Assembly: GCA_964035545.1 (NCBI GenBank)
Contig: OZ037769.1
Span: 9,446,129 to 9,510,128 of the forward strand
Origin: Bugula neritina
Taxonomy: Eukaryota > Animalia > Bryozoa
Direction: 5' to 3'
Length of the DNA stretch: 64,000 bases
The position numbers and the translations under genes are program-made. The notes under the pieces were generated by a model that made no database searches, had not been told where the DNA came from, and saw only the letters and a program-made list of their open reading frames with translations. Positions 1 to 64,000 of this stretch are shown in pieces; the stretch's first letter is position 1; each line of letters starts with the position of its first letter.

Positions 1-2667
1 TTGGGGGGACACAACTCTTAATTGTAAAGGGAATATCAGGGACCTCTGAAAAGGGTCTATATAGAGCAACTAACAAAATTCTCTTTGCTTTGTTTTATTT
101 TTACCCATTTTAAAAATTGAGCTTCAAATTTCTTTATTTTTTTCTGAAGTGATGATGATGCACAAGCTTTTCTTTTAAATAATTTTTTAATTACTCTCAG
201 TTTTCTGTTATACTGTAGCTTGTATTGTATGAAACAGTTCAATTTCATATTTTTATCTCTGCCCTTCATGTCATCTGACAAATTGCCTTTCTACATTTCT
301 CGATCAATCAATTCACCTGATGCTTTCCTGCCTGCTAACATGCAACCTTTACACATTTAATTTTAGTATAGTGCAAGGCTTATTAGTTTTCTTAAATTTC
401 TATTCATTTATTTCCAATTATTGACAGATGAATCGAGTATTGTAGCCATCTATTTATTTTGTTTTATCATAATGCTTTCATTTAGTTACACTGTATCATC
501 TGTTCATTCAGTACACTGATTCATTTACTGTGCTGTCTTATCTCTTCTTGTGACCAATGTAGAACATTTTTGCAATCTAAGTTTCATATTTTTGTAAAAA
601 ATTTTGCTGTGTTTTTCAACACTTACAATTTTGATTTAATATCAAAGCTTTGGTCGTTCATATATACGAAACGATTTACTTTACTGCTTTATTTAAACGT
701 GTAGTGTTTAGCAGCTTTCCTCAATAATACTGATGGTTGGATTAGACTTTAGAGGATACACAAAAAAATAGTAGAGATAGTTTCTTCAAAACATTAGCTG
801 CAGTTGTCTACTTCAGTGTTATTTTTAGTTATTTATTCCAGCTCAGTGTTTCCTATACCTCATGTTGTTTCTCACTAATGCAATAACATTCTTAGCCATT
901 CTAGTTATTTGCACAGTCTTTTATCTTTCTTGCAACCACATTACTATTACTAATGCTGCCACCAGTACCATCACTGCCACCACCACAGATACTACTAAGT
1001 CATTTGAATAATTTATTGTTTTAGTTTTCATTATTCAGTCTGCACTAATTGATCTTTATAAGAAGAACCATTTTAATGATTGTGTATTTCAATAGGTTGT
1101 ATTGGTAGATTTTATCCTCTTTCAATGGTCAAAATGGGTTGGTGGCTACTGTCCTCAAAGGCTGCAATGATCGATGTTATACTTGCCCTTTTATTCCACC
1201 TTCTGTTAACCTCTGTAACCAAAATCCTAATGCTTCATAATTTTTTCATTTTCTTTGTATTCTACCATGGAGTGACCTGAATTATCTATAATATTCCTTT
1301 CTGTATTCTTATCACCAAAAGCTATCTTGTGTTCCATTTCTTCAATAACTCTCTGAGAGTAGATGTTTAAGTTTCTAATGATTTTTACACCAGTATTTTC
1401 TTGTATTAGTTTTGCTCAGTCATAATATCATTTATCACTATGTGTAAGCCCATGAAGTTGACTCAACTCCCAATATATGATGACAGGAAGTCATAAACTG
1501 AAATAAAACGATTAGCTCATTCTCATCATTGTTAATAAATTGTTGGTAATAAGTTCAACTTTTAGATTAAGCATTAAACAGTCAAAATAGAGATGCGTTA
1601 AAGCTAACAAGTAAATTATGCAGAATTTGAACTGAAACTTAATTTTAGATTATCAGTCTACTATTGAAATTTACCAGTGTTAGTATTTTATTTTTGATTT
1701 ATCTATCATATGTTATCCCATTTGATATTTGCCTGCACTTTAATTACTTATTGGTATTTGATGCAATTTTAGGGCACTCTGTTATTTTGTAATACTTGTT
1801 TAAAATCTTGTCTTGTTATTAACAGATTTCAAAAAGGTTTCCAATAGTGAAAAATTACAAGTTGAGGGGAGACAATTGAACCATCAAACTTTACCAAATG
1901 GCATGTGCATCGAATTCAATTGAACTTGGAACAAGGTGAGTAATGATTACTTTACAAGATCTAACACGATTTCAAATCGTGAGTTACGTTTGCATCAAAA
2001 AATAACTTTAGGTTCATCTACATTTGTTCTTATTTACTCTACATATTCAAATTTTATGAATTGTGGGCCTGTCTCCCAGCCACGAGTTCTTTTATAACGT
2101 ATATCAGATTATTTTCCTGAGCAATTGGCATTTATAAATTGTACTTTAGATAAGCATTATTTTAACAAGCATCTTTCTTTCGTACAGCTGCAGCATTCGG
2201 TTTCCTTTCCACTCGAATACTTTTTTAATATTCTATTTTCAAGTCAGAACAAAAAATATTTACAAAATAATTCATTTTAGTATTAGTTGTAAATGATGTT
2301 TTATTAGTTTGAGGAACATTGAAATAATGTTCACAAAAAGTAAACTTTTCAAAAACTTTCAACTGCTTGTTTACAGTTCTTCATTTATATTTAAGTTTCA
2401 TGGTTTTGAAATTAAATGGCAAACTGTAGTAAGCAAGGGCTTGTTTGTTCAAAAGCTCAATGTCCCATAACCTTTTGATTTTATACATTATAATTTTTTA
2501 CTATTGCAGTACAATGATATTATTTATTAACAATTCCACCAATGTTTTCACTAGTGTGCCGGCAATTACAAACAGCAATGCAGATTAACGCACTATGTAC
2601 TTGTCATGTTTCAATTGAATTATGTGTTATTCAACATATGACATTGTTACTTATACATTTTAGGCTG

Positions 2668-5616
2668 ATGGAGGAGATTGAGTTTTTGACCAATGTGTAT
2701 ACAGCTGATGAAGTGTCCATTCTTTACGATGATGGGTAACTTGACCTAATTTTGCAATAAATGTTATATTCTTTTGGTGGTATATGCTTTCCATGTAAAA
2801 CATTGACATGTTTATTTTTCATAGGGGAAGTACAATTCAAACGGTGGTGATGACAATTCACCCAGCAACAGCTGGCAATGTTGATGAGCAATATGTTTGT
2901 TTGAATCTCCATGTTCAACTTCCTCAGCAGGTATTTATGAACAGTCTTATGATAATCTATTATTCAACTACTAAACTTGGTTATGCATGAGTTCTAGTTA
3001 GTTAGTTGAACATTGAAGTTAGGGTATTCATTCACTATTTGCCAGTATCCTGATGAAAGCCCCACTATTGAAATGAAAAATCCTCGAGGTCTTGCTGAAC
3101 AAGATGTGTCTAGGTAACTATATAAATGTAAAAGTTGTCATCCTGACATTTTTGTAGAAAATTATTGTATGATTTTTTGTTTATAATTTAAAGCCAACAG
3201 GCAGTTTTCAGCCTTGATGCAATTGCTTGTTGAACTAAAATTAAACCATTTTAAAACTTGATCTATGGCTATTTTGATTATTTTTAGGCTCAAAGAGATA
3301 TTAAATGAATACATTTATACAGAAAAAGGAAATCCAATTTTATTGCAACTTTTTGAGGTGATATACTCATTGCTTATTTAACAAGTGTGTTCAGTTAGTG
3401 TTTCTTGGTGACATGTATCTTGTAGATGCTTTGACATAAATTATTGTTAATTTTCCTAAACTTCTCTTTTGTATAATTTAGTTGGCTCGAGATACACTTA
3501 CTAACAGTAATGTGCCACACGGTGACTGCAGCATATGCCTCTCTGACTTCCAAGATCCTAAAAGACAGTTTATTCGAACTCAGTGCTATCACTATTTTCA
3601 TTCTTCTTGTATTAGCAAATACAAAGCACACTGGGAAAAAAGTCAAGTGGCTGAAGTTAGTGAATTGCATCAACACCTAAGTAATAGCGCCACTCAAGAG
3701 CTGCAGGTGAATGCCTGTGACATCTGAACATACTTACAATATCTTTCTTGCTATAATTTGTTTAACGTTTATTCAGCATATATACACTAACAGTGTTACA
3801 GTTCCAGTGTCCAGACTGCCGGAAGCCTATATCTCTACCTAATGGTTTGGCAACAGAAGATGAAAATCATGATAGCCATGATGATCTTACTATTTCTGAT
3901 GACATAAAGTATCAGCAGAGAAAATGGGAAAATATCTTTAAAAAGCAACAAGCTAATGGTGGAATTATCAATTTGGAGCAGGAAAAACAGAAGTATAGAT
4001 TGCCAGCACCAAGACTTTCTCCTCCTTCAACGCCAATCCCTCCTGCCACCTCTCAATTGGATGACCTATCTCAGGTGAATATGCTTAATTATCTATTTGA
4101 AAACTGGTATCTACATACATGTACTATATTGGAAGCCAACATTTCTAAAATAGTCTAGTTTATTTGAAATTACTATAATTTTAGGTGAAATATTTGATAT
4201 ATTTTAAAACTGCTTTTGAAGAAAAAGCAATATTATAGGGGTGGGCTAAGACATTTTAATTTAATCCTTAGAAGATTTGTCTAGCTTTTTGCACAGGGTC
4301 TTGTGTTACCAAATGTGTCACCTTCACCATCTACTTTGCCTTTTTTAAGCTATAATAATAAACATTATGCATTGCACCAAGTTGATGGGCAACGTCTGGT
4401 GATAGTAACAGAAGACCAGTGTTTATAGTCTTGATGTTTCTAATTTACTGTAAACTTGCTATATCAATACCTACAGCATCCAACTCCAAACCTAATGTTT
4501 TAAGTTATTGGACTCCAAACTACATTTAAAGATTCCTAATTTTCAAATATTATTTTTTTCAGGTATAAAGAAAGTTCAAATACTAAGTTTTGTTCCTCAA
4601 ACTTCCATTGCGTTATCCCTTAACACTTCTATGCTTACACTCTCAATTCATGTTCAATTACTTGTTTGGTTTATTCATTTTAATGACTCGGTGACAATTA
4701 AATTGACAGGGTTATGCTACTGCAATACAGCATGGAACAAAGTGAATAAATTCATATTATAGATGTTTTTTCTACATCTAAGTTCACATCTTTGATTTTA
4801 AGAATCTTTTTGATGCCAAATGTTCTAATCTCAAACATTATTGAACTAATATAATTTGGAATTTTTATTTCAGAGTGAAATAACCAAATATAGAGTAAAG
4901 TTGGCCTACAACCTATAAAATTTAATAATGACCATTTTGTCAACTTTGGTCAACAGTTATTCACTTATTTTGAACTGTTTTAAACTCTTGAAAATTATGC
5001 TTATTTCAGATATCTAATTTTAATAGCAGTGATGTTATTAGGACATCAACTGGTAAATATCATTCACCACTCACAGGGTATTTCAAGTATTTCAATATTG
5101 TTGTAGTTAGATTCTAAATATGGTATGGCACAAGATGAATCGAGCCCACTTTGCTCATTTGGCAATATGAATATAAGATCTGAACGTCGCTCTTCAGAAA
5201 GCAAAGAAGTGATTGAACAAAGTGAAGAGAGATCAAGCATTAAGAGCAAACCTTTTAGCTACAGATCCAGACAAAGTCATATTACCAACCGTAGATATTG
5301 CTATCATAATACAAAATCTAAGAATCAACCTAGAGATCATCGTAATATTCCATCTCAAACCACCAAGAAAATAGCAATTAACGAGTCTGGAGGAGAGCCA
5401 AGGAACAAATCTTTCCAACCCATATACACAAGCAGATCAGCAAGGTCTGAAAAAGGCACTGGTACTAAAGGTACTTTGAAACCAGCAAGCATGCCTCGTC
5501 AACCCTTACAACAACCAGAAATCACAAGAAAAGGAAACAGAAATACAAATTATAAATTTCACCGATCACTCAAAAATAAAAATCCTGAAGACTCCGTAGA
5601 ATGCAGTGGAAGCTGA
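2668..5616 (+). CDS. RNF25: E3 ubiquitin ligase RNF25 (AO7)-like, RWD + RING domains, multi-exon
   Basis: GT-AG exons with consistent phases: 2664-2735, 2825-2930, 3046-3113, 3288-3357, 3482-3706, 3802-4074, 5107-5616. The spliced product contains MEEIEFLTNVY...TIHPATAGNVDEQYVCLNLHVQLPQQYPDESPTIEMKNPRGL (RWD), LTNSNVPHGDCSICL...TQCYHYFHSSC...QCPDCRKP (RING) and FKKQQANGGIINLEQEK, all RNF25-typical. The true start may lie in an unidentified upstream exon; the first in-frame ATG is at 2668. Confidence 0.92.
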
Positions 5617-5956
5617 AATGTAACACTTATTAACCTAATGGATCCAGTAACGGCAAACTAGTTAATGTGGGCCATATTACAGAAGTAAAGAGAAATAGTA
5701 AATCCAGAAACAAAATTAGGCCACATTTCTACATTAGAAGACAAATTTAAGTTACTGATGAGTTAGACAGATTTCATACAGTTGCAGGCACATTATTTTT
5801 ATGTATTTATTTTTTCAAGTTTGCACTTTATTACTTCTTTTTGGTGCTGTAATAAAAAGATGTTTACACATTTGTAAGTTTGTTATGCACTTAGAAGATT
5901 GACAATTGACAAATATATTTTAGACAGTATGTATATCTCTATAATGTGAAATCTTT

Positions 5957-7435
5957 TCAAGTGTAACCATCATCTATTAGCACATTCTGTTTACCCCCTG
6001 AGTATGTAAAACAATGATCTATTTTATTGAATATTACAGTTAATCGTCTATCTACGGCAACATAATGCTGTGGAGTCAATATAGGAGCTAAAGGCTCATT
6101 TTTCAAGACATTGAATAGCACTTGTCCCAGAACACCGTTCTTCAGCTTACTTAGTCGATTGTATGTTGCTTCTCGGAGCACACAGCACTGATACAGAGGA
6201 GCTAAAATACTTTCCTCATCAACATAAGGATTGCCGAAGGACTTTCCGTTATCCAGTGCCACTACTATTGAGTCTTTGCTGTATTCAAATGTTTCAATGT
6301 GATGCCGGTCAGCATTTGATATAAGAAAGTCAAATATAGAAATGTCAATCAAGTCCAGCAAACGAGGTGGCATTTCATACGGCCTTGTTCCTTTAACAGT
6401 CTTGCAATGTTCTTGGTCACGCTCCCAAACCGCCGGTTTAGTTTCTCTGTATGTTCTTCGCCATGGATGAGGTAAAGGTTGGCTAAGGGAATATGAATCT
6501 GGCAGCCAAAGAGTTAATGAACCCTCAAGAATGGCATTGTTGCCGCAAACTCCAGTTTTCGGACCACGGCAATAATGGCATTTGCCATAGAAACAAGTAT
6601 TGCCATTCTTGTAATAAAAAGTTTTCAACAAGTTATGGTGTGCAGTAGTTCGAATTTCAGATTCCAAGTCAACTTTTCTTCCTACTACCAATGGCACCTT
6701 GTTGAGCTCAATTATTCTATTCAAATGAAAGGCAGCTATTTCTGCATAATGCCTATCTTTGCCTGCATAAGGTGTACCTACCATTATGAAGTCTCGACTA
6801 TAGACTTTCGGCTTAAAAACGGTCATTTGTGTGGCTTCTAAAGTAATGGATAGCTTGAGTTGAGTTCCCTTCACACCAGCATCAGTGTGTGTTATTTTTC
6901 CATTCTGCATAGCTTTTAAAACGCAACCTAATTTAATATTAGATGAATCAGTTATCTGCCTTGAGGTCATCCACGATTCAACTAGTTGCCACGCTGTAAT
7001 GCCATCTTCAACCTTGCATTGCCAATCAATGGAAAATTTTGCTGTAAGATTAGCTATTAGCAAGTCTGTATTACTTGTGTCAGAATGGTCATGTACCAAA
7101 ACTGCTGAAATCAAAACGTCAATGATTTATTGTGAGCAAACATAATATACAAGTAGCAGTACCATGCAAGTATACTATATTATAATGGTGAAAATACGTA
7201 ATAGATACAGTTCAACCTCAAAAAAATTTCGCTGGTCAGCATGTAAAATCGTTTATAGATGTAAAACCTGATTTTAAAAATAAAATTGTGTATTTGAGTA
7301 AATTGTTGCAGTGTACTTGCCTGGCCTTTCAAGTTTGTATATGTGAGCTGTTAGCAAACAGATAGTGCCAATGACAGCAACCATATAAACTGTATTTTTT
7401 CTCTTTGAAAAGCAGGGGCTCACATTATGCACCAT
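5957..7435 (-). CDS. FAM20B: Glycosaminoglycan xylosylkinase FAM20B-like (Golgi kinase)
   Basis: The large exon 7104-5957 encodes KGTQLKL, VFKPK, YAGKDRHYAEIAAFHL, CFYGKCHYC, HPWRRTY, FDFLISNADRHH, LDNGKSFGNP and ILAPLYQCC. An upstream exon 7435-7321 (MVHNVSPCFSKRKNTVYMVAVIGTICLLTAHIYKLERP) supplies a type II membrane anchor and joins in phase 1. Confidence 0.92.
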
Positions 7436-7530
7436 CCTCTGCCAAACATATAGCAGCTCTACATCATAATTTTCTATATCTTTCAGTTACACCTGTCGAC
7501 AACTACAATAACACAGCAAATAATATGTAT

Positions 7531-7756
7531 TCAAGGCTTACCTGCCAGTCAGTGATTGGTTGATCGCTAAACGCTGAACGCATCGCGAGAATAGACACTT
7601 GTGTTCAGAAATCAGACAGTTCTGCCGTCACAGAGTTCAACGCTTAGCCTAGAAAACTAGTTCACAGTTGAGTTTCAACTGTAGTCTGTCATGGGCATTA
7701 CTCTCTCGCAATGCGTTCAGCGATTATCCAATCACTGACTGGCAAGTAAGCCCTGA
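7531..7756. mobile_element. MITE-like element with ~55-bp imperfect terminal inverted repeats
   Basis: tcaaggcttacctgccagtcagtgattgg...gctgaacgcatcgcgaga is the inverted match of tctcgcaatgcgttcagcgattatccaatcactgactggcaagtaagccctga. No convincing TSD. Confidence 0.65.
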
Positions 7757-8330
7757 TTGGTTAAATGCTTTTACTTATTTCATATGCTACTAGCCAGCAT
7801 TATTATCTGATTTAGTTTTTCGAAAACTATTATTTACTAAATAATTATGTATGCAAATCTTGATAAATTATGAAAATAAATATTTGATAGATAAATTTGG
7901 CTGAATTTTATCAACATATTTGGTTATTCTAATTTGGCTGAATTTTATTAGCATATTTAGGTTTTTATGCTAGTGAATGCTATTGAATAAAGCCAGTAAA
8001 TCTCATTAAATGAAGCTAGTAATTTTGAATAATTGAAGCTAGTATATGAGAAAAAAATAACTAGTAAATCTTATAGAATTATGCTAGTAAATCTCAATAG
8101 ATTTCGCTAAATTTGATTGTTGGTTGCTGTGGATACAGCAGAAACTGAGTTACGGCATTCCTATTGGTTAAAAGTTTACTGAGGGGGCTAGAGACAGTTG
8201 GCGCTCAGCGTTTGTAGTGTGAACAGCAAAAGGTAGGATGAGACGTTGAAAGTATGTGATAGCAGCTCGAAAAACGTGTCCACAGTTCAGTTTCGACTGT
8301 AGTCTGTAGACCTGATTAGACTTACACTTA

Positions 8331-9180
8331 ACATAGGGCCACACTACGAGGATTTTCTGCACGTGGGTCTAAATAATTGAAAATCTGTTGCTGGAACACA
8401 ATGCCTTGGTTGTGGGTGCGGAAATTTATTGGGTAATGATCTTGGCGCTTAACTTTACTGCTCGCCTACAGGTGTTTGTTTTTAAATCTGGATCATCAGC
8501 AAAGCGACTTCACATATTATAAAAGCAGAAAATGCGAACTATATGAAACTGTTTTAATTCAGTTTGCTAAAACTTTAAAACACAAGTCGAAATTCAAAAC
8601 AGTGTGCAAACCAGCCAATTAGATCAAACCCATACGAGCTTTCTGCACTCTTCGATCAGCTTGTTATCCGCATGAAAATTTGCACACAACAGCCCATTTT
8701 TTGGCTAGACGGGTTTCCTGCATGTGGCCCACTCAGGTAATTCGCCTCGTGTGGCCCTACGCTTAGTCTTGCAGTGACTCTTAGCATAGGGCCACACGAA
8801 GCGTTTTACACCTGTTTAGATCTGCCACACACAAAATTGCAAATGTGGAAATTTATTAGCTAATCATCTTGGAGTTTAATTTTACTGCTTGTTTTTACTG
8901 TTTGTTTTTAAACTACGTCATCGGCAAGATATTTTCATCATTATTATTATTACAAAAGCGGAAATGCAAACTATATGAAACTGTTTTAATTCAGTTTGCT
9001 AAAAGCTAAAACGTGAACTAAAATTAATAAAGTGTGCTCGCTAAATGATAATAAGTCAATTAGCTCAAACAGGCATGAGCTTGCCGCACTTTTCGCTCAG
9101 CATGTTAGATGCATGAAAATCCCGCACACGACATCCCATTTTTGGGCTAAATGGGTTTTCTCCTTTGTGGGGCCCTACGC
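8331..9180. mobile_element. Two adjacent diverged copies of a PIF/Harbinger-like MITE (8331-8762 and ~8784-9180)
   Basis: Each copy starts (a/g)catagggccacac and ends gtg(t/g)ggccctacgc, with TTA/TAA flanks. Shared internal blocks include gaaatgc..actatatgaaactgttttaattcagtttgctaaa and gcatgaaaat...gcacac...cccattttt. Confidence 0.7.
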
Positions 9181-9439
9181 TAAGTCTTAGAGCGTTCTAA
9201 GTCTTAGAGTGTTCGGTATTTAGTAAATTACAATTGGCTTTGCAAATAATCTTTACTTAATTTTATATATATATTATAAATTAAAGTACAACTATAACTA
9301 TAAGTTTTGCTATGAGTATGTCTATTATGATTATCATTGATAATAACTAATATTATAACCATATTTAACAATATTTATGGTGTGTTAAATTTTTATACAA
9401 CATGCTGAATAAAATATAAATATCAATGTGAATGTGTAT

Positions 9440-9791
9440 TGTAGTGAGTAGTGCAAGTACAAATACAGGAATCGCCCTCTCCCTATTCTTGGAATACTTA
9501 GACTCTTATGTAGCAACCAATTAGCAGCTCCGGAAGATATGCTTCCGAGTCACGTGACACTTCCCGGGTTAATAAGATTATATCACGTTGTTGTAAGCGG
9601 AGGCTTGTAGTAGTAACATGTGTTAGTAGTTGACTCTTGTATAGGATAATTTGATGTGATGTTTGTTTTATGCTTTATTGTGGATAATAAATATAATTAC
9701 TCGACAGCTACCCTAGTAATTGATAACAGAATAACCAGCTAACTATACGCAAGTAAATAACTCACGCTCAGTAATTGCACAAATTACTACA
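9440..9791 (+). repeat. 5' LTR
   Basis: Direct repeat of 14349-14700; TG...CA ends with inverted TGTAGT/ACTACA; internal AATAAA. Confidence 0.95.
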
Positions 9792-9792
9792 G

Positions 9793-9810
9793 TGGTGGCA
9801 GCGGTGGGAT
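9793..9810 (+). promoter_or_regulatory. Primer-binding site complementary to the 3' end of tRNA-Leu
   Basis: TGGTGGCAGCGGTGGGAT, 1 nt after the 5' LTR, is the reverse complement of ATCCCACCGCTGCCA-CCA, the 3' end of animal tRNA-Leu (AAG/TAG type) as I recall it. Confidence 0.85.
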
Positions 9811-9826
9811 CTTGCGTATAGCAGTC

Positions 9827-10777
9827 ATGGCAGAAGACGGCACGGAGCTACCCATTCCACTGAATGAAGGTGAGAGAGATAATGTTGATATACCTGTGGA
9901 ACCAGTGGTGTTAGATGAAGAAGTGAGAATTCTTAGAGGGCATGGTGAAGATAGATACCGGCTGAAGGCGCCCACCTTCACTGGCGAAGAAGCAGTGGAG
10001 CAGTTTATTCAAGAATTCCAAGATGTGAGGGAGATTGCAGAATGGCCGCCAAGGGTGGCGTTGCTAAAGCTCAGGATGGCGCTGACGGGCAAAGCTAAGC
10101 CGTACGGAGCTGGACCTGACATAGACGGAATCTTTGCTTCCCTGCGGGCCCGTTTTGGCATCTCTCCCATAGATGCGCGGGCCCGTCTACAGAGGATGCG
10201 GCGTGATCCTCACACGTCACTAGAAGAGCACGCTGCCACGGTGTACCCATTAGCGCAGATCGCATTCCGCGATCTGCCTCCGGTACACCGTGAGAGGTAT
10301 ACCTATGATGCCTTCGTGCAGTCCATCAACGACTTGGGGCTCCACCATCAACTCCAAGCGAGGAGAGTCACCACAGTCGAAGATGCACTTGCGGTGGGAG
10401 AAGCCTATCTCTTGGCGACTCATATGCACCGCAACCGCGTGGCCTCCCGCCAGGTGACCACGGAGCACTCTACTGCTCACACCGAAGTAAATGCGGAACC
10501 CTCCGCGGTGGCTAATGTGAACCAGATGTCACTAGTGTCAAAAATCTCACAGATGACTGACATGCTAGATAAGCTGGTCACCACATTAGCCTCCCCAAGC
10601 CAGGTAGATACTGCCCGTGAGCCTTGCGGGCCGCAGGTACAATCACCAGACATGGGGCACCACTTCTGCTGGGAATGCGGAAGGCCAGGACATTTCCAGA
10701 GAAACTGCCCTCAACTCCCACCAGGGTTAAACTACCCCGGCCCGCAGATGTTCCCACCTCCTGCGGGCCGTCTGTAA
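9827..10777 (+). CDS. Retrotransposon Gag with CCHC zinc knuckle
   Basis: Open frame MAEDG...; KAPTFTGEEAVEQFIQEF capsid-like motif; CWECGRPGHFQRNC knuckle. Confidence 0.9.
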   Translation: MAEDGTELPIPLNEGERDNVDIPVEPVVLDEEVRILRGHGEDRYRLKAPTFTGEEAVEQFIQEFQDVREIAEWPPRVALLKLRMALTGKAKPYGAGPDIDGIFASLRARFGISPIDARARLQRMRRDPHTSLEEHAATVYPLAQIAFRDLPPVHRERYTYDAFVQSINDLGLHHQLQARRVTTVEDALAVGEAYLLATHMHRNRVASRQVTTEHSTAHTEVNAEPSAVANVNQMSLVSKISQMTDMLDKLVTTLASPSQVDTAREPCGPQVQSPDMGHHFCWECGRPGHFQRNCPQLPPGLNYPGPQMFPPPAGRL

Positions 10778-12984
10778 ATCACCCAGGGAGGCCCGCGCGT
10801 CTGTCGCCCCGCTGGGCGCCGCGCGGAGATGCTGTGAAGTGGCGACCCCCGCGGCAAGTAGGCTCAAGCCACTCGCCGCCTGGGTCCTCTACGCCACTCC
10901 GGCACCAACACGGAGCCGGCAGACGGTTGACCACAGAGCCTGCGAGGGAAACGGTACAAGCGCCGCAAGGCGTACCGCCCCAACCTCGGCAGCTGGTCAA
11001 TAGTCGCCGCCAACCGTGGACCCCTCGACCCACAGCGAGGGAGGTGCAACCACGGCACACTCAATTGCAGCCGCACGGAAGTAGCTACTTCCTGCCAGGG
11101 AAGTTAGCCGGCAAGCCTGCCAACTTCCTCCTGGACTCCGGCTGCACCACCAACCTCCTTAGCCGTCAGTTCTTTGACACCCTCAGCGCTAAGGTCAAGG
11201 ACAGGTTGGCACCGTACGAGGGGGATCACGGCACCTTGGCAGACGGGTCGTGCATTCCCTTCTACGGCATTATTGAGCTAACTGGTTACGTCCGTAACCA
11301 GGCCATCCAAGAGACGTTTATCGTCGGGCAGCTCAACGAGGATGCTATCCTCGGGATGCCATTCTTACAACGACACGGTTGTCGCATCGATTTCAGTAAA
11401 TCTGCGATAATCATGGGCGACAAGGAGCTCGCTTGTGTCGATAAGTTTGGTCGTCCTCTAGCGGGAGCAGTGCAGGTAGTACGGAGCTGTACTATACCAG
11501 GCCACTCCCGGGCTACCGTCCGCTGCAAGGTAGACGGTGGCCAAACCTCTAAGTTGGGAGTTGTCGAAAGTACGCACTCGAGAGTCCAACTTGCCCGTAG
11601 TTTTAGCCGGCTCACGGGGCAAGGAGAGATCTCAGTGCAGTGTGTCAACCCCTTCTCAGAGACAGTAGACCTACCACCCAGATCCATGCTGGGTCGCTTC
11701 CATCCTGTCCAGGAGGAAGCCATTGGGCCGTCGTCGGGAGCTACGACGGAAGGTCCTCAGCAGAGCCCGTCTCGAGGGCGGAGGACCGTCCCAACCCACG
11801 CCTCCCCTCCTCCAGGGACGCGTGGCTGCACAGGCAACGGGAAACGCCAGGCTATGGCTAGGTTGCCACATGGGTACAGTGAGGCGTTCAGCCACACAGA
11901 CCACGGAGCCCGCCTAAATAGAGCAGGCTGCCGTGAGGTACCGCGGGCGGCGAGGACCGCCCCTGCTCAGCCACTTCAACAGAGGGCTGACACGCCCCCG
12001 GAGGCTGCCCAGAGCCTCCGCGCCAAACCTGTATGGGCTGGTAACGTTAGGGAGCTGCCGAAGCTCCAGGAATGCCTTCCTGGGGTGGTAGCCGACGTGT
12101 ACCGAGCGAAACAGGAGGGGCGACGACCCAGTAGTACACAACGGCGACAGGGATGCGCCGAGTTACGGCTGTACTGTCAACGTTGGAGCTCTCTGCGGGT
12201 CGGGCCAGATGGTCTGCTAACCATGACCTTGGCCACCAACAGCAGACAGCCAGTCAGGAAGAGGGTTGTCTGCCCAGTTGCCATCCGCCGGAAGTTGATA
12301 CAAGACACTCACGAGGAGACTCACGGAGGAGTCCAAGGGGTGGTCACCAAGCTACAACTCCGGTGGTACTGGCCTAACATGGAACGGGATATCCGACGCA
12401 GAGTGAGACGGTGCAAAGTCTGCCAGACCAACAAGCATAGCCGTCTCCCTGGTGAAGTGGGGCGGCAGACGCATTGTGTGAGAAGGTCTCGGCAGGCGGA
12501 GACTGTCAACCTGGCCGGAAACACCTCCATGACACGTCAGGAAGACTTGGCGAGGCGAGAAAGGCCACTTCCGTCCTTGAAAGTGCGCCCACCGCCCCCA
12601 ATGTCAAGCCTGCCATCATCACCACTTCCGGAACCAGAAACAGGTCCGGAAGTGCAAAAACCCCCCGTGGGAGGGGCTCCGCAAGGAGATGCCAACATAG
12701 GACCAGCACCACACACTAGGCAACTTCCAGCGTGTCTCAGAGACTGTGTACGTGACCGCGGTATAAGCGGCAGTAACAAAAGTCTAGAGAGGCCTCGCGT
12801 AGGAAAACAGGCAAAGAGCCGTGGGAGTTGTGATCACCACGAGAATCTCAACTTTTGCCTCGGCGGAATCTCACACGAGATTCATCCGCTGGAAGTGAAA
12901 AGCCCTAGTCACGTTTCACAACCACGCTGTCCGGTCTTTTCCTATGTTGATGCAGTCGAGAGTAGACGTGCCAGTAAACAGTAA
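10624..12984 (+). CDS. Truncated Pol (-1 frame to gag): aspartic protease + integrase HHCC domain; RT/RNase H and integrase catalytic core absent
   Basis: FLLDSGCTTNLL...DAILGMPFL (protease); HEETHGG...WYWPNMERDIRRRVRRCKVC (integrase Zn domain). No YxDD or RNase H motif and no integrase D,D35E. Candidate slippery site GGGTTAAAC at ~10725-10733. Confidence 0.88.
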   Translation: MRAAGTITRHGAPLLLGMRKARTFPEKLPSTPTRVKLPRPADVPTSCGPSVNHPGRPARLSPRWAPRGDAVKWRPPRQVGSSHSPPGSSTPLRHQHGAGRRLTTEPARETVQAPQGVPPQPRQLVNSRRQPWTPRPTAREVQPRHTQLQPHGSSYFLPGKLAGKPANFLLDSGCTTNLLSRQFFDTLSAKVKDRLAPYEGDHGTLADGSCIPFYGIIELTGYVRNQAIQETFIVGQLNEDAILGMPFLQRHGCRIDFSKSAIIMGDKELACVDKFGRPLAGAVQVVRSCTIPGHSRATVRCKVDGGQTSKLGVVESTHSRVQLARSFSRLTGQGEISVQCVNPFSETVDLPPRSMLGRFHPVQEEAIGPSSGATTEGPQQSPSRGRRTVPTHASPPPGTRGCTGNGKRQAMARLPHGYSEAFSHTDHGARLNRAGCREVPRAARTAPAQPLQQRADTPPEAAQSLRAKPVWAGNVRELPKLQECLPGVVADVYRAKQEGRRPSSTQRRQGCAELRLYCQRWSSLRVGPDGLLTMTLATNSRQPVRKRVVCPVAIRRKLIQDTHEETHGGVQGVVTKLQLRWYWPNMERDIRRRVRRCKVCQTNKHSRLPGEVGRQTHCVRRSRQAETVNLAGNTSMTRQEDLARRERPLPSLKVRPPPPMSSLPSSPLPEPETGPEVQKPPVGGAPQGDANIGPAPHTRQLPACLRDCVRDRGISGSNKSLERPRVGKQAKSRGSCDHHENLNFCLGGISHEIHPLEVKSPSHVSQPRCPVFSYVDAVESRRASKQ

Positions 12985-13007
12985 TCAGATACCACTTTCA
13001 TTCCAAA

Positions 13008-14055
13008 ATGTCTTACTATTCTGGATCGAAGGGTGAGTTAATTATGTTTTTGGTACGATAACTAGACTGCATCAGTCAGCTACACTAGCTAGCTGGAGAT
13101 TCGATAATGATAAACAGTGGTGGGAATACACGTCGACTTTGATTTTAAGTAATCTATCATAGCGAGTGTGTTCTCCATCAACTATTCATTAGCCTGAATC
13201 TCACGAGTGTAACTGAACAGAGTACCGGTCAGGCTGTACACGCCGACGGTGTCTCAGTGTATAATCTTTAACACTGCTACTCTTTCAGATCACACTCGAG
13301 TGACCACCTCCCGGTCACGAAACCAGCCAACCTCTCTGTCTATGGAAGAAGAGCCTGTAATGGAGAATGGCATACCAGTAGTACTCCGCCGACGACACCG
13401 TTGGGTGTCACCCACGACAGAGAGGAGAATTGAAGAAGCCTGGGGACCCAGTGGACCACACCGAACCTGCCAGGTCTGCTTTGAGGAGTGCCCGTCGCAC
13501 CGCTCCTTGCGTTTACATGTGGATGCCCATTTCCTACTCCACTTCTGTCCCTGCGGCTTCCACGACGTCTACCCGTATCCCGTGACAGTACATAAGCTAA
13601 GCTGCTTCGCCGGAGAGAACCACACTGTTGATGAAGACAGTTTCCCCCTATACCTGGATGCCATCAAACCAGTCATCAGGAAGGCTATTACCCTGGCCGC
13701 ACTAACGTCAGGGTTTCACGTACTGATACTATCTGCCCGCCATAAGTCCCCTATGGTTCAGGGCCCACCTCCTACCCCCGTCAACCCTAGCGACACCCCA
13801 GAAGTAGAAGAAACAACCATATCCCGTATCACGGAGACCCCCGTAACCCCACCAAGACCTAGCCAGCTGGCTAACGTAGAAGAGCGGCTTCTAAGACTGC
13901 AAGCCGAATTCACACAACTTGCCCCTGACTTGCTGGATACGACGACAGGTCTATACCAGTTGAAAGACTCAGTGGGACGACTGAAGAGGCGGCTACGGGC
14001 CCGACAGGCTCGACACCGAGCACGGTCGCTACAAGAAGCAGAGTCCAACCAATGA
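13008..14055 (+). CDS. Accessory ORF3 of the LTR element: predicted two-exon gene (13008-13032 + 13289-14055) for a tandem Zn-finger / coiled-coil / Arg-rich protein
   Basis: Open frame 13249-14055 contains C-x2-C-x12-H-x3-H (CQVC...HVDAH), C-x-C-x12-H-x3-C and a heptad-rich C-terminus. CAAAATG at 13004-13010, donor AGG|GTGAGT at 13033 and acceptor tctttcAG at 13288 join in frame (phase 1). Confidence 0.7.
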
Positions 14056-14348
14056 GAATGCCTGGGGTAGGCACCTTCGTTGAGCTATAGCTCGTTTAGG
14101 ATATGACGAGCGCTCCGACATTGGCCCGCGTGCTGGTAAGCACCCTCTCTCTTAATAGCTGACTAGATGTGTGTGATCGATCACCCTGTTGTCTTCTAAT
14201 GTAAACGTTGTCGTGTTTAACTATTTCTTTTCTTACTCTTTGTGGGTTTACTTATGAATATTTCCTTTTTGGATTATTGTATGGTTTTTCATTATGTTTT
14301 TTTATTATTGTGTTATCAGAAAGTAGGGCTTTCTGCTGGGGGGGACGG

Positions 14349-14700
14349 TGTAGTGAGTAGTGCAAGTACAAATACAGGAATCGCCCTCTCCCTATTCTTG
14401 GAATACTTAGACTCTTATGTAGCAACCAATTAGCAGCTCCGGAAGATATGCTTCCGAGTCACGTGACACTTCCCGGGTTAATAAGATTATATCACGTTGT
14501 TGTAAGCGGAGGCTTGTAGTAGTAACATGTGTTAGTAGTTGACTCTTGTATAGGATAATTTGATGTGATGTTTGTTTTATGCTTTATTGTGGATAATAAA
14601 TATAATTACTCGACAGCTACCCTAGTAATTGATAACAGAATAACCAGCTAACTATACGCAAGTAAATAACTCACGCTCAGTAATTGCACAAATTACTACA
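14349..14700 (+). repeat. 3' LTR, preceded by polypurine tract GGGGGGGACGG
   Basis: Matches 9440-9791; PPT at 14338-14348. Confidence 0.95.
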
Positions 14701-15419
14701 GTATTACTATTAGTATTAATATTAATGATTGGGATAAGAACAGTGTGAAAATGCGCAATCGCAATAGCAATGTATTGAAAATAAATACCCAAGGCTCATA
14801 CAAATGACAGTGATGTGTGAGTGACAGTGATCACTTCGAGTAAGTTCGAGTAACGAACACACATCTAAACCGTTCAGCGATAACCGGACAGTTGGAAAAA
14901 TAACTAATGGTAATACTGATTTTATGAGTATAAGTTATAGCATAATAATATTTATATTAACTTCAAGTTTAAGCGTCTAGTAACCTTTAACAATAACTTT
15001 ATGACTAAATATGAGTTTAAGCCTCAAGGCTTTATCCACTATGAAAGAAGTGGCAATGATTGATTCTAAATAACTATAGTTATACAATAGTTATTACTAA
15101 CGCCATGATTATAATCACTGTCGTTGTTGCTGTATTTGATTATGAATGGTCCATGCTGTGATTGTTGAAGAATTAGGCAATGACATTTTTGTCTGGACAG
15201 CTTTAATTTAGCAAACCAAATATTTTTACATTAACAGGAATAAGTAACGGAAAAGTTATAGCAAAAGTATAGTTTCGAACAAAACATGTACGGAGCTATT
15301 TAGTTTCGGTAGAACGCATTATTAAGAGAAGATAACTTTAATTTAAGATGCCAATCGTAGTCTCTGGTGATATCATGGTCTTTGTATTAGGCTTGCCTAT
15401 AGTCTATATCAACACACCT

Positions 15420-16290
15420 TCTCAATCTGCACACCAAAGCATTTGATCACATCAGTGTATTGTGGTGCTGTCTGAGGTTTGGTCCTACAATCAGCTAAGG
15501 TTTGGTTGCTAGGTACATATGGGTAAGTGATAAATAATACCAGCGTGTTGTGGTGCAGCCTGCTCACATAAGAAGTGGTAATTGATATTAATATGCTTGG
15601 TGGAAGAATGTTGAAAAGCATCACCCTTGGCAAGAGACATAGCTCTTTGATTATCAGTGTAGATGACACTGATAAACAGCAAAAGGAGCGCAGCAGGCCT
15701 ACAGCATGTCTTTGGCTGCCTCACACTAAGTGCCATATAGCTGCCGTGCTTTGCACTATCGAAGTACTATTGCCAGTTGTTTACAGATCTTTCAGTTTAT
15801 AGGCGTGCCATATTTTTCAGAGGTGAGCTCATTGCCAGTTGATGATCGTCGATCGTTGACATCGCCTGCTCAGTCTGCACCTGAAAGCCACAAGAGTACC
15901 ATCTAGTAACTCGAAAACACCTGACTGCTGTGACATAATTTAAGCTAGTTGGTTTATCAGAAAATTGTGAACGCTATGAAATGGTTCAATTATTCAACTA
16001 AGATCAGGTCTTGTGGCTGCCATAAAGCAGATAAGGCTGCTGATGGACTGGTGGTAAGGAAATCCTATATCCAAGAACGCTTGATGTTCTTCATCTTCTG
16101 CCTTGTGTAATATGGCGGTTTTATCAGCTGATGTCTTGATAGGCTTGCAATATGTCTTGTTGAACTGATATGTTGCTTGTTGAACTGAGATATTTGATAA
16201 CTAACATCATCAAGATGTTTCAAGTCAATCCTAAGAGTCATCTTCACCATCAGCAACTTCCACTTTTCATTGTCACCAGAAGACACAGCA
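15420..16290 (-). pseudogene. Decayed Ty1/Copia RT-RNase H remnant
   Basis: Minus-strand fragments GAD*AGDVNDRRSSTG, YTDNQRAMSLAK, FQHSSTKHININYHFLCE and YVPSNQTLAD are typical of the Copia RNase H region; multiple stops and frameshifts. Confidence 0.75.
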
Positions 16291-17589
16291 TGTTAGTAGG
16301 TTTGTGGAGCACTAAATAGAGCTAACTAAGCATAATATGTAGAAATAGTCATCAAGGTACTTTGATTTCTTATATTCTCGTTTTGGTTTAATTCAAATGA
16401 TAACTTGAGGAATGCAATTTTAACAAGAATATTTATACTTTTATAAGTTACACTTTTAGCCTATATATGGAAATACAGACTGAATGGACAATAAACAATA
16501 ATGTTAGTGCGTCGTCTATGCCCTGAGTATAGGCATTCATGCATACAGCATTTGTGCTGTCGCACTATTTTACAAATAAAAGTATATTAAAAATTAAAAC
16601 TGATACAAATCACAATTACCAAATTTATTTTGTACAGGCTACCATATTGTGTCAACTCGTGGGAACTGCTTCATATATTACTACACAGGTAAAACAATAC
16701 AAGTATTTGAAACTTACGCCAATAGTAAGAGGAAGACAAATTCACAGCAGGCAGTGAGGTTAGCTACAGTTCTATTGACTGCAGGTAAAAAGGAGCACAA
16801 ATCAGAGTGTTTATCTGGTGATTCTTCACCAATGAGCCATGGAAAATAATTTTATAATAAGATATTTAATAATACATTTGCAGGAAGTGATTTTCCAGCC
16901 ATTGTTCTCTACAGTCCGGTCTCACAGGCTACACCAACTCCAAGCTTAAGAACCCCAAACTATTGCACTCAGTCACCCCCAACTTGGAGCTGCTTATCAA
17001 ACATTTCACACTCTATATAGTCTATACTGCCATGGTCAAATTGCTTTTATTCGTAGTTGTGCTCTCTCTATGACGGGGGAGGGGGGAACCTGTTAGTAAT
17101 AGGTCTTAAAATTATGACAAGATCTATAGGCATGAAGGTGCACTAAAATATAACAAAACTGTACGTTAATATATCACATGATATAATCAGTGTGAGTATG
17201 AGTTTGAACAAAAGAGGTAAAATATGACCAACAGAATAGACTTTTGTGCATCTCAGATATGGAACATAATGGAAATTACAAATGCAAGCAGTTTAATTAA
17301 AATAACCTGAAAATCTTACTTAGATAAATATAATCATGTTTTGCTATAATTGGTAACTAATAAACTCATACTTACAAATTTCTGATTTAGGATTACACTA
17401 TATTGAAAACATAACAAAAAAAGATAAGCGCGCGTGCGTGCGTGTGTGTGTGTGTGATACATAGCTTTTATTTGATATGTTGTTATTGCATGTAATTCAC
17501 ATATAATATACTTCAACAGTTCTTTTAGTATATTATAGTAATATGAAGCAGCAGATGCTGCTATATATATCTATATATTACTACACAGT

Positions 17590-18110
17590 TATACTCTGCT
17601 ATACTACCCTGTGCTATACTACCCTGTGCTATACTACCCTGTGCTATACTACCCTGTGCTATACTACCCTGTGCTATACTACCCTGTGCTATACTACCCT
17701 GTGCTATACTACCCTGTGCTATACTACCCTGTGCTATACTACCCTGTGCTATACTACCCTGTGCTATACTACCCTGTGCTATACTACCCTGTGCTATACT
17801 ACCCTGTGCTATACTACCCTGTGCTATACTACCCTGTGCTATACTACCCTGTGCTATACTACCCTGTGCTATACTACCCTGTGCTATACTACCCTGTGCT
17901 ATACTACCCTGTGCTATACTACCCTGTGCTATACTACCCTGTGCTATACTACGTTCTATTATACTACATTCTGCTATAACAGTACACTCTGCTATACCAG
18001 TACACTCTGCTATACTACGGTATGCTATATTACACTCTACTATACTACACTCTACCATGCACTCTGTTATTCTTTACTATTTTCTGTTATACTCTACTCT
18101 GCTATAAAAT
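17590..18110. repeat. 15-bp minisatellite (GTGCTATACTACCCT)n, ~24 perfect units then degenerate
   Basis: Directly visible; explains the three repetitive ORFs here. Confidence 0.97.
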
Positions 18111-18488
18111 GACCTAATATACTATACATTATGCTGTACTCAATTTTATTCTATTTTATTACACTTGTATTTTACTATTTGGAAACACAGTTTTATTTTA
18201 GCTCATTTTTATCTCCAAATGTGCTTCCTAATTATTGAAAATATTATATTGTAATAGCATTTGTTGTGAGACAACCCAAAAGTAGAAATGTAATGCATGA
18301 ACTTATATATATTATACAGAGTGAATTTGTTACCAAGGAATAATTTTATTAGAAAAATATATTTATAAAAAGTAAATTCTAACAGTAAAATAAAATATAG
18401 GTTATAGGTAAGAAATTTATAAGAAATACAGCAATAAATTCCATTTGGCACAACATGTGATATATTGCAAGATAGAATACAACATGAA

Positions 18489-20184
18489 TTAGTAAAGAAA
18501 AGATGCAGATAGTTGTTTAGGCATTAGAGACATGCTGTATGACTGATGAGGACAAGAAACTGCTACTGGGTTGGTGCTACTATCACTTAGCCCCTTGTAT
18601 AGTTTATAGGGGTTTTGCATTCTTGCTGGATCACCAGGCTGAAAACCGCTGTGACCTTCTGCTGGTGTGTCGACGTGAGATTTCAAATGCAACATCAAAT
18701 CTTCAAATGAGAAATGTTTCTTCCCGCAGTAGCCATCTGGTGTGACCCAGTGACATTGGTGTGATGGAGGTTTGGGTGGTTGCAAGACATTTGAAGAAAA
18801 ATTTGATAATGAAAAAGGTTTGTTGTTTCCCAGTAGCAACTTTCTGTAATTTAGTAATGCTTCTGTGGAAGGTACGGTCAATAAGCTGTCATTAGAAGCT
18901 GAAGGAGTGCGATAAAGCTTGTAATAGAAGTTTGCAGCTAGTTTTGTAAGTTCTGTCGGGTAAGCTAGAGTGTTGAGGGGAGACAATCCTAAATCCGGGG
19001 AATCTGCCAAGTAACTGTTTCCTGGTGGAGCTAACGAACTAATGCTGTTGAATAATGGCAGCTTTAATTTTTCCAATTCAGCTTGGTACAAGAGTTTTTG
19101 ATAGAGTGCTTGCTGCTGAATAGAGGCAGCAGTGTAATGCTCAGTTTGGTATGGTAGGCTTACAAGTGCAGGCCTACTACAGGTGACGGGTTGTGACAGG
19201 TAAGATGCATGTGTTTGCATGCTGCTATTAGGTGATTTTGATATGCTGCCATCAGGTGATTGTAATATGCTGTCAACTCTTTCAATGGAATTAGCTGATA
19301 GCTTAGATATTCTTTCTTTTGTTAGTTTTAGTGGCTTATGCACAAAACCATTCTGTACCCTGCGTGGTGGTGAACGCTTTGCCCGCTGTTCTTTGGATCT
19401 ACTGGGAGAGCCCACGCCAATATTTCTACAAGTCTCCTGGAGCTTCACTAATGGTGACACACTATTCTGTAAGGACATACAGACAACATTGAAATATCGT
19501 AGTGCCATTCCATTTTATTTAATCACTTAAAAAGGCTTTATTAACATTTTTATTTAGAGTCCAATGAAACTTAAAGCTGTTTTGCAAGTTGATTGATGTA
19601 AGTTTACAATAACTTTTTCAACACAGAAGACATTATAGAGCAGCCTAGAAAACACAAAAATAAGCCTCAAAAAATTTTTTCCCAGGATAATTAAGATTGG
19701 AACACAACTAAGATATAAATCACAATTTTATCCTTCTGCAATAATTAGGTAAGTTTAATTTAATTTACACAATAAATGTTGAAAATGCAACTATTCTAAA
19801 TATAAAAATGTTATCATATAAAAATATATACACACATTACGTACTTTGTGTTATAGCCTATACTTATACCGAGAAGCTAAATAAAATTAGTTTGTGTAGT
19901 TGAACAAACACAAATATAATAATATTATATTTTTTTACAATTTTATTTTATTTATCAAGCATGTAGCATTATTTTACAGCTGTGAGCAGAAAACCAACTG
20001 TTATGAAAGTCTGTATTTGCTATTTTATGTGTGAATGTTGTGTATGTATAAAATTGTATGTTCATATGTGTGTTAGTATATAAAACAATAATATTCTATA
20101 AAACTAATAGTGTCAAATACTCACCAAGCAGAGAGGCTGATCTGGACATACATATTCATTGTCAGTGTTAGTTCTCTCCAGCAT
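18489..20184 (-). CDS. NET-family (NocA/Elbow/ZNF503/ZNF703-like) zinc-finger transcriptional regulator, two exons
   Basis: Exon 1 20184-20125 (MLERTNTDNEYVCPDQPLCL|GTGAGT) joins exon 2 19466-18489 in phase 0. Sp motif SPLVKLQETCRNIG. Single atypical C2H2 finger HQCHWVTPDGYCGKKHFSFEDLMLHLKSH. RMQNPYK resembles the RYHPY motif. Confidence 0.8.
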
Positions 20185-20941
20185 AACTTCGGCAGCAGCG
20201 AACTTCTGTGACCAGTAGGTATGAAAAGTAGTAAGTATGTGAGCTGGGAGTAGAGTACACCTATTGCAATCACTAACTTTCTTATTTTATAGTTTACACA
20301 TAGCAGTCATATTGTACGGCCTACATCAACATGCTTTATCACTTCTCCCGTGCCACTAACAATAAATCTAATTTGACATCAAAGGGTATGCGCCTCAGTC
20401 AGTCAATATAAAATTGGCCAATGAATGGGCTGAATAGGCTAGTGCATGAGGACCACCGCAACTAGGATCAGTGGCGCACACATCAATCACACTGCACAAC
20501 AGGTTGTCAATCAAATTTATTGTTCTTCTGCGGATCGTATTCTATGCGATATTATGTTCATATATGTATACATAATAAACTGCATAGGATAATAAAGCCC
20601 ATTGTATTGAAACATGTTTTGCAAACTTCACATCCATTGTGAGGCAGGAAAGGCGTTCACTGTGTAAATTAATATCTCATATGAGTGTAAAAGCTACAAG
20701 GTTGTGTTCTCATTGAACACATTGGCTGCTCTATTGTTTTTCCACAGCTTCCCATACCTCTTCTATTTACTTAACTGCATGCCGCAAGATCAAAGGCAAA
20801 AGCCGAGTAATTGTGTTTAAGTGTGATCAATAAGTAACAATTAGACTAATGGGAGCTGACAATCAGGTGTAGCTGTCACATTCAATCAGAGACAGAAAGT
20901 ATGATTTGTGTGAATAGTCTGAGGTAGACTCTACAACTGCC

Positions 20942-21247
20942 TAGTATTGCTATTGTATATACTCATCTACCTACAGACACCTCAGTAGTATTGCTATTGT
21001 ATATACTCATCTACTTACAGATACCTCAGTAGTATTGCTATTGTGTACACTCATCTACCTACAGACACCCCAGTAGCATTGCTATTGTGTACACTCATTT
21101 ACCTACAGACACCCCAGTAGTATTGCTATTGTGTATGCCCATCTACCTACAGACACCTCAGTAGTATTGCTATTGTGTATGCCCATCTACCTACAGACAC
21201 CTCAGTAGTATTGCTATTGTGTATGCCCATCTACCTACAGACACCTC
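20942..21247. repeat. 44-bp minisatellite, ~7 copies
   Basis: Unit agtagtattgctattgtgtatgcccatctacctacagacacctc with stepwise variants. Confidence 0.95.
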
Positions 21248-21666
21248 TGTACAAAAGTGATTCAACAGTCACATGCTGGCCCCTGTCCTGCTGGTAGATG
21301 TGAAAAACAACTCAATATTCAGTGTGTTGTGAAGCTGCTTTGATGATGACAGACACATGGAATTTGTTTGATCTTTATTTTTATTACAGCCATCATGTGT
21401 CACTATACTTCTTACCTCAGATGATGCTGGTAGCAATACACCTGACATGTTGGCTGATGCTACAGGTTCTTTACTCTCAAGCTGTTGAATTTAGCATTAA
21501 AAAGCAGTTTTAATATAATTCTGAAAATAATGTTTAAGAAAAATAGTGATTAGTTGAAATATCCAACATTTCAAAATACACTTTGGTGCTAGATGTGAAT
21601 AGCTGGATACATGTTCATTGTTAATTTGCTAATCTACCTCCCCCCAACGTTATTTTATGCTCTTAA

Positions 21667-22435
21667 AGGATTGCTCTATCTTGTCTAATAAATGGCCATT
21701 TAGGTCAAACACACACAATATTGTGTTTTTCTAAGCATGCATTGACAAAAAGCATTTGACCAAAGGTAGAAAAAGTTAGTTGAAGTTGAGGGTGTAGATT
21801 GGTAACAGCCAAAACGCCGATTTTGAAATGAGCTGGGAACTGTGACGTAACAGCGCCAGCATTCCTGCTGGTCACGTGACTATACAAATGAATTACTATA
21901 GAAATATGACTGTGAGATGTGATCTTTCAGCTCGTAATTTGTATATTTATAGAAGTGCAAATGTGAATTCTCTTAATCTATAGCTTTTTGACATTTTAAA
22001 TAACATGTATGTAATAACATTAGGCTATATTTTGCTTGTAACCATTAGAAAAAAGCATTGCAAAAGCATGCATTCTTTAGGATGAATGCCTGCAATCGAT
22101 CTAAACTAGGTCAGATTGTGCAATATTACGGGCGCACCAAAGTTGACCTATATAGCGCACTGTAACTGCTTGAGCGTTATTGGTTGATATTGTGCTCAGC
22201 AACCTTGAATACTAGCGTTATAGTTAGCACGTGCAGCATAGTTACTGGCGTTCACACGTCACGTATTAGGCTATTCTTTTTCATGGCTGAAAATTTTACC
22301 GCCCTCAAAATTGGAATTTTGAAAAGCTGTTTTCTAGGCACATATCCCTTTGCAAAGTCACAATTGTTTGCATACACATTAAATTATAGTTCATAATTAT
22401 AATGTGATTGTAATAAACTAAGATTGAGCAATCCT
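21667..22435. mobile_element. Non-autonomous TTAA-specific DNA transposon (Kolobok-like), copy 1
   Basis: TTAA|AGGATTGCTC(T)ATCTT ... AAGATTGAGCAATCCT|TTAA. A near-identical copy is at 60687-61453. AG termini with a TTAA TSD fit Kolobok better than piggyBac (CC termini). Confidence 0.85.
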
Positions 22436-25400
22436 TTAAAGTTATTTTTGATCTACTTTTGGAGCACTATTGGGCTATTGGTCTTAAATAGTATGAACTT
22501 TTTCATGATTAAAAATGCCTATTGGTTTCCTAATAGTTTATTGGGTATTAGCTACAGCTTGCATTGTCAGATAAATACTAATAAGTCAATAAATACTTTA
22601 TAGGTCAATGATCCAACCAGATGTGGATGCTAATTTTCTGTCACATATAATTGACAATACTTTTGAAATGAAATATAACATGCTAGCTTAAAGATCTATA
22701 ACATTATTTTGGTTGGTTGTCGTGAAACTGCACTCTCAGTTGTTGCTATAACATTTTTAATCCTAATTAAATAATTATTTTGGAATTTTTTTCTCAAGTG
22801 ACTAGCTTTGCTTATGAATCCAACTTCCTTGTCTATGTTCACTTATTTCAGTTGCTGTTTTGCAATAAGCATATTTAACTGTTCTCATCCACAATAATTA
22901 ACATTGTTTTTACTCCACCTGTCTCCTCCAAGTATGTTGCACTTTGAAAGAGCATTTAGAGTTTAGACTTTAGAGCATGGGACAGAGTGAGCCCACCCAG
23001 CAACCTTTAGTGGTATGTTCAAGATATATAAGGACACCTTAATGACAGCCATTTTGTTTAAATGGCACAGGAGCTACACTGGGCAGCTGTCTGAATAATA
23101 TATTATCATATCATATAGGCTTCATGCAAGGCTCAACTAATGGTATAGATAAATATGAACTCAACTAATGACTATGTACCTTATATAGTAGTATGCTTTG
23201 AAGACTCTAAAATTAATATTATATATATAGATCATTATCATCATGTATTTAGGACTCTTGGGAAGTTTTAGGTTTCATGAATAAGCCAAAGTGTTAATTT
23301 TAATTTGATTTATTTTGCTGATTCCCTTTCTTATTTTCAATGAGACCAGATACTAAGAGATAAAATTTAGTAAGAATCTGTTTGCTTCAAGAAAATAATA
23401 ATTTGAGAGATCATTCACTTAGAATAGAATACACAATAGTATAGTTTTTCAAGAATTTACACTAATTTTTAGTAAAAATAACTATTGGAACTCAAAGACT
23501 CAGGCAACTGAAAGTTTGTTTAAGTTTAGATAAAATGCTGCCTTGACTAGTACATTTTACTATAATACTCTCTAACAGAAAATATTATTCATAAAACTCA
23601 AAATGTTTTCCCTGTGCTTAAATTTGCTGATATTAATAGCTCTTTACTCCCTAGTTTAGCTGATAGCTATGCTACCTACTCTTTCACGGTAAATACCTTC
23701 ACTTTTTTCCAATTTCAGCCTCTTCTATTTAATTTTTTGGTTAAAAAGTGTTCATCCACGTAGGCTTTATCTATTTATAAAAATACAGCGTTAAGCTGCA
23801 TGTACCTAAAATGCTTGCCAGCAGTTGAGCTTGTTTGAAATATACACAACATGCATTGTTACCAACACGAGTATTGGGCAATATATGAATCAATATGAAT
23901 CAGCAACCACTGGCTTTGTGGTCAACTTCAAACTAACAACTGCAATTTATTTAAGAAAGAAATTAAAAGAAAGAAGAAAAATGCTTCTAGTATCAGCAGC
24001 GAAAATTATGCCTAAAACAAACTGATGATAGCTAGCATCAAAAGTGACTGCTGAGCTTTATGGTGACTGCTGAGCTTTATGGTGACTGCTGAGCTGAAAT
24101 CAGAGACAAACATGTGGGCAGCTTTCAAAGAACCTGAAGGTACATGGCTGACATAATATTCATTAGTGAGTAGGTGTTGATGCCCCAGAATTCAACAGGT
24201 AGAACTCACCCAGCTACCATCATGACAGACTGGAGCCTAACCAAAATAGATATGCACTGAAAACTGGAAAAACATTTATTTTTTGAGTCAAACTGCACCT
24301 GACTGAATATTACTGTGTTGAGTTATTAGCCAGAATAGCCAAACAAGTCATTGACTTGCTGATCAGGGATCTAGCATCATGCAGTGGTAGCACTCAATCT
24401 GAATGAGTGAGAATAGTGATGAGAAGAAACTACCTGTTTCCTATTGAGCTGTCCATGTTTATAGAATGTAAAGTGTTATTAGCTTCACACGCAGCACGCA
24501 CCATTGTTTATATAGATATCAGTAAAAGATCAAAAGCATGGAGTGCTAAGATGAACAGTTCAAGTGTTTCTCTTGTGAGCAAAGTACTTAAACTGTCACT
24601 TTCGGTTTCTTTTTCATGGGCTACTTTGCTACAAACTCTATTAACTTAAAATACTATACAGTCTGCTGTACTATCTTAAAACTAATAGCCAGAGTCACAT
24701 ATAAACTAACAAAATGGTCACCTTTCCTTTCGCAGCTGTGGTCCTGCTAAAGTCTAAACTAACAAAATAATCATCAATAATTAGAAAGATGATGTATGAA
24801 GTAATAGGATGGCAGGGCTTTTGAAGCTTTGCTTTAGCATCATTATATGCAATAGCAGTGTGTTTATTATTATAATTATTCAAATGTTGAGATATGAAAA
24901 AAATGTTTCATAAAATTATGATTAATCTTTTTTAGAAATTGCCACTGCAGATTTGGCAGCACAGAATTTAGAATTGTGGGTGTAGTGTACAGCACCTCAC
25001 GTGTTTTGATTAGGATTTATTATATAATAGTTAATAGAATATAACTTATAGGCTATATCCTGTGCTGGAAAATGCTACTTTATTGTTCTGTCAAAAAGAG
25101 GTCACTGTTTATTTTTAGGATAACTTTGGAAGCTTTCAATAATGGATGATTAAGAAAATGCATATTGGCAGAGAAATTTTCAGATATTACAGCTGATTTA
25201 TTATCTATCTACAAATTAGACAAATTAGTTTATACAAGAAATTAGAAGTACCGTATTGAAATACAGCAAACAATTAAGTTTAATATGTTGTGAATATTTC
25301 AACACATTTGAAGTATTACGAGTAACTTAAATAAGTGAAGTCTAATAGTTCTAATTACACCAATATATTCACTGAAAGCAAAGAAGAATTATAGTTATAT

Positions 25401-26351
25401 AAACTTGTGCATTTTGACAAACAAAGCATCAATAGCAACGGGTCTGCTTTGATATTGCTATAGCCTAGCTATAGCACAAAAACTGAAAAGTTTCTTTTAA
25501 AATTGTTTTAATTTACATCTAATGAAAATAGCATATTTACAGTCTTATGGTATCATTGAGAGCTTCAACTAAAAGGTGCTAAAATGATGATAATATGGAA
25601 AAAAGTGTTACCAAACAATGAATTAGTGAGTAAAAAGTAGCAACCAGAAAATAATAAAAATTATGAAATATTTTCATTTTTATCTGGTACAGGATTGGGG
25701 GAGAGGGAGAGGGTTGTCCTAAAGAATGTTTATAAAATTACCAGAGCATAAAACTTTGTTGACAAAATTTCAACTCTGTCAACAGTCTTGTCAAACTGAT
25801 TGGATCAAAGCAGTTACTGTTTCGTTTCACCATTTTATAGCAGTAATTACTGTAACAGATATGGTTGAGGAACAGTTGCTACTTGCAAATATTTGTTTGT
25901 ATAATGTTTGCAGGCATTGAGAGTCTCAATGTTTTCATTTAAATTTCCTATTACTTTGAAAATTTTTGGTTGTATCTCAAGTCTGATTTCTTTGAAAGTT
26001 AAAATATTAAAAACACACTTTAATATTTTTTCTACATAAAATATTTGTTTAAAATAATGCAGTGGCGAAGTAACCTGATATTCTAGTGCAGAATGCTTCA
26101 TGCAAATATTAAATGTAGTCAGTACTCAATTGCAGCAGATACAGCTGTGATAAAGTAATCTCATTTGAGAGTATTCATAGAGTTTTTTGCAGGATTAGCA
26201 GGTTTGTTATCTTTTACTTAAAACACAGTAGACTTGTATGAAAGTAGCAAAATGTTATGTTTTATTTTATTTTCAGACAGAAGATTTCCCCTCAAGCTAC
26301 CTTCAATCATTTTGGTATTATGATTAAAAGGCAAAATAATACCAAAACATC

Positions 26352-26353
<2 letters not shown>

Positions 26354-26442
<89 letters not shown>
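26354..26442. repeat. (TA)n microsatellite
   Basis: Directly visible. Confidence 0.98.
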
Positions 26443-26444
<2 letters not shown>

Positions 26445-27829
26445 GTATTGCTTTTAGGTTTGAAATAATATTGGTATAGATTTACATGCACCATACTTGC
26501 CTTACTAGGTTAAAATGCAAATTTCAAAGTGAAAATATTCAGAAAGTTGAAACTTTCTCACAATATAGTGATATAGATTTTATTCAGCTTCATCGAAAGT
26601 ATTTAGGTGAGATGTTTGATCTTGCCGATGAAATCCTTACAAATGTATCATCTGGTCATAATGACAGGTTTATAGCTAATAATGTTGCAGAATTCTTTGT
26701 TAATTTGGCCAAGTGAGGTTTCACTTTCAACCAGCTTGTAGGGGATGCTCAGCTGAATAGTTTCTCCTTTCAATAGAACATCATGCTCATAACTTACAAA
26801 GTGAGCAACTTTGAAGACTGTACTTATCAAGTGCCTGCAGGTTGAGCTCATATGAGCTAAATTAAGATCCAGTTATTTCATCTTCAAATAGACCTGCCAA
26901 CATGTCATAATGATAATGTTTGACAGAAGCATGCTGTAATGTGTTAACATTACATTTCTTTGATCTGACATTATGGCTAATCAAAACAGAATGAACATGA
27001 AAAGATATTATTTTTGCACAAAGAAATCTACAACAGACCTGTGCACTTCAAATTCAGGTTAAGCTATGGCATACTTGCTAAAGAATAGCATGAGAACTGC
27101 AGTTCACTGTCTAAACATGATGTTTTGATGAGTAGAAAAATGTAAAGCAATGATTAAAAATGACTGATAGCTGACAGACAGCAAACTGCTGACCAGTTAT
27201 GTTCTACTCACATCCATGCAATAGATAATGGAGTCAAGGTGGGCTCTTTGCTTTATACCACTTTATATGGCTGGCTTAGATACATTGTAGCTGATTGCAG
27301 CTAATAGAAAGGTTGATTATCGCTAGTTGTCTATATATACTCTTGTCTATGTTAATTCAACACTCATGCTCTATAGTTGTGCATAAAATATACATTAAAA
27401 TATAACAATAATCTGCACAGAGAAAGTGTTGGCAGTAGAAGACAATTTGTAAATTTACTAATCTGTAAATTACTAAAAGAAAGTCTGTAACTACTATTTG
27501 CTGGCTACTATAATGCAATAATTTTAGTTCTAATGCTTATGCAATTTTTCCATCGTTTGTCATTCAATACATACAAACATTCCATTTTTGTCTAAGTTCT
27601 CCAATCACTCCTTTTGACAAAGATGATAATCCAATTATGACTAATTCAATAGTTATCATATAGAACCAAAAAGTTCAAGACTAGCTATAATATATATGCT
27701 GATATTGCTAATTGGTATTACTGCTTGGATTTCTATCTATAATATATTCATTCACCTGGTACGCTTATAGCATGCAATATTGTTTATCTAGATTCTAGTG
27801 CAATCTATTCATTAAAAACTCACGCAAGT

Positions 27830-27990
27830 TTATAGTCCCCATCCCTGTGAGAGACCCCTGAGGTCTTCGTTAATCTGGGCTAAAGACTTATTCAGATGGG
27901 GCACAGGAGCAATTATAACTATATTCTCTTCCCAACATCACATTGTGCTTACTAGGCAAGCGCTTTAACCCTTAGACCACAACTGCTCCC
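27830..27990 (-). mobile_element. Possible decayed tRNA-derived SINE
   Basis: The minus strand begins ggagcagttgtggtctaagggttaaagcgcttgcctag, a box-A-like tRNA head; box B is not clear. Confidence 0.35.
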
Positions 27991-29964
27991 TCCATCTATT
28001 CATTAGAGGCTTTAGCTAAATTCCCTTCTCTTCACCTATTTTCTGTGTTATATACTAGCATACTATAAGCATGGGACAACTTCTTACCAAGTAAATTTAT
28101 TTATTGAACAAAATTTAATTTCAATAATTTGTGAAAAACAGTCAATACTTCTACATACATGTGTGCTGTCAAGTATATGGAAGCACCATTTTTTGAATTA
28201 CTAAATCGAAAGGAATTGAGCATAGTACTTTAGGAATTATAGTCTGCTTTCATTGAATATTGAACAAGAATGGATTTATTGCACCGGCCAATATTGAAGC
28301 CAATTTTACAAATTATATTATAGTCTATATCACTATAAAAATTATTGGATAGTTGAACTACGTATGCCTTATATTCATGCTAAGCCCAGTGTCTTCAATG
28401 TAATATAAACTGAAAAAATCTTACTTACTTCATTGGCAATATTAACGTTAATCACAGTATAAGTTTCCAAATGAAGGGAGTTTTAAAATTGCAACTTATT
28501 ATGCTAGAGGGTGTAGTTTAAACACTAACACTCATAAGTTGTTGAAACTGGTTGAAAAGTCTAACTTGTAGTTAAAAATATTCACTCTTTGGTACCATTA
28601 TTTTACATGAACTTGGCTTTTCTAGCCAGCTATGAGTCAATTAAACATTGGCACCAGCAAGACTGACAAACTTAATTTGCTAAGTGAATGTTGTGACAGA
28701 GTCTGACAAACATTTATGTGATGAAACAACATTTTGCCAAAATAATAATTTATATGCTGATTAAATTCTTTGTACAAAGCTGAAGAGTTACGCTATGGCA
28801 TCAAATAAGGCAGCATGAATGACATCACTGTATGTGGCTCTACATGCCAGCTAGCAACACCTAGTATAGAGATGGCCAGATTAGCAGATGCGACGTCCTC
28901 AACTTTCTTACAGGTTAAAATAATCGAACAACTGATTAAATAAAATAGCAACAATTATACCAAATTTAAGAGATTTTATAGCAGATCTACAACTAATTTG
29001 CTAGTGACACTGAACACTATGTATGGGCATCCTAGTCAGAGAATACCTCCCTAAAGAGAGAGCCATGAATGCATGACATAAGACATGATGTTCTCCATAT
29101 AAGGTCTCATCCAATTCAAGATTGACTTTACAGTATAATTATCATTTTATATTTGTTTATAATATTGCCATAATAATTAGTGTAACGAGGCACATCATTA
29201 CATACATAAAACATTCTGACTTGCTATACAAAATTGTCTAACTTTAAGGAAATGACAACTTCTTGAGCACATACACTGCAAGTAGACAATTCTTTGTACA
29301 AACTACAACATCAACAAATAACAGGGTGCAGCTCAAATAAATAAACAATTTCCTATTTATTGGTATAAGAAGCACATAATAAAGGTTTTACTTTGAAAAC
29401 TTACTAGATAGAAAAAGTTAATACGCCAACTGCCACATGTAACTAGTTAGAGCCCTATCATAGAAATACTAGATATTATTTTAAATTCAATTACTAGATA
29501 GATTATAGTTTGAATGAAAAAACTCAATCAGAGTGCAGTTTTGAAGAAAGTGACTTATTGACATAATGTTCCAAGAGCTAGGAAAGATACATTATACCAT
29601 AAGAATATTGCTTAGAAGTCAAAAAGCTTAGAAAGCATAGCAACTATCTAGACAACAAAATAGCATTACAGGAGACATTGTAAACCCTACAACAAAAATC
29701 TCATTAAATAACAAAAGAAACACTATACAGAGAAAAGGAAGAAAAAGGGAATATGTGAAAAAAATTGATGACAATTTGCAAAATATAATCACTGCAGCAA
29801 CAAGTCACTGATGTATTCACTTGTACATGGAAAATTACTAAAATCAAACCTACATCAGTTATAATGCAAATATCTTTAAAAATACTAAATGAAAGAAATT
29901 GTTTAGCTTACATAGCTGAGTGGAAGAATAAGTGCTAAAAGTTGTGGTATCCTATGTGGGTATT

Positions 29965-32900
29965 TCAATCAGCCTTAATACCAGAACTAAGAGAGTTGTG
30001 ATTTCTGGCTAAATTCTTACTAATCAAATCTTCACTTTTCTGCTTGTAGATGGTGTCAGAGTGTTTCTGTCGATGAAGCAGTATGCCAAGAGACTGTACA
30101 GATGCCACCCACACAAACACTGTAGGTATGAGCACCGTCAGTCTCCAGATGTTAACAGTACCGTAAAGTATAGCCACCACTGCCAGCAATACAGGAGAAA
30201 AACTGTTGGCATAACTCAGGTACCTACAATAAGCATGTGTGGCCTGAATGAATGGATAGTTGTAACAAACGGTGCTGGAAAATATTATTAACTAAAACCA
30301 AATAAACAGAAAAACAATTTTACCAACTATAAATATTATTGGTATAGAGGAACTATTTTCCAGCATGAATCAGCTAAAATTATTAAGCAGTGCACAAAAC
30401 AAAAACTGCAAATCTCTAATACTTCCCATGCTGTCAACATACAATCAATTGATTACTTATTAATATAAATATTACACCTGTGAAGACTGCAAATGCTAAC
30501 ACAGATGTAAAAAGGCTGCCTTCCATAAATAGATCATGTAACTAAACATTTATAAATACAACTACTAATTAATTATTAGTTAACTTCAAATATACGTTTA
30601 AGCATTAAACATAATAAAATATGTAAACGAACTCATCCTACCAATTCTCATAATCTGTGCTGAATCTGACTAACATGAGAGATGTAGCAATGACAATAGA
30701 GGGATAGCGGGATGGATCCAGATCTAGGGTTTTAATGAACCTACAGAGGGAATCGTAATATATGTGTAAATGCCTGTAATATATGTGTAATATATGTGTA
30801 ATATATGTGTAATACATGTGTAATATGTGTGTAATATATGTGTAGTATGTGCCACATATTGAGCTGATATAAGCCATTCTGCCTACTCAGCTCAAAAATA
30901 GACCAACCCATTGAGGAAACACCAGACCAATACGGGTTGAGTAGCTCATACACCATAAGAGCTAGAAAAACCTACACTGAACTCCTCAGTGACAAACTAT
31001 CACTCTAAACTGCCAGCAGAATGAGACTTCGTATTCACATATCACAATGCGCTATATTACAATGGGCTATTAGAGTGTAATTCAATTATCAGAAAGTAGT
31101 CAATTTAGTAAAAATCAAACTTTTTTTTCCAGAAAGATAGCCTTGAGATAGCAAGTGAGCTAAATGTTAGTAACAAAAAATCATCCGACTACTTTAACCC
31201 ATGAGAAGACAACTACAAACTATTGAAATGATTGAGTCTAATGAAAATACACACTAAACTGACTGCAGTAAAATAGGGATTAATACATGAGAATCAGTGA
31301 CTATGTATATGAACATATTTATGTTTCAGATTCAAGGTGTTGAAGTATGTTATACCACGGAGTCTGAGAAAGTACTGCAAGTATCCAGAGTGGTGTGAAA
31401 ACTGCAGGTGCTGGTAAAACTACTCAGTATATAAAAGCAACACTTACCGATAGTTCTTAATCCAAGTAATGAACTCTGGAAGAGACAGGATGAACATTGC
31501 GAGGGTGAGGAGTAGAAGTGTGTGCTGCAGATACCACATAGTGTGCCTCCTGTCATCTCTGGCAAATGTTACCATGCTAGCCACTATCTGCACACACATA
31601 AACTTACACTGCATGTCAACAGAAAATAAATTTATTCACAAAAAATGTAAGACTCCAAAGAGCTGAGACTAGCGGAGAAGCAGTATACAGTATTATGCTT
31701 TTTTCAAAAACTAATTTTAAAATTATATACCAAGAAGCCGCTATTACTTTTACTGACGAATGGCCTGAACAGATTTCAAAAGATCAAATTAAACAAACAT
31801 CAAAATTATCACAAACTCACGCTTTTTAAAAAATATATAAGGCAATGTATTACTACATTTCTTTAGGGAAGATAACTTCAATATAAGCAAATTGTTAGAT
31901 TGGGTCTAACAACGTAAATAGTGTGCACCATTAAACTATAACCCCTAAGGAAGTTTTAGTTCATTGGTGTGCACTACTTGAACGCAGTCAAATGGAAGAC
32001 TGAATGCATAATAGAAGGTGAATGAAAATAACTTGAGCTAACAAGTAACTCACATCTGCTACGATAAGTATAAATGTTACGAGAAGTCCAACACTGCCAC
32101 AGTAATTCCATGAGCTGTATATACCCAGTGTCAGTAGCATCCACCAAACCATGCTCCCTATCGTGGGTATGGTGTGGTGGGTGAAAATTCTGTAATACCA
32201 TACAACAACACATCACTAATAGAGAAGATGGATTAAAAGAAGCAAACCTGCATCGGTGTGATCATGCAATGAGAAGTTTTGGGAGAGAGATGTTAGGAGC
32301 AGTAATGCTAGAGAACTGAAGAGAAAACCAGTGAATGGGGTGGTGAATATGACTAAGGAAGACACAGAAAGTGTTAAATGAGACAGTAGTGAACATGTTA
32401 GCCAGCCATGTACTGTGCTAAAATTCCTTACTGGTAGCAATGTGTAACTAGTAATGTATTACCAGTAATTTGTTACTAGTAATGTGTCACAAGTAATGTG
32501 TCATTCACTAGTAATGTGTCACAAGTAATGTGTCACTCCCTAACAATGTGTCACTAGTAATGTGTCACTCCCTAATAATGTGTCACAAGTAGTGTATTTA
32601 TCTGGATCAAGTAGGTTAGATTTTAAACACTACATCAACATGGTTACAAAGAATAACTTCATATGAAAAAAGGTAGGGGCTGGCAGGTGTACCTGTGAAA
32701 GAGATATCTCATTACAGTTCCCAGCAGCGTCAGCATCCCTCTAGTAAGCAATGCATACCACCGAACAACTACTAAGGCTATTGTATAAAGAATTATATGC
32801 AGCCCTAAAAACATAAGGCCTCTGCTTTCTAATACAGCACCATCGGACAAAGGCAGACCTGCAGCAACAGTTTTGCTGCTGATTACCTCTTGACTACAAT

Positions 32901-35900
32901 AACAACAAAGCAGAGAAGAAATATCAATTTTTAGTAAAACATGAAGGTGATTGAAATACAGAGTACAATAAAATTGTGGTGCTGCTGAATTTGTTCAATT
33001 ATATTACACACTGCTACATTTGAAGCAACAACAATAATTTATATTTAGTAACTGCTAGGTACTTTAACAACAATTATTCTGTAATAGATATAGCAATCGA
33101 TAGAAATTTCAGTAGCTCTATGACATGTATAGCAAGTAACACATGTATACCTTAGTAACAGTTCTATGACAGAGGTAGCAAGTGCTAGTTTCCAAGGTTG
33201 TCCATACGCATCTTGAGCAGTAGATATATCTGGACATGGCTTCCCTTGAGAAACTATGAAGAGTTGGTGACAAAGCACCATGAACAAGCTGCCGATGACA
33301 AAGGAAGGCAACAATGCATAGTAATGGCGAGCAAACTACAAATAAAGTTATATTATTTATTAATGCCAATAAATGATCATTTTTGAGGCTTACCATTGCT
33401 TTAGAAATAATACAAAGACAACTTCATAGTTTGGCTGCTATTTTAAAAACTTGCATTCCAAATTTTCAACCTACAAGTATTTTTTTCTACATTCAGGAGA
33501 GAACCTTAATACCTACAGATGCTGAACATTGAAAAATAGGTGATAGACAGGCATCAAAATTACCCTGGCTTTCTAATTTGTGCATACTGAGTATGTGATA
33601 TCAATAACATACATGTGATGCATATATTAAATAAAAACCTGATACCACTAAAATAAAAAAGTTCACTTTAAATGTGTACCAGATAGATAGTAAATATAAG
33701 TGATATGTCCTAGCAACTAAACTCATTGCTCTTTACATGAAAAAACATTGAGTCATGAACTTATGGTCTATAATCACTTTTGTAAACCAACAATGCCACA
33801 AGCTGCAATATTAACATATACTTACTATAATATAGTAAATATATTACATATTTTGTTTTGCAAGACTAGCTATTCTGATGCCATTGGATTGTATTGATTG
33901 TTGTTCACGTAAGAAGAGAAAACTGCAAGAAATGAGGCATGATGCATATTTAGTGAATAAAAAAGTAAAGTGCTAAAAAAAGTTGTGAAGGCAATACCTA
34001 TAGCTTACATAAAATACTCATCCATAAAACAGTATCACATACAGCTTACTAATGTAACATTTTTTTACAACTTTTAAGCAAATGTAGGAGAATTCCAATC
34101 AAAATTATTTTGGCTTATTAAAAGAGCAGGCAAAATTTTAATGAAGGCCAATCTTTGTTCAACCAATTGATTCAATTAATTACATAGTCTACCCACTTTC
34201 CATTATACGAGTTTGTCAGGTATTGCTAAATACCTTATGCAAAAAACTTGAAGTAAAAACTATTATAATCCTTCACAATAGTTATTGCAATAGCAAAAGA
34301 AAGTTATTGAATATTACTAGACAAAACAGTGACACTTATATAATTTAAAACTTCATTACTATAACCCACTACATGTATTTACTATAACCAACTACATATA
34401 TTTACTATAACCCACTACATATATTTACTATAACCAACTACATGTATTTACTATAACCAACTACATGTATTTACTATAACCAACTACATGTATTTACTAT
34501 AACCAACTACATGTATTTACTATAACCAACTACATATATTTACTATAACCAATCATTGTTCCAAAATTAATTACTGCCACCTGAGTGCACAAATTAATTC
34601 TCCTAACCAATAAGAACACAGCATAATAATGCCTTACTTGCACTAAAAAGCAACACCTACCAACAGCAAAATTCATTAAAATTCTAAACTAATCTTTAGA
34701 ATTAAAAACTTTCCTAGAAAAACAAGGGATAATAGCACCCATGGAAAAATAGAACTTAGACAAAAATGATAAGTTAACTAATAAATCAACGTTCACCATA
34801 CTAAAATAAGTAGCTATATATAGCCTGATGATCATGATAAAAGTCTTGATAGTAGCAGAAATAAAGTATTTCTACAAATATAGACATTGAATGATGCCAG
34901 TAGTCAAACTCAAGCGCAGCAAAGTTGGCAAAACTTGAACAGCTATGTGTCATATAGTTCAGGTTGTTGAATTATAATATTAGTTGTTTAAAAATGTTAA
35001 ATCAAATGTCTAATCACCATAGGGCCTATGTTGTAATTGGACTGACAACAACAATACATTTTAATTGAGTGTACTGGGGACATTAATTAATTATTCTTTT
35101 GTAATAATGTAATTTGAGTGTTAATAACTAGTCCGTGAGGTAGTAGCTGCTGTTGGGATCATTAGTAACATTAGCAGCACTGATACAAACAAAATAAACA
35201 TTACTAGTAAGCATTACTAAGAATATCAACACTTGAGCTATTGTTTGTAGCAGGCTGTAACCAAGAACCAATCTATGTGCTTCAATGGATCAATTTCTTA
35301 TCTACGAAATTCAACAACTTCTAACAAATAACAAAAGAACAATACGAGAAGAGCTGAAGGTAATGAATTACAAACAATACCTAATAAAGAAATAATTACA
35401 CAACTCTGCTGCAGTACACAGTAGTAATCATATCCCCCAGGTCGAGGCTTATTACAGACAGGAAAGACAGCCATAACCTTCCAGCATCTCGCAGCAGCAC
35501 TTCAGTAATGTTACCAAAGAAAGTAAGGTAATATATTACAGTATATCTCCAGTAACGTCACCAAAAAGAAAGTAAAGTAATCTATTACAGTATTACTCCA
35601 GTAATGTTACCAAACAAAGTAAGGTAATATATTACAGTGTTACTTCAGTAGTGTTACCAAAGAAAGTAAGGTAATATATTACAGTGTTACTCCAGTAGTG
35701 TTACCAAAGAAAGTAAGGTAATATATCACAGTATTACTCCAGTAGTGTTACTAAAGCAAGTAAGGTAATATATTACAGTATTACTCCAGTAGTGTTACCA
35801 AAGAAAGTAAGGTAATATATCACAGTATATCTCCAGTAACGTCACCAAAAAGAAAGTAAAGTAATCTATTACAGTATTACTCCAGTAGTGTTACCAAAGA

Positions 35901-38900
35901 AAGTAAGGTAATATATTACAGCATCACTCCAGTAATGTTACCAAACAAAGTAAGGTAATATATTACAGTGTTACTTCAGTAGTGTTACCAAAGAAAGTAA
36001 GGTAATATATTACAGTGTTACTCCAGTAGTGTTACCAAAGAAAGTAAGGTAATATATCACAGTATTACTCCAGTAGTGTTACTAAAGCAAGTAAGGTAAT
36101 ATATTACAGTATTACTCCAGTAGTGTTACCAAAGAAAGTAAGGTAATATATCACAGCATATCTCCAGTAACGTCACCAAAAAGAAAGTAAAGTAATCTAT
36201 TACAGTATTACTCCAGTAGTGTTACCAAAGAAAGTAAGGTAATATATTACAGCATCACTCCAGTAATGTTACCAAACAAAGTAAGGTAATATATTACAGT
36301 GTTACTTCAGTAGTGTTACCAAAGAAAGTAAGGTAATATATTACAGTGTTACTCCAGTAGTGTTACCAAAGAAAGTAAGGTAATATATCACAGTATTACT
36401 CCAGTAGTGTTACTAAAGCAAGTAAGGTAATATATTACAGTATTACTCCAGTAGTGTTACCAAAGAAAGTAAGGTAATATATCACAGCATATCTCCAGTA
36501 ATATTACCATATGGCATATGTCATATTACCGTTAATAGGATAGCTGTTGAAAACTATACCTACTGTATTAATGTAGACAACAAAGAAGTCATACCAGTGT
36601 GGTACCCAGAGAGAGAAAAAACATAGACACCCAACATGGCAACAGACCTTCTACAGTTGGCGTAATCAATTACAGTCAGCCTATAGCCTTTGAAGTTACT
36701 GTTACTCGCCCAATTATAAGTCAGAACCAGAATGGATCAGTACTGCATCGTAATAAATGGGACAATTCAACTAAAGTCAAAAAACACCATGATGAATATC
36801 AACCAATACCAGTATCCTCACCAGTGAAGTCTTTAGCCGAACAGAATGTTAACTTAGTAACTCCAGTATCTATGAAGTTGATAGAAAGAAATAAAGCTAG
36901 AGATGAGAGGAGTGAAGAACTGGAGCCCTGCAATAATACAGCAGTAGAAACAGCTTTTACCAGAGCAATAAATCATAGAGAAGTGAACAGCAAAAGACTT
37001 AGAGTAGGACTATTAACTAACGACTTGACGCCTAGAGTCTACTTACAGGTAAGTAGGGCACAAGAATATTTATAGGTTGACAAATATCAAAGGGAAGTCA
37101 GTATTACTAATACTAAAACATCAAGGGGGGGGGGGGGCAAACTTCCTGTACCTCACTTCAATCTTCTTAGCAACAACTTTTGGGCAATGTGATTGGTACC
37201 GCTTGTGCCCAGTTACCATGAGTTTACCAGAAATAGGAATAAGCATTGTGTAATTTGAGGGTATGAAAGTGTAGCAAGAAAAACCAAATTACTATAACAT
37301 AAGTACCATTACCATAGAGCTAGACCGCATACCTAGCCAGCACTAGAAAATAAAGAGACTATATTTATTTAGCTTCCAGTTTGTAGGACCATGTGTGACA
37401 TTGTCTAACAAGTTGGCTCATTGCTGTGCATCCAGGCCTGGAATGAAGCCCAAGATAGACAAATCTAAATTTAAATTTCCTTAGATGGCGGTGTGTGACT
37501 TCAGAATTAAACATAAACAAAAGGAAAAAAGTGAGGAGTAGTTGGAAATAACTGAAACGAGTTTGAGATTTTAATGCAGTGAGTGCTTTGGTAGTCAATT
37601 GGTTCATATATTTGAACAAGCTCAAAGAGTATTTATGATATATGATTATTATTTCTACTACTACCTGGTCCACCACTAGCCACAGCAAAGTTGCAGCAGC
37701 TGACAGATGTTATTGTCAACTAATTATACCTGAAGAATATCTTTGCAGCCAAATTATTGTGTTAATACTTCATTAACTATGACTAAAACCTTTGCATGCA
37801 TAAAACTTCTGGTTTGTTCAATGTAAATCTGCCAAAATAGGTAGGTAGTTTGAACGAAATGGGGGAGAGAGAGGGGGCTATTTTTACCAAAAAACTAAAC
37901 AGCTTATAAATGTGATAAAAGTCCTCAACAGCTCAAACCCGATAATATTATTAGTTGTCATAGCTGTAGGCTATCAGGACATGGACTCTTTGATTAGTTG
38001 TATGCTAAAACTACATGAAATATAGTACAGTACTAAATGAGCAACTCTGCATGTTAACTCCTGAGACTACTGCATTATCTTCCGACTCCAGTGAGTGGCT
38101 TTGTGTGAAAACAAACCAGTAATTGAATGTAAGGATAATTGAGGGAGATAGAAATCTCCAAATTGGTACAGCAAATCTATTTGCTTTAGATAATCAAATG
38201 AAGAAATATTTGATATTATTGGCACTGTTACTAATACAATACATAAGCAATAAATCTATACAAATGTTTTCACAAATAACGACCACTTTATCAATATTGA
38301 GAATAGACCCCAGCAGAGTAGCTCATTTGATGGTAGGGCAAGCCTAATTGACAAGGAAGGGCCCAGCCACCATGCTGGAGGTATTTTTCAATCTACAGCC
38401 CACAAGGTATCAATGCACTTGTTTACATGATATAAACCTCATTAAAGATATGGCTGAAGTAAATCAAAGAAATTATTCATTTTTTTTTATGCTAGTATCA
38501 ACATAATAAAACACAATACATAAAATCAATAGATAAAACCAATGCTATAACAATGATTAAACTTGTTTCCATGCCTGCCTCTTGGTTGTACAGTTGACAT
38601 GTCGATATAACCACTTTTTCACTTAACCTGATTTTATATAAAAAAAAGGTTGAGCTTAAAGTATTGGCATGTAGCAATGGTGTTTTAGGCCAGTGAAGAA
38701 GGAAGACAATTCCAAAAGATGAATATGAAGCTGAGAGGACAATTAACAGAATTGTTCAATTGCAGATGCTTCAACAGCCACTCACTGAGCCCTACCTCTG
38801 AGATAGCTGATAGCTATACAGGGAGTTGTCACAGCGTGTAAGCAGGCAGAAACTGCACTAAGTTGTTTCCATGATTTCTTACAACACATTCTGATGAGGA

Positions 38901-41900
38901 GCCATCAATGCCAGTGTGATTCTTTTGTATACATATTTTCATTTAGCTGTATTTATTTTATTCATAGTGCTATTTATTCTACTCATACCAGCACAGAACA
39001 AACTGCTGTTTTAAACTCAGCATGAACTTGCACACCTCTTCTTGCTTGCACATGTTTACAGTTCAGTCAGATGGAATACTACTCATCAAACCAATTATAC
39101 TAGAATCTAGATCAACACTTTGACTGAGATACATGAAATATGGTTGAATAAAAAGAAACAGAGAGTACTACTTGATTCAAATTTAAAATAAATTATGCAA
39201 TAATTTAATGTTTAATCTTAATAAATTAAGTTAATACTGCATATTAATGTATTGGTTCCAACACTTATTCAACAGGGCGAGTGCTTACTAATCAATTTTG
39301 TTTCAATCATGTTGCATCCCTTGTTAAATCTTACATCCATCCCTACTACTAATAATAAAACCTCTAGGTACAAGGGCCTATAATTGTTACCGGTACAGCG
39401 CAAAATAATATTTACATATAGTATACAGTAATATAACAATAAATGTAGTAGTTATAGTGTAGTAATATACATAAAGTAGTATCCAGTACATTAATGTACA
39501 TACACAATAAAACAATGTACATATAGCTGCATACAAATAGCAATGTATATTATATAGTATAGTAATATACATATAGGGTCATTCCTCGTCAACTCAACCG
39601 ATGGCCCACGCCTTTGCGTCTCAGATTTTGTTCATATTTACACCAAATGGACCTACACATGTCTTGAGTACTATTCTTGAATATTTTTGGCCTGACACAA
39701 AAAATCTTTGAGAAATGATTATTTCCATGAACAAAGGTTGGGAAAAATGTTGAGGAAAATTTGCGATTTTTACTTTTAGACCAATTTGCAATCATTTTTT
39801 TAGACTGAGCCTTAAAATTTAGTGTGTGATTTGATAATACCTATCAATTTGCACTAGTAATAACATATACTGCAGAATACTTTGTGTGCATATATGCTAA
39901 GCCATTGAATATTGGCAAATTTTTATGAATTTTGAAAAAATTCGAATATTTGCCACATCACAAAAGGCACTAATTTTTATTTTACTTTCATAAATTTTTA
40001 TCCATAAATAGTTAATTATGGTGACTTTATACTCCTTAATTTGTGTAATTTTGAAAATAATATTTTCCAAGATGTAGACACCCAAAGTGAAGAAAATGTG
40101 AAAATTCGCCCAACTTCACAAGGATGTAACCCGATGTTTGAATATGGTAAAAATTTTTAAACAAGCATTTTCTGTAACGTCATTTAGTGTATTTTGTAGA
40201 TTCATAAATTTAAACGTCCTTATATTGTCCAAACTTAAAGTAAATCGCACGGAAAAATGGTATGCGTACGAAAATCAGCAAAATGCAATTTTTCAATATA
40301 ATATGTTGGGATCATACATTTTTTATCATTCATATTGTTCAAAATATCAAGTAGATACATATATGTTTCCTATATATGTCAAATCTACTGAAGATTACAA
40401 TAAAATCTGATTTGTGTGTAATAGCGTAAGAAAAATTTTGCCGATTGGCATTATATGATATTCCCATTAAGTTTCAGGTAGCAATTGTTATTTCTGTGAG
40501 TGAATGGTGTGAAACAGCTGAAATCTTGCTGGAATCAAGTACATTAAGTAGCTGAGGCAAGGAAGGCTTAAAAAAACAGGCCCAAATATAACACCATGGC
40601 CCTGAACACAATAGGCCTAATTAATTCAATGACGGTGGTGTTTAATACATGCCGGAAATTATTGTGGCTTTTGAAACAGATGTGCCTAAATATAGCAGAA
40701 TGACCATAACCTCGCCCTAATTTGGTCAGTACTAGTTAAAGAATCAAGTAATTGGCCTCATGCCATGTCTAATGTTCATCATCCTGAAAAAATTTACAAC
40801 TCTCTTTTTCATAACTGGAAACAATGGTCTTCCAACTTTAGTATCTGGTTCAGGCAGAACTTCTTTTGCAGTCTTCTGGCTTGCTGTGCAAGGTAATTGT
40901 TGGATTTTTACATAAGCTGGGAAAGCTTTTCCCTAATACATGATAGCTTTTCACATATCATCTCAGCTATATTATGCTTTTCCATTTTCATTATAGCAAA
41001 TACACAAAAGCTAACTTTTTTACGACTATAAAGACCCAGCAGTTTTTCTCTTATCCAGACTTGCTTTTCACACTTGTACTGGCAACTTGTAACTCATGAG
41101 ATAACCTTTTTTACGTTGCTATTTTTTCAGTCTGCTACTATAATAAATATTTATTTTTCTAACTTAAAACACACCGATAATTGTTTACTCCAAATTCTAT
41201 AGATGTCTTATCAATGGTCCAGCTTTCTGGTGCCAATGTCAATAACTGGACCTTCTTTTGTCCCAAAGAAACTTTCACCTTATTCAAGGAACATATTAAT
41301 ATGTTCAAATCTTTATGATTAATAGGCTTTATACAGGGATTTGTTGCTTCTGGGTGGAATTCCTCTCCCTCTATACTTTCAACTGTGGCAACCTTCTTAG
41401 CAATGACCTCCTCCACTAGATTCTGTTTTTCCCCATAGTTCACTTTACTGGAAGGGCTAATTTTTGGGGCTCTCCTGGTATAATTCTACTCTTTTGAACT
41501 GTAGAATCTGAGAGAAACTGTGCAATATTAATTGCTTTAAAAAAACTGAGCTCTCAGAATACTCTCAGGAAACTAAAAGTGATATATGATGCATTTCTTG
41601 AAGTTGAGAAGGAAGCACAGACACTAAACACTAGAATGACAGAATTAGTAGCTTCTCCCTTGAAAGCTGCAAAATTAGCTCATCTAGTAAAGTGAGCTAT
41701 AGGAAAAGAAAACGGAAGAAAGTGCAGGAGGTCATTACTGAAAAGGTAGAAACAGTCTTGGGTATAGATAAAGAAGAACTTCACCCAGAAGCAACAAATG
41801 TCTGTATGAAGCGTAGTAATCATAAAGATTTGAACAAATTAGTATGATCCTTGAATAAGGACACGGAAGTTTTCTTGTGACTAGAGAGGGTCTAGTTATT

Positions 41901-44900
41901 GACATTAGCATGAAAAGCTGGACCATCGATAGAACAGCCATAGAATTTGGAGCAAACAATTACCTGGCCCAGCAAGCCAGAAAACTGCAAAGGAAATTCT
42001 GTTTGAACCATGCAGATGGTAAAGTTGGAAGACCATTCTCTCCACATGTAAAAGAAAAAGTTGTAGATTTTTTCAGGATGATGAATATTATTCTTAGCCT
42101 GGGCAAATTACTAACCTAATTAGGGTGAGGTTAGGACCATTCTGCTATATTTAGACACGGTCTGTTTCAAAAGCCACAATTGTTTCCAGCATGCATTAAC
42201 CCCCACGTTGACCTAATTTGGCCTATTGTATTCAGGACCATGGTGTTATATTTGGGTATGGTTTTTGAAGCCTTCCTTGCCTCAGCTACTTAATGTACTT
42301 GATTCCAGCAAGATTTCAGCTGTTTCACACCATTCACTCACAGAAATAACAATTGCTACCTGAAACTTAATGGGAATATCATATAATGCCAATCGGCAAA
42401 ATTTTTCTTACACTATTACACACAAATCAGATTTTATTGCAATTTTCAGTAGATTTGACGTATATAGGAAACATATATGTATCTACTTGATATTTTGAAC
42501 AATTTGAATGATAAAAAATGTATGATCCCAACATATTATATTGAAAAATTGCATTTTGCCGATTTTCGTACGCATACCATTTTTCCGTGCGATTTACTTT
42601 AAGTTTGGACAATATAAGGACGTTTAAATTTATGAATCTACAAAATACACTAAATGACGTTACAGAAAATGCTTGTTTGAAAGATTTTACTGTATTCAAA
42701 CATCAGGTTACATCCTTGTGAAGTTGGACAAATTTTCACATTTTTTTCACTTTGGGTGTCTATATCTCGGAAAATATTATTTTCAAAATTACACGAATTA
42801 AGGAGTATAAAGTCACCATAATCAACTGTTTATGGATAAAAATTCATAGAAGTAAAATAAAAATTGATGCCTTTTGTGATGTGGCAAATACTCGAATTTT
42901 TTCAAAATTCATAAAAATTTGCCAATATTCAATGGCTTAGCATATATGCACACAAAATATTCTGCAGTATGTGTTATTACTAGTGCAAATTGATAGGTGT
43001 TATCAAATCACACACTAAATTTTAAGGCTCAGTCTAAAAAAATAATGGAGATATGGACGTTTACAAATTGGTCTAAAAGTAAAAATCGCAAATTTTCCTC
43101 AAAGTTTTCCCAACCTTTGTTTATGGAAATAGTCATTTCTCAAAAAGTTTTTGTGTCAGGCCAGAAATATTCTAGAATAGTACGCAGGGCATGTGTAGGT
43201 CCATTTGGTGTAAATATGAACAAAATCTGAGACGCAAAGGCGTGGACTTTCTGAAATTTGGTTGATTTGACACGGAATGACCCTATAGCAGTACATGGTG
43301 CAGTGATATATGTAATAACAGCATATAATAATTTACACTGTATAGAAATATACATATTATAGTAGTGTATAGTATAGTAATATACATATAATGATGTTGT
43401 ATAGTATAGTAATATATATATCATAGTGTTGTATAGTATAGTAATATACATATAATGATGTTGTATAGTATAGTAATATATATATCATAGTGTTGTATAG
43501 TATAGTAATATACATATCACAGTCATGTATAATATAGTAATATACGTATAATGGTGTTGCATAGTATAGTATTATACATATCACAGTAGTGTATAGTATA
43601 GTAGTATACATATCATGGTAGTGTATAGTATAATATTATACATATAATGGTAGTGAATAGTATAGTAATATACATATCATAGTGTTGTATAATATAGTAA
43701 TATACATATAATGGTGTTGTATAATATAGTAATACATATAGCACACACACCTGTGAAAGAGACCTTCTAAAGTCAATACCAACAGTGACCTGGTATCTAC
43801 AAGTGGGCTGAAGGTAGAGGTGAAGAAGGGCTGAATCCGATCTAAGGCTGGGGTAACCCCCTTTCCCTCTGTAGGGAACATGAAGTTTCAGACTAATGCT
43901 ACCTCCACCAGTCGATGGGCTATGAAATAAATGTTACCGATTAGGTTGTCTTAGTTACCAATTCAACTGAGTATACATAGTAGTGCAATATGTTTCTATA
44001 ACTTAATACTAATAAAACTAGCTTGCTCCATTTAGTTTTGGAGTAGATATCATGGCTAGAGAGTATGCACCAGGTCATGGGTTCCAACCCCAGTAGGGCT
44101 ATTGGTCATACTGGAGGAGCATTCAATCACAATTTCTCCTCTATCACAGCATACACACTGCTTAGCACAATTATCATTAGCAATTCTCACAAAAATGGAA
44201 ACTTTGAACAAACTCCAGTTGTTTGTATTAATATACTTTGCAAGACACCAGAGAAAACAGCATGAAGTAAGCGTTGCTTATTATGCTTGTTTTGAACTAG
44301 TAAGTACTAGTTTGCAGTACTGCAAACTTGGTTAATGTGATGTGAAACAACATCCCAGTTGACATGGTTTATTGCATAATAAAAGGCATATGACATACAA
44401 CAGTTTACTTAATATAACATAAATGTACGTCATTACTTACTTTATGACTGAGAAAGTATCTGAACCAACAGCCCAGGGTAAAGATAGCCTCATGAAACTG
44501 GCCAAGACTAAAATATGAATCATGAGCAACAGTATCAGAGGGTGAATAAACTTCCATGAATTACAATCCTTTCACTTTGAGGAGTCTACAGATACTTAAT
44601 AGTTAGCATAAGACAAAATGCTAAGTCATGAGACACTTAATAGAAGAGGTGGGTCATGGAGGGTAAATTACAGTGCACAGACCTTTGTTAGAGCTACAAG
44701 AAGTGATTTCCACTTTGGCAGTATATGCCTGATACACACTATGGAGAGTTGGTAACTGCACAACGTGATAATTAGTCTTCTCTTCAGTCTCATTAATAAC
44801 TGCATCAACATGATGGTATAGAGATCTGGGAAAGTCTGCAATCAAGTCTACAGGAGTAGGTGTGTGGTACACTGTAGTGTAGCTATTGAGGTTGAAAAGC

Positions 44901-47900
44901 CGGGCATGCAGAAAAACCTAAAATAATGTACGATAGTTTCAACAAAAAATAGCAATACCTTCTTCAGACAAGAACTTTTTCCTTACACTCAAGAGCGCGT
45001 AAAACATGAGTCAGTTTTTATTTTCTTTACATAAAAATTGCATATCAACTCTAAAAAGAAACGAGACATAGAAAACGTGGAGCTACCATTAAAATACAAA
45101 AAACTATTATATGATGTAACCATGGTGTATAGAAGCTACAATGATTTTTCGCTTAGATAGCTAAATTTAACACATAAATACAACTATACCATGAGCACCG
45201 GTAAAACAGGTAACTGCATAAAGTGAAGTAATATGTAGGAACAAAATATAGAAAAAACTACACACCGGGTTGTCGGTAGCTGAGACGTGAATGACAATGT
45301 GAGTGTATTGGTGAAGAGTTGCAATATCGATGTGTAAATATACTCTAGGTGACTCTGTAGGTGATAATCTTTGCAGGAAGGTTATGTCATTTCCTCTTAC
45401 ACTAGTAATAGAATTATAGTTGAAGTAATTCAAATAACTTCACTTATTGAACATTTTGCTTTTAAAATGAATTTATTTTGTTAATTTTCAACTGTTAAAT
45501 TAAGCGCATCCTTTCATAATTTTACCTGATAAGTATGGTGACGCAAATTATGTTTTGAAAGTTTCATCCTGTTAGAAAAGTTCAAGCTAGACAACAATGT
45601 CATGATATATTTCTATACACAAAGAACGAGTAACTAGGTACCTACTAACGTAATTACCCTTTCGGACAATTTATAAAATATTTTGAAAGCCAACGCAATA
45701 CAGTATTGATTATAATATAGGTTTACATACCAGGAGTCATCTGCTCTTGATTGTACACAACCAAATATCCATGACTTCCACCTGTTATTTGACTCAATAA
45801 CCATTTCACTATGCCTTGATTTGTCAACTTTAAATGCAAAGTACTTGTCCATTGAAGCCTGAAGCACGACATAAATATCTGTATTTCTGATTTCAATTAG
45901 CGAAAACTGGTCAATCGCTAATTGTCAACATTCCAAGAAGAAAAGACCATGTAACCATGTTATATGCAGAGCTGGAATACTGGAACCTGCTCATGCTTCT
46001 CATTACTTTTTATAAAAATAGTAATGATATTTGAAATCAGGAAGAAAATCATTATCAGACATAAATTTACTTATAATTCAGCTTTTTTAATAGCTGATCT
46101 CAATAATAATGTTTGCCTTAACTAAAAAAACCCATTTCTTTGCTTGTTTTTGTCCATTTGGTCCACTTTTTTCAGATATTTTCACAAGAAAATTACAAGA
46201 ATTAAACTCAAGAAAGTGTAAAACACGTCGATGATTATCTGTAGAAGTTTTTGCTTATATATATAACAAACTACCTTCAGTAATTTCAAGATAATATTTA
46301 ACAGATTTGGACAAAATTGTGGGAAAACAACTCCTGCGAAAGTTTGAGAAGCTTTTGTGGCTAACCGAGTGGACAGAAAAATTTATAGTTTTTACAACAA
46401 AACAGTGAGAAGAGCATTTATAATTATCAGCAAAATTCTTTTGCATATATAAAAATAAATTAGCTTTAATAATTGCAAGATATTTAACCGATTCACACAA
46501 ACGTTAGGAGAAGACAACTCCTGATTTATTTTAAAAGTTTGAGGAGCTTTTGTGGCCAACTGGGAGCACAGAACAATCTAGCGTTTTTACATATTACTTA
46601 GGGCCCTCAAAACTCTCAATTTCTAAAAAAAAGTTGTGAGGCCACCCCTCGGAGGGTAATGAGTGACAGATAATTAGAGACTACTTCTAGACTATAATGA
46701 TTATGTAGCAACTAGTTAGTGCTCCTACCAACTTTAGAGTATACCCAGCTCTACTGCGTTCAGTTTTAAACATAAAAGCATTATTACATATTTTCTCATG
46801 AATATTATGTCTTATTGTGAGAGACATGCAACTATTCAAGTTTAAAACTTACTTAATTATTTAGTGAAAATAAACTACCATAACTTTTTTAATATTTAAC
46901 CAAGTAATAAAAATCTAAGATAAAATATTTAAGCCATTTAAACATTAAACATTACTTGCATATCTATGTGAAAGTGGTATGAAAGTGATGCAAGTTTAGC
47001 TGACAGATGCACCTGTTTTTTGAACTTACTGTGTATTGGTAGAGATATAGATGGTCAGAGTCAAGAACGTCATACTCAAACTGATCAGAGGGCGATTTTA
47101 ATTTAGTGGGCGTATCTGATGCTCTTTGATGACTTGTGTGGTTGAGGAGGTGGAAACCAAATGTATTACGTATTGTAGATAATTGACTGTTCAACTAGTA
47201 AATAAAATGATGAATCACCAAATGCAATATCCAATACGAAAACGAGTTACCTTGTTTTAAAAACAGTAGACCCGCCACGATAGCTTTAAGGTATAAGACT
47301 GTCTAAATGCACAGAGAAAAGCTGTGTAAAAGCAAAGAGTAAGACAACTGTTTGATTAGTCTGAATAAGACGCAGACCATAGATGATCTTACCTACCAAG
47401 ATGTAAAAGTTGCAACCAAGTAACCAAATGGCAACACTGTGTGACACATACTTACCGAGTTAGAGTTATGAGTAGTAAGGTCACAAAGAGCACGTGACAG
47501 AGCTAGTACAATCTGTCTACACCATATAGCACACAAATGATCAGTAGACACCCACGCTCGTGGCACCGATTCTGTCTACAATTCACACAGAAATATTTCA
47601 TTATATTGTTGACAAGAATTTTACCTGAAATATATTAGTAATCTAAATTGAAAGTACTTTACAAGTGCAGTAGATATTTAGGAATGTAGAACATTTTAGT
47701 GAATGTCATAGAGAAGCAGGTATACACTGACTCACATTGACTGAGATAGCCCTGTAAGGGTGCACTAAGCCATCTAGTCTGGTTAGATGATAATTGACTA
47801 GAATGTCCCTGTCCCCTCCACCAACTGATACTAGAACAATATGCTTCAAAGAATCATCTTTTTCCTTTTTCCAATAATCATTGATTTCATCATAGAGGTC

Positions 47901-48645
47901 AGGCAAATAATCAGTGTGTAATACTAAAAAACCAGCAAGGATACAAAAGCTGTGAACAGATAACTTCATAAACAATTCATAAACATTTCATAGACGTAGC
48001 ATCAGTAACCACAGTGGTGACAGCAGTGACAGTAGTAATAGCAGTGAGTAGTGATATCAGTAATAGTAATAGCAGTGAGTAGTGATAGTAGTGACTAGTG
48101 ATAGCAGTGAGTAGTAATAGCAGTGTGTAGTAACAGTAGTGAGTAGTAATAGTAGTGAGTAGTGATAGTAGTGACTAGTGATATTAATGAGTAGTAATAG
48201 CAGTGAGTAGTGATAGCAGTGAGTAGTGATAGCAATGAGTAGTAATAATAGTGACTAGTGATAGTAGTGAGTAGTAATAGTAGTGAGTAGTAACAGTAAT
48301 GAGTGATGATAGTGATGAGTGATGATAGTAGCAACTGTGAAGAAAAAACAAGCTCAGGTGTAATATAAATATATCCAGTCTTGTAGAAATTAGAAAAGCC
48401 ACTTTCAAATATATGGAGACAACACCATATAGTTTACATACAACATCTTAGGAAAATGGGCAACTAAAATACATAGAACATAGTCTATATAAATTGTACT
48501 TGGTGCTTGATGAGGAGTAGCCTGAGTTATGATCAAGTTCACGAGATTCTTGTCTATATCAGTGAGAGCAAAAAGTGCTCGAGCTAGCAATCCTCCCTGA
48601 AAGGCCACATAACATGCTTATGAAGAAATCTAGTTATATCAACAG

Positions 48646-48708
<63 letters not shown>

Positions 48709-51700
48709 CAATATGGCACGTTAAAACTCAGTATGATACAGTGGAGATAGTGTGAAAAACATTCAACAGTACTCAAGACTTGTATTGAAAAATGGAGCTG
48801 AATATTATAATATATTAATGTAGGTTGAATATCAGCGACTATAACTTGTATTAAAATGACGTAGAAGCTCATACAATATTGTTTCCTAGCATCAAACATA
48901 CTTACCACTTGCCAGGATATGGGACAACAATATATAATATGTACAATCAAGGGACTAAAAGAACACATGTATTACAATACAAATACACTATAATATGATA
49001 TATCCATCCACCTGCATACCACAAAGAGTATATATATTAATAAAATGCAACTAAAGTATAGCATACAGTGTACATACAGGAGTGTATTGCATATAACATA
49101 CCATAGAGTGACCAACAAGCACCACCTTACTAGGTTGATATCTAGGATTGGTGTAAAGAGACATCACGTGAAGAATACAGTCTTTAAGAAACTCTACAGT
49201 TATAAAATGTAGTACGACTGTTGATGAAACATTATGGATATGTACATTCTGTGTAAGACTCATCTTGTTTTGCAAACTCAATGAAAAAGGACTGCAGATT
49301 TATGGCAAATGATTCAGTACTTTATGGATTTGAGTGATGAAATTGATTACTGCACCTGTATGTAGCAGACAACTTTATTTAAAGGAGTGTTTTCAAAAAA
49401 GTTACATTTGTCCCTTTACAATTGTTAGGTTTCACTATGCCCAACTGTTGGCCTTTGATTGTATAATGAACTTATGGTTAGAATAAAATTTTCCCATTTT
49501 GTAGATTTTAAATGTGAACAAATATAAACCGAGGTCAGCAATGCTATTTGCAGTGGACTTAAGTTAGGCACTTTGCAACCCACAGATTAGGCTTTTCAAC
49601 AAAATGTCACCAGAGCACATCTCCAGGTAGCCATGTATGCAAGGTTGCCAACAGGGCGGCGACTGCGGAATTAAACCAACTCAAACATTGGTGGGTGAAA
49701 GAGGATTTAACAGAATCTCTTGTCCCAAGAGAAGTAAGAAATGATGCTGTGCATGTGCCAGACAGTATTATGAAATGGGTCATTTTACTTAATTTAGTAC
49801 ACATTTAATAACTCTAGTTTTGGGCTATTTTTCACAATTTAGCTGCAAATGTATATGTTTTTTGCTCTAAACTATTGAAATATTAACAAACACAACTAAA
49901 TAATTAAGGTTTTCTCAATTTTGCATGACTTTGTAGGTTCTACCTTTTAATTAATTAATTAGTATTATGGGATATATGGACCATGATGGTTGTTTCGGCA
50001 CGGTCCACAAATATATATTTAGCTCATATGACAATGACTGGCGTACTTTAATGTTGCAGGGCTTCCTTCCAGTCTTTTTTGCTATGCATAGTTAGAACCA
50101 GCACATAAAATTAGTAGAGAGTTTTTATGAATTTTGAGTAAACTTCAACTTTTGGTCATAATTTGCTGATGTGTGTTGAATAACGTAAAATTACCCAAAT
50201 TCATCAAATGCTCCTATGGAAGCCAACAATCATGCAAAACATTGAGATGTCGCTGTTTTAGTACATCTCTCCCATGCACAGAGTTCTGTGCTTTCGAAGC
50301 AGCAGCAGGAGTGTGCTGCAATGAACTAAGATTTCTAACAAATGCTGATGATTGAGAAAAATGAGAAAGGTGGTGTAATGCAATAAATATGATCGGAATT
50401 TTGTAGCATTTGTAGGATTATATATATGATATATTCCAACTTTAGCTGGGCAATATGCCTCTGGATCGCTTCTTCATTTGCTATTCACTGGCAGTAAGCA
50501 ATGTTTTTCTTCATATATCTGTCCAGACAATTTCGAAAGCTTTTTATGGTTTCTCTGCATCATATGTGATTTTTATTGAATAAAGTCAGATTTTTGAGCT
50601 GAGCAACAGGCTTTTTACTTTTATTCCTTTTCATTGGCAAAGCATATGTTCATTTCAAAAATGCACATTTCTTGAAATCATAGAATAAATTATTTTTTTC
50701 AACATAATATAGACTTTATGCCTACTAGATTACAGCTTTCCATAATTGGCGGCCATCTTGGATTTCTTTAAATGTTCAAGGGTGGCAGGTCTACACCCAC
50801 CTGGAAACGTTTATCTGGACCCTCACGATAAATAATCAAGAGAAAAAAACTTTATCCGAGATTGCGAACCTAACCCCCAGTTCTGCCAGACAAAGACAAT
50901 AACTTTCTGACTAAGATGATTTCAAAGTTTTCCAACACAGTCAGCTTTCAGCAAGTTAGAAGTGTGCTTCATGAACTTAGGAGGGTTTAGGCTGACACTT
51001 TTATGCTATCAAGAGCAAGACAGTTCTGTTCATGTTGTGGTTTACAGAAGTCCTTCTTAACATTAGCTTCAAGTTTTTTGTCATTGAAATTTCACATCTA
51101 ATGATAGCTAACGACTCATTGCTTGGGCCAAAAGTGTGAATTTTTTTTACCAAATTGATTGTGCTTTTAAATGTTATAATGAAAGTATCAAGTTGAACAG
51201 CTTTTTAAATGCAACAAGGCTAACAGAATGTGGCTTACCAGTCTGGAGCCGTATGTTACCACCGTAGAAGCCATACATTTCCTACAACAAAGATACCCAC
51301 ACAATCAAGTTAATAAGTTAACTTTTGAGACATATTACAAGAGCCTAAACCAAGTAAATATGGTCATTTTGTAGCAGGCACATACACAAACAGCAACTCC
51401 CTCAACTGAAAGCACAAAAAAGAATTAGATTTCAAGCCATATGACGAATGGATTGCACGGAGCACATTTTTTAATTTTATGTAAGAAAGTTTAGAATACT
51501 TACTTCATTGAAATCAACACTAAAAAAGTCAAATTGTGTTGTGAGGCTTCTGTGATGCCCCATGCGATAAGTTACTGAGGCTAAGGATCTCACTAAAATA
51601 CAATATATAGCATGAGTACTGTATAATTAGAACACACTAATACAACAGTGTACTACAATCAATAGCGGCATAATACATGTTAATTACACTATACATAAAT

Positions 51701-54700
51701 ATTTAAGCTTTTGTGAAATTTATAGCCCTACTGCTTCAATAAAGTGTTTCTTGGGTGATATTTATGTGCATATTATCTAATGTTATACCACATATTGTCT
51801 TGTATTAAAATGCACATCTCTAACAATAAATTTTAATCGCCGCAGGTTGGATGTGCCAACTTAAAACCATAAGTGATTGATAAATATTAGAAACTTTCTA
51901 AAAGACCTAGCACACATCGGCTTCATTACTGTTTTTGTTCCAAAAATACATGGTATAAATTCTATTGCAACTGAATTAAATTCTACTTGTTGAATTAAAA
52001 TTTCAGCCTTGTAGAATATGATCCTAAAGTCATTAGAAAAATCCAGCGCAAGAATAGTCAACACTTAGAAGTATATTCACAACTATTACAACTTAAATAC
52101 AATAGTAAATTAATCAAAGAGCCAGGGAGATTGCAAATAATGAGGCTTATTCCAATAGTAAGATGTACACACTACAATAGACAGTAGCGAACTGGCTGTT
52201 ATTAAAAATCACTCTAGTATTTATTTGTTATATCATTTATTTGCTTTACAAAATCCTAAAATTCTGATACTATTAAACATGTGATAGTTATTTTAAAGCT
52301 TTCTATTTTCTTTATTGTGATTAACAATGTACAATATAAAACCATATAATAAATCATAACTTATGATCGTCACTGGCTGATCATTTATGCAAGCCATTAG
52401 ACTACCTTTTGTCAATTATCTTTTGCATTATCCTAATGAAAACCCTACATTTTCAACTATTTCAAGTATTAGATGTCTATCAAATCTGATTAAGCCATTA
52501 AGCAGCCAAAAACAGAATCTGCACAAGCGCAGTCACTATGTCCACATTTTTGACTCAAATAGTCAGTAGGGCTTTATTATCATACTAATAACAAAATGAG
52601 ATCCCATCTCACTCCATTATAGAGCACTTAAAACTGCTACTAGGGCTTACAAACCATTTTAACCAAAGTAATCCAGTAACTGGTAAATATATTACAACTG
52701 CGAATAAAATCAATACATGTTTTTATAGGACTAACCTTGCTTGTAACTACCCATGTTTCCAGGTATGAAAAGAACAGGCACCCCTTGTACAGGTGTGCTT
52801 GGGTCTCTAAAACATTATAGAAAATATACATCAACATCAACACCTTTGATATACTGCAAAATCTTTTAAACTCAAATCTGAACATCTTGGACTTAAATTT
52901 ATGTAGCTAGTCTATAAACTCTACAAAGTATGTGAATTATAAAGACTAGTGGTGACAGCAACTTATCAGATTGAGAAATTGACTTATTACGATGCTGAGA
53001 AAATCCAAATTACTTTACAACTCTGGCAGCAAGCCTTGTAGTATCACAATACACAGATTCAAGGCATGTTCAAGTGCAGAAAATCTTGGTAGTTATTGAT
53101 TAATGATTAGCAAATGAAGAAGATAAACTCACCTGAACATTTCCGCCTGGCCACTGTAAAATTGACAACACAACACTGGTGAGTGATCAAATAAACTGTA
53201 TTCATGTATGCACAAGGTTGAGGGATGTATTTGAGGACCAAGATGTTTACATTCTTCCAGCATTTTTATATAAAAATTGGGGCTAGCAGATCAGTTATTT
53301 AGATTAGCAAACATGGTAGTGCAGGTCACTTACCCCTCGCCATATGCAAACAACTGGTATCTTGGATATTTTTGTCTCACACTGGGTAGCATATTTTGCT
53401 TCTGTCAAAATAAAAATACATATGCATCATATTTAAACTTTTTATATTTGAGTAAGATTGACTAAAACTAGATCTTTATAAATTTGTGAAGATTTAGAGT
53501 GAAATGCAATAACCTTCAAAGCACTGCAACAACTATAAACATTTCTACAAAACACAGTGGCCTAAAATTTATATTTCAATAAATTTTATAACAAATTAAT
53601 TTTTTTGACCATGATTTTATTTATTGGTTTCATTTGTGAACTACTAACACATTTATACTGCATATATAGAAAATGCGTTATAATGTGACTACACTATCTA
53701 CCAGAGCTGGGCTGAAGTCTTAGCAAATTGGACCAACAGACTAGCCAAGTCAGGTCATGGTTGAGAGAACGTCAAGCAAAGTCTAAAGCTGCATGTACAC
53801 AGGCCGATTTTTCATGAAAATTGGCCAATAAACTGCTATCGATTTTTTAGGATTTTTGAAAAATCGGCCGATTTTGCTTTTGGCCGATTTTTCAAGCGAT
53901 TTTCAGAATTGAACATGTTTAATTTATCGGTCGATTTTCTGTTGAACCAGCCAATCAAAAGATGGCAGAAAATCATGACATCAAGCGAAATTAGCACCAT
54001 TGTTGAAATACAACCAGGAAGTAATTAATACGTTGCTATTACTGCGATACATCATATATGAAATACAATTAACTAAAATAACTATCAATAGCAGTAGTAG
54101 TGTGATAAACTTGTGGGTCGAATGCAACTTATGTGTGGAACATATTTCTTTGTAAGAGAGAACAAGAGGTGATGTATTCGTTGATAGTAGCAATCTTTAT
54201 TGATGATTAAAAATAGAGGTCCTCCACAAGCGAGCTCCAGTAGTAGACTGAACTATACTGGAACTCGCTTGCTTTTATATACATGGAACAAAAGAAAACG
54301 ATTCTTTTGTTGTCCGAAACCGGAGGTTCGAAATGCCGATTTCGGGCAACATTAGTAAAAATTACATGGTAAGCATAATTCCACAGCAGTAGTAATAACA
54401 ACGCATTGGTTGTTGTGTAACTTTGAGAAAGTTAGTTTCACTTTCGTGGAAATTCATTAAACATTGCTCTTTTTTAAATAGAAAAATATTATTATTCTTA
54501 ACTTTTACTTATGTATAATATAATTTATAACTTGTAGTTTATATGTTGTTGTTTTCATATTCATGTAACCAGTATTAGTATGAGATTGAGTATCTCAACT
54601 TTCCAATTTAAATATTTTCTTGGAGAACATATTTGCCATGCTCTACAGTTTTCATTACCTATATAAACAATAATGCTTGAGTTAAACTTCTAGTTTTAAA

Positions 54701-57700
54701 CTAAATAGCTTAAAAATTTGGTAAGTGATGTTAAAAGTGTAGCTTAGTAATTTATGGATAATCATAGATAATAAATATGGTTAAATAAATAGCTACTTAG
54801 CCAGCTATTTACTTTTTAATTTAATACTAAAATTAGTGATACAGTTTTACGAAATTTTCAAATGCAGCAAGCTGCTAACAAATTATAGACAGCTAGTTTA
54901 TTTTATTCATTTTTTATTTATTAGAACATTAGAATTGATTGAGTTGTTTTCCTTCTCGCCACAAAATAACATATAAGCTACAGCTGCTAAAGTTTCTTTA
55001 TTGTTTCTAGCCATTTCACTTGTGAAAATAACGTATATAAAAATGCCTAGGTATGTTTACTATGCCAATGCACATGCAACTGATCTTGATCTCTGCGCAT
55101 GAACCTAGAAGAAAGTTATAGAGACTGAGAGCCATCCGCCAATAAAACGCAAGCAGGAAATTAACGCGGGGACATGAAAACCGTCTAGAAAATCGGCAGA
55201 TTTTTTAATCAGCAATAGCGAAATAGACAAGAACAAAATCGGCTAAAAAAAATCGGCCTGTGTACATGTAGCTTAGGTCAAGTTAATTATTGACTTTGGT
55301 AAACCAAGTAAAACTGAATTGATTACAAGTACATGATCAGTTAACATATGTCTGGCCTATACAGAAACTACCTATAATTAATGAAAATTGGTAAGTAGTT
55401 AAACCATTTAGTAGTCTTAATAAAAATGATACATTTGCCATTTTAGATGGCAACTACTACAATAAAGGCTTAAAACCATTGAATTACAACAGTTATTCAA
55501 TGTCTAGCAGCATTGATATAGTTGATGGCTGAAATTTTCAGTCGAATTCAAAAGCACTCTTCACTCCTCGAAACAAGATGATTAAAAATTCATCTAAGTC
55601 AAACAAAATCAAGTAGTTGAGCAAGTCAAGCCAAATCCAGCCAATGATAGCAAAGTACATCAAACCATTTCAAGCTATCAAGCAAGAGAATAAATTAAAT
55701 TCATACAAACATAATTTGCTGTATTATAACTTAGAACTATTATTAATGAAAGAAAAATTTATACAAGAACGATACTTACACTTTCAAAACATTTTTGACC
55801 AATAATGATAATTTTCACTTAACTAGAATTGGAAAATGCAATCTTTTTTGTAACTATTGTAGCTGTTGCAAAATGTAAGAAGTTGGCCTAATTTTATGTT
55901 AACAATTCCAATGCATCACATTATTGATTTGAACAAGTCAGATGCGTAAGGAATAGGGAATCAATGAAACTGATATGCATTTCCACATTGCTGTGACTGG
56001 TGCAGCCTTACGAGGGTTGTCTGGGGACAAGGTACCAGTTAATTGAGCAGTGAGCTTGTCAGCTATACTGAAGCATGTGAGCTGGAACCCTAAAGACAGA
56101 GTTCATGAGTTTTCCAAATAAATAATAAAAAAGGTTCATAGAGCCATCCTGGAGTTAGATGCAAATGGCAGAGAAACCCGCACTATGAAGGAACTGACTA
56201 ATGAGCTGCCTGAGAAGCACTGGTCTCTACCCTGGGAGTTGACTCATCTTTTTCCAAGCACAATAGAAGTCATAGGAATAATTTATCTATTCACCAGCCT
56301 ACAATTTGAATTTGCCCTAATTCAAGGCAGATGAGATTGGATGAATGGATGAATAAGCCCATGAAGAGAAAAACTGATACGCTAATTCAGGGTTGGGGCC
56401 AATTGCATGTGAATGTAATTAATTACAACTACATAAAAAATTGTGAATTACAATTATAATTACAGTTAAAAGGTAATGTAATTGATTACAATTACTTTTA
56501 TTCTCACAAGGGATACATAAAATTTACGCCATCTTACTTCTAGGGCCCAACTTCTGCGAAATTTTGACTGCAGTGAACTGCCTTTTTCTCAACAATGATA
56601 CTATACTACCTTGACTTAACTTGAACTTGTCATTTAACAGTAGGCATGGTTGGAAAAGTATGAATTTTTTAAGATTTTAAAGTTTGAAGTAATTGACATG
56701 TAATCATAAAGTAATTGTAAAAATCAATTATATTAACTGTGTAATTAATTACAATTACATTCTTATACATCAATTAAATTAATAATAGTTATGATATTTA
56801 TCATTATAATTATTGTAGTGGCTGTGGGAAGTATACCCCCCAAAACCTCCCCTATATAAGTACCTACAGCAGAACTTGTGACATTGTAGTATATTATGAA
56901 AGTAAATATAAGGTTCCAAGAGACTACAAATCCGTTAGTGATGCGGCAACCCCATGCGGCACCGCATTTTTCCGTGTGATGGGCCCACCGGAACTCTTTA
57001 CTAGCCAATCAGAGCCAACCCCCTCAGATACAAACAGCGCCTTCCGGCGCCCAGTCGGAGTGGGAGGATAACTGTCACATAGACTAGGATAATATTGTGT
57101 AGCTGTACTATATGTGTATATTTTTTTGCGACTGTTGATGACTTTTTTTGTATCTAATTAGACTTTAAATATACTGTAGTGTTGAGTTTACCCAGTGGCC
57201 TCTGTGGTGTAATGGTAACACACTTGCTTGCAAGCCAGAGGACTCGGGTTCAATTCCCAGTGGTGGCAATTATTTTACAAGCTATTTCGGCCTTTAGTGA
57301 AGTGTAGTTGTAGTACTCCGAGGCAGTTGAGTGGCCAGGAGAGCCTGATGACTGAAGGAGTAATAGATAGGCCAGTGGAGTTCAGAGAACTGGGTGGGAT
57401 GTAGTGTTGAGTTTACCCAGTGGCCTCCGTGGTGTAATGGTAGCACACTTGCTTGCAAGCCAGAGGACTCGGGTTCGATTCCCAGTGGTGGCAATTATTT
57501 TACATATACGTTTTTTATAAACGTTCACTACTTCGGTTTCTCTCATAAACCATGCAGCAGTAATTCGCGTGTACAATAATACCCCACTCTAGTAGTGCAC
57601 AAAACTACAACAATATTTATTAACTTCATTATTAAGGCCTATGACTATGAGTATGAGCTATGACATAGGAGTATGCCTATGCATATGTCTAAGGTTAAAG

Positions 57701-58295
57701 GCTAAAAGCAAGACTAAGTATCAGTATTACTGTATCTGTAAGTGTACGAGTATGCCTAGGGCTAACCCTATCACTCAACTAGAATAGCCATAGGGCCTAT
57801 GCTTGTTATTATTACTATTAGTCACTGTTAGGGGTTATCACTATGACTATGACTCTAGAGTCGATAGGTATAGGCATAAGTTAAAGTATAACTAATAGTA
57901 TAGCCTATAACTATAAGTATAACTATTGGCTATCGTAATGGCTGCTATTACTATTAGTATTAGAGTATTACTATTTGTATTGATATTATTATTATTATTC
58001 ATATTGATATTTAACTCGGAGCTACTCATTATGATTATGATTGACAGATTCTGCCAGAGTCGGTGTTATTATAAATATAAGACATAATGATGAGGGTTAG
58101 CCGCAGACTAGATGCTAGAAGTAGACAACGTGAAGAAGGAATACTTACAATGTATTGCATTTTCTCAAACATGTATGTCATTTCACAGCGATTGGACTCA
58201 TTGTTTTCAACAAATTCATATATTCCAGCAAGGAAAATGAAAAATATTAAAAGAAGACATGACAACTTTAATATAGAATAAATGCTTAAGGCCAT
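29965..58295 (-). CDS. PGAP1: GPI inositol-deacylase PGAP1, ~20 exons
   Basis: Phase-consistent GT-AG exons: 58295-58149 (TM + NRCEMTYMFE), 53401-53334 (KYPRYQLFAYGEG), 53153-53133, 52806-52736 (GVPVLFIPGNMGSYKQ), 51592-51504 (VRSLAS..FDFFSVDFNE), 51281-51239, 49193-49102 (VVLVGHSM), 48596-48500 (GGLLARA..IITQATPHQAP), 47923-47736 (SVGGGDRD), 47575-47456 (VPRAWVSTDHLCAIWC). Further exons near 47.0, 45.8, 45.3, 44.8, 44.5, 37-38, 33.2, 32.8, 32.1, 31.5 and 30.7 kb have less certain boundaries. The last exon is 30223-29965. Confidence 0.93.
34357..34553. repeat. 23-bp minisatellite, ~8 copies
   Basis: Unit catgtatttactataaccaacta. Confidence 0.93.
35500..36510. repeat. 47-bp minisatellite (~21 monomers) with higher-order organisation
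   Basis: Unit ctccagtagtgttaccaaagaaagtaaggtaatatattacagtatta. A 49-bp variant recurs at 35556, 35840 and 36171. Confidence 0.95.
39576..43283. mobile_element. Fold-back DNA transposon with >1-kb TIRs and two inverted transposase fragments (tentatively Sola2-like)
   Basis: TATA|GGGTCATTCC...GGAATGACCC|TATA. 39576-~40620 is a high-identity inverted repeat of ~42215-43283 (mirror ORFs in the ORF track). Both inner arms encode decayed ...SWTIDK/RT(S/A)IEFG(V/A)NNYLAQQAR(R/K)LQ... Family assignment rests on GGG termini, a 4-bp TSD and long TIRs, and is tentative. Confidence 0.85.
43290..43742. repeat. Degenerate ~30-bp AT-rich tandem repeat, continuing at 39400-39575 on the other side of the fold-back element
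   Basis: gtatagtatagtaatatacatat(a/c)at.. units occur on both flanks of 39576-43283. Confidence 0.8.
48000..48335. repeat. Low-complexity (AGT/GAT)-rich repeat
   Basis: agtgagtagtgatagc-like units. Confidence 0.85.
48649..48706. repeat. (TA)n microsatellite
   Basis: Directly visible. Confidence 0.98.
50170..50892 (+). mobile_element. DNA transposon 3' remnant with Cys-rich (CXC/Cys8) domain, possibly Academ-type
   Basis: KCSYGSQQSCKTLRCRCFSTSLPCTEFC..CCN matches the Cys-rich C-terminus of AcademX-like transposases. It is followed by a subterminal ggcggccatcttggatt motif and ends ...ttctgccagac. Only one end was seen. Confidence 0.5.
53787..55273. mobile_element. PIF/Harbinger-like non-autonomous element
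   Basis: TIRs agctgcatgtacacaggccgattttt / aaaaatcggcctgtgtacatgtagct; TAA/TAG flanks; subterminal ccgattttt / aaaatcgg repeats. Confidence 0.8.
57198..57268 (+). ncRNA. tRNA-like sequence in 5' LTR (probably not a functional tRNA)
   Basis: Box A TGGTGTAATGG and box B GGTTCAATTCC; stems imperfect. Confidence 0.7.
57423..57493 (+). ncRNA. tRNA-like sequence in 3' LTR (probably not a functional tRNA)
   Basis: GCCTCCG/TGGTGGC acceptor (1 mismatch), GTGT/GCAC D-stem, box A TGGTGTAATGG, box B GGTTCGATTCC, followed by TTTT. The anticodon arm is irregular (TTGCAA loop) and the T-stem has a C-A mismatch. Confidence 0.75.
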
Positions 58296-59939
58296 TTTTC
58301 AAAACCCTCGTATCTAATTCATTGTTTCAATAGCGTAAATATTGGGCATTGCGATTGAGCAAACGCCCAACGGGGATTGCCGTTTTTGTTACAGAGGATA
58401 CTGGAGCTTGCTAAGGATTTAAAACGCTGTTTTGTTCAATTGTTGGTATTGCCTGAGTTTGAAAAAAGACGTGATTTTTGTTTAGTAAAATGTTTTATAT
58501 TTTTGAAAAAATTTTTTTTTATTTATATTTTATTTACAAAAAATATGCTCCAACAATATTGATACACTATTTTTAAAATTTAAAAGAATGCGAAGCTGAG
58601 GTGTAATAAACTGAGTCCGATAAACAATTCCATATGAGATATTAAAGTTTATTCAAGTGAGTGCTGAGCTTCTCACACTGACATTAGCCTGACTTAGGCT
58701 TAGTATTCACTATCATCCTGAGCATAGCCCAAGTTAATGTAATAAAAATTTTAGTCTTTGAAAGTTATCGTATGTTATAAATTGAGCGGAGTCAAATGCA
58801 GCAGAATAGTCAATGTTATTCATACCTATTGTAGTATTGATATTCATATTGATATTCATATTGTAATTGTTAATGACTTAAAGTTAATCATAATTTATTA
58901 ATATATAATTATAAATATAAATATTTATAATAGCTATAATATTAATATTAATAGAATGACACTGATGGTGACAATGGTATAGAAAGACTTGATAATAATA
59001 ATTGAGTGATTTGAATGTCACTTCTGACTTCTCATTCTGAATTTTATTTCAAACTGAAGCTGTTGAAAATTATAAAACTAAAAGTAAAAAAGGCAAATGC
59101 ACTGTGTACGTGGCCTACGATAATATAAAAAATACACTGATATGATACAATAGTACACCTTGTTTGTAGTTTGTAGTCAAGCTTGGTCCTCTTTGGTTCT
59201 ACTGTTGTTATTGTCTCGTCCACCGATTCCTCTCTTCTTTTATGCTATCTTAACAAAAGTTCCATATCTTTCACAATCTCATTTGGTTCCACCACTTTCT
59301 TAATTTTTCTCTAGCTTGGAACTTGGCTGCGGAATTCCTGTGCACATCATCACGGAATAGGTAATTTTTCACTATTATTTTAAGGTTTATCCTGTAGCAC
59401 ATGACAATGTACAAGTCCATGGTAGGGTTTCCATTTTTTATATTGATTTCCACAATTAAAGAAATTCATTTGCTGAACCAGTTTCCTCTCTGATCCGACG
59501 AGCCACTGGTTGTGTAGAAGGTGGACAGTACCCATTGTTTTTTCCTTAACAATAAGGAGCACCTGCGTGGGTTCTACCGGATTGTTTCTCAACCTATGTA
59601 CTCCTTGCTCCAGCAAATCGGGTATCCCAAACACAAATATAGTTACCACGTCTCACTCACCCCGTTTTTTCCATGCTTCTGTCACCATTTCTTTTAGCCT
59701 CCATCCTCTTGTTTTGATCTCTCCTCTCTCCATTTGTATATTATTCAGCAAACTGTTAATTTTAATCCTCAGCATGTACAAAATAAGCAGGGCTAGTTCC
59801 CAAACCAGTTCCATTTATAATCTGTAGAAACGTTTCTCCTAAAACAAATCCTCTGTAGTCTCCTGATGATCCTAAAAAATTGCTTGGGTTGGTTTGTCTT
59901 CTCTTCTCCATCTAACTCGTTCTCCTCTTTGCTCTCCTC

Positions 59940-62900
59940 TGTCTTAAATGATGGAGCTATAATTTGACAGAGCTCTTTATTGCACTAAATATTACAAGCA
60001 ACTGAACTAAAAACAAAGAACATAAGTAGCACACATAAGTCGATAGCTATAAAATTGCTATTACAGATTAGCAGCTGAGTACAGTAGGCATAAGCTGAGA
60101 AACAGAAGCACATTGAAATAACATCAACTGATTCAATGTGTGGCTATAAACATATTTACTGACAACACTTTCGCTTAGTACACATTGAATCTAATTTATA
60201 TACAAGTGTTTATGGAGTTGTAAAAATCTAGTTTTAGGTATTGGCTTTGTCAACAGGTCTGCCAGCATTATCCCACTTGGACAAAAGCTTGTTGCTACAG
60301 TTTTTGAGTTAACGGCTTCCCTAACATAGTGGTATTTAATGTCCATGTGCTTGATACGCTTGGTGCTTCTGTTATTGTTAGCAATGGCTGATTGAATTGA
60401 TTGATTGATTGTCTACATTAATAACAGTTGTGTCCGGGGTTGGACTATCTGTATCTGTTAGGAGTTGTCTTAACCAGACCGCTTCTTTTGTAGCTTCAAA
60501 CAATAAGATGTATTCTGACTCAGCAGTTGAGAGGGCAACCGTATTTTGTCGCTTGCTAAACCATGTGATAAGATTGTCTGCATATGAGAATACTACCCCA
60601 GTTGTTGAGTGCCGATCATCACTATTATCTGCCCAACTAGCATCTGAATATCCAATTAATGTTCCATTATTTTTTTCTGTAATTAAAGGATTGCTCTATC
60701 TTGTCTAATAAATGGCCATTTAGGTCAAACACACATAATATTGTGTTTTTCTAAGCATGCATTGACAAAAAGCATTTGACCAAAGGTAGAAAAAGTTAGT
60801 TGAAGTTGAGGGTGTAGATTGGTAACAGCCAAAACGCCGATTTTGAAATGAGCTGGGAACTGTGACGTAACAGCGCCAGCATTCCTGCTGGTCACGTGAC
60901 TATACAAATGAATAACTATAGAAATATGACTGTGAGATGTGATCTTTCAGCTCGTAATTTGTATATTTATAGAAGTGCAAATGTGAATTATCTCAATCTA
61001 TAGTTTTTTGACATGTTAAATAACATGTATGTGATAACGTTAGGCCATATTTTGCTTGTAAGCATAGAAAAAAGCATTGCAAAAACATGCATTCTTTAGG
61101 TGAATGCCTGCGATCGATCTAAACTAGGTCAAATTGTACAATATTACGGGCGCACCAAAGCTGACCTATATAGCGCACTGTAACTGCTTGAGCGTTATTG
61201 GTTGATGTTGCGCTCAGCAACCTTGAATACTAGCGTTATAGTTAGCACGTGCAGCATAGTTACTGGCGTTCACACGTCACGTATTAGGCTATTCTTTTTC
61301 ATGGCTGAAAATTTTACCTCCCTCAAAATTGGAATTTTGAAAAGCTGTTTTCTAGGCATATATCCCTTTGCAAAGTCACAATTGTTTGCATACACATTAG
61401 ATTATAGTTCATAATTATAATGTGATTGTAATAAACTAAGATAGAGCAATCCTTTAAGTCCAGCATCACTAAAACCTTTCAAATATTGCAAAACACGTTT
61501 AGCTGCAGTAAGGTGTGTTACAGTGGGGCAGGAATTGAACTTAGAAAGGACTCCCACTGCATAGGCAATGTCAGGTCGGGTTGCATCAGCAAGGTATAGT
61601 AGACTGCCTACGATTGACTGGTACAGTTTTTGATCAACTGGTTTGCTTCCATCTGATTTGACCAGCTTTACATCCATAGCCGCAGGTGTAGATACTGGAT
61701 TACAGTTTTCCTTTCCGAACTTTGTGAGTACTTGTTTGATGAAGGCCTGCTGACTTATTTTTGGGAAGTCTCCTCCATGCTCTATTGACATACCGAGAAG
61801 GAAATGTAGTTTACCCAAGTCTTTCATTGCAAATCTCTTGGCTAGTCTTTGTTTAACCTGAAGCAAAGCAAATTCAGTGCTTGACATAATCACAAGATCA
61901 TCTACATAAATAGCAATAATGGTTTTTACATTTTTGACGGACTTTACATATATGCACTGGTCAGCAGATGACTGAGTAAAAAAAATTTATCTAGAACAGC
62001 ATTCCAACACCTAGGTGATTGCTTGAGGCCATAGATTGACTTGTTGAGTTTACACACTAGTTTCTCTTTTCCCTGCTTCACGGAACCCTCTGGTTGTGAC
62101 ATATATATCTCTTCACTTATATGTCCATTTAGGAAAGCGGTTATTACGTTCATATGATAAATGTACATGTTGTTGCAGAGAGCATAAGCTAGCAAGGCTC
62201 TTAATGATGGATATTTGGCTACTGGCGCATACGTTTCGTCATAGTCGACACCAGCTTGTTGTGTAAACCATCGAGCTACTGGTTGACTTTTGTAGCACTC
62301 AATGTTTCCGTCTTTGTTGTAATTAGATCTGAATACCCATTTGCAGTCAATCGTCTGACGGTGGCTAGGTAAAGGAACAAGCTCCCATGTATTGTTCTCA
62401 ACCAAAGAGTCGTATTCAGCTTGTGCTGTAGCTAGCCATTCTCTTGACTGTGGACTGGTCAATACTTTTGCATAGCTTTTAGAATTTAGGTCCTACAATT
62501 TCTTGGGCGTAGCATGCTCTGGGACTGGTTTCTGCTGCTACAGACGAGTTGCTATATTCGTCCATACCAAATCTTACTGGAGGGCGATGTGTTCGAGTAG
62601 ATCTATGTGGTTCATCACAGCTTGGAGCATCAGAGTTGTCCTCAGTTGGGGCATCAGAGTTGTCTTGAGTTTGCATGTCTGCAGAAAACCCGTTTGCATG
62701 TAGAGTTGCCTCCATTATTACGTTTGTAACTCCTGCACCAAATTTTGTTTTGTCAAATGTAACATCACGTCTGATTATAACCTTTTTGGAGTTGGGATTG
62801 TACAGCCGGTACCCTTTTGACTGTAAGGCATAGCCCACCAAAACCATATTTTCTGCTTTGCTATCGAGTTTTGACCTGAGTTGCTCAGGAATATGACTGT

Positions 62901-64000
62901 AAGCGAGACATCCAAATACTCTAATATGACTTATATTTGGCTTATGACCAAACCAGCGTTCACGAGGTGTCGCTGATGTTGCTTTGGTGGGCAGACGATG
63001 TCTTGTGTATGCAGCAGTGTTGTTAGCTTCAGCCCAAAATAATTTTGGTAAACCTGATTGAATTATCATAGCTCTAGCTGACTCGTATACCGTATGATTC
63101 AAACGCTCAACAACACCGTTTTGCTCTAGCGAGTATCTTGCAGTGGATTGGTGTTGAATGCCTTGTGACAATAAGTACTGTTCAAAGCTTTTGCTGGTGT
63201 ACTCACCACCACCATCACTACGGAGCTAACCAATTTTCAAACCTGTTAATTTGTCACTAATGCCTGAAACTCCCTAAACCTATCAAAAACCTCTGATTTT
63301 TCTTTAATAAAATACACATAAGAATATCTTGAAAAAATTGTCAATAAAAGATACAAAATATGCACTGCCTCCAATAGACTTTGTTTTCATAAGACCACAA
63401 ACATCTGTATGCACTAATTCAAGTGGTCTACTAGACTTGATACCTACATGCTTACTAAAACATTTTCTAGTCATTTTGCCTTTGATGCATGGCTCATGCA
63501 CACCTACATGTACATTAGATAAATTTGCCCCTACTGCTAACCTATTATGTTGAGCAGATTGAATGCTTTGCGTGCCAGCATGTCCAAGGCGTTGATGCCA
63601 CAAATCAGTATCACTAGCAGGGAAGCAATGTGGTAGTTCGAGTACATAGTGTCCAGATAACATAGTTTATTGCAGAGTGTTGTTGTTGCACGCAGCTTTC
63701 CTGATTTGTTTTTCAGCCAACAACGACCATGTCCAAGTTACACTATAAGATTCTTCTCTGCTGCTGATCGTACTGAAAACAGATTAGCTTTCAGTCCAGG
63801 CACATGTAATACGCCATACATTGTGTTCGTCTTTATTTGTTGGCCTCTTGTGCGAGTGAAAATTTCTATATTTCCCCTGCCAACGACTTCCAGCACATGA
63901 CCACCAAGAGTAACTTTCTGTGGAACTTCAAAAATGTTGTATACCTTAAATAGATCCTTGTTGTGTGTCATATGTGAAGTAGCACCTGAGTCTATGACCA
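59940..64000 (-). mobile_element. Decayed Ty1/Copia LTR retrotransposon (protease-integrase-RT-RNase H), continues beyond the window
   Basis: Minus strand in Copia order: VIDSGATSHMT (protease, ~63990), LWHQRLGH and LELVHTDVCG (integrase), EQNGVVERLN, WELVPLP..CKWVF and KSIYGLKQSPRCW (RT), TRPDIAYAV, YSDASWAD..DRHSTTG and KRIKHMDIKYHYVRE (RNase H). Frameshifts present. Putative 3' LTR ~59940-60167; its left boundary is uncertain. Confidence 0.92.
60687..61453. mobile_element. TTAA-specific MITE (Kolobok-like), copy 2, nested in Copia pol
   Basis: TTAA at 60683-60686 and 61454-61457. Removing the element rejoins ...GFSDAGL|NYRK... between RT and RNase H. Confidence 0.9.

Follow-up and report, generated by a model that had tools for sequence, protein, structure and literature searches.

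A miniature LTR retrotransposon of Bugula neritina with a putative primer-binding site for the 5′ end of tRNA-Phe

The window analyzed here, a 64,000-nucleotide stretch of the Bugula neritina genome, contains a noncoding element of 330 bp at 57175-57504, which has TG..CA ends and two 105-bp terminal repeats that were 97% identical in a direct-repeat search of the window (Table 1). The internal domain of 120 bp is too short for coding; it starts with the 12-mer AGCTATTTCGGC and ends with the purine-rich tract AGAGAACTGGGTGGGA. Each repeat carries a tRNA-like unit of the pol III type, and in the 5′ LTR a T4 run lies 3′ of this unit, at 57273-57276. At least 40 full copies were found in the genome among 1243 candidates. 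When 20 copies were inspected, the same LTR ends were present and most were flanked by 5-bp target duplications. The purine-rich tract is conserved across copies at 0.97. An empty-site allele was also found in another sample, in which a contig from run X7 joins position 57168 to 57504, skipping 335 letters, with 5 letters that fit either side. Pieces of the element are present in assembled (Logan) contigs of oligo-dT metatranscriptomes. Together, a length below 1 kb with direct repeats, a noncoding interior with a primer site position and a purine tract, and a multicopy state with target duplications indicated that the element is a genuine TRIM, a miniature LTR retrotransposon.

Table 1. Features of the miniature element and its flanks, numbered by position in the window.
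Feature	Position	Strand	Remarks
Left target-site duplication copy, TATAC	57170..57174	+	Precedes 57175; repeated after 57504
5′ LTR, 105 bp, TGTAG...TTACA, ending ...TTTTACA	57175..57279	+	Direct repeat; ends recur in other copies
tRNA-like unit within 5′ LTR, pol III-type gene	57198..57268	+	Rfam tRNA RF00005, 40.5 bits (gathering score 29)
Predicted 12-nt primer-binding site AGCTATTTCGGC	57280..57291	+	Complements nt 1-12 of host tRNA-Phe(GAA)
CTTTAG, second half-site of the original prediction	57292..57297	+	Judged to lie outside the primer site
Purine-rich tract AGAGAACTGGGTGGGA	57384..57399	+	Adjoins 3′ LTR; kept in copies
3′ LTR	57400..57504	+	Direct repeat of 5′ LTR
tRNA-like unit within 3′ LTR	57423..57493	+	ARAGORN, undetermined anticodon; Rfam tRNA, 40.8 bits
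Right target-site duplication copy, TATAC	57505..57509	+	Matches left copy

The 12-mer starts at the +1 position after the CA of the 5′ LTR, where it neither begins with TGG nor complements a tRNA 3′ terminus. Five tRNA-Phe(GAA) genes are present in the genome, and their sequence, read at two loci (L031 and L033, positions 1501-1573 in each), starts with GCCGAAATAGCT, which is the exact reverse complement of the 12-mer (12/12). The base U12 of the tRNA pairs with the first base after the LTR, and the paired region comprises the 5′ strand of the acceptor stem, nt 8-9, and three bases of the D stem. The 3′ half of the 12-mer is identical, not complementary, to the 3′ acceptor strand of the same tRNA. 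For the 12-bp RNA duplex between the site and tRNA-Phe, a free energy of −18.7 kcal/mol was predicted. The original prediction had placed the complement of tRNA-Phe nt 1-12 at this LTR boundary from the conserved animal tRNA-Phe sequence; its coordinates proved right, and the tRNA genes located by annotation tools agree with it at all 12 positions. Its observation that TGG is missing after the 5′ LTR extends to every copy, and the 12-mer, whose conservation it had asked to be checked, is kept in the 20 aligned full copies and in a second TRIM subfamily. Within the family the site is conserved at 0.96 and its surroundings at 0.94; this is what neutrally decaying copies should show, but the comparison lends the site no support of its own.

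Could the match be fortuitous, the remnant of a degraded canonical site, or the product of reading the element on the wrong strand? Beyond the shortness of the match, nothing speaks for any of these, and together we regard them as barely credible. A 12-mer with up to one mismatch is expected 0.11 times per window by chance. In the 216-Mb genome, the exact 12-mer occurs 126 times versus 3 times for a reversed control pattern; 103 of these copies are preceded by the CA of an LTR end, a combination with 0 occurrences in its own reversed control, and 5 are the tRNA-Phe genes themselves. No copy has a TGG site from which the 12-mer could have decayed. Read on the other strand, the element would have TCCCACCCAG following its LTR, a sequence without any match, and the opposite orientation was ruled out because the strand is fixed by coding relatives. 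A hidden canonical site further downstream was rejected as well, since the TGG motifs in that region arise from ATG-GCN codons and lack conservation. One further match with a single mismatch, at 6734-6745 of the window, lies away from any LTR end and was taken as chance. Judged from these sequence comparisons, the 12-mer is a real conserved sequence at the position of a primer-binding site.

The genome also holds three divergent LTR families that code for gag/pol and carry the same 12-mer at the same place as the TRIM. In family 1, it lies between the 5′ LTR and gag, and the LTRs are 206 bp long and unlike those of the TRIM; a 5-bp target duplication, GTACC, flanks the element. Its 255-aa Gag has a zinc knuckle (Pfam Retrotrans_gag and zf-CCHC), and its 1017-aa Pol has the order PR-RT-DUF7047-RNase H-IN, with Pfam matches for PR at 29-119, RVT_1 at 298-371 (weak), DUF7047 at 438-495, RNase H at 512-596, and rve at 735-818. 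The coding lineage thus has the Ty3/gypsy order, in which gag is followed by PR-RT-RNase H-IN, along with LTRs and target duplications. The Ty3-type Pfam profiles RT_RNaseH and RT_RNaseH_2 gave no match on family 1 Pol, whose RNase H is of the RNase_H/RVT_3 type and follows DUF7047. In profile comparisons, the RT was weakly similar to those of foamy virus and HIV-2, and the nearest IN was that of MMTV. Families 2 and 3 were placed by coordinates alone, from 12-mer sites and IN matches: their IN sequences are 43% and 40% identical and are preceded at a distance of 3.5 to 4 kb, on their own strand, by exact CAAGCTATTTCGGC sites. The purine tract before the 3′ LTR of the coding relatives reads GGGGGAAA, GGGGGAG, GGGGTGA, or GGGGAGA. 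The original prediction had called for autonomous LTR elements with CA followed directly by AGCTATTTCGGC and with 5-bp duplications as candidate helpers, and such elements are present; its orientation of the TRIM was also correct, for in the coding relatives the 12-mer stands after the 5′ LTR and ahead of gag, and the 3′ LTR is preceded by a G-run purine tract. The CA of the LTR always stands before the site, and base 13 after the LTR is A or G in family 1 and C in the TRIM, so that pairing is limited to nt 1-12 of the tRNA.

The 12-mer is followed by CTTTAG, in which the original prediction had seen the second half of a bipartite site. This hexamer does exist and does complement tRNA-Phe nt 40-45, in the anticodon arm. 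It is, however, replaced by CTTGTG in TRIM subfamily 2 and occurs in none of the coding relatives, which have ATTTAT or GTTTAT, ATAACA, ATACAG, and others at this position. A bipartite primer site was therefore ruled out. CTTTAG resembles the family 1 leader ATTTATCAGTGG. Its match to the tRNA probably reflects chance or shared leader ancestry.

Related elements were then considered from other hosts, a set of 87 from a bryozoan, a leafhopper, and many metagenome contigs (Watersipora subatra, Macrosteles quadrilineatus, and ERZ and JAAUYE assemblies). At least 56 of the 87 have CA followed by AGCTA-NNNN-GGC at the site (AGCTA[T/C]NNNGGC), and several loci outside these 56 carry near-variants. 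The sites vary at tRNA positions 4-7 alone, and their pairing ends exactly at nt 1 and nt 12. Elements with the same site variant mostly could not be aligned at the DNA level, indicating that the identity of their sites does not stem from recent common descent; one rare variant is common to all three contigs of one sequencing project. Comparison of the site with its own host's tRNA-Phe covered the present genome and, by an indirect route, one variant: a tRNA-Phe(GAA) gene of eukaryotic type that starts with GCCTAGATAGCT (L196) matches the site variant AGCTATCTAGGC. ARAGORN found no host tRNA genes on the contigs of the 87 foreign loci, and a scan of viral contigs for tRNA-Phe variants yielded mostly phage tRNAs besides this one eukaryote-type tRNA-Phe.

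A near-constant site beside unrelated LTRs also bears on self-priming of the Tf1 type, in which the transcript's own 5′ end would fold back onto the site. The length of the duplex (12 versus 11 bp) and the missing TGG do recall Tf1. Nevertheless, when the complement of the site was sought in six LTRs (those of the TRIM, family 1, and four foreign relatives), one had a best match with 4 mismatches and five had none at up to 4. The earlier argument against self-priming was thus upheld; Tf1/sushi self-priming was ruled out on the lack of a complement in the six LTRs tested, and we consider it extremely improbable for the lineage. A different reading is that the 12-mer is a conserved cis element with another role, such as packaging, dimerization, translation start context, or tRNA capture, and that the primer is a different one or anneals at some other place. 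The site in the coding relatives lies just 3 to 25 nt before the gag ATG, which makes a function in the leader conceivable. Yet in all elements the 12-mer adjoins the CA of the LTR, the very place required of a primer site, the leaders share no other stretch complementary to a tRNA, the noncoding TRIM retains the 12-mer, and the variation tracks positions of the tRNA acceptor stem. We thus view a nonpriming role as unlikely.

We reasoned that the 12-mer likely works as the primer site of the element, with nt 1-12 of tRNA-Phe as its partner, and that the TRIM borrows the machinery of the coding lineage. In this model, which rests on comparative sequence evidence, the TRIM would take Gag, RT/RNase H, and integrase from the compact (~4.2 kb) gag-pol LTR lineage in the genome, which would use an identical primer site. 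The acceptor and D stems of tRNA-Phe would be opened, probably by the zinc-knuckle Gag, and nt 1-12 would then anneal to the site. An inferred cut between U12 and C13 would yield a 3′-OH facing the first base after the LTR, and RT would extend the resulting 12-nt primer, GCCGAAAUAGCU, into U5. Plus-strand strong-stop synthesis would later copy the primer through to its 5′ end, and such copying would explain why conservation ends so sharply after 12 nt.

By analogy with Tf1, the cut between U12 and C13 would most likely be made by the element's own RNase H, with a host nuclease as another possible source. If a host enzyme acted, tRNA-Phe, whole or as a 5′ half, would still pair by its first 12 nt, and the element would be supplied with a ready 5′ fragment. 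5′ tRNA fragments occur in most eukaryotes. Known ones end in the D loop or later, however, and are not known to end at nt 12, and an identical end would be required in hosts from protists to insects; a host nuclease as the source seems to us unlikely. The class tRF-5a measures 14 to 16 nt, and a cut in the D stem is not a known end of tRNA fragments, which counts against a 12-nt primer as such. Returning to cleavage by the element itself, we lean, with little more than even confidence, toward a broader proposal: a widespread compact LTR lineage, with hosts from protist-like metagenome organisms to bryozoans and insects, and its parasitic TRIMs may prime from nt 1-12 of a host tRNA, mostly tRNA-Phe with possible switches to Lys-like and Met-like 5′ ends, the fragment being released by their own RNase H.

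Our full-text search of open literature turned up no account of a primer site that pairs with the 5′ end of a tRNA, and the 12-mer occurred in the searched literature solely as a tRNA-Phe probe. For LTR retroelements, few starts of minus-strand synthesis are on record; papers of 2017 and 2019 name the 3′ end of a tRNA, internal stretches of tRNAs, self-priming as in Tf1, and a hairpin site that is left unexplained (PMC5445492, PMC6934838). If true, the proposed mode would be the fourth, after priming by tRNA 3′ ends, by tRNA halves as in copia, and by the transcript itself as in Tf1, and a host tRNA would have to be cut internally. The mode would account for the "no PBS" output of annotation tools that align tRNA 3′ ends. 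Furthermore, 3′ tRNA fragments target canonical primer sites (PMC7472051) but could not pair with the 12-mer site, so these elements would be beyond the reach of the silencing that such fragments exert. The model provides a testable rule, namely, that the site is the reverse complement of nt 1-12 of host tRNA-Phe, and this rule predicts the tRNA-Phe starts in hosts with variant sites, e.g., GCCGCGATAGCT, GCCTAGATAGCT, and GCCGAGGTAGCT. For biochemistry, the 330-bp TRIM would offer a small natural substrate and the coding relatives compact enzymes.

Among known systems, Cigr-1 of Ciona intestinalis is Ty3/gypsy-like and compact, measuring ~4.2 kb and bearing ~245-bp LTRs. The coding relatives are similar in size. 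The element and its clade are named in PMC6238403. Other miniature elements include the TRIM Cassandra, whose LTRs each contain a 5S RNA gene (PMC12486564), and the ant element PbTRIM (PMC3532108). As in TRIMs generally, the element described here is noncoding and shorter than 1 kb, its LTRs are short, target duplications flank it, and it carries both a primer site and a purine tract. It resembles Cassandra in carrying a pol III-type gene in each LTR, but this gene is tRNA-like rather than a 5S rRNA gene, making the element analogous to Cassandra and not a member of it. In contrast to these TRIMs, its site is of the 5′ tRNA-Phe type and not directed to the 3′ end of tRNA-Met or -Leu, and its 330 bp place it among the smallest.

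Canonical primer sites of LTR retroelements are 8 to 18 nt long, start with TGG, and complement a tRNA 3′ end. The present site shares with them its place next to the 5′ LTR, a host tRNA as partner, and the sharing of one site by different elements of a host; it differs in addressing the opposite tRNA end over 12 sharply bounded nucleotides. Copia and Ty5, in work attributed to Kikuchi in 1986 and Ke in 1999, are said to take their primer from tRNA-iMet, either an internal part or the 5′ half, with the primer ending near nt 39. The FunCo1 Copia element has a site that matches an internal region of tRNA-Lys (PMC5445492). As in copia and Ty5, the 3′ end of the primer would not be the CCA end of a tRNA, so that a cleaved tRNA is required. 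Unlike their pairing with an internal stretch that ends in the anticodon arm of tRNA-iMet, pairing here involves nt 1-12 of tRNA-Phe alone, and the PR-RT-RH-IN order is not that of copia. In Tf1/Tf2 of Schizosaccharomyces pombe, reverse transcription is self-primed (Levin 1995, cited in PMC7472051 and PMC5445492), and in Tf1 an 11-bp RNA duplex is cut. The likeness lies in a short RNA-RNA duplex (12 bp here, 11 bp in Tf1) without TGG and in a primer formed by an RNA 5′ end that needs an internal cut; in contrast to Tf1/Tf2, the partner here would be a host tRNA acting in trans, and the site is common to unrelated LTRs.

The 330-bp element is a TRIM, a non-coding miniature LTR retrotransposon, whose repeats start with TG and end with CA and which has TATAC on both flanks. 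At least 40 full-length copies, sharing 86 to 96% identity, were found among 1243 candidates in the 216-Mb Bugula neritina genome (in which the window is C5:9446129-9510128), and 5-bp target duplications were present in most of the 20 copies inspected. A contig of the public sequencing run X7 (a 2016 "symbiont metagenome" run) joins position 57168 to 57504 with 5 letters common to both sides, the flanks retaining a single copy of the 5-bp duplication. This empty site indicated that the insertion is polymorphic; being absent from the X7 sample, it is recent or polymorphic. The element shows all the features of a TRIM and is a genuine miniature LTR retrotransposon produced by integrase.

Each LTR contains a tRNA-like unit on the plus strand (ARAGORN; Rfam tRNA scores of 40.5 and 40.8 bits, gathering score 29). 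The LTR is approximately this pol III unit alone, plus a run of four to five Ts 3 nt from the LTR end, and pol III read-through of the first T run would give a U3 of ~23 nt, an R of ~79 nt, and a U5 of 3 nt. TRIM arrays also occur, in which the sites lie 219 to 465 bp apart.

Features of the TRIM and of related loci (unprefixed positions are those of the window; C-numbers, contigs of the B. neritina genome, G000; L-numbers, fetched loci)
Feature	Position	Strand	Remarks
TRIM	57175-57504	+	330 bp; two direct repeats and 120-bp internal domain
LTR repeats	57175-57279, 57400-57504		105 bp each, 97% identical
tRNA-like units	57198-57276, 57423-57501	+	one per LTR; coordinates include the T run
12-mer	57280-57291		AGCTATTTCGGC; start of internal domain, directly after 5' LTR
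Purine-rich tract	57384-57399		AGAGAACTGGGTGGGA; end of internal domain
Match to 12-mer	6734-6745		AGCTATTTCTGC; one mismatch
Host tRNA-Phe gene	L031:1501-1573		begins GCCGAAATAGCT
Families 2/3 with CAAGCTATTTCGGC sites	C2:20507696 with 20503982; C7:3181847 with 3184753; C1:14651675 with 14647779		examples
TRIM arrays	L060 (G000:C1:19095000-19097500), L045, L059		LTR-internal-LTR-internal-LTR; inverted solo LTR adjoins array in L060
Tandem repeat with family 1 fragment	L057 (G000:C4:23822000-23831999)		3 copies, period 3163-3179 bp

The pattern GCCGAAATAGCTCAG matched the genome at five positions, all identified by ARAGORN as tRNA-Phe(GAA) genes. With the tRNA sequence taken from these five host genes, the site directly after the 5' LTR is the exact reverse complement of the 5' 12 nt of tRNA-Phe, and U12 faces the first base after the LTR CA, both as the original prediction had claimed. 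Complementarity is not continued upstream, where the LTR ends with TACA instead of the ACTG needed for tRNA nt 13-16, and base 13, downstream of the 12-mer, is variable. Exact copies of the 12-mer number 126 in the genome (103 preceded by CA, 5 in tRNA-Phe genes), versus 3 matches for the reversed control pattern. At one mismatch or fewer, 0.11 matches are expected in the window; the one at 6734-6745 lies in ordinary sequence away from LTR ends and is probably a chance match. Per-column conservation in 20 aligned TRIM copies was 0.96 for the 12-mer versus 0.94 elsewhere in the internal domain, which is the level given by neutral decay of dead copies. Since the 12-mer is no better kept than its surroundings, the functional argument must come from unrelated elements.

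One CA-prefixed 12-mer in a different context belongs to a gag/pol-coding family, family 1, whose 206-bp LTRs (TGTAATG...ATTACA) are not alignable with those of the TRIM. The element has a GTACC duplication and carries the 12-mer directly after the LTR, with the gag ATG ~18 nt further. Gag (255 aa) contains Retrotrans_gag and zf-CCHC, and Pol (1017 aa) is ordered protease, RT (weak RVT_1), DUF7047, RNase H, and integrase. At least 11 copies have both LTRs ~4.2 kb apart, 10 of them with an uninterrupted pol frame of ~1012 to 1024 aa; the copy read in detail is interrupted between its two integrase pieces. Families 2 and 3, known here from coordinates only, encode integrases 43% and 40% identical to that of family 1 and lie 3.5 to 4 kb downstream of exact CAAGCTATTTCGGC sites on the same strand. 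Coding families with CA plus the 12-mer, sought as candidate helpers, are thus present in the genome. At base 13, family 1 has A or G and the TRIM has C, so the common stretch is exactly 12 nt. The LTR ends of the TRIM (TGTAGTG...TTTACA), its G-run purine tract, and its post-site leader (CTTTAGTGAAGT) resemble those of family 1 (purine tract GGGGGAAA, leader ATTTATCAGTGG), and by these resemblances the family 1 lineage is the likely helper. CTTTAG (57292-57297), originally proposed as a second tRNA-Phe contact, is probably explained instead by this common leader ancestry. Family 1 also left a fragment (LTR end, 12-mer, and broken gag) in the repeated segment of L057, which carries protein-kinase-like ORFs on the minus strand; here, a host gene segment was duplicated along with a retrotransposon remnant.

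Pol relatives at E ≤1e-10 numbered 470, including proteins of the bryozoan Watersipora subatra and the leafhopper Macrosteles quadrilineatus and many ~4-kb contigs; the closest named ones were those in Watersipora. Loci retrieved around these relatives again carried 12 nt of the tRNA-Phe type just after the LTR CA: the Watersipora and Macrosteles sites are AGCTATTTCGGC, with an ATG no more than 3 nt downstream, and further relatives carry AGCTATCCCGGC or AGCTATATCGGC. With 80 loci added by a profile-based scan of metagenome contigs, CA + AGCTA[T/C]NNNGGC was found in 56 of 87 loci overall, 47 of these 56 having a gag-like ORF downstream. In the 56 loci, variation is limited to the positions opposite tRNA nt 7-4, those opposite nt 12-8 and 3-1 being constant. 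Most loci lacking the motif also lack the 5' end, and several carry near-variants, e.g., AGCTATCACGGC after GA or TA, AGCTAGCCGGGC, and CGCTACCGAGGC. Elements with the same variant were mostly unalignable by blastn, which argues that identical 12-mers are maintained, not recently inherited. In project JAAUYE, all three contigs have the rare AGCTACCTCGGC, each time preceded by a different LTR end. A eukaryote-type tRNA-Phe(GAA) gene (L196) starts with GCCTAGATAGCT, the complement of the variant site AGCTATCTAGGC, and host-by-host covariation of the site with tRNA-Phe is predicted.

In a few relatives, another 12-mer occupies the site (L132:~330-345; L158:~1400-1420; L140). AGCTAGCCGGGC complements a 5' end of the tRNA-Lys(CTT) type (the B. 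neritina tRNA-Lys(CTT) begins GCCCGGGTGGCT), and CGCTACCGAGGC complements GCCTCGGTAGCG, which resembles the 5' end of elongator tRNA-Met; both may represent a change of primer tRNA under which a "first 12 nt" rule still holds. Many of the ~4-kb metagenome contigs (L095-L158) have identical 90- to 160-bp ends and look circularly permuted, consistent with one-LTR circles or with assemblies in which the LTRs were collapsed.

The base most often found at position 13 is A (31 among the 59 sites listed, L082-L168), which also occupies this position in most B. neritina copies of family 1. This could reflect untemplated addition at the primer end, AT-rich leaders or composition, or a discriminator-like A73.

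Other priming modes were considered. No TGG site was found in any copy examined (TRIM copies, a second TRIM subfamily, and coding relatives), extending the absence noted originally. Because the site, in its 3' half, has the same sequence as the 3' acceptor strand of tRNA-Phe instead of its complement, and the LTR end has no UGG for the CCA end, we infer that a whole tRNA cannot prime here from its 3' end. The complement of the own site was searched in six LTRs; the best match had 4 mismatches in one, and none was found at ≤4 mismatches in the other five. Tf1-type self-priming therefore does not fit, and the earlier argument against it is upheld.

In gene order, the helper lineage is like Ty3/gypsy, but RNase H domains of the Ty3 type are absent; the RT has only weak similarity to those of foamy virus and HIV-2, and the closest integrase is that of MMTV. 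Cigr-1 of Ciona (~4.2 kb) may belong to this lineage. In the open-access literature searched, no account was found of primer sites that complement the 5' end of a tRNA, and the 12-mer appeared there solely as a northern probe for tRNA-Phe; a prior description may nevertheless exist in subscription papers.

The most likely mechanism, inferred as a whole, would begin with Gag zinc knuckles opening the tRNA-Phe acceptor and D stems, whereupon nt 1-12 would anneal to the site (predicted energy of the 12-bp pairing, -18.7 kcal/mol). A cut between U12 and C13 would place a 3'-OH at the LTR boundary, from which RT would synthesize minus-strand strong-stop DNA. Plus-strand synthesis would later copy the RNA primer right up to its 5' terminus, which would set the sharp 12-nt limit; m2G10, the sole modification known within nt 1-12 of cytosolic tRNA-Phe, is no block to copying. 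The simplest candidate for making the cut is the element's own RNase H, by analogy with Tf1, in which the RNA duplex cut is 11 bp. The TRIM itself resembles Cassandra in that both of its LTRs contain a pol III-type gene, tRNA-like in the TRIM versus 5S in Cassandra.
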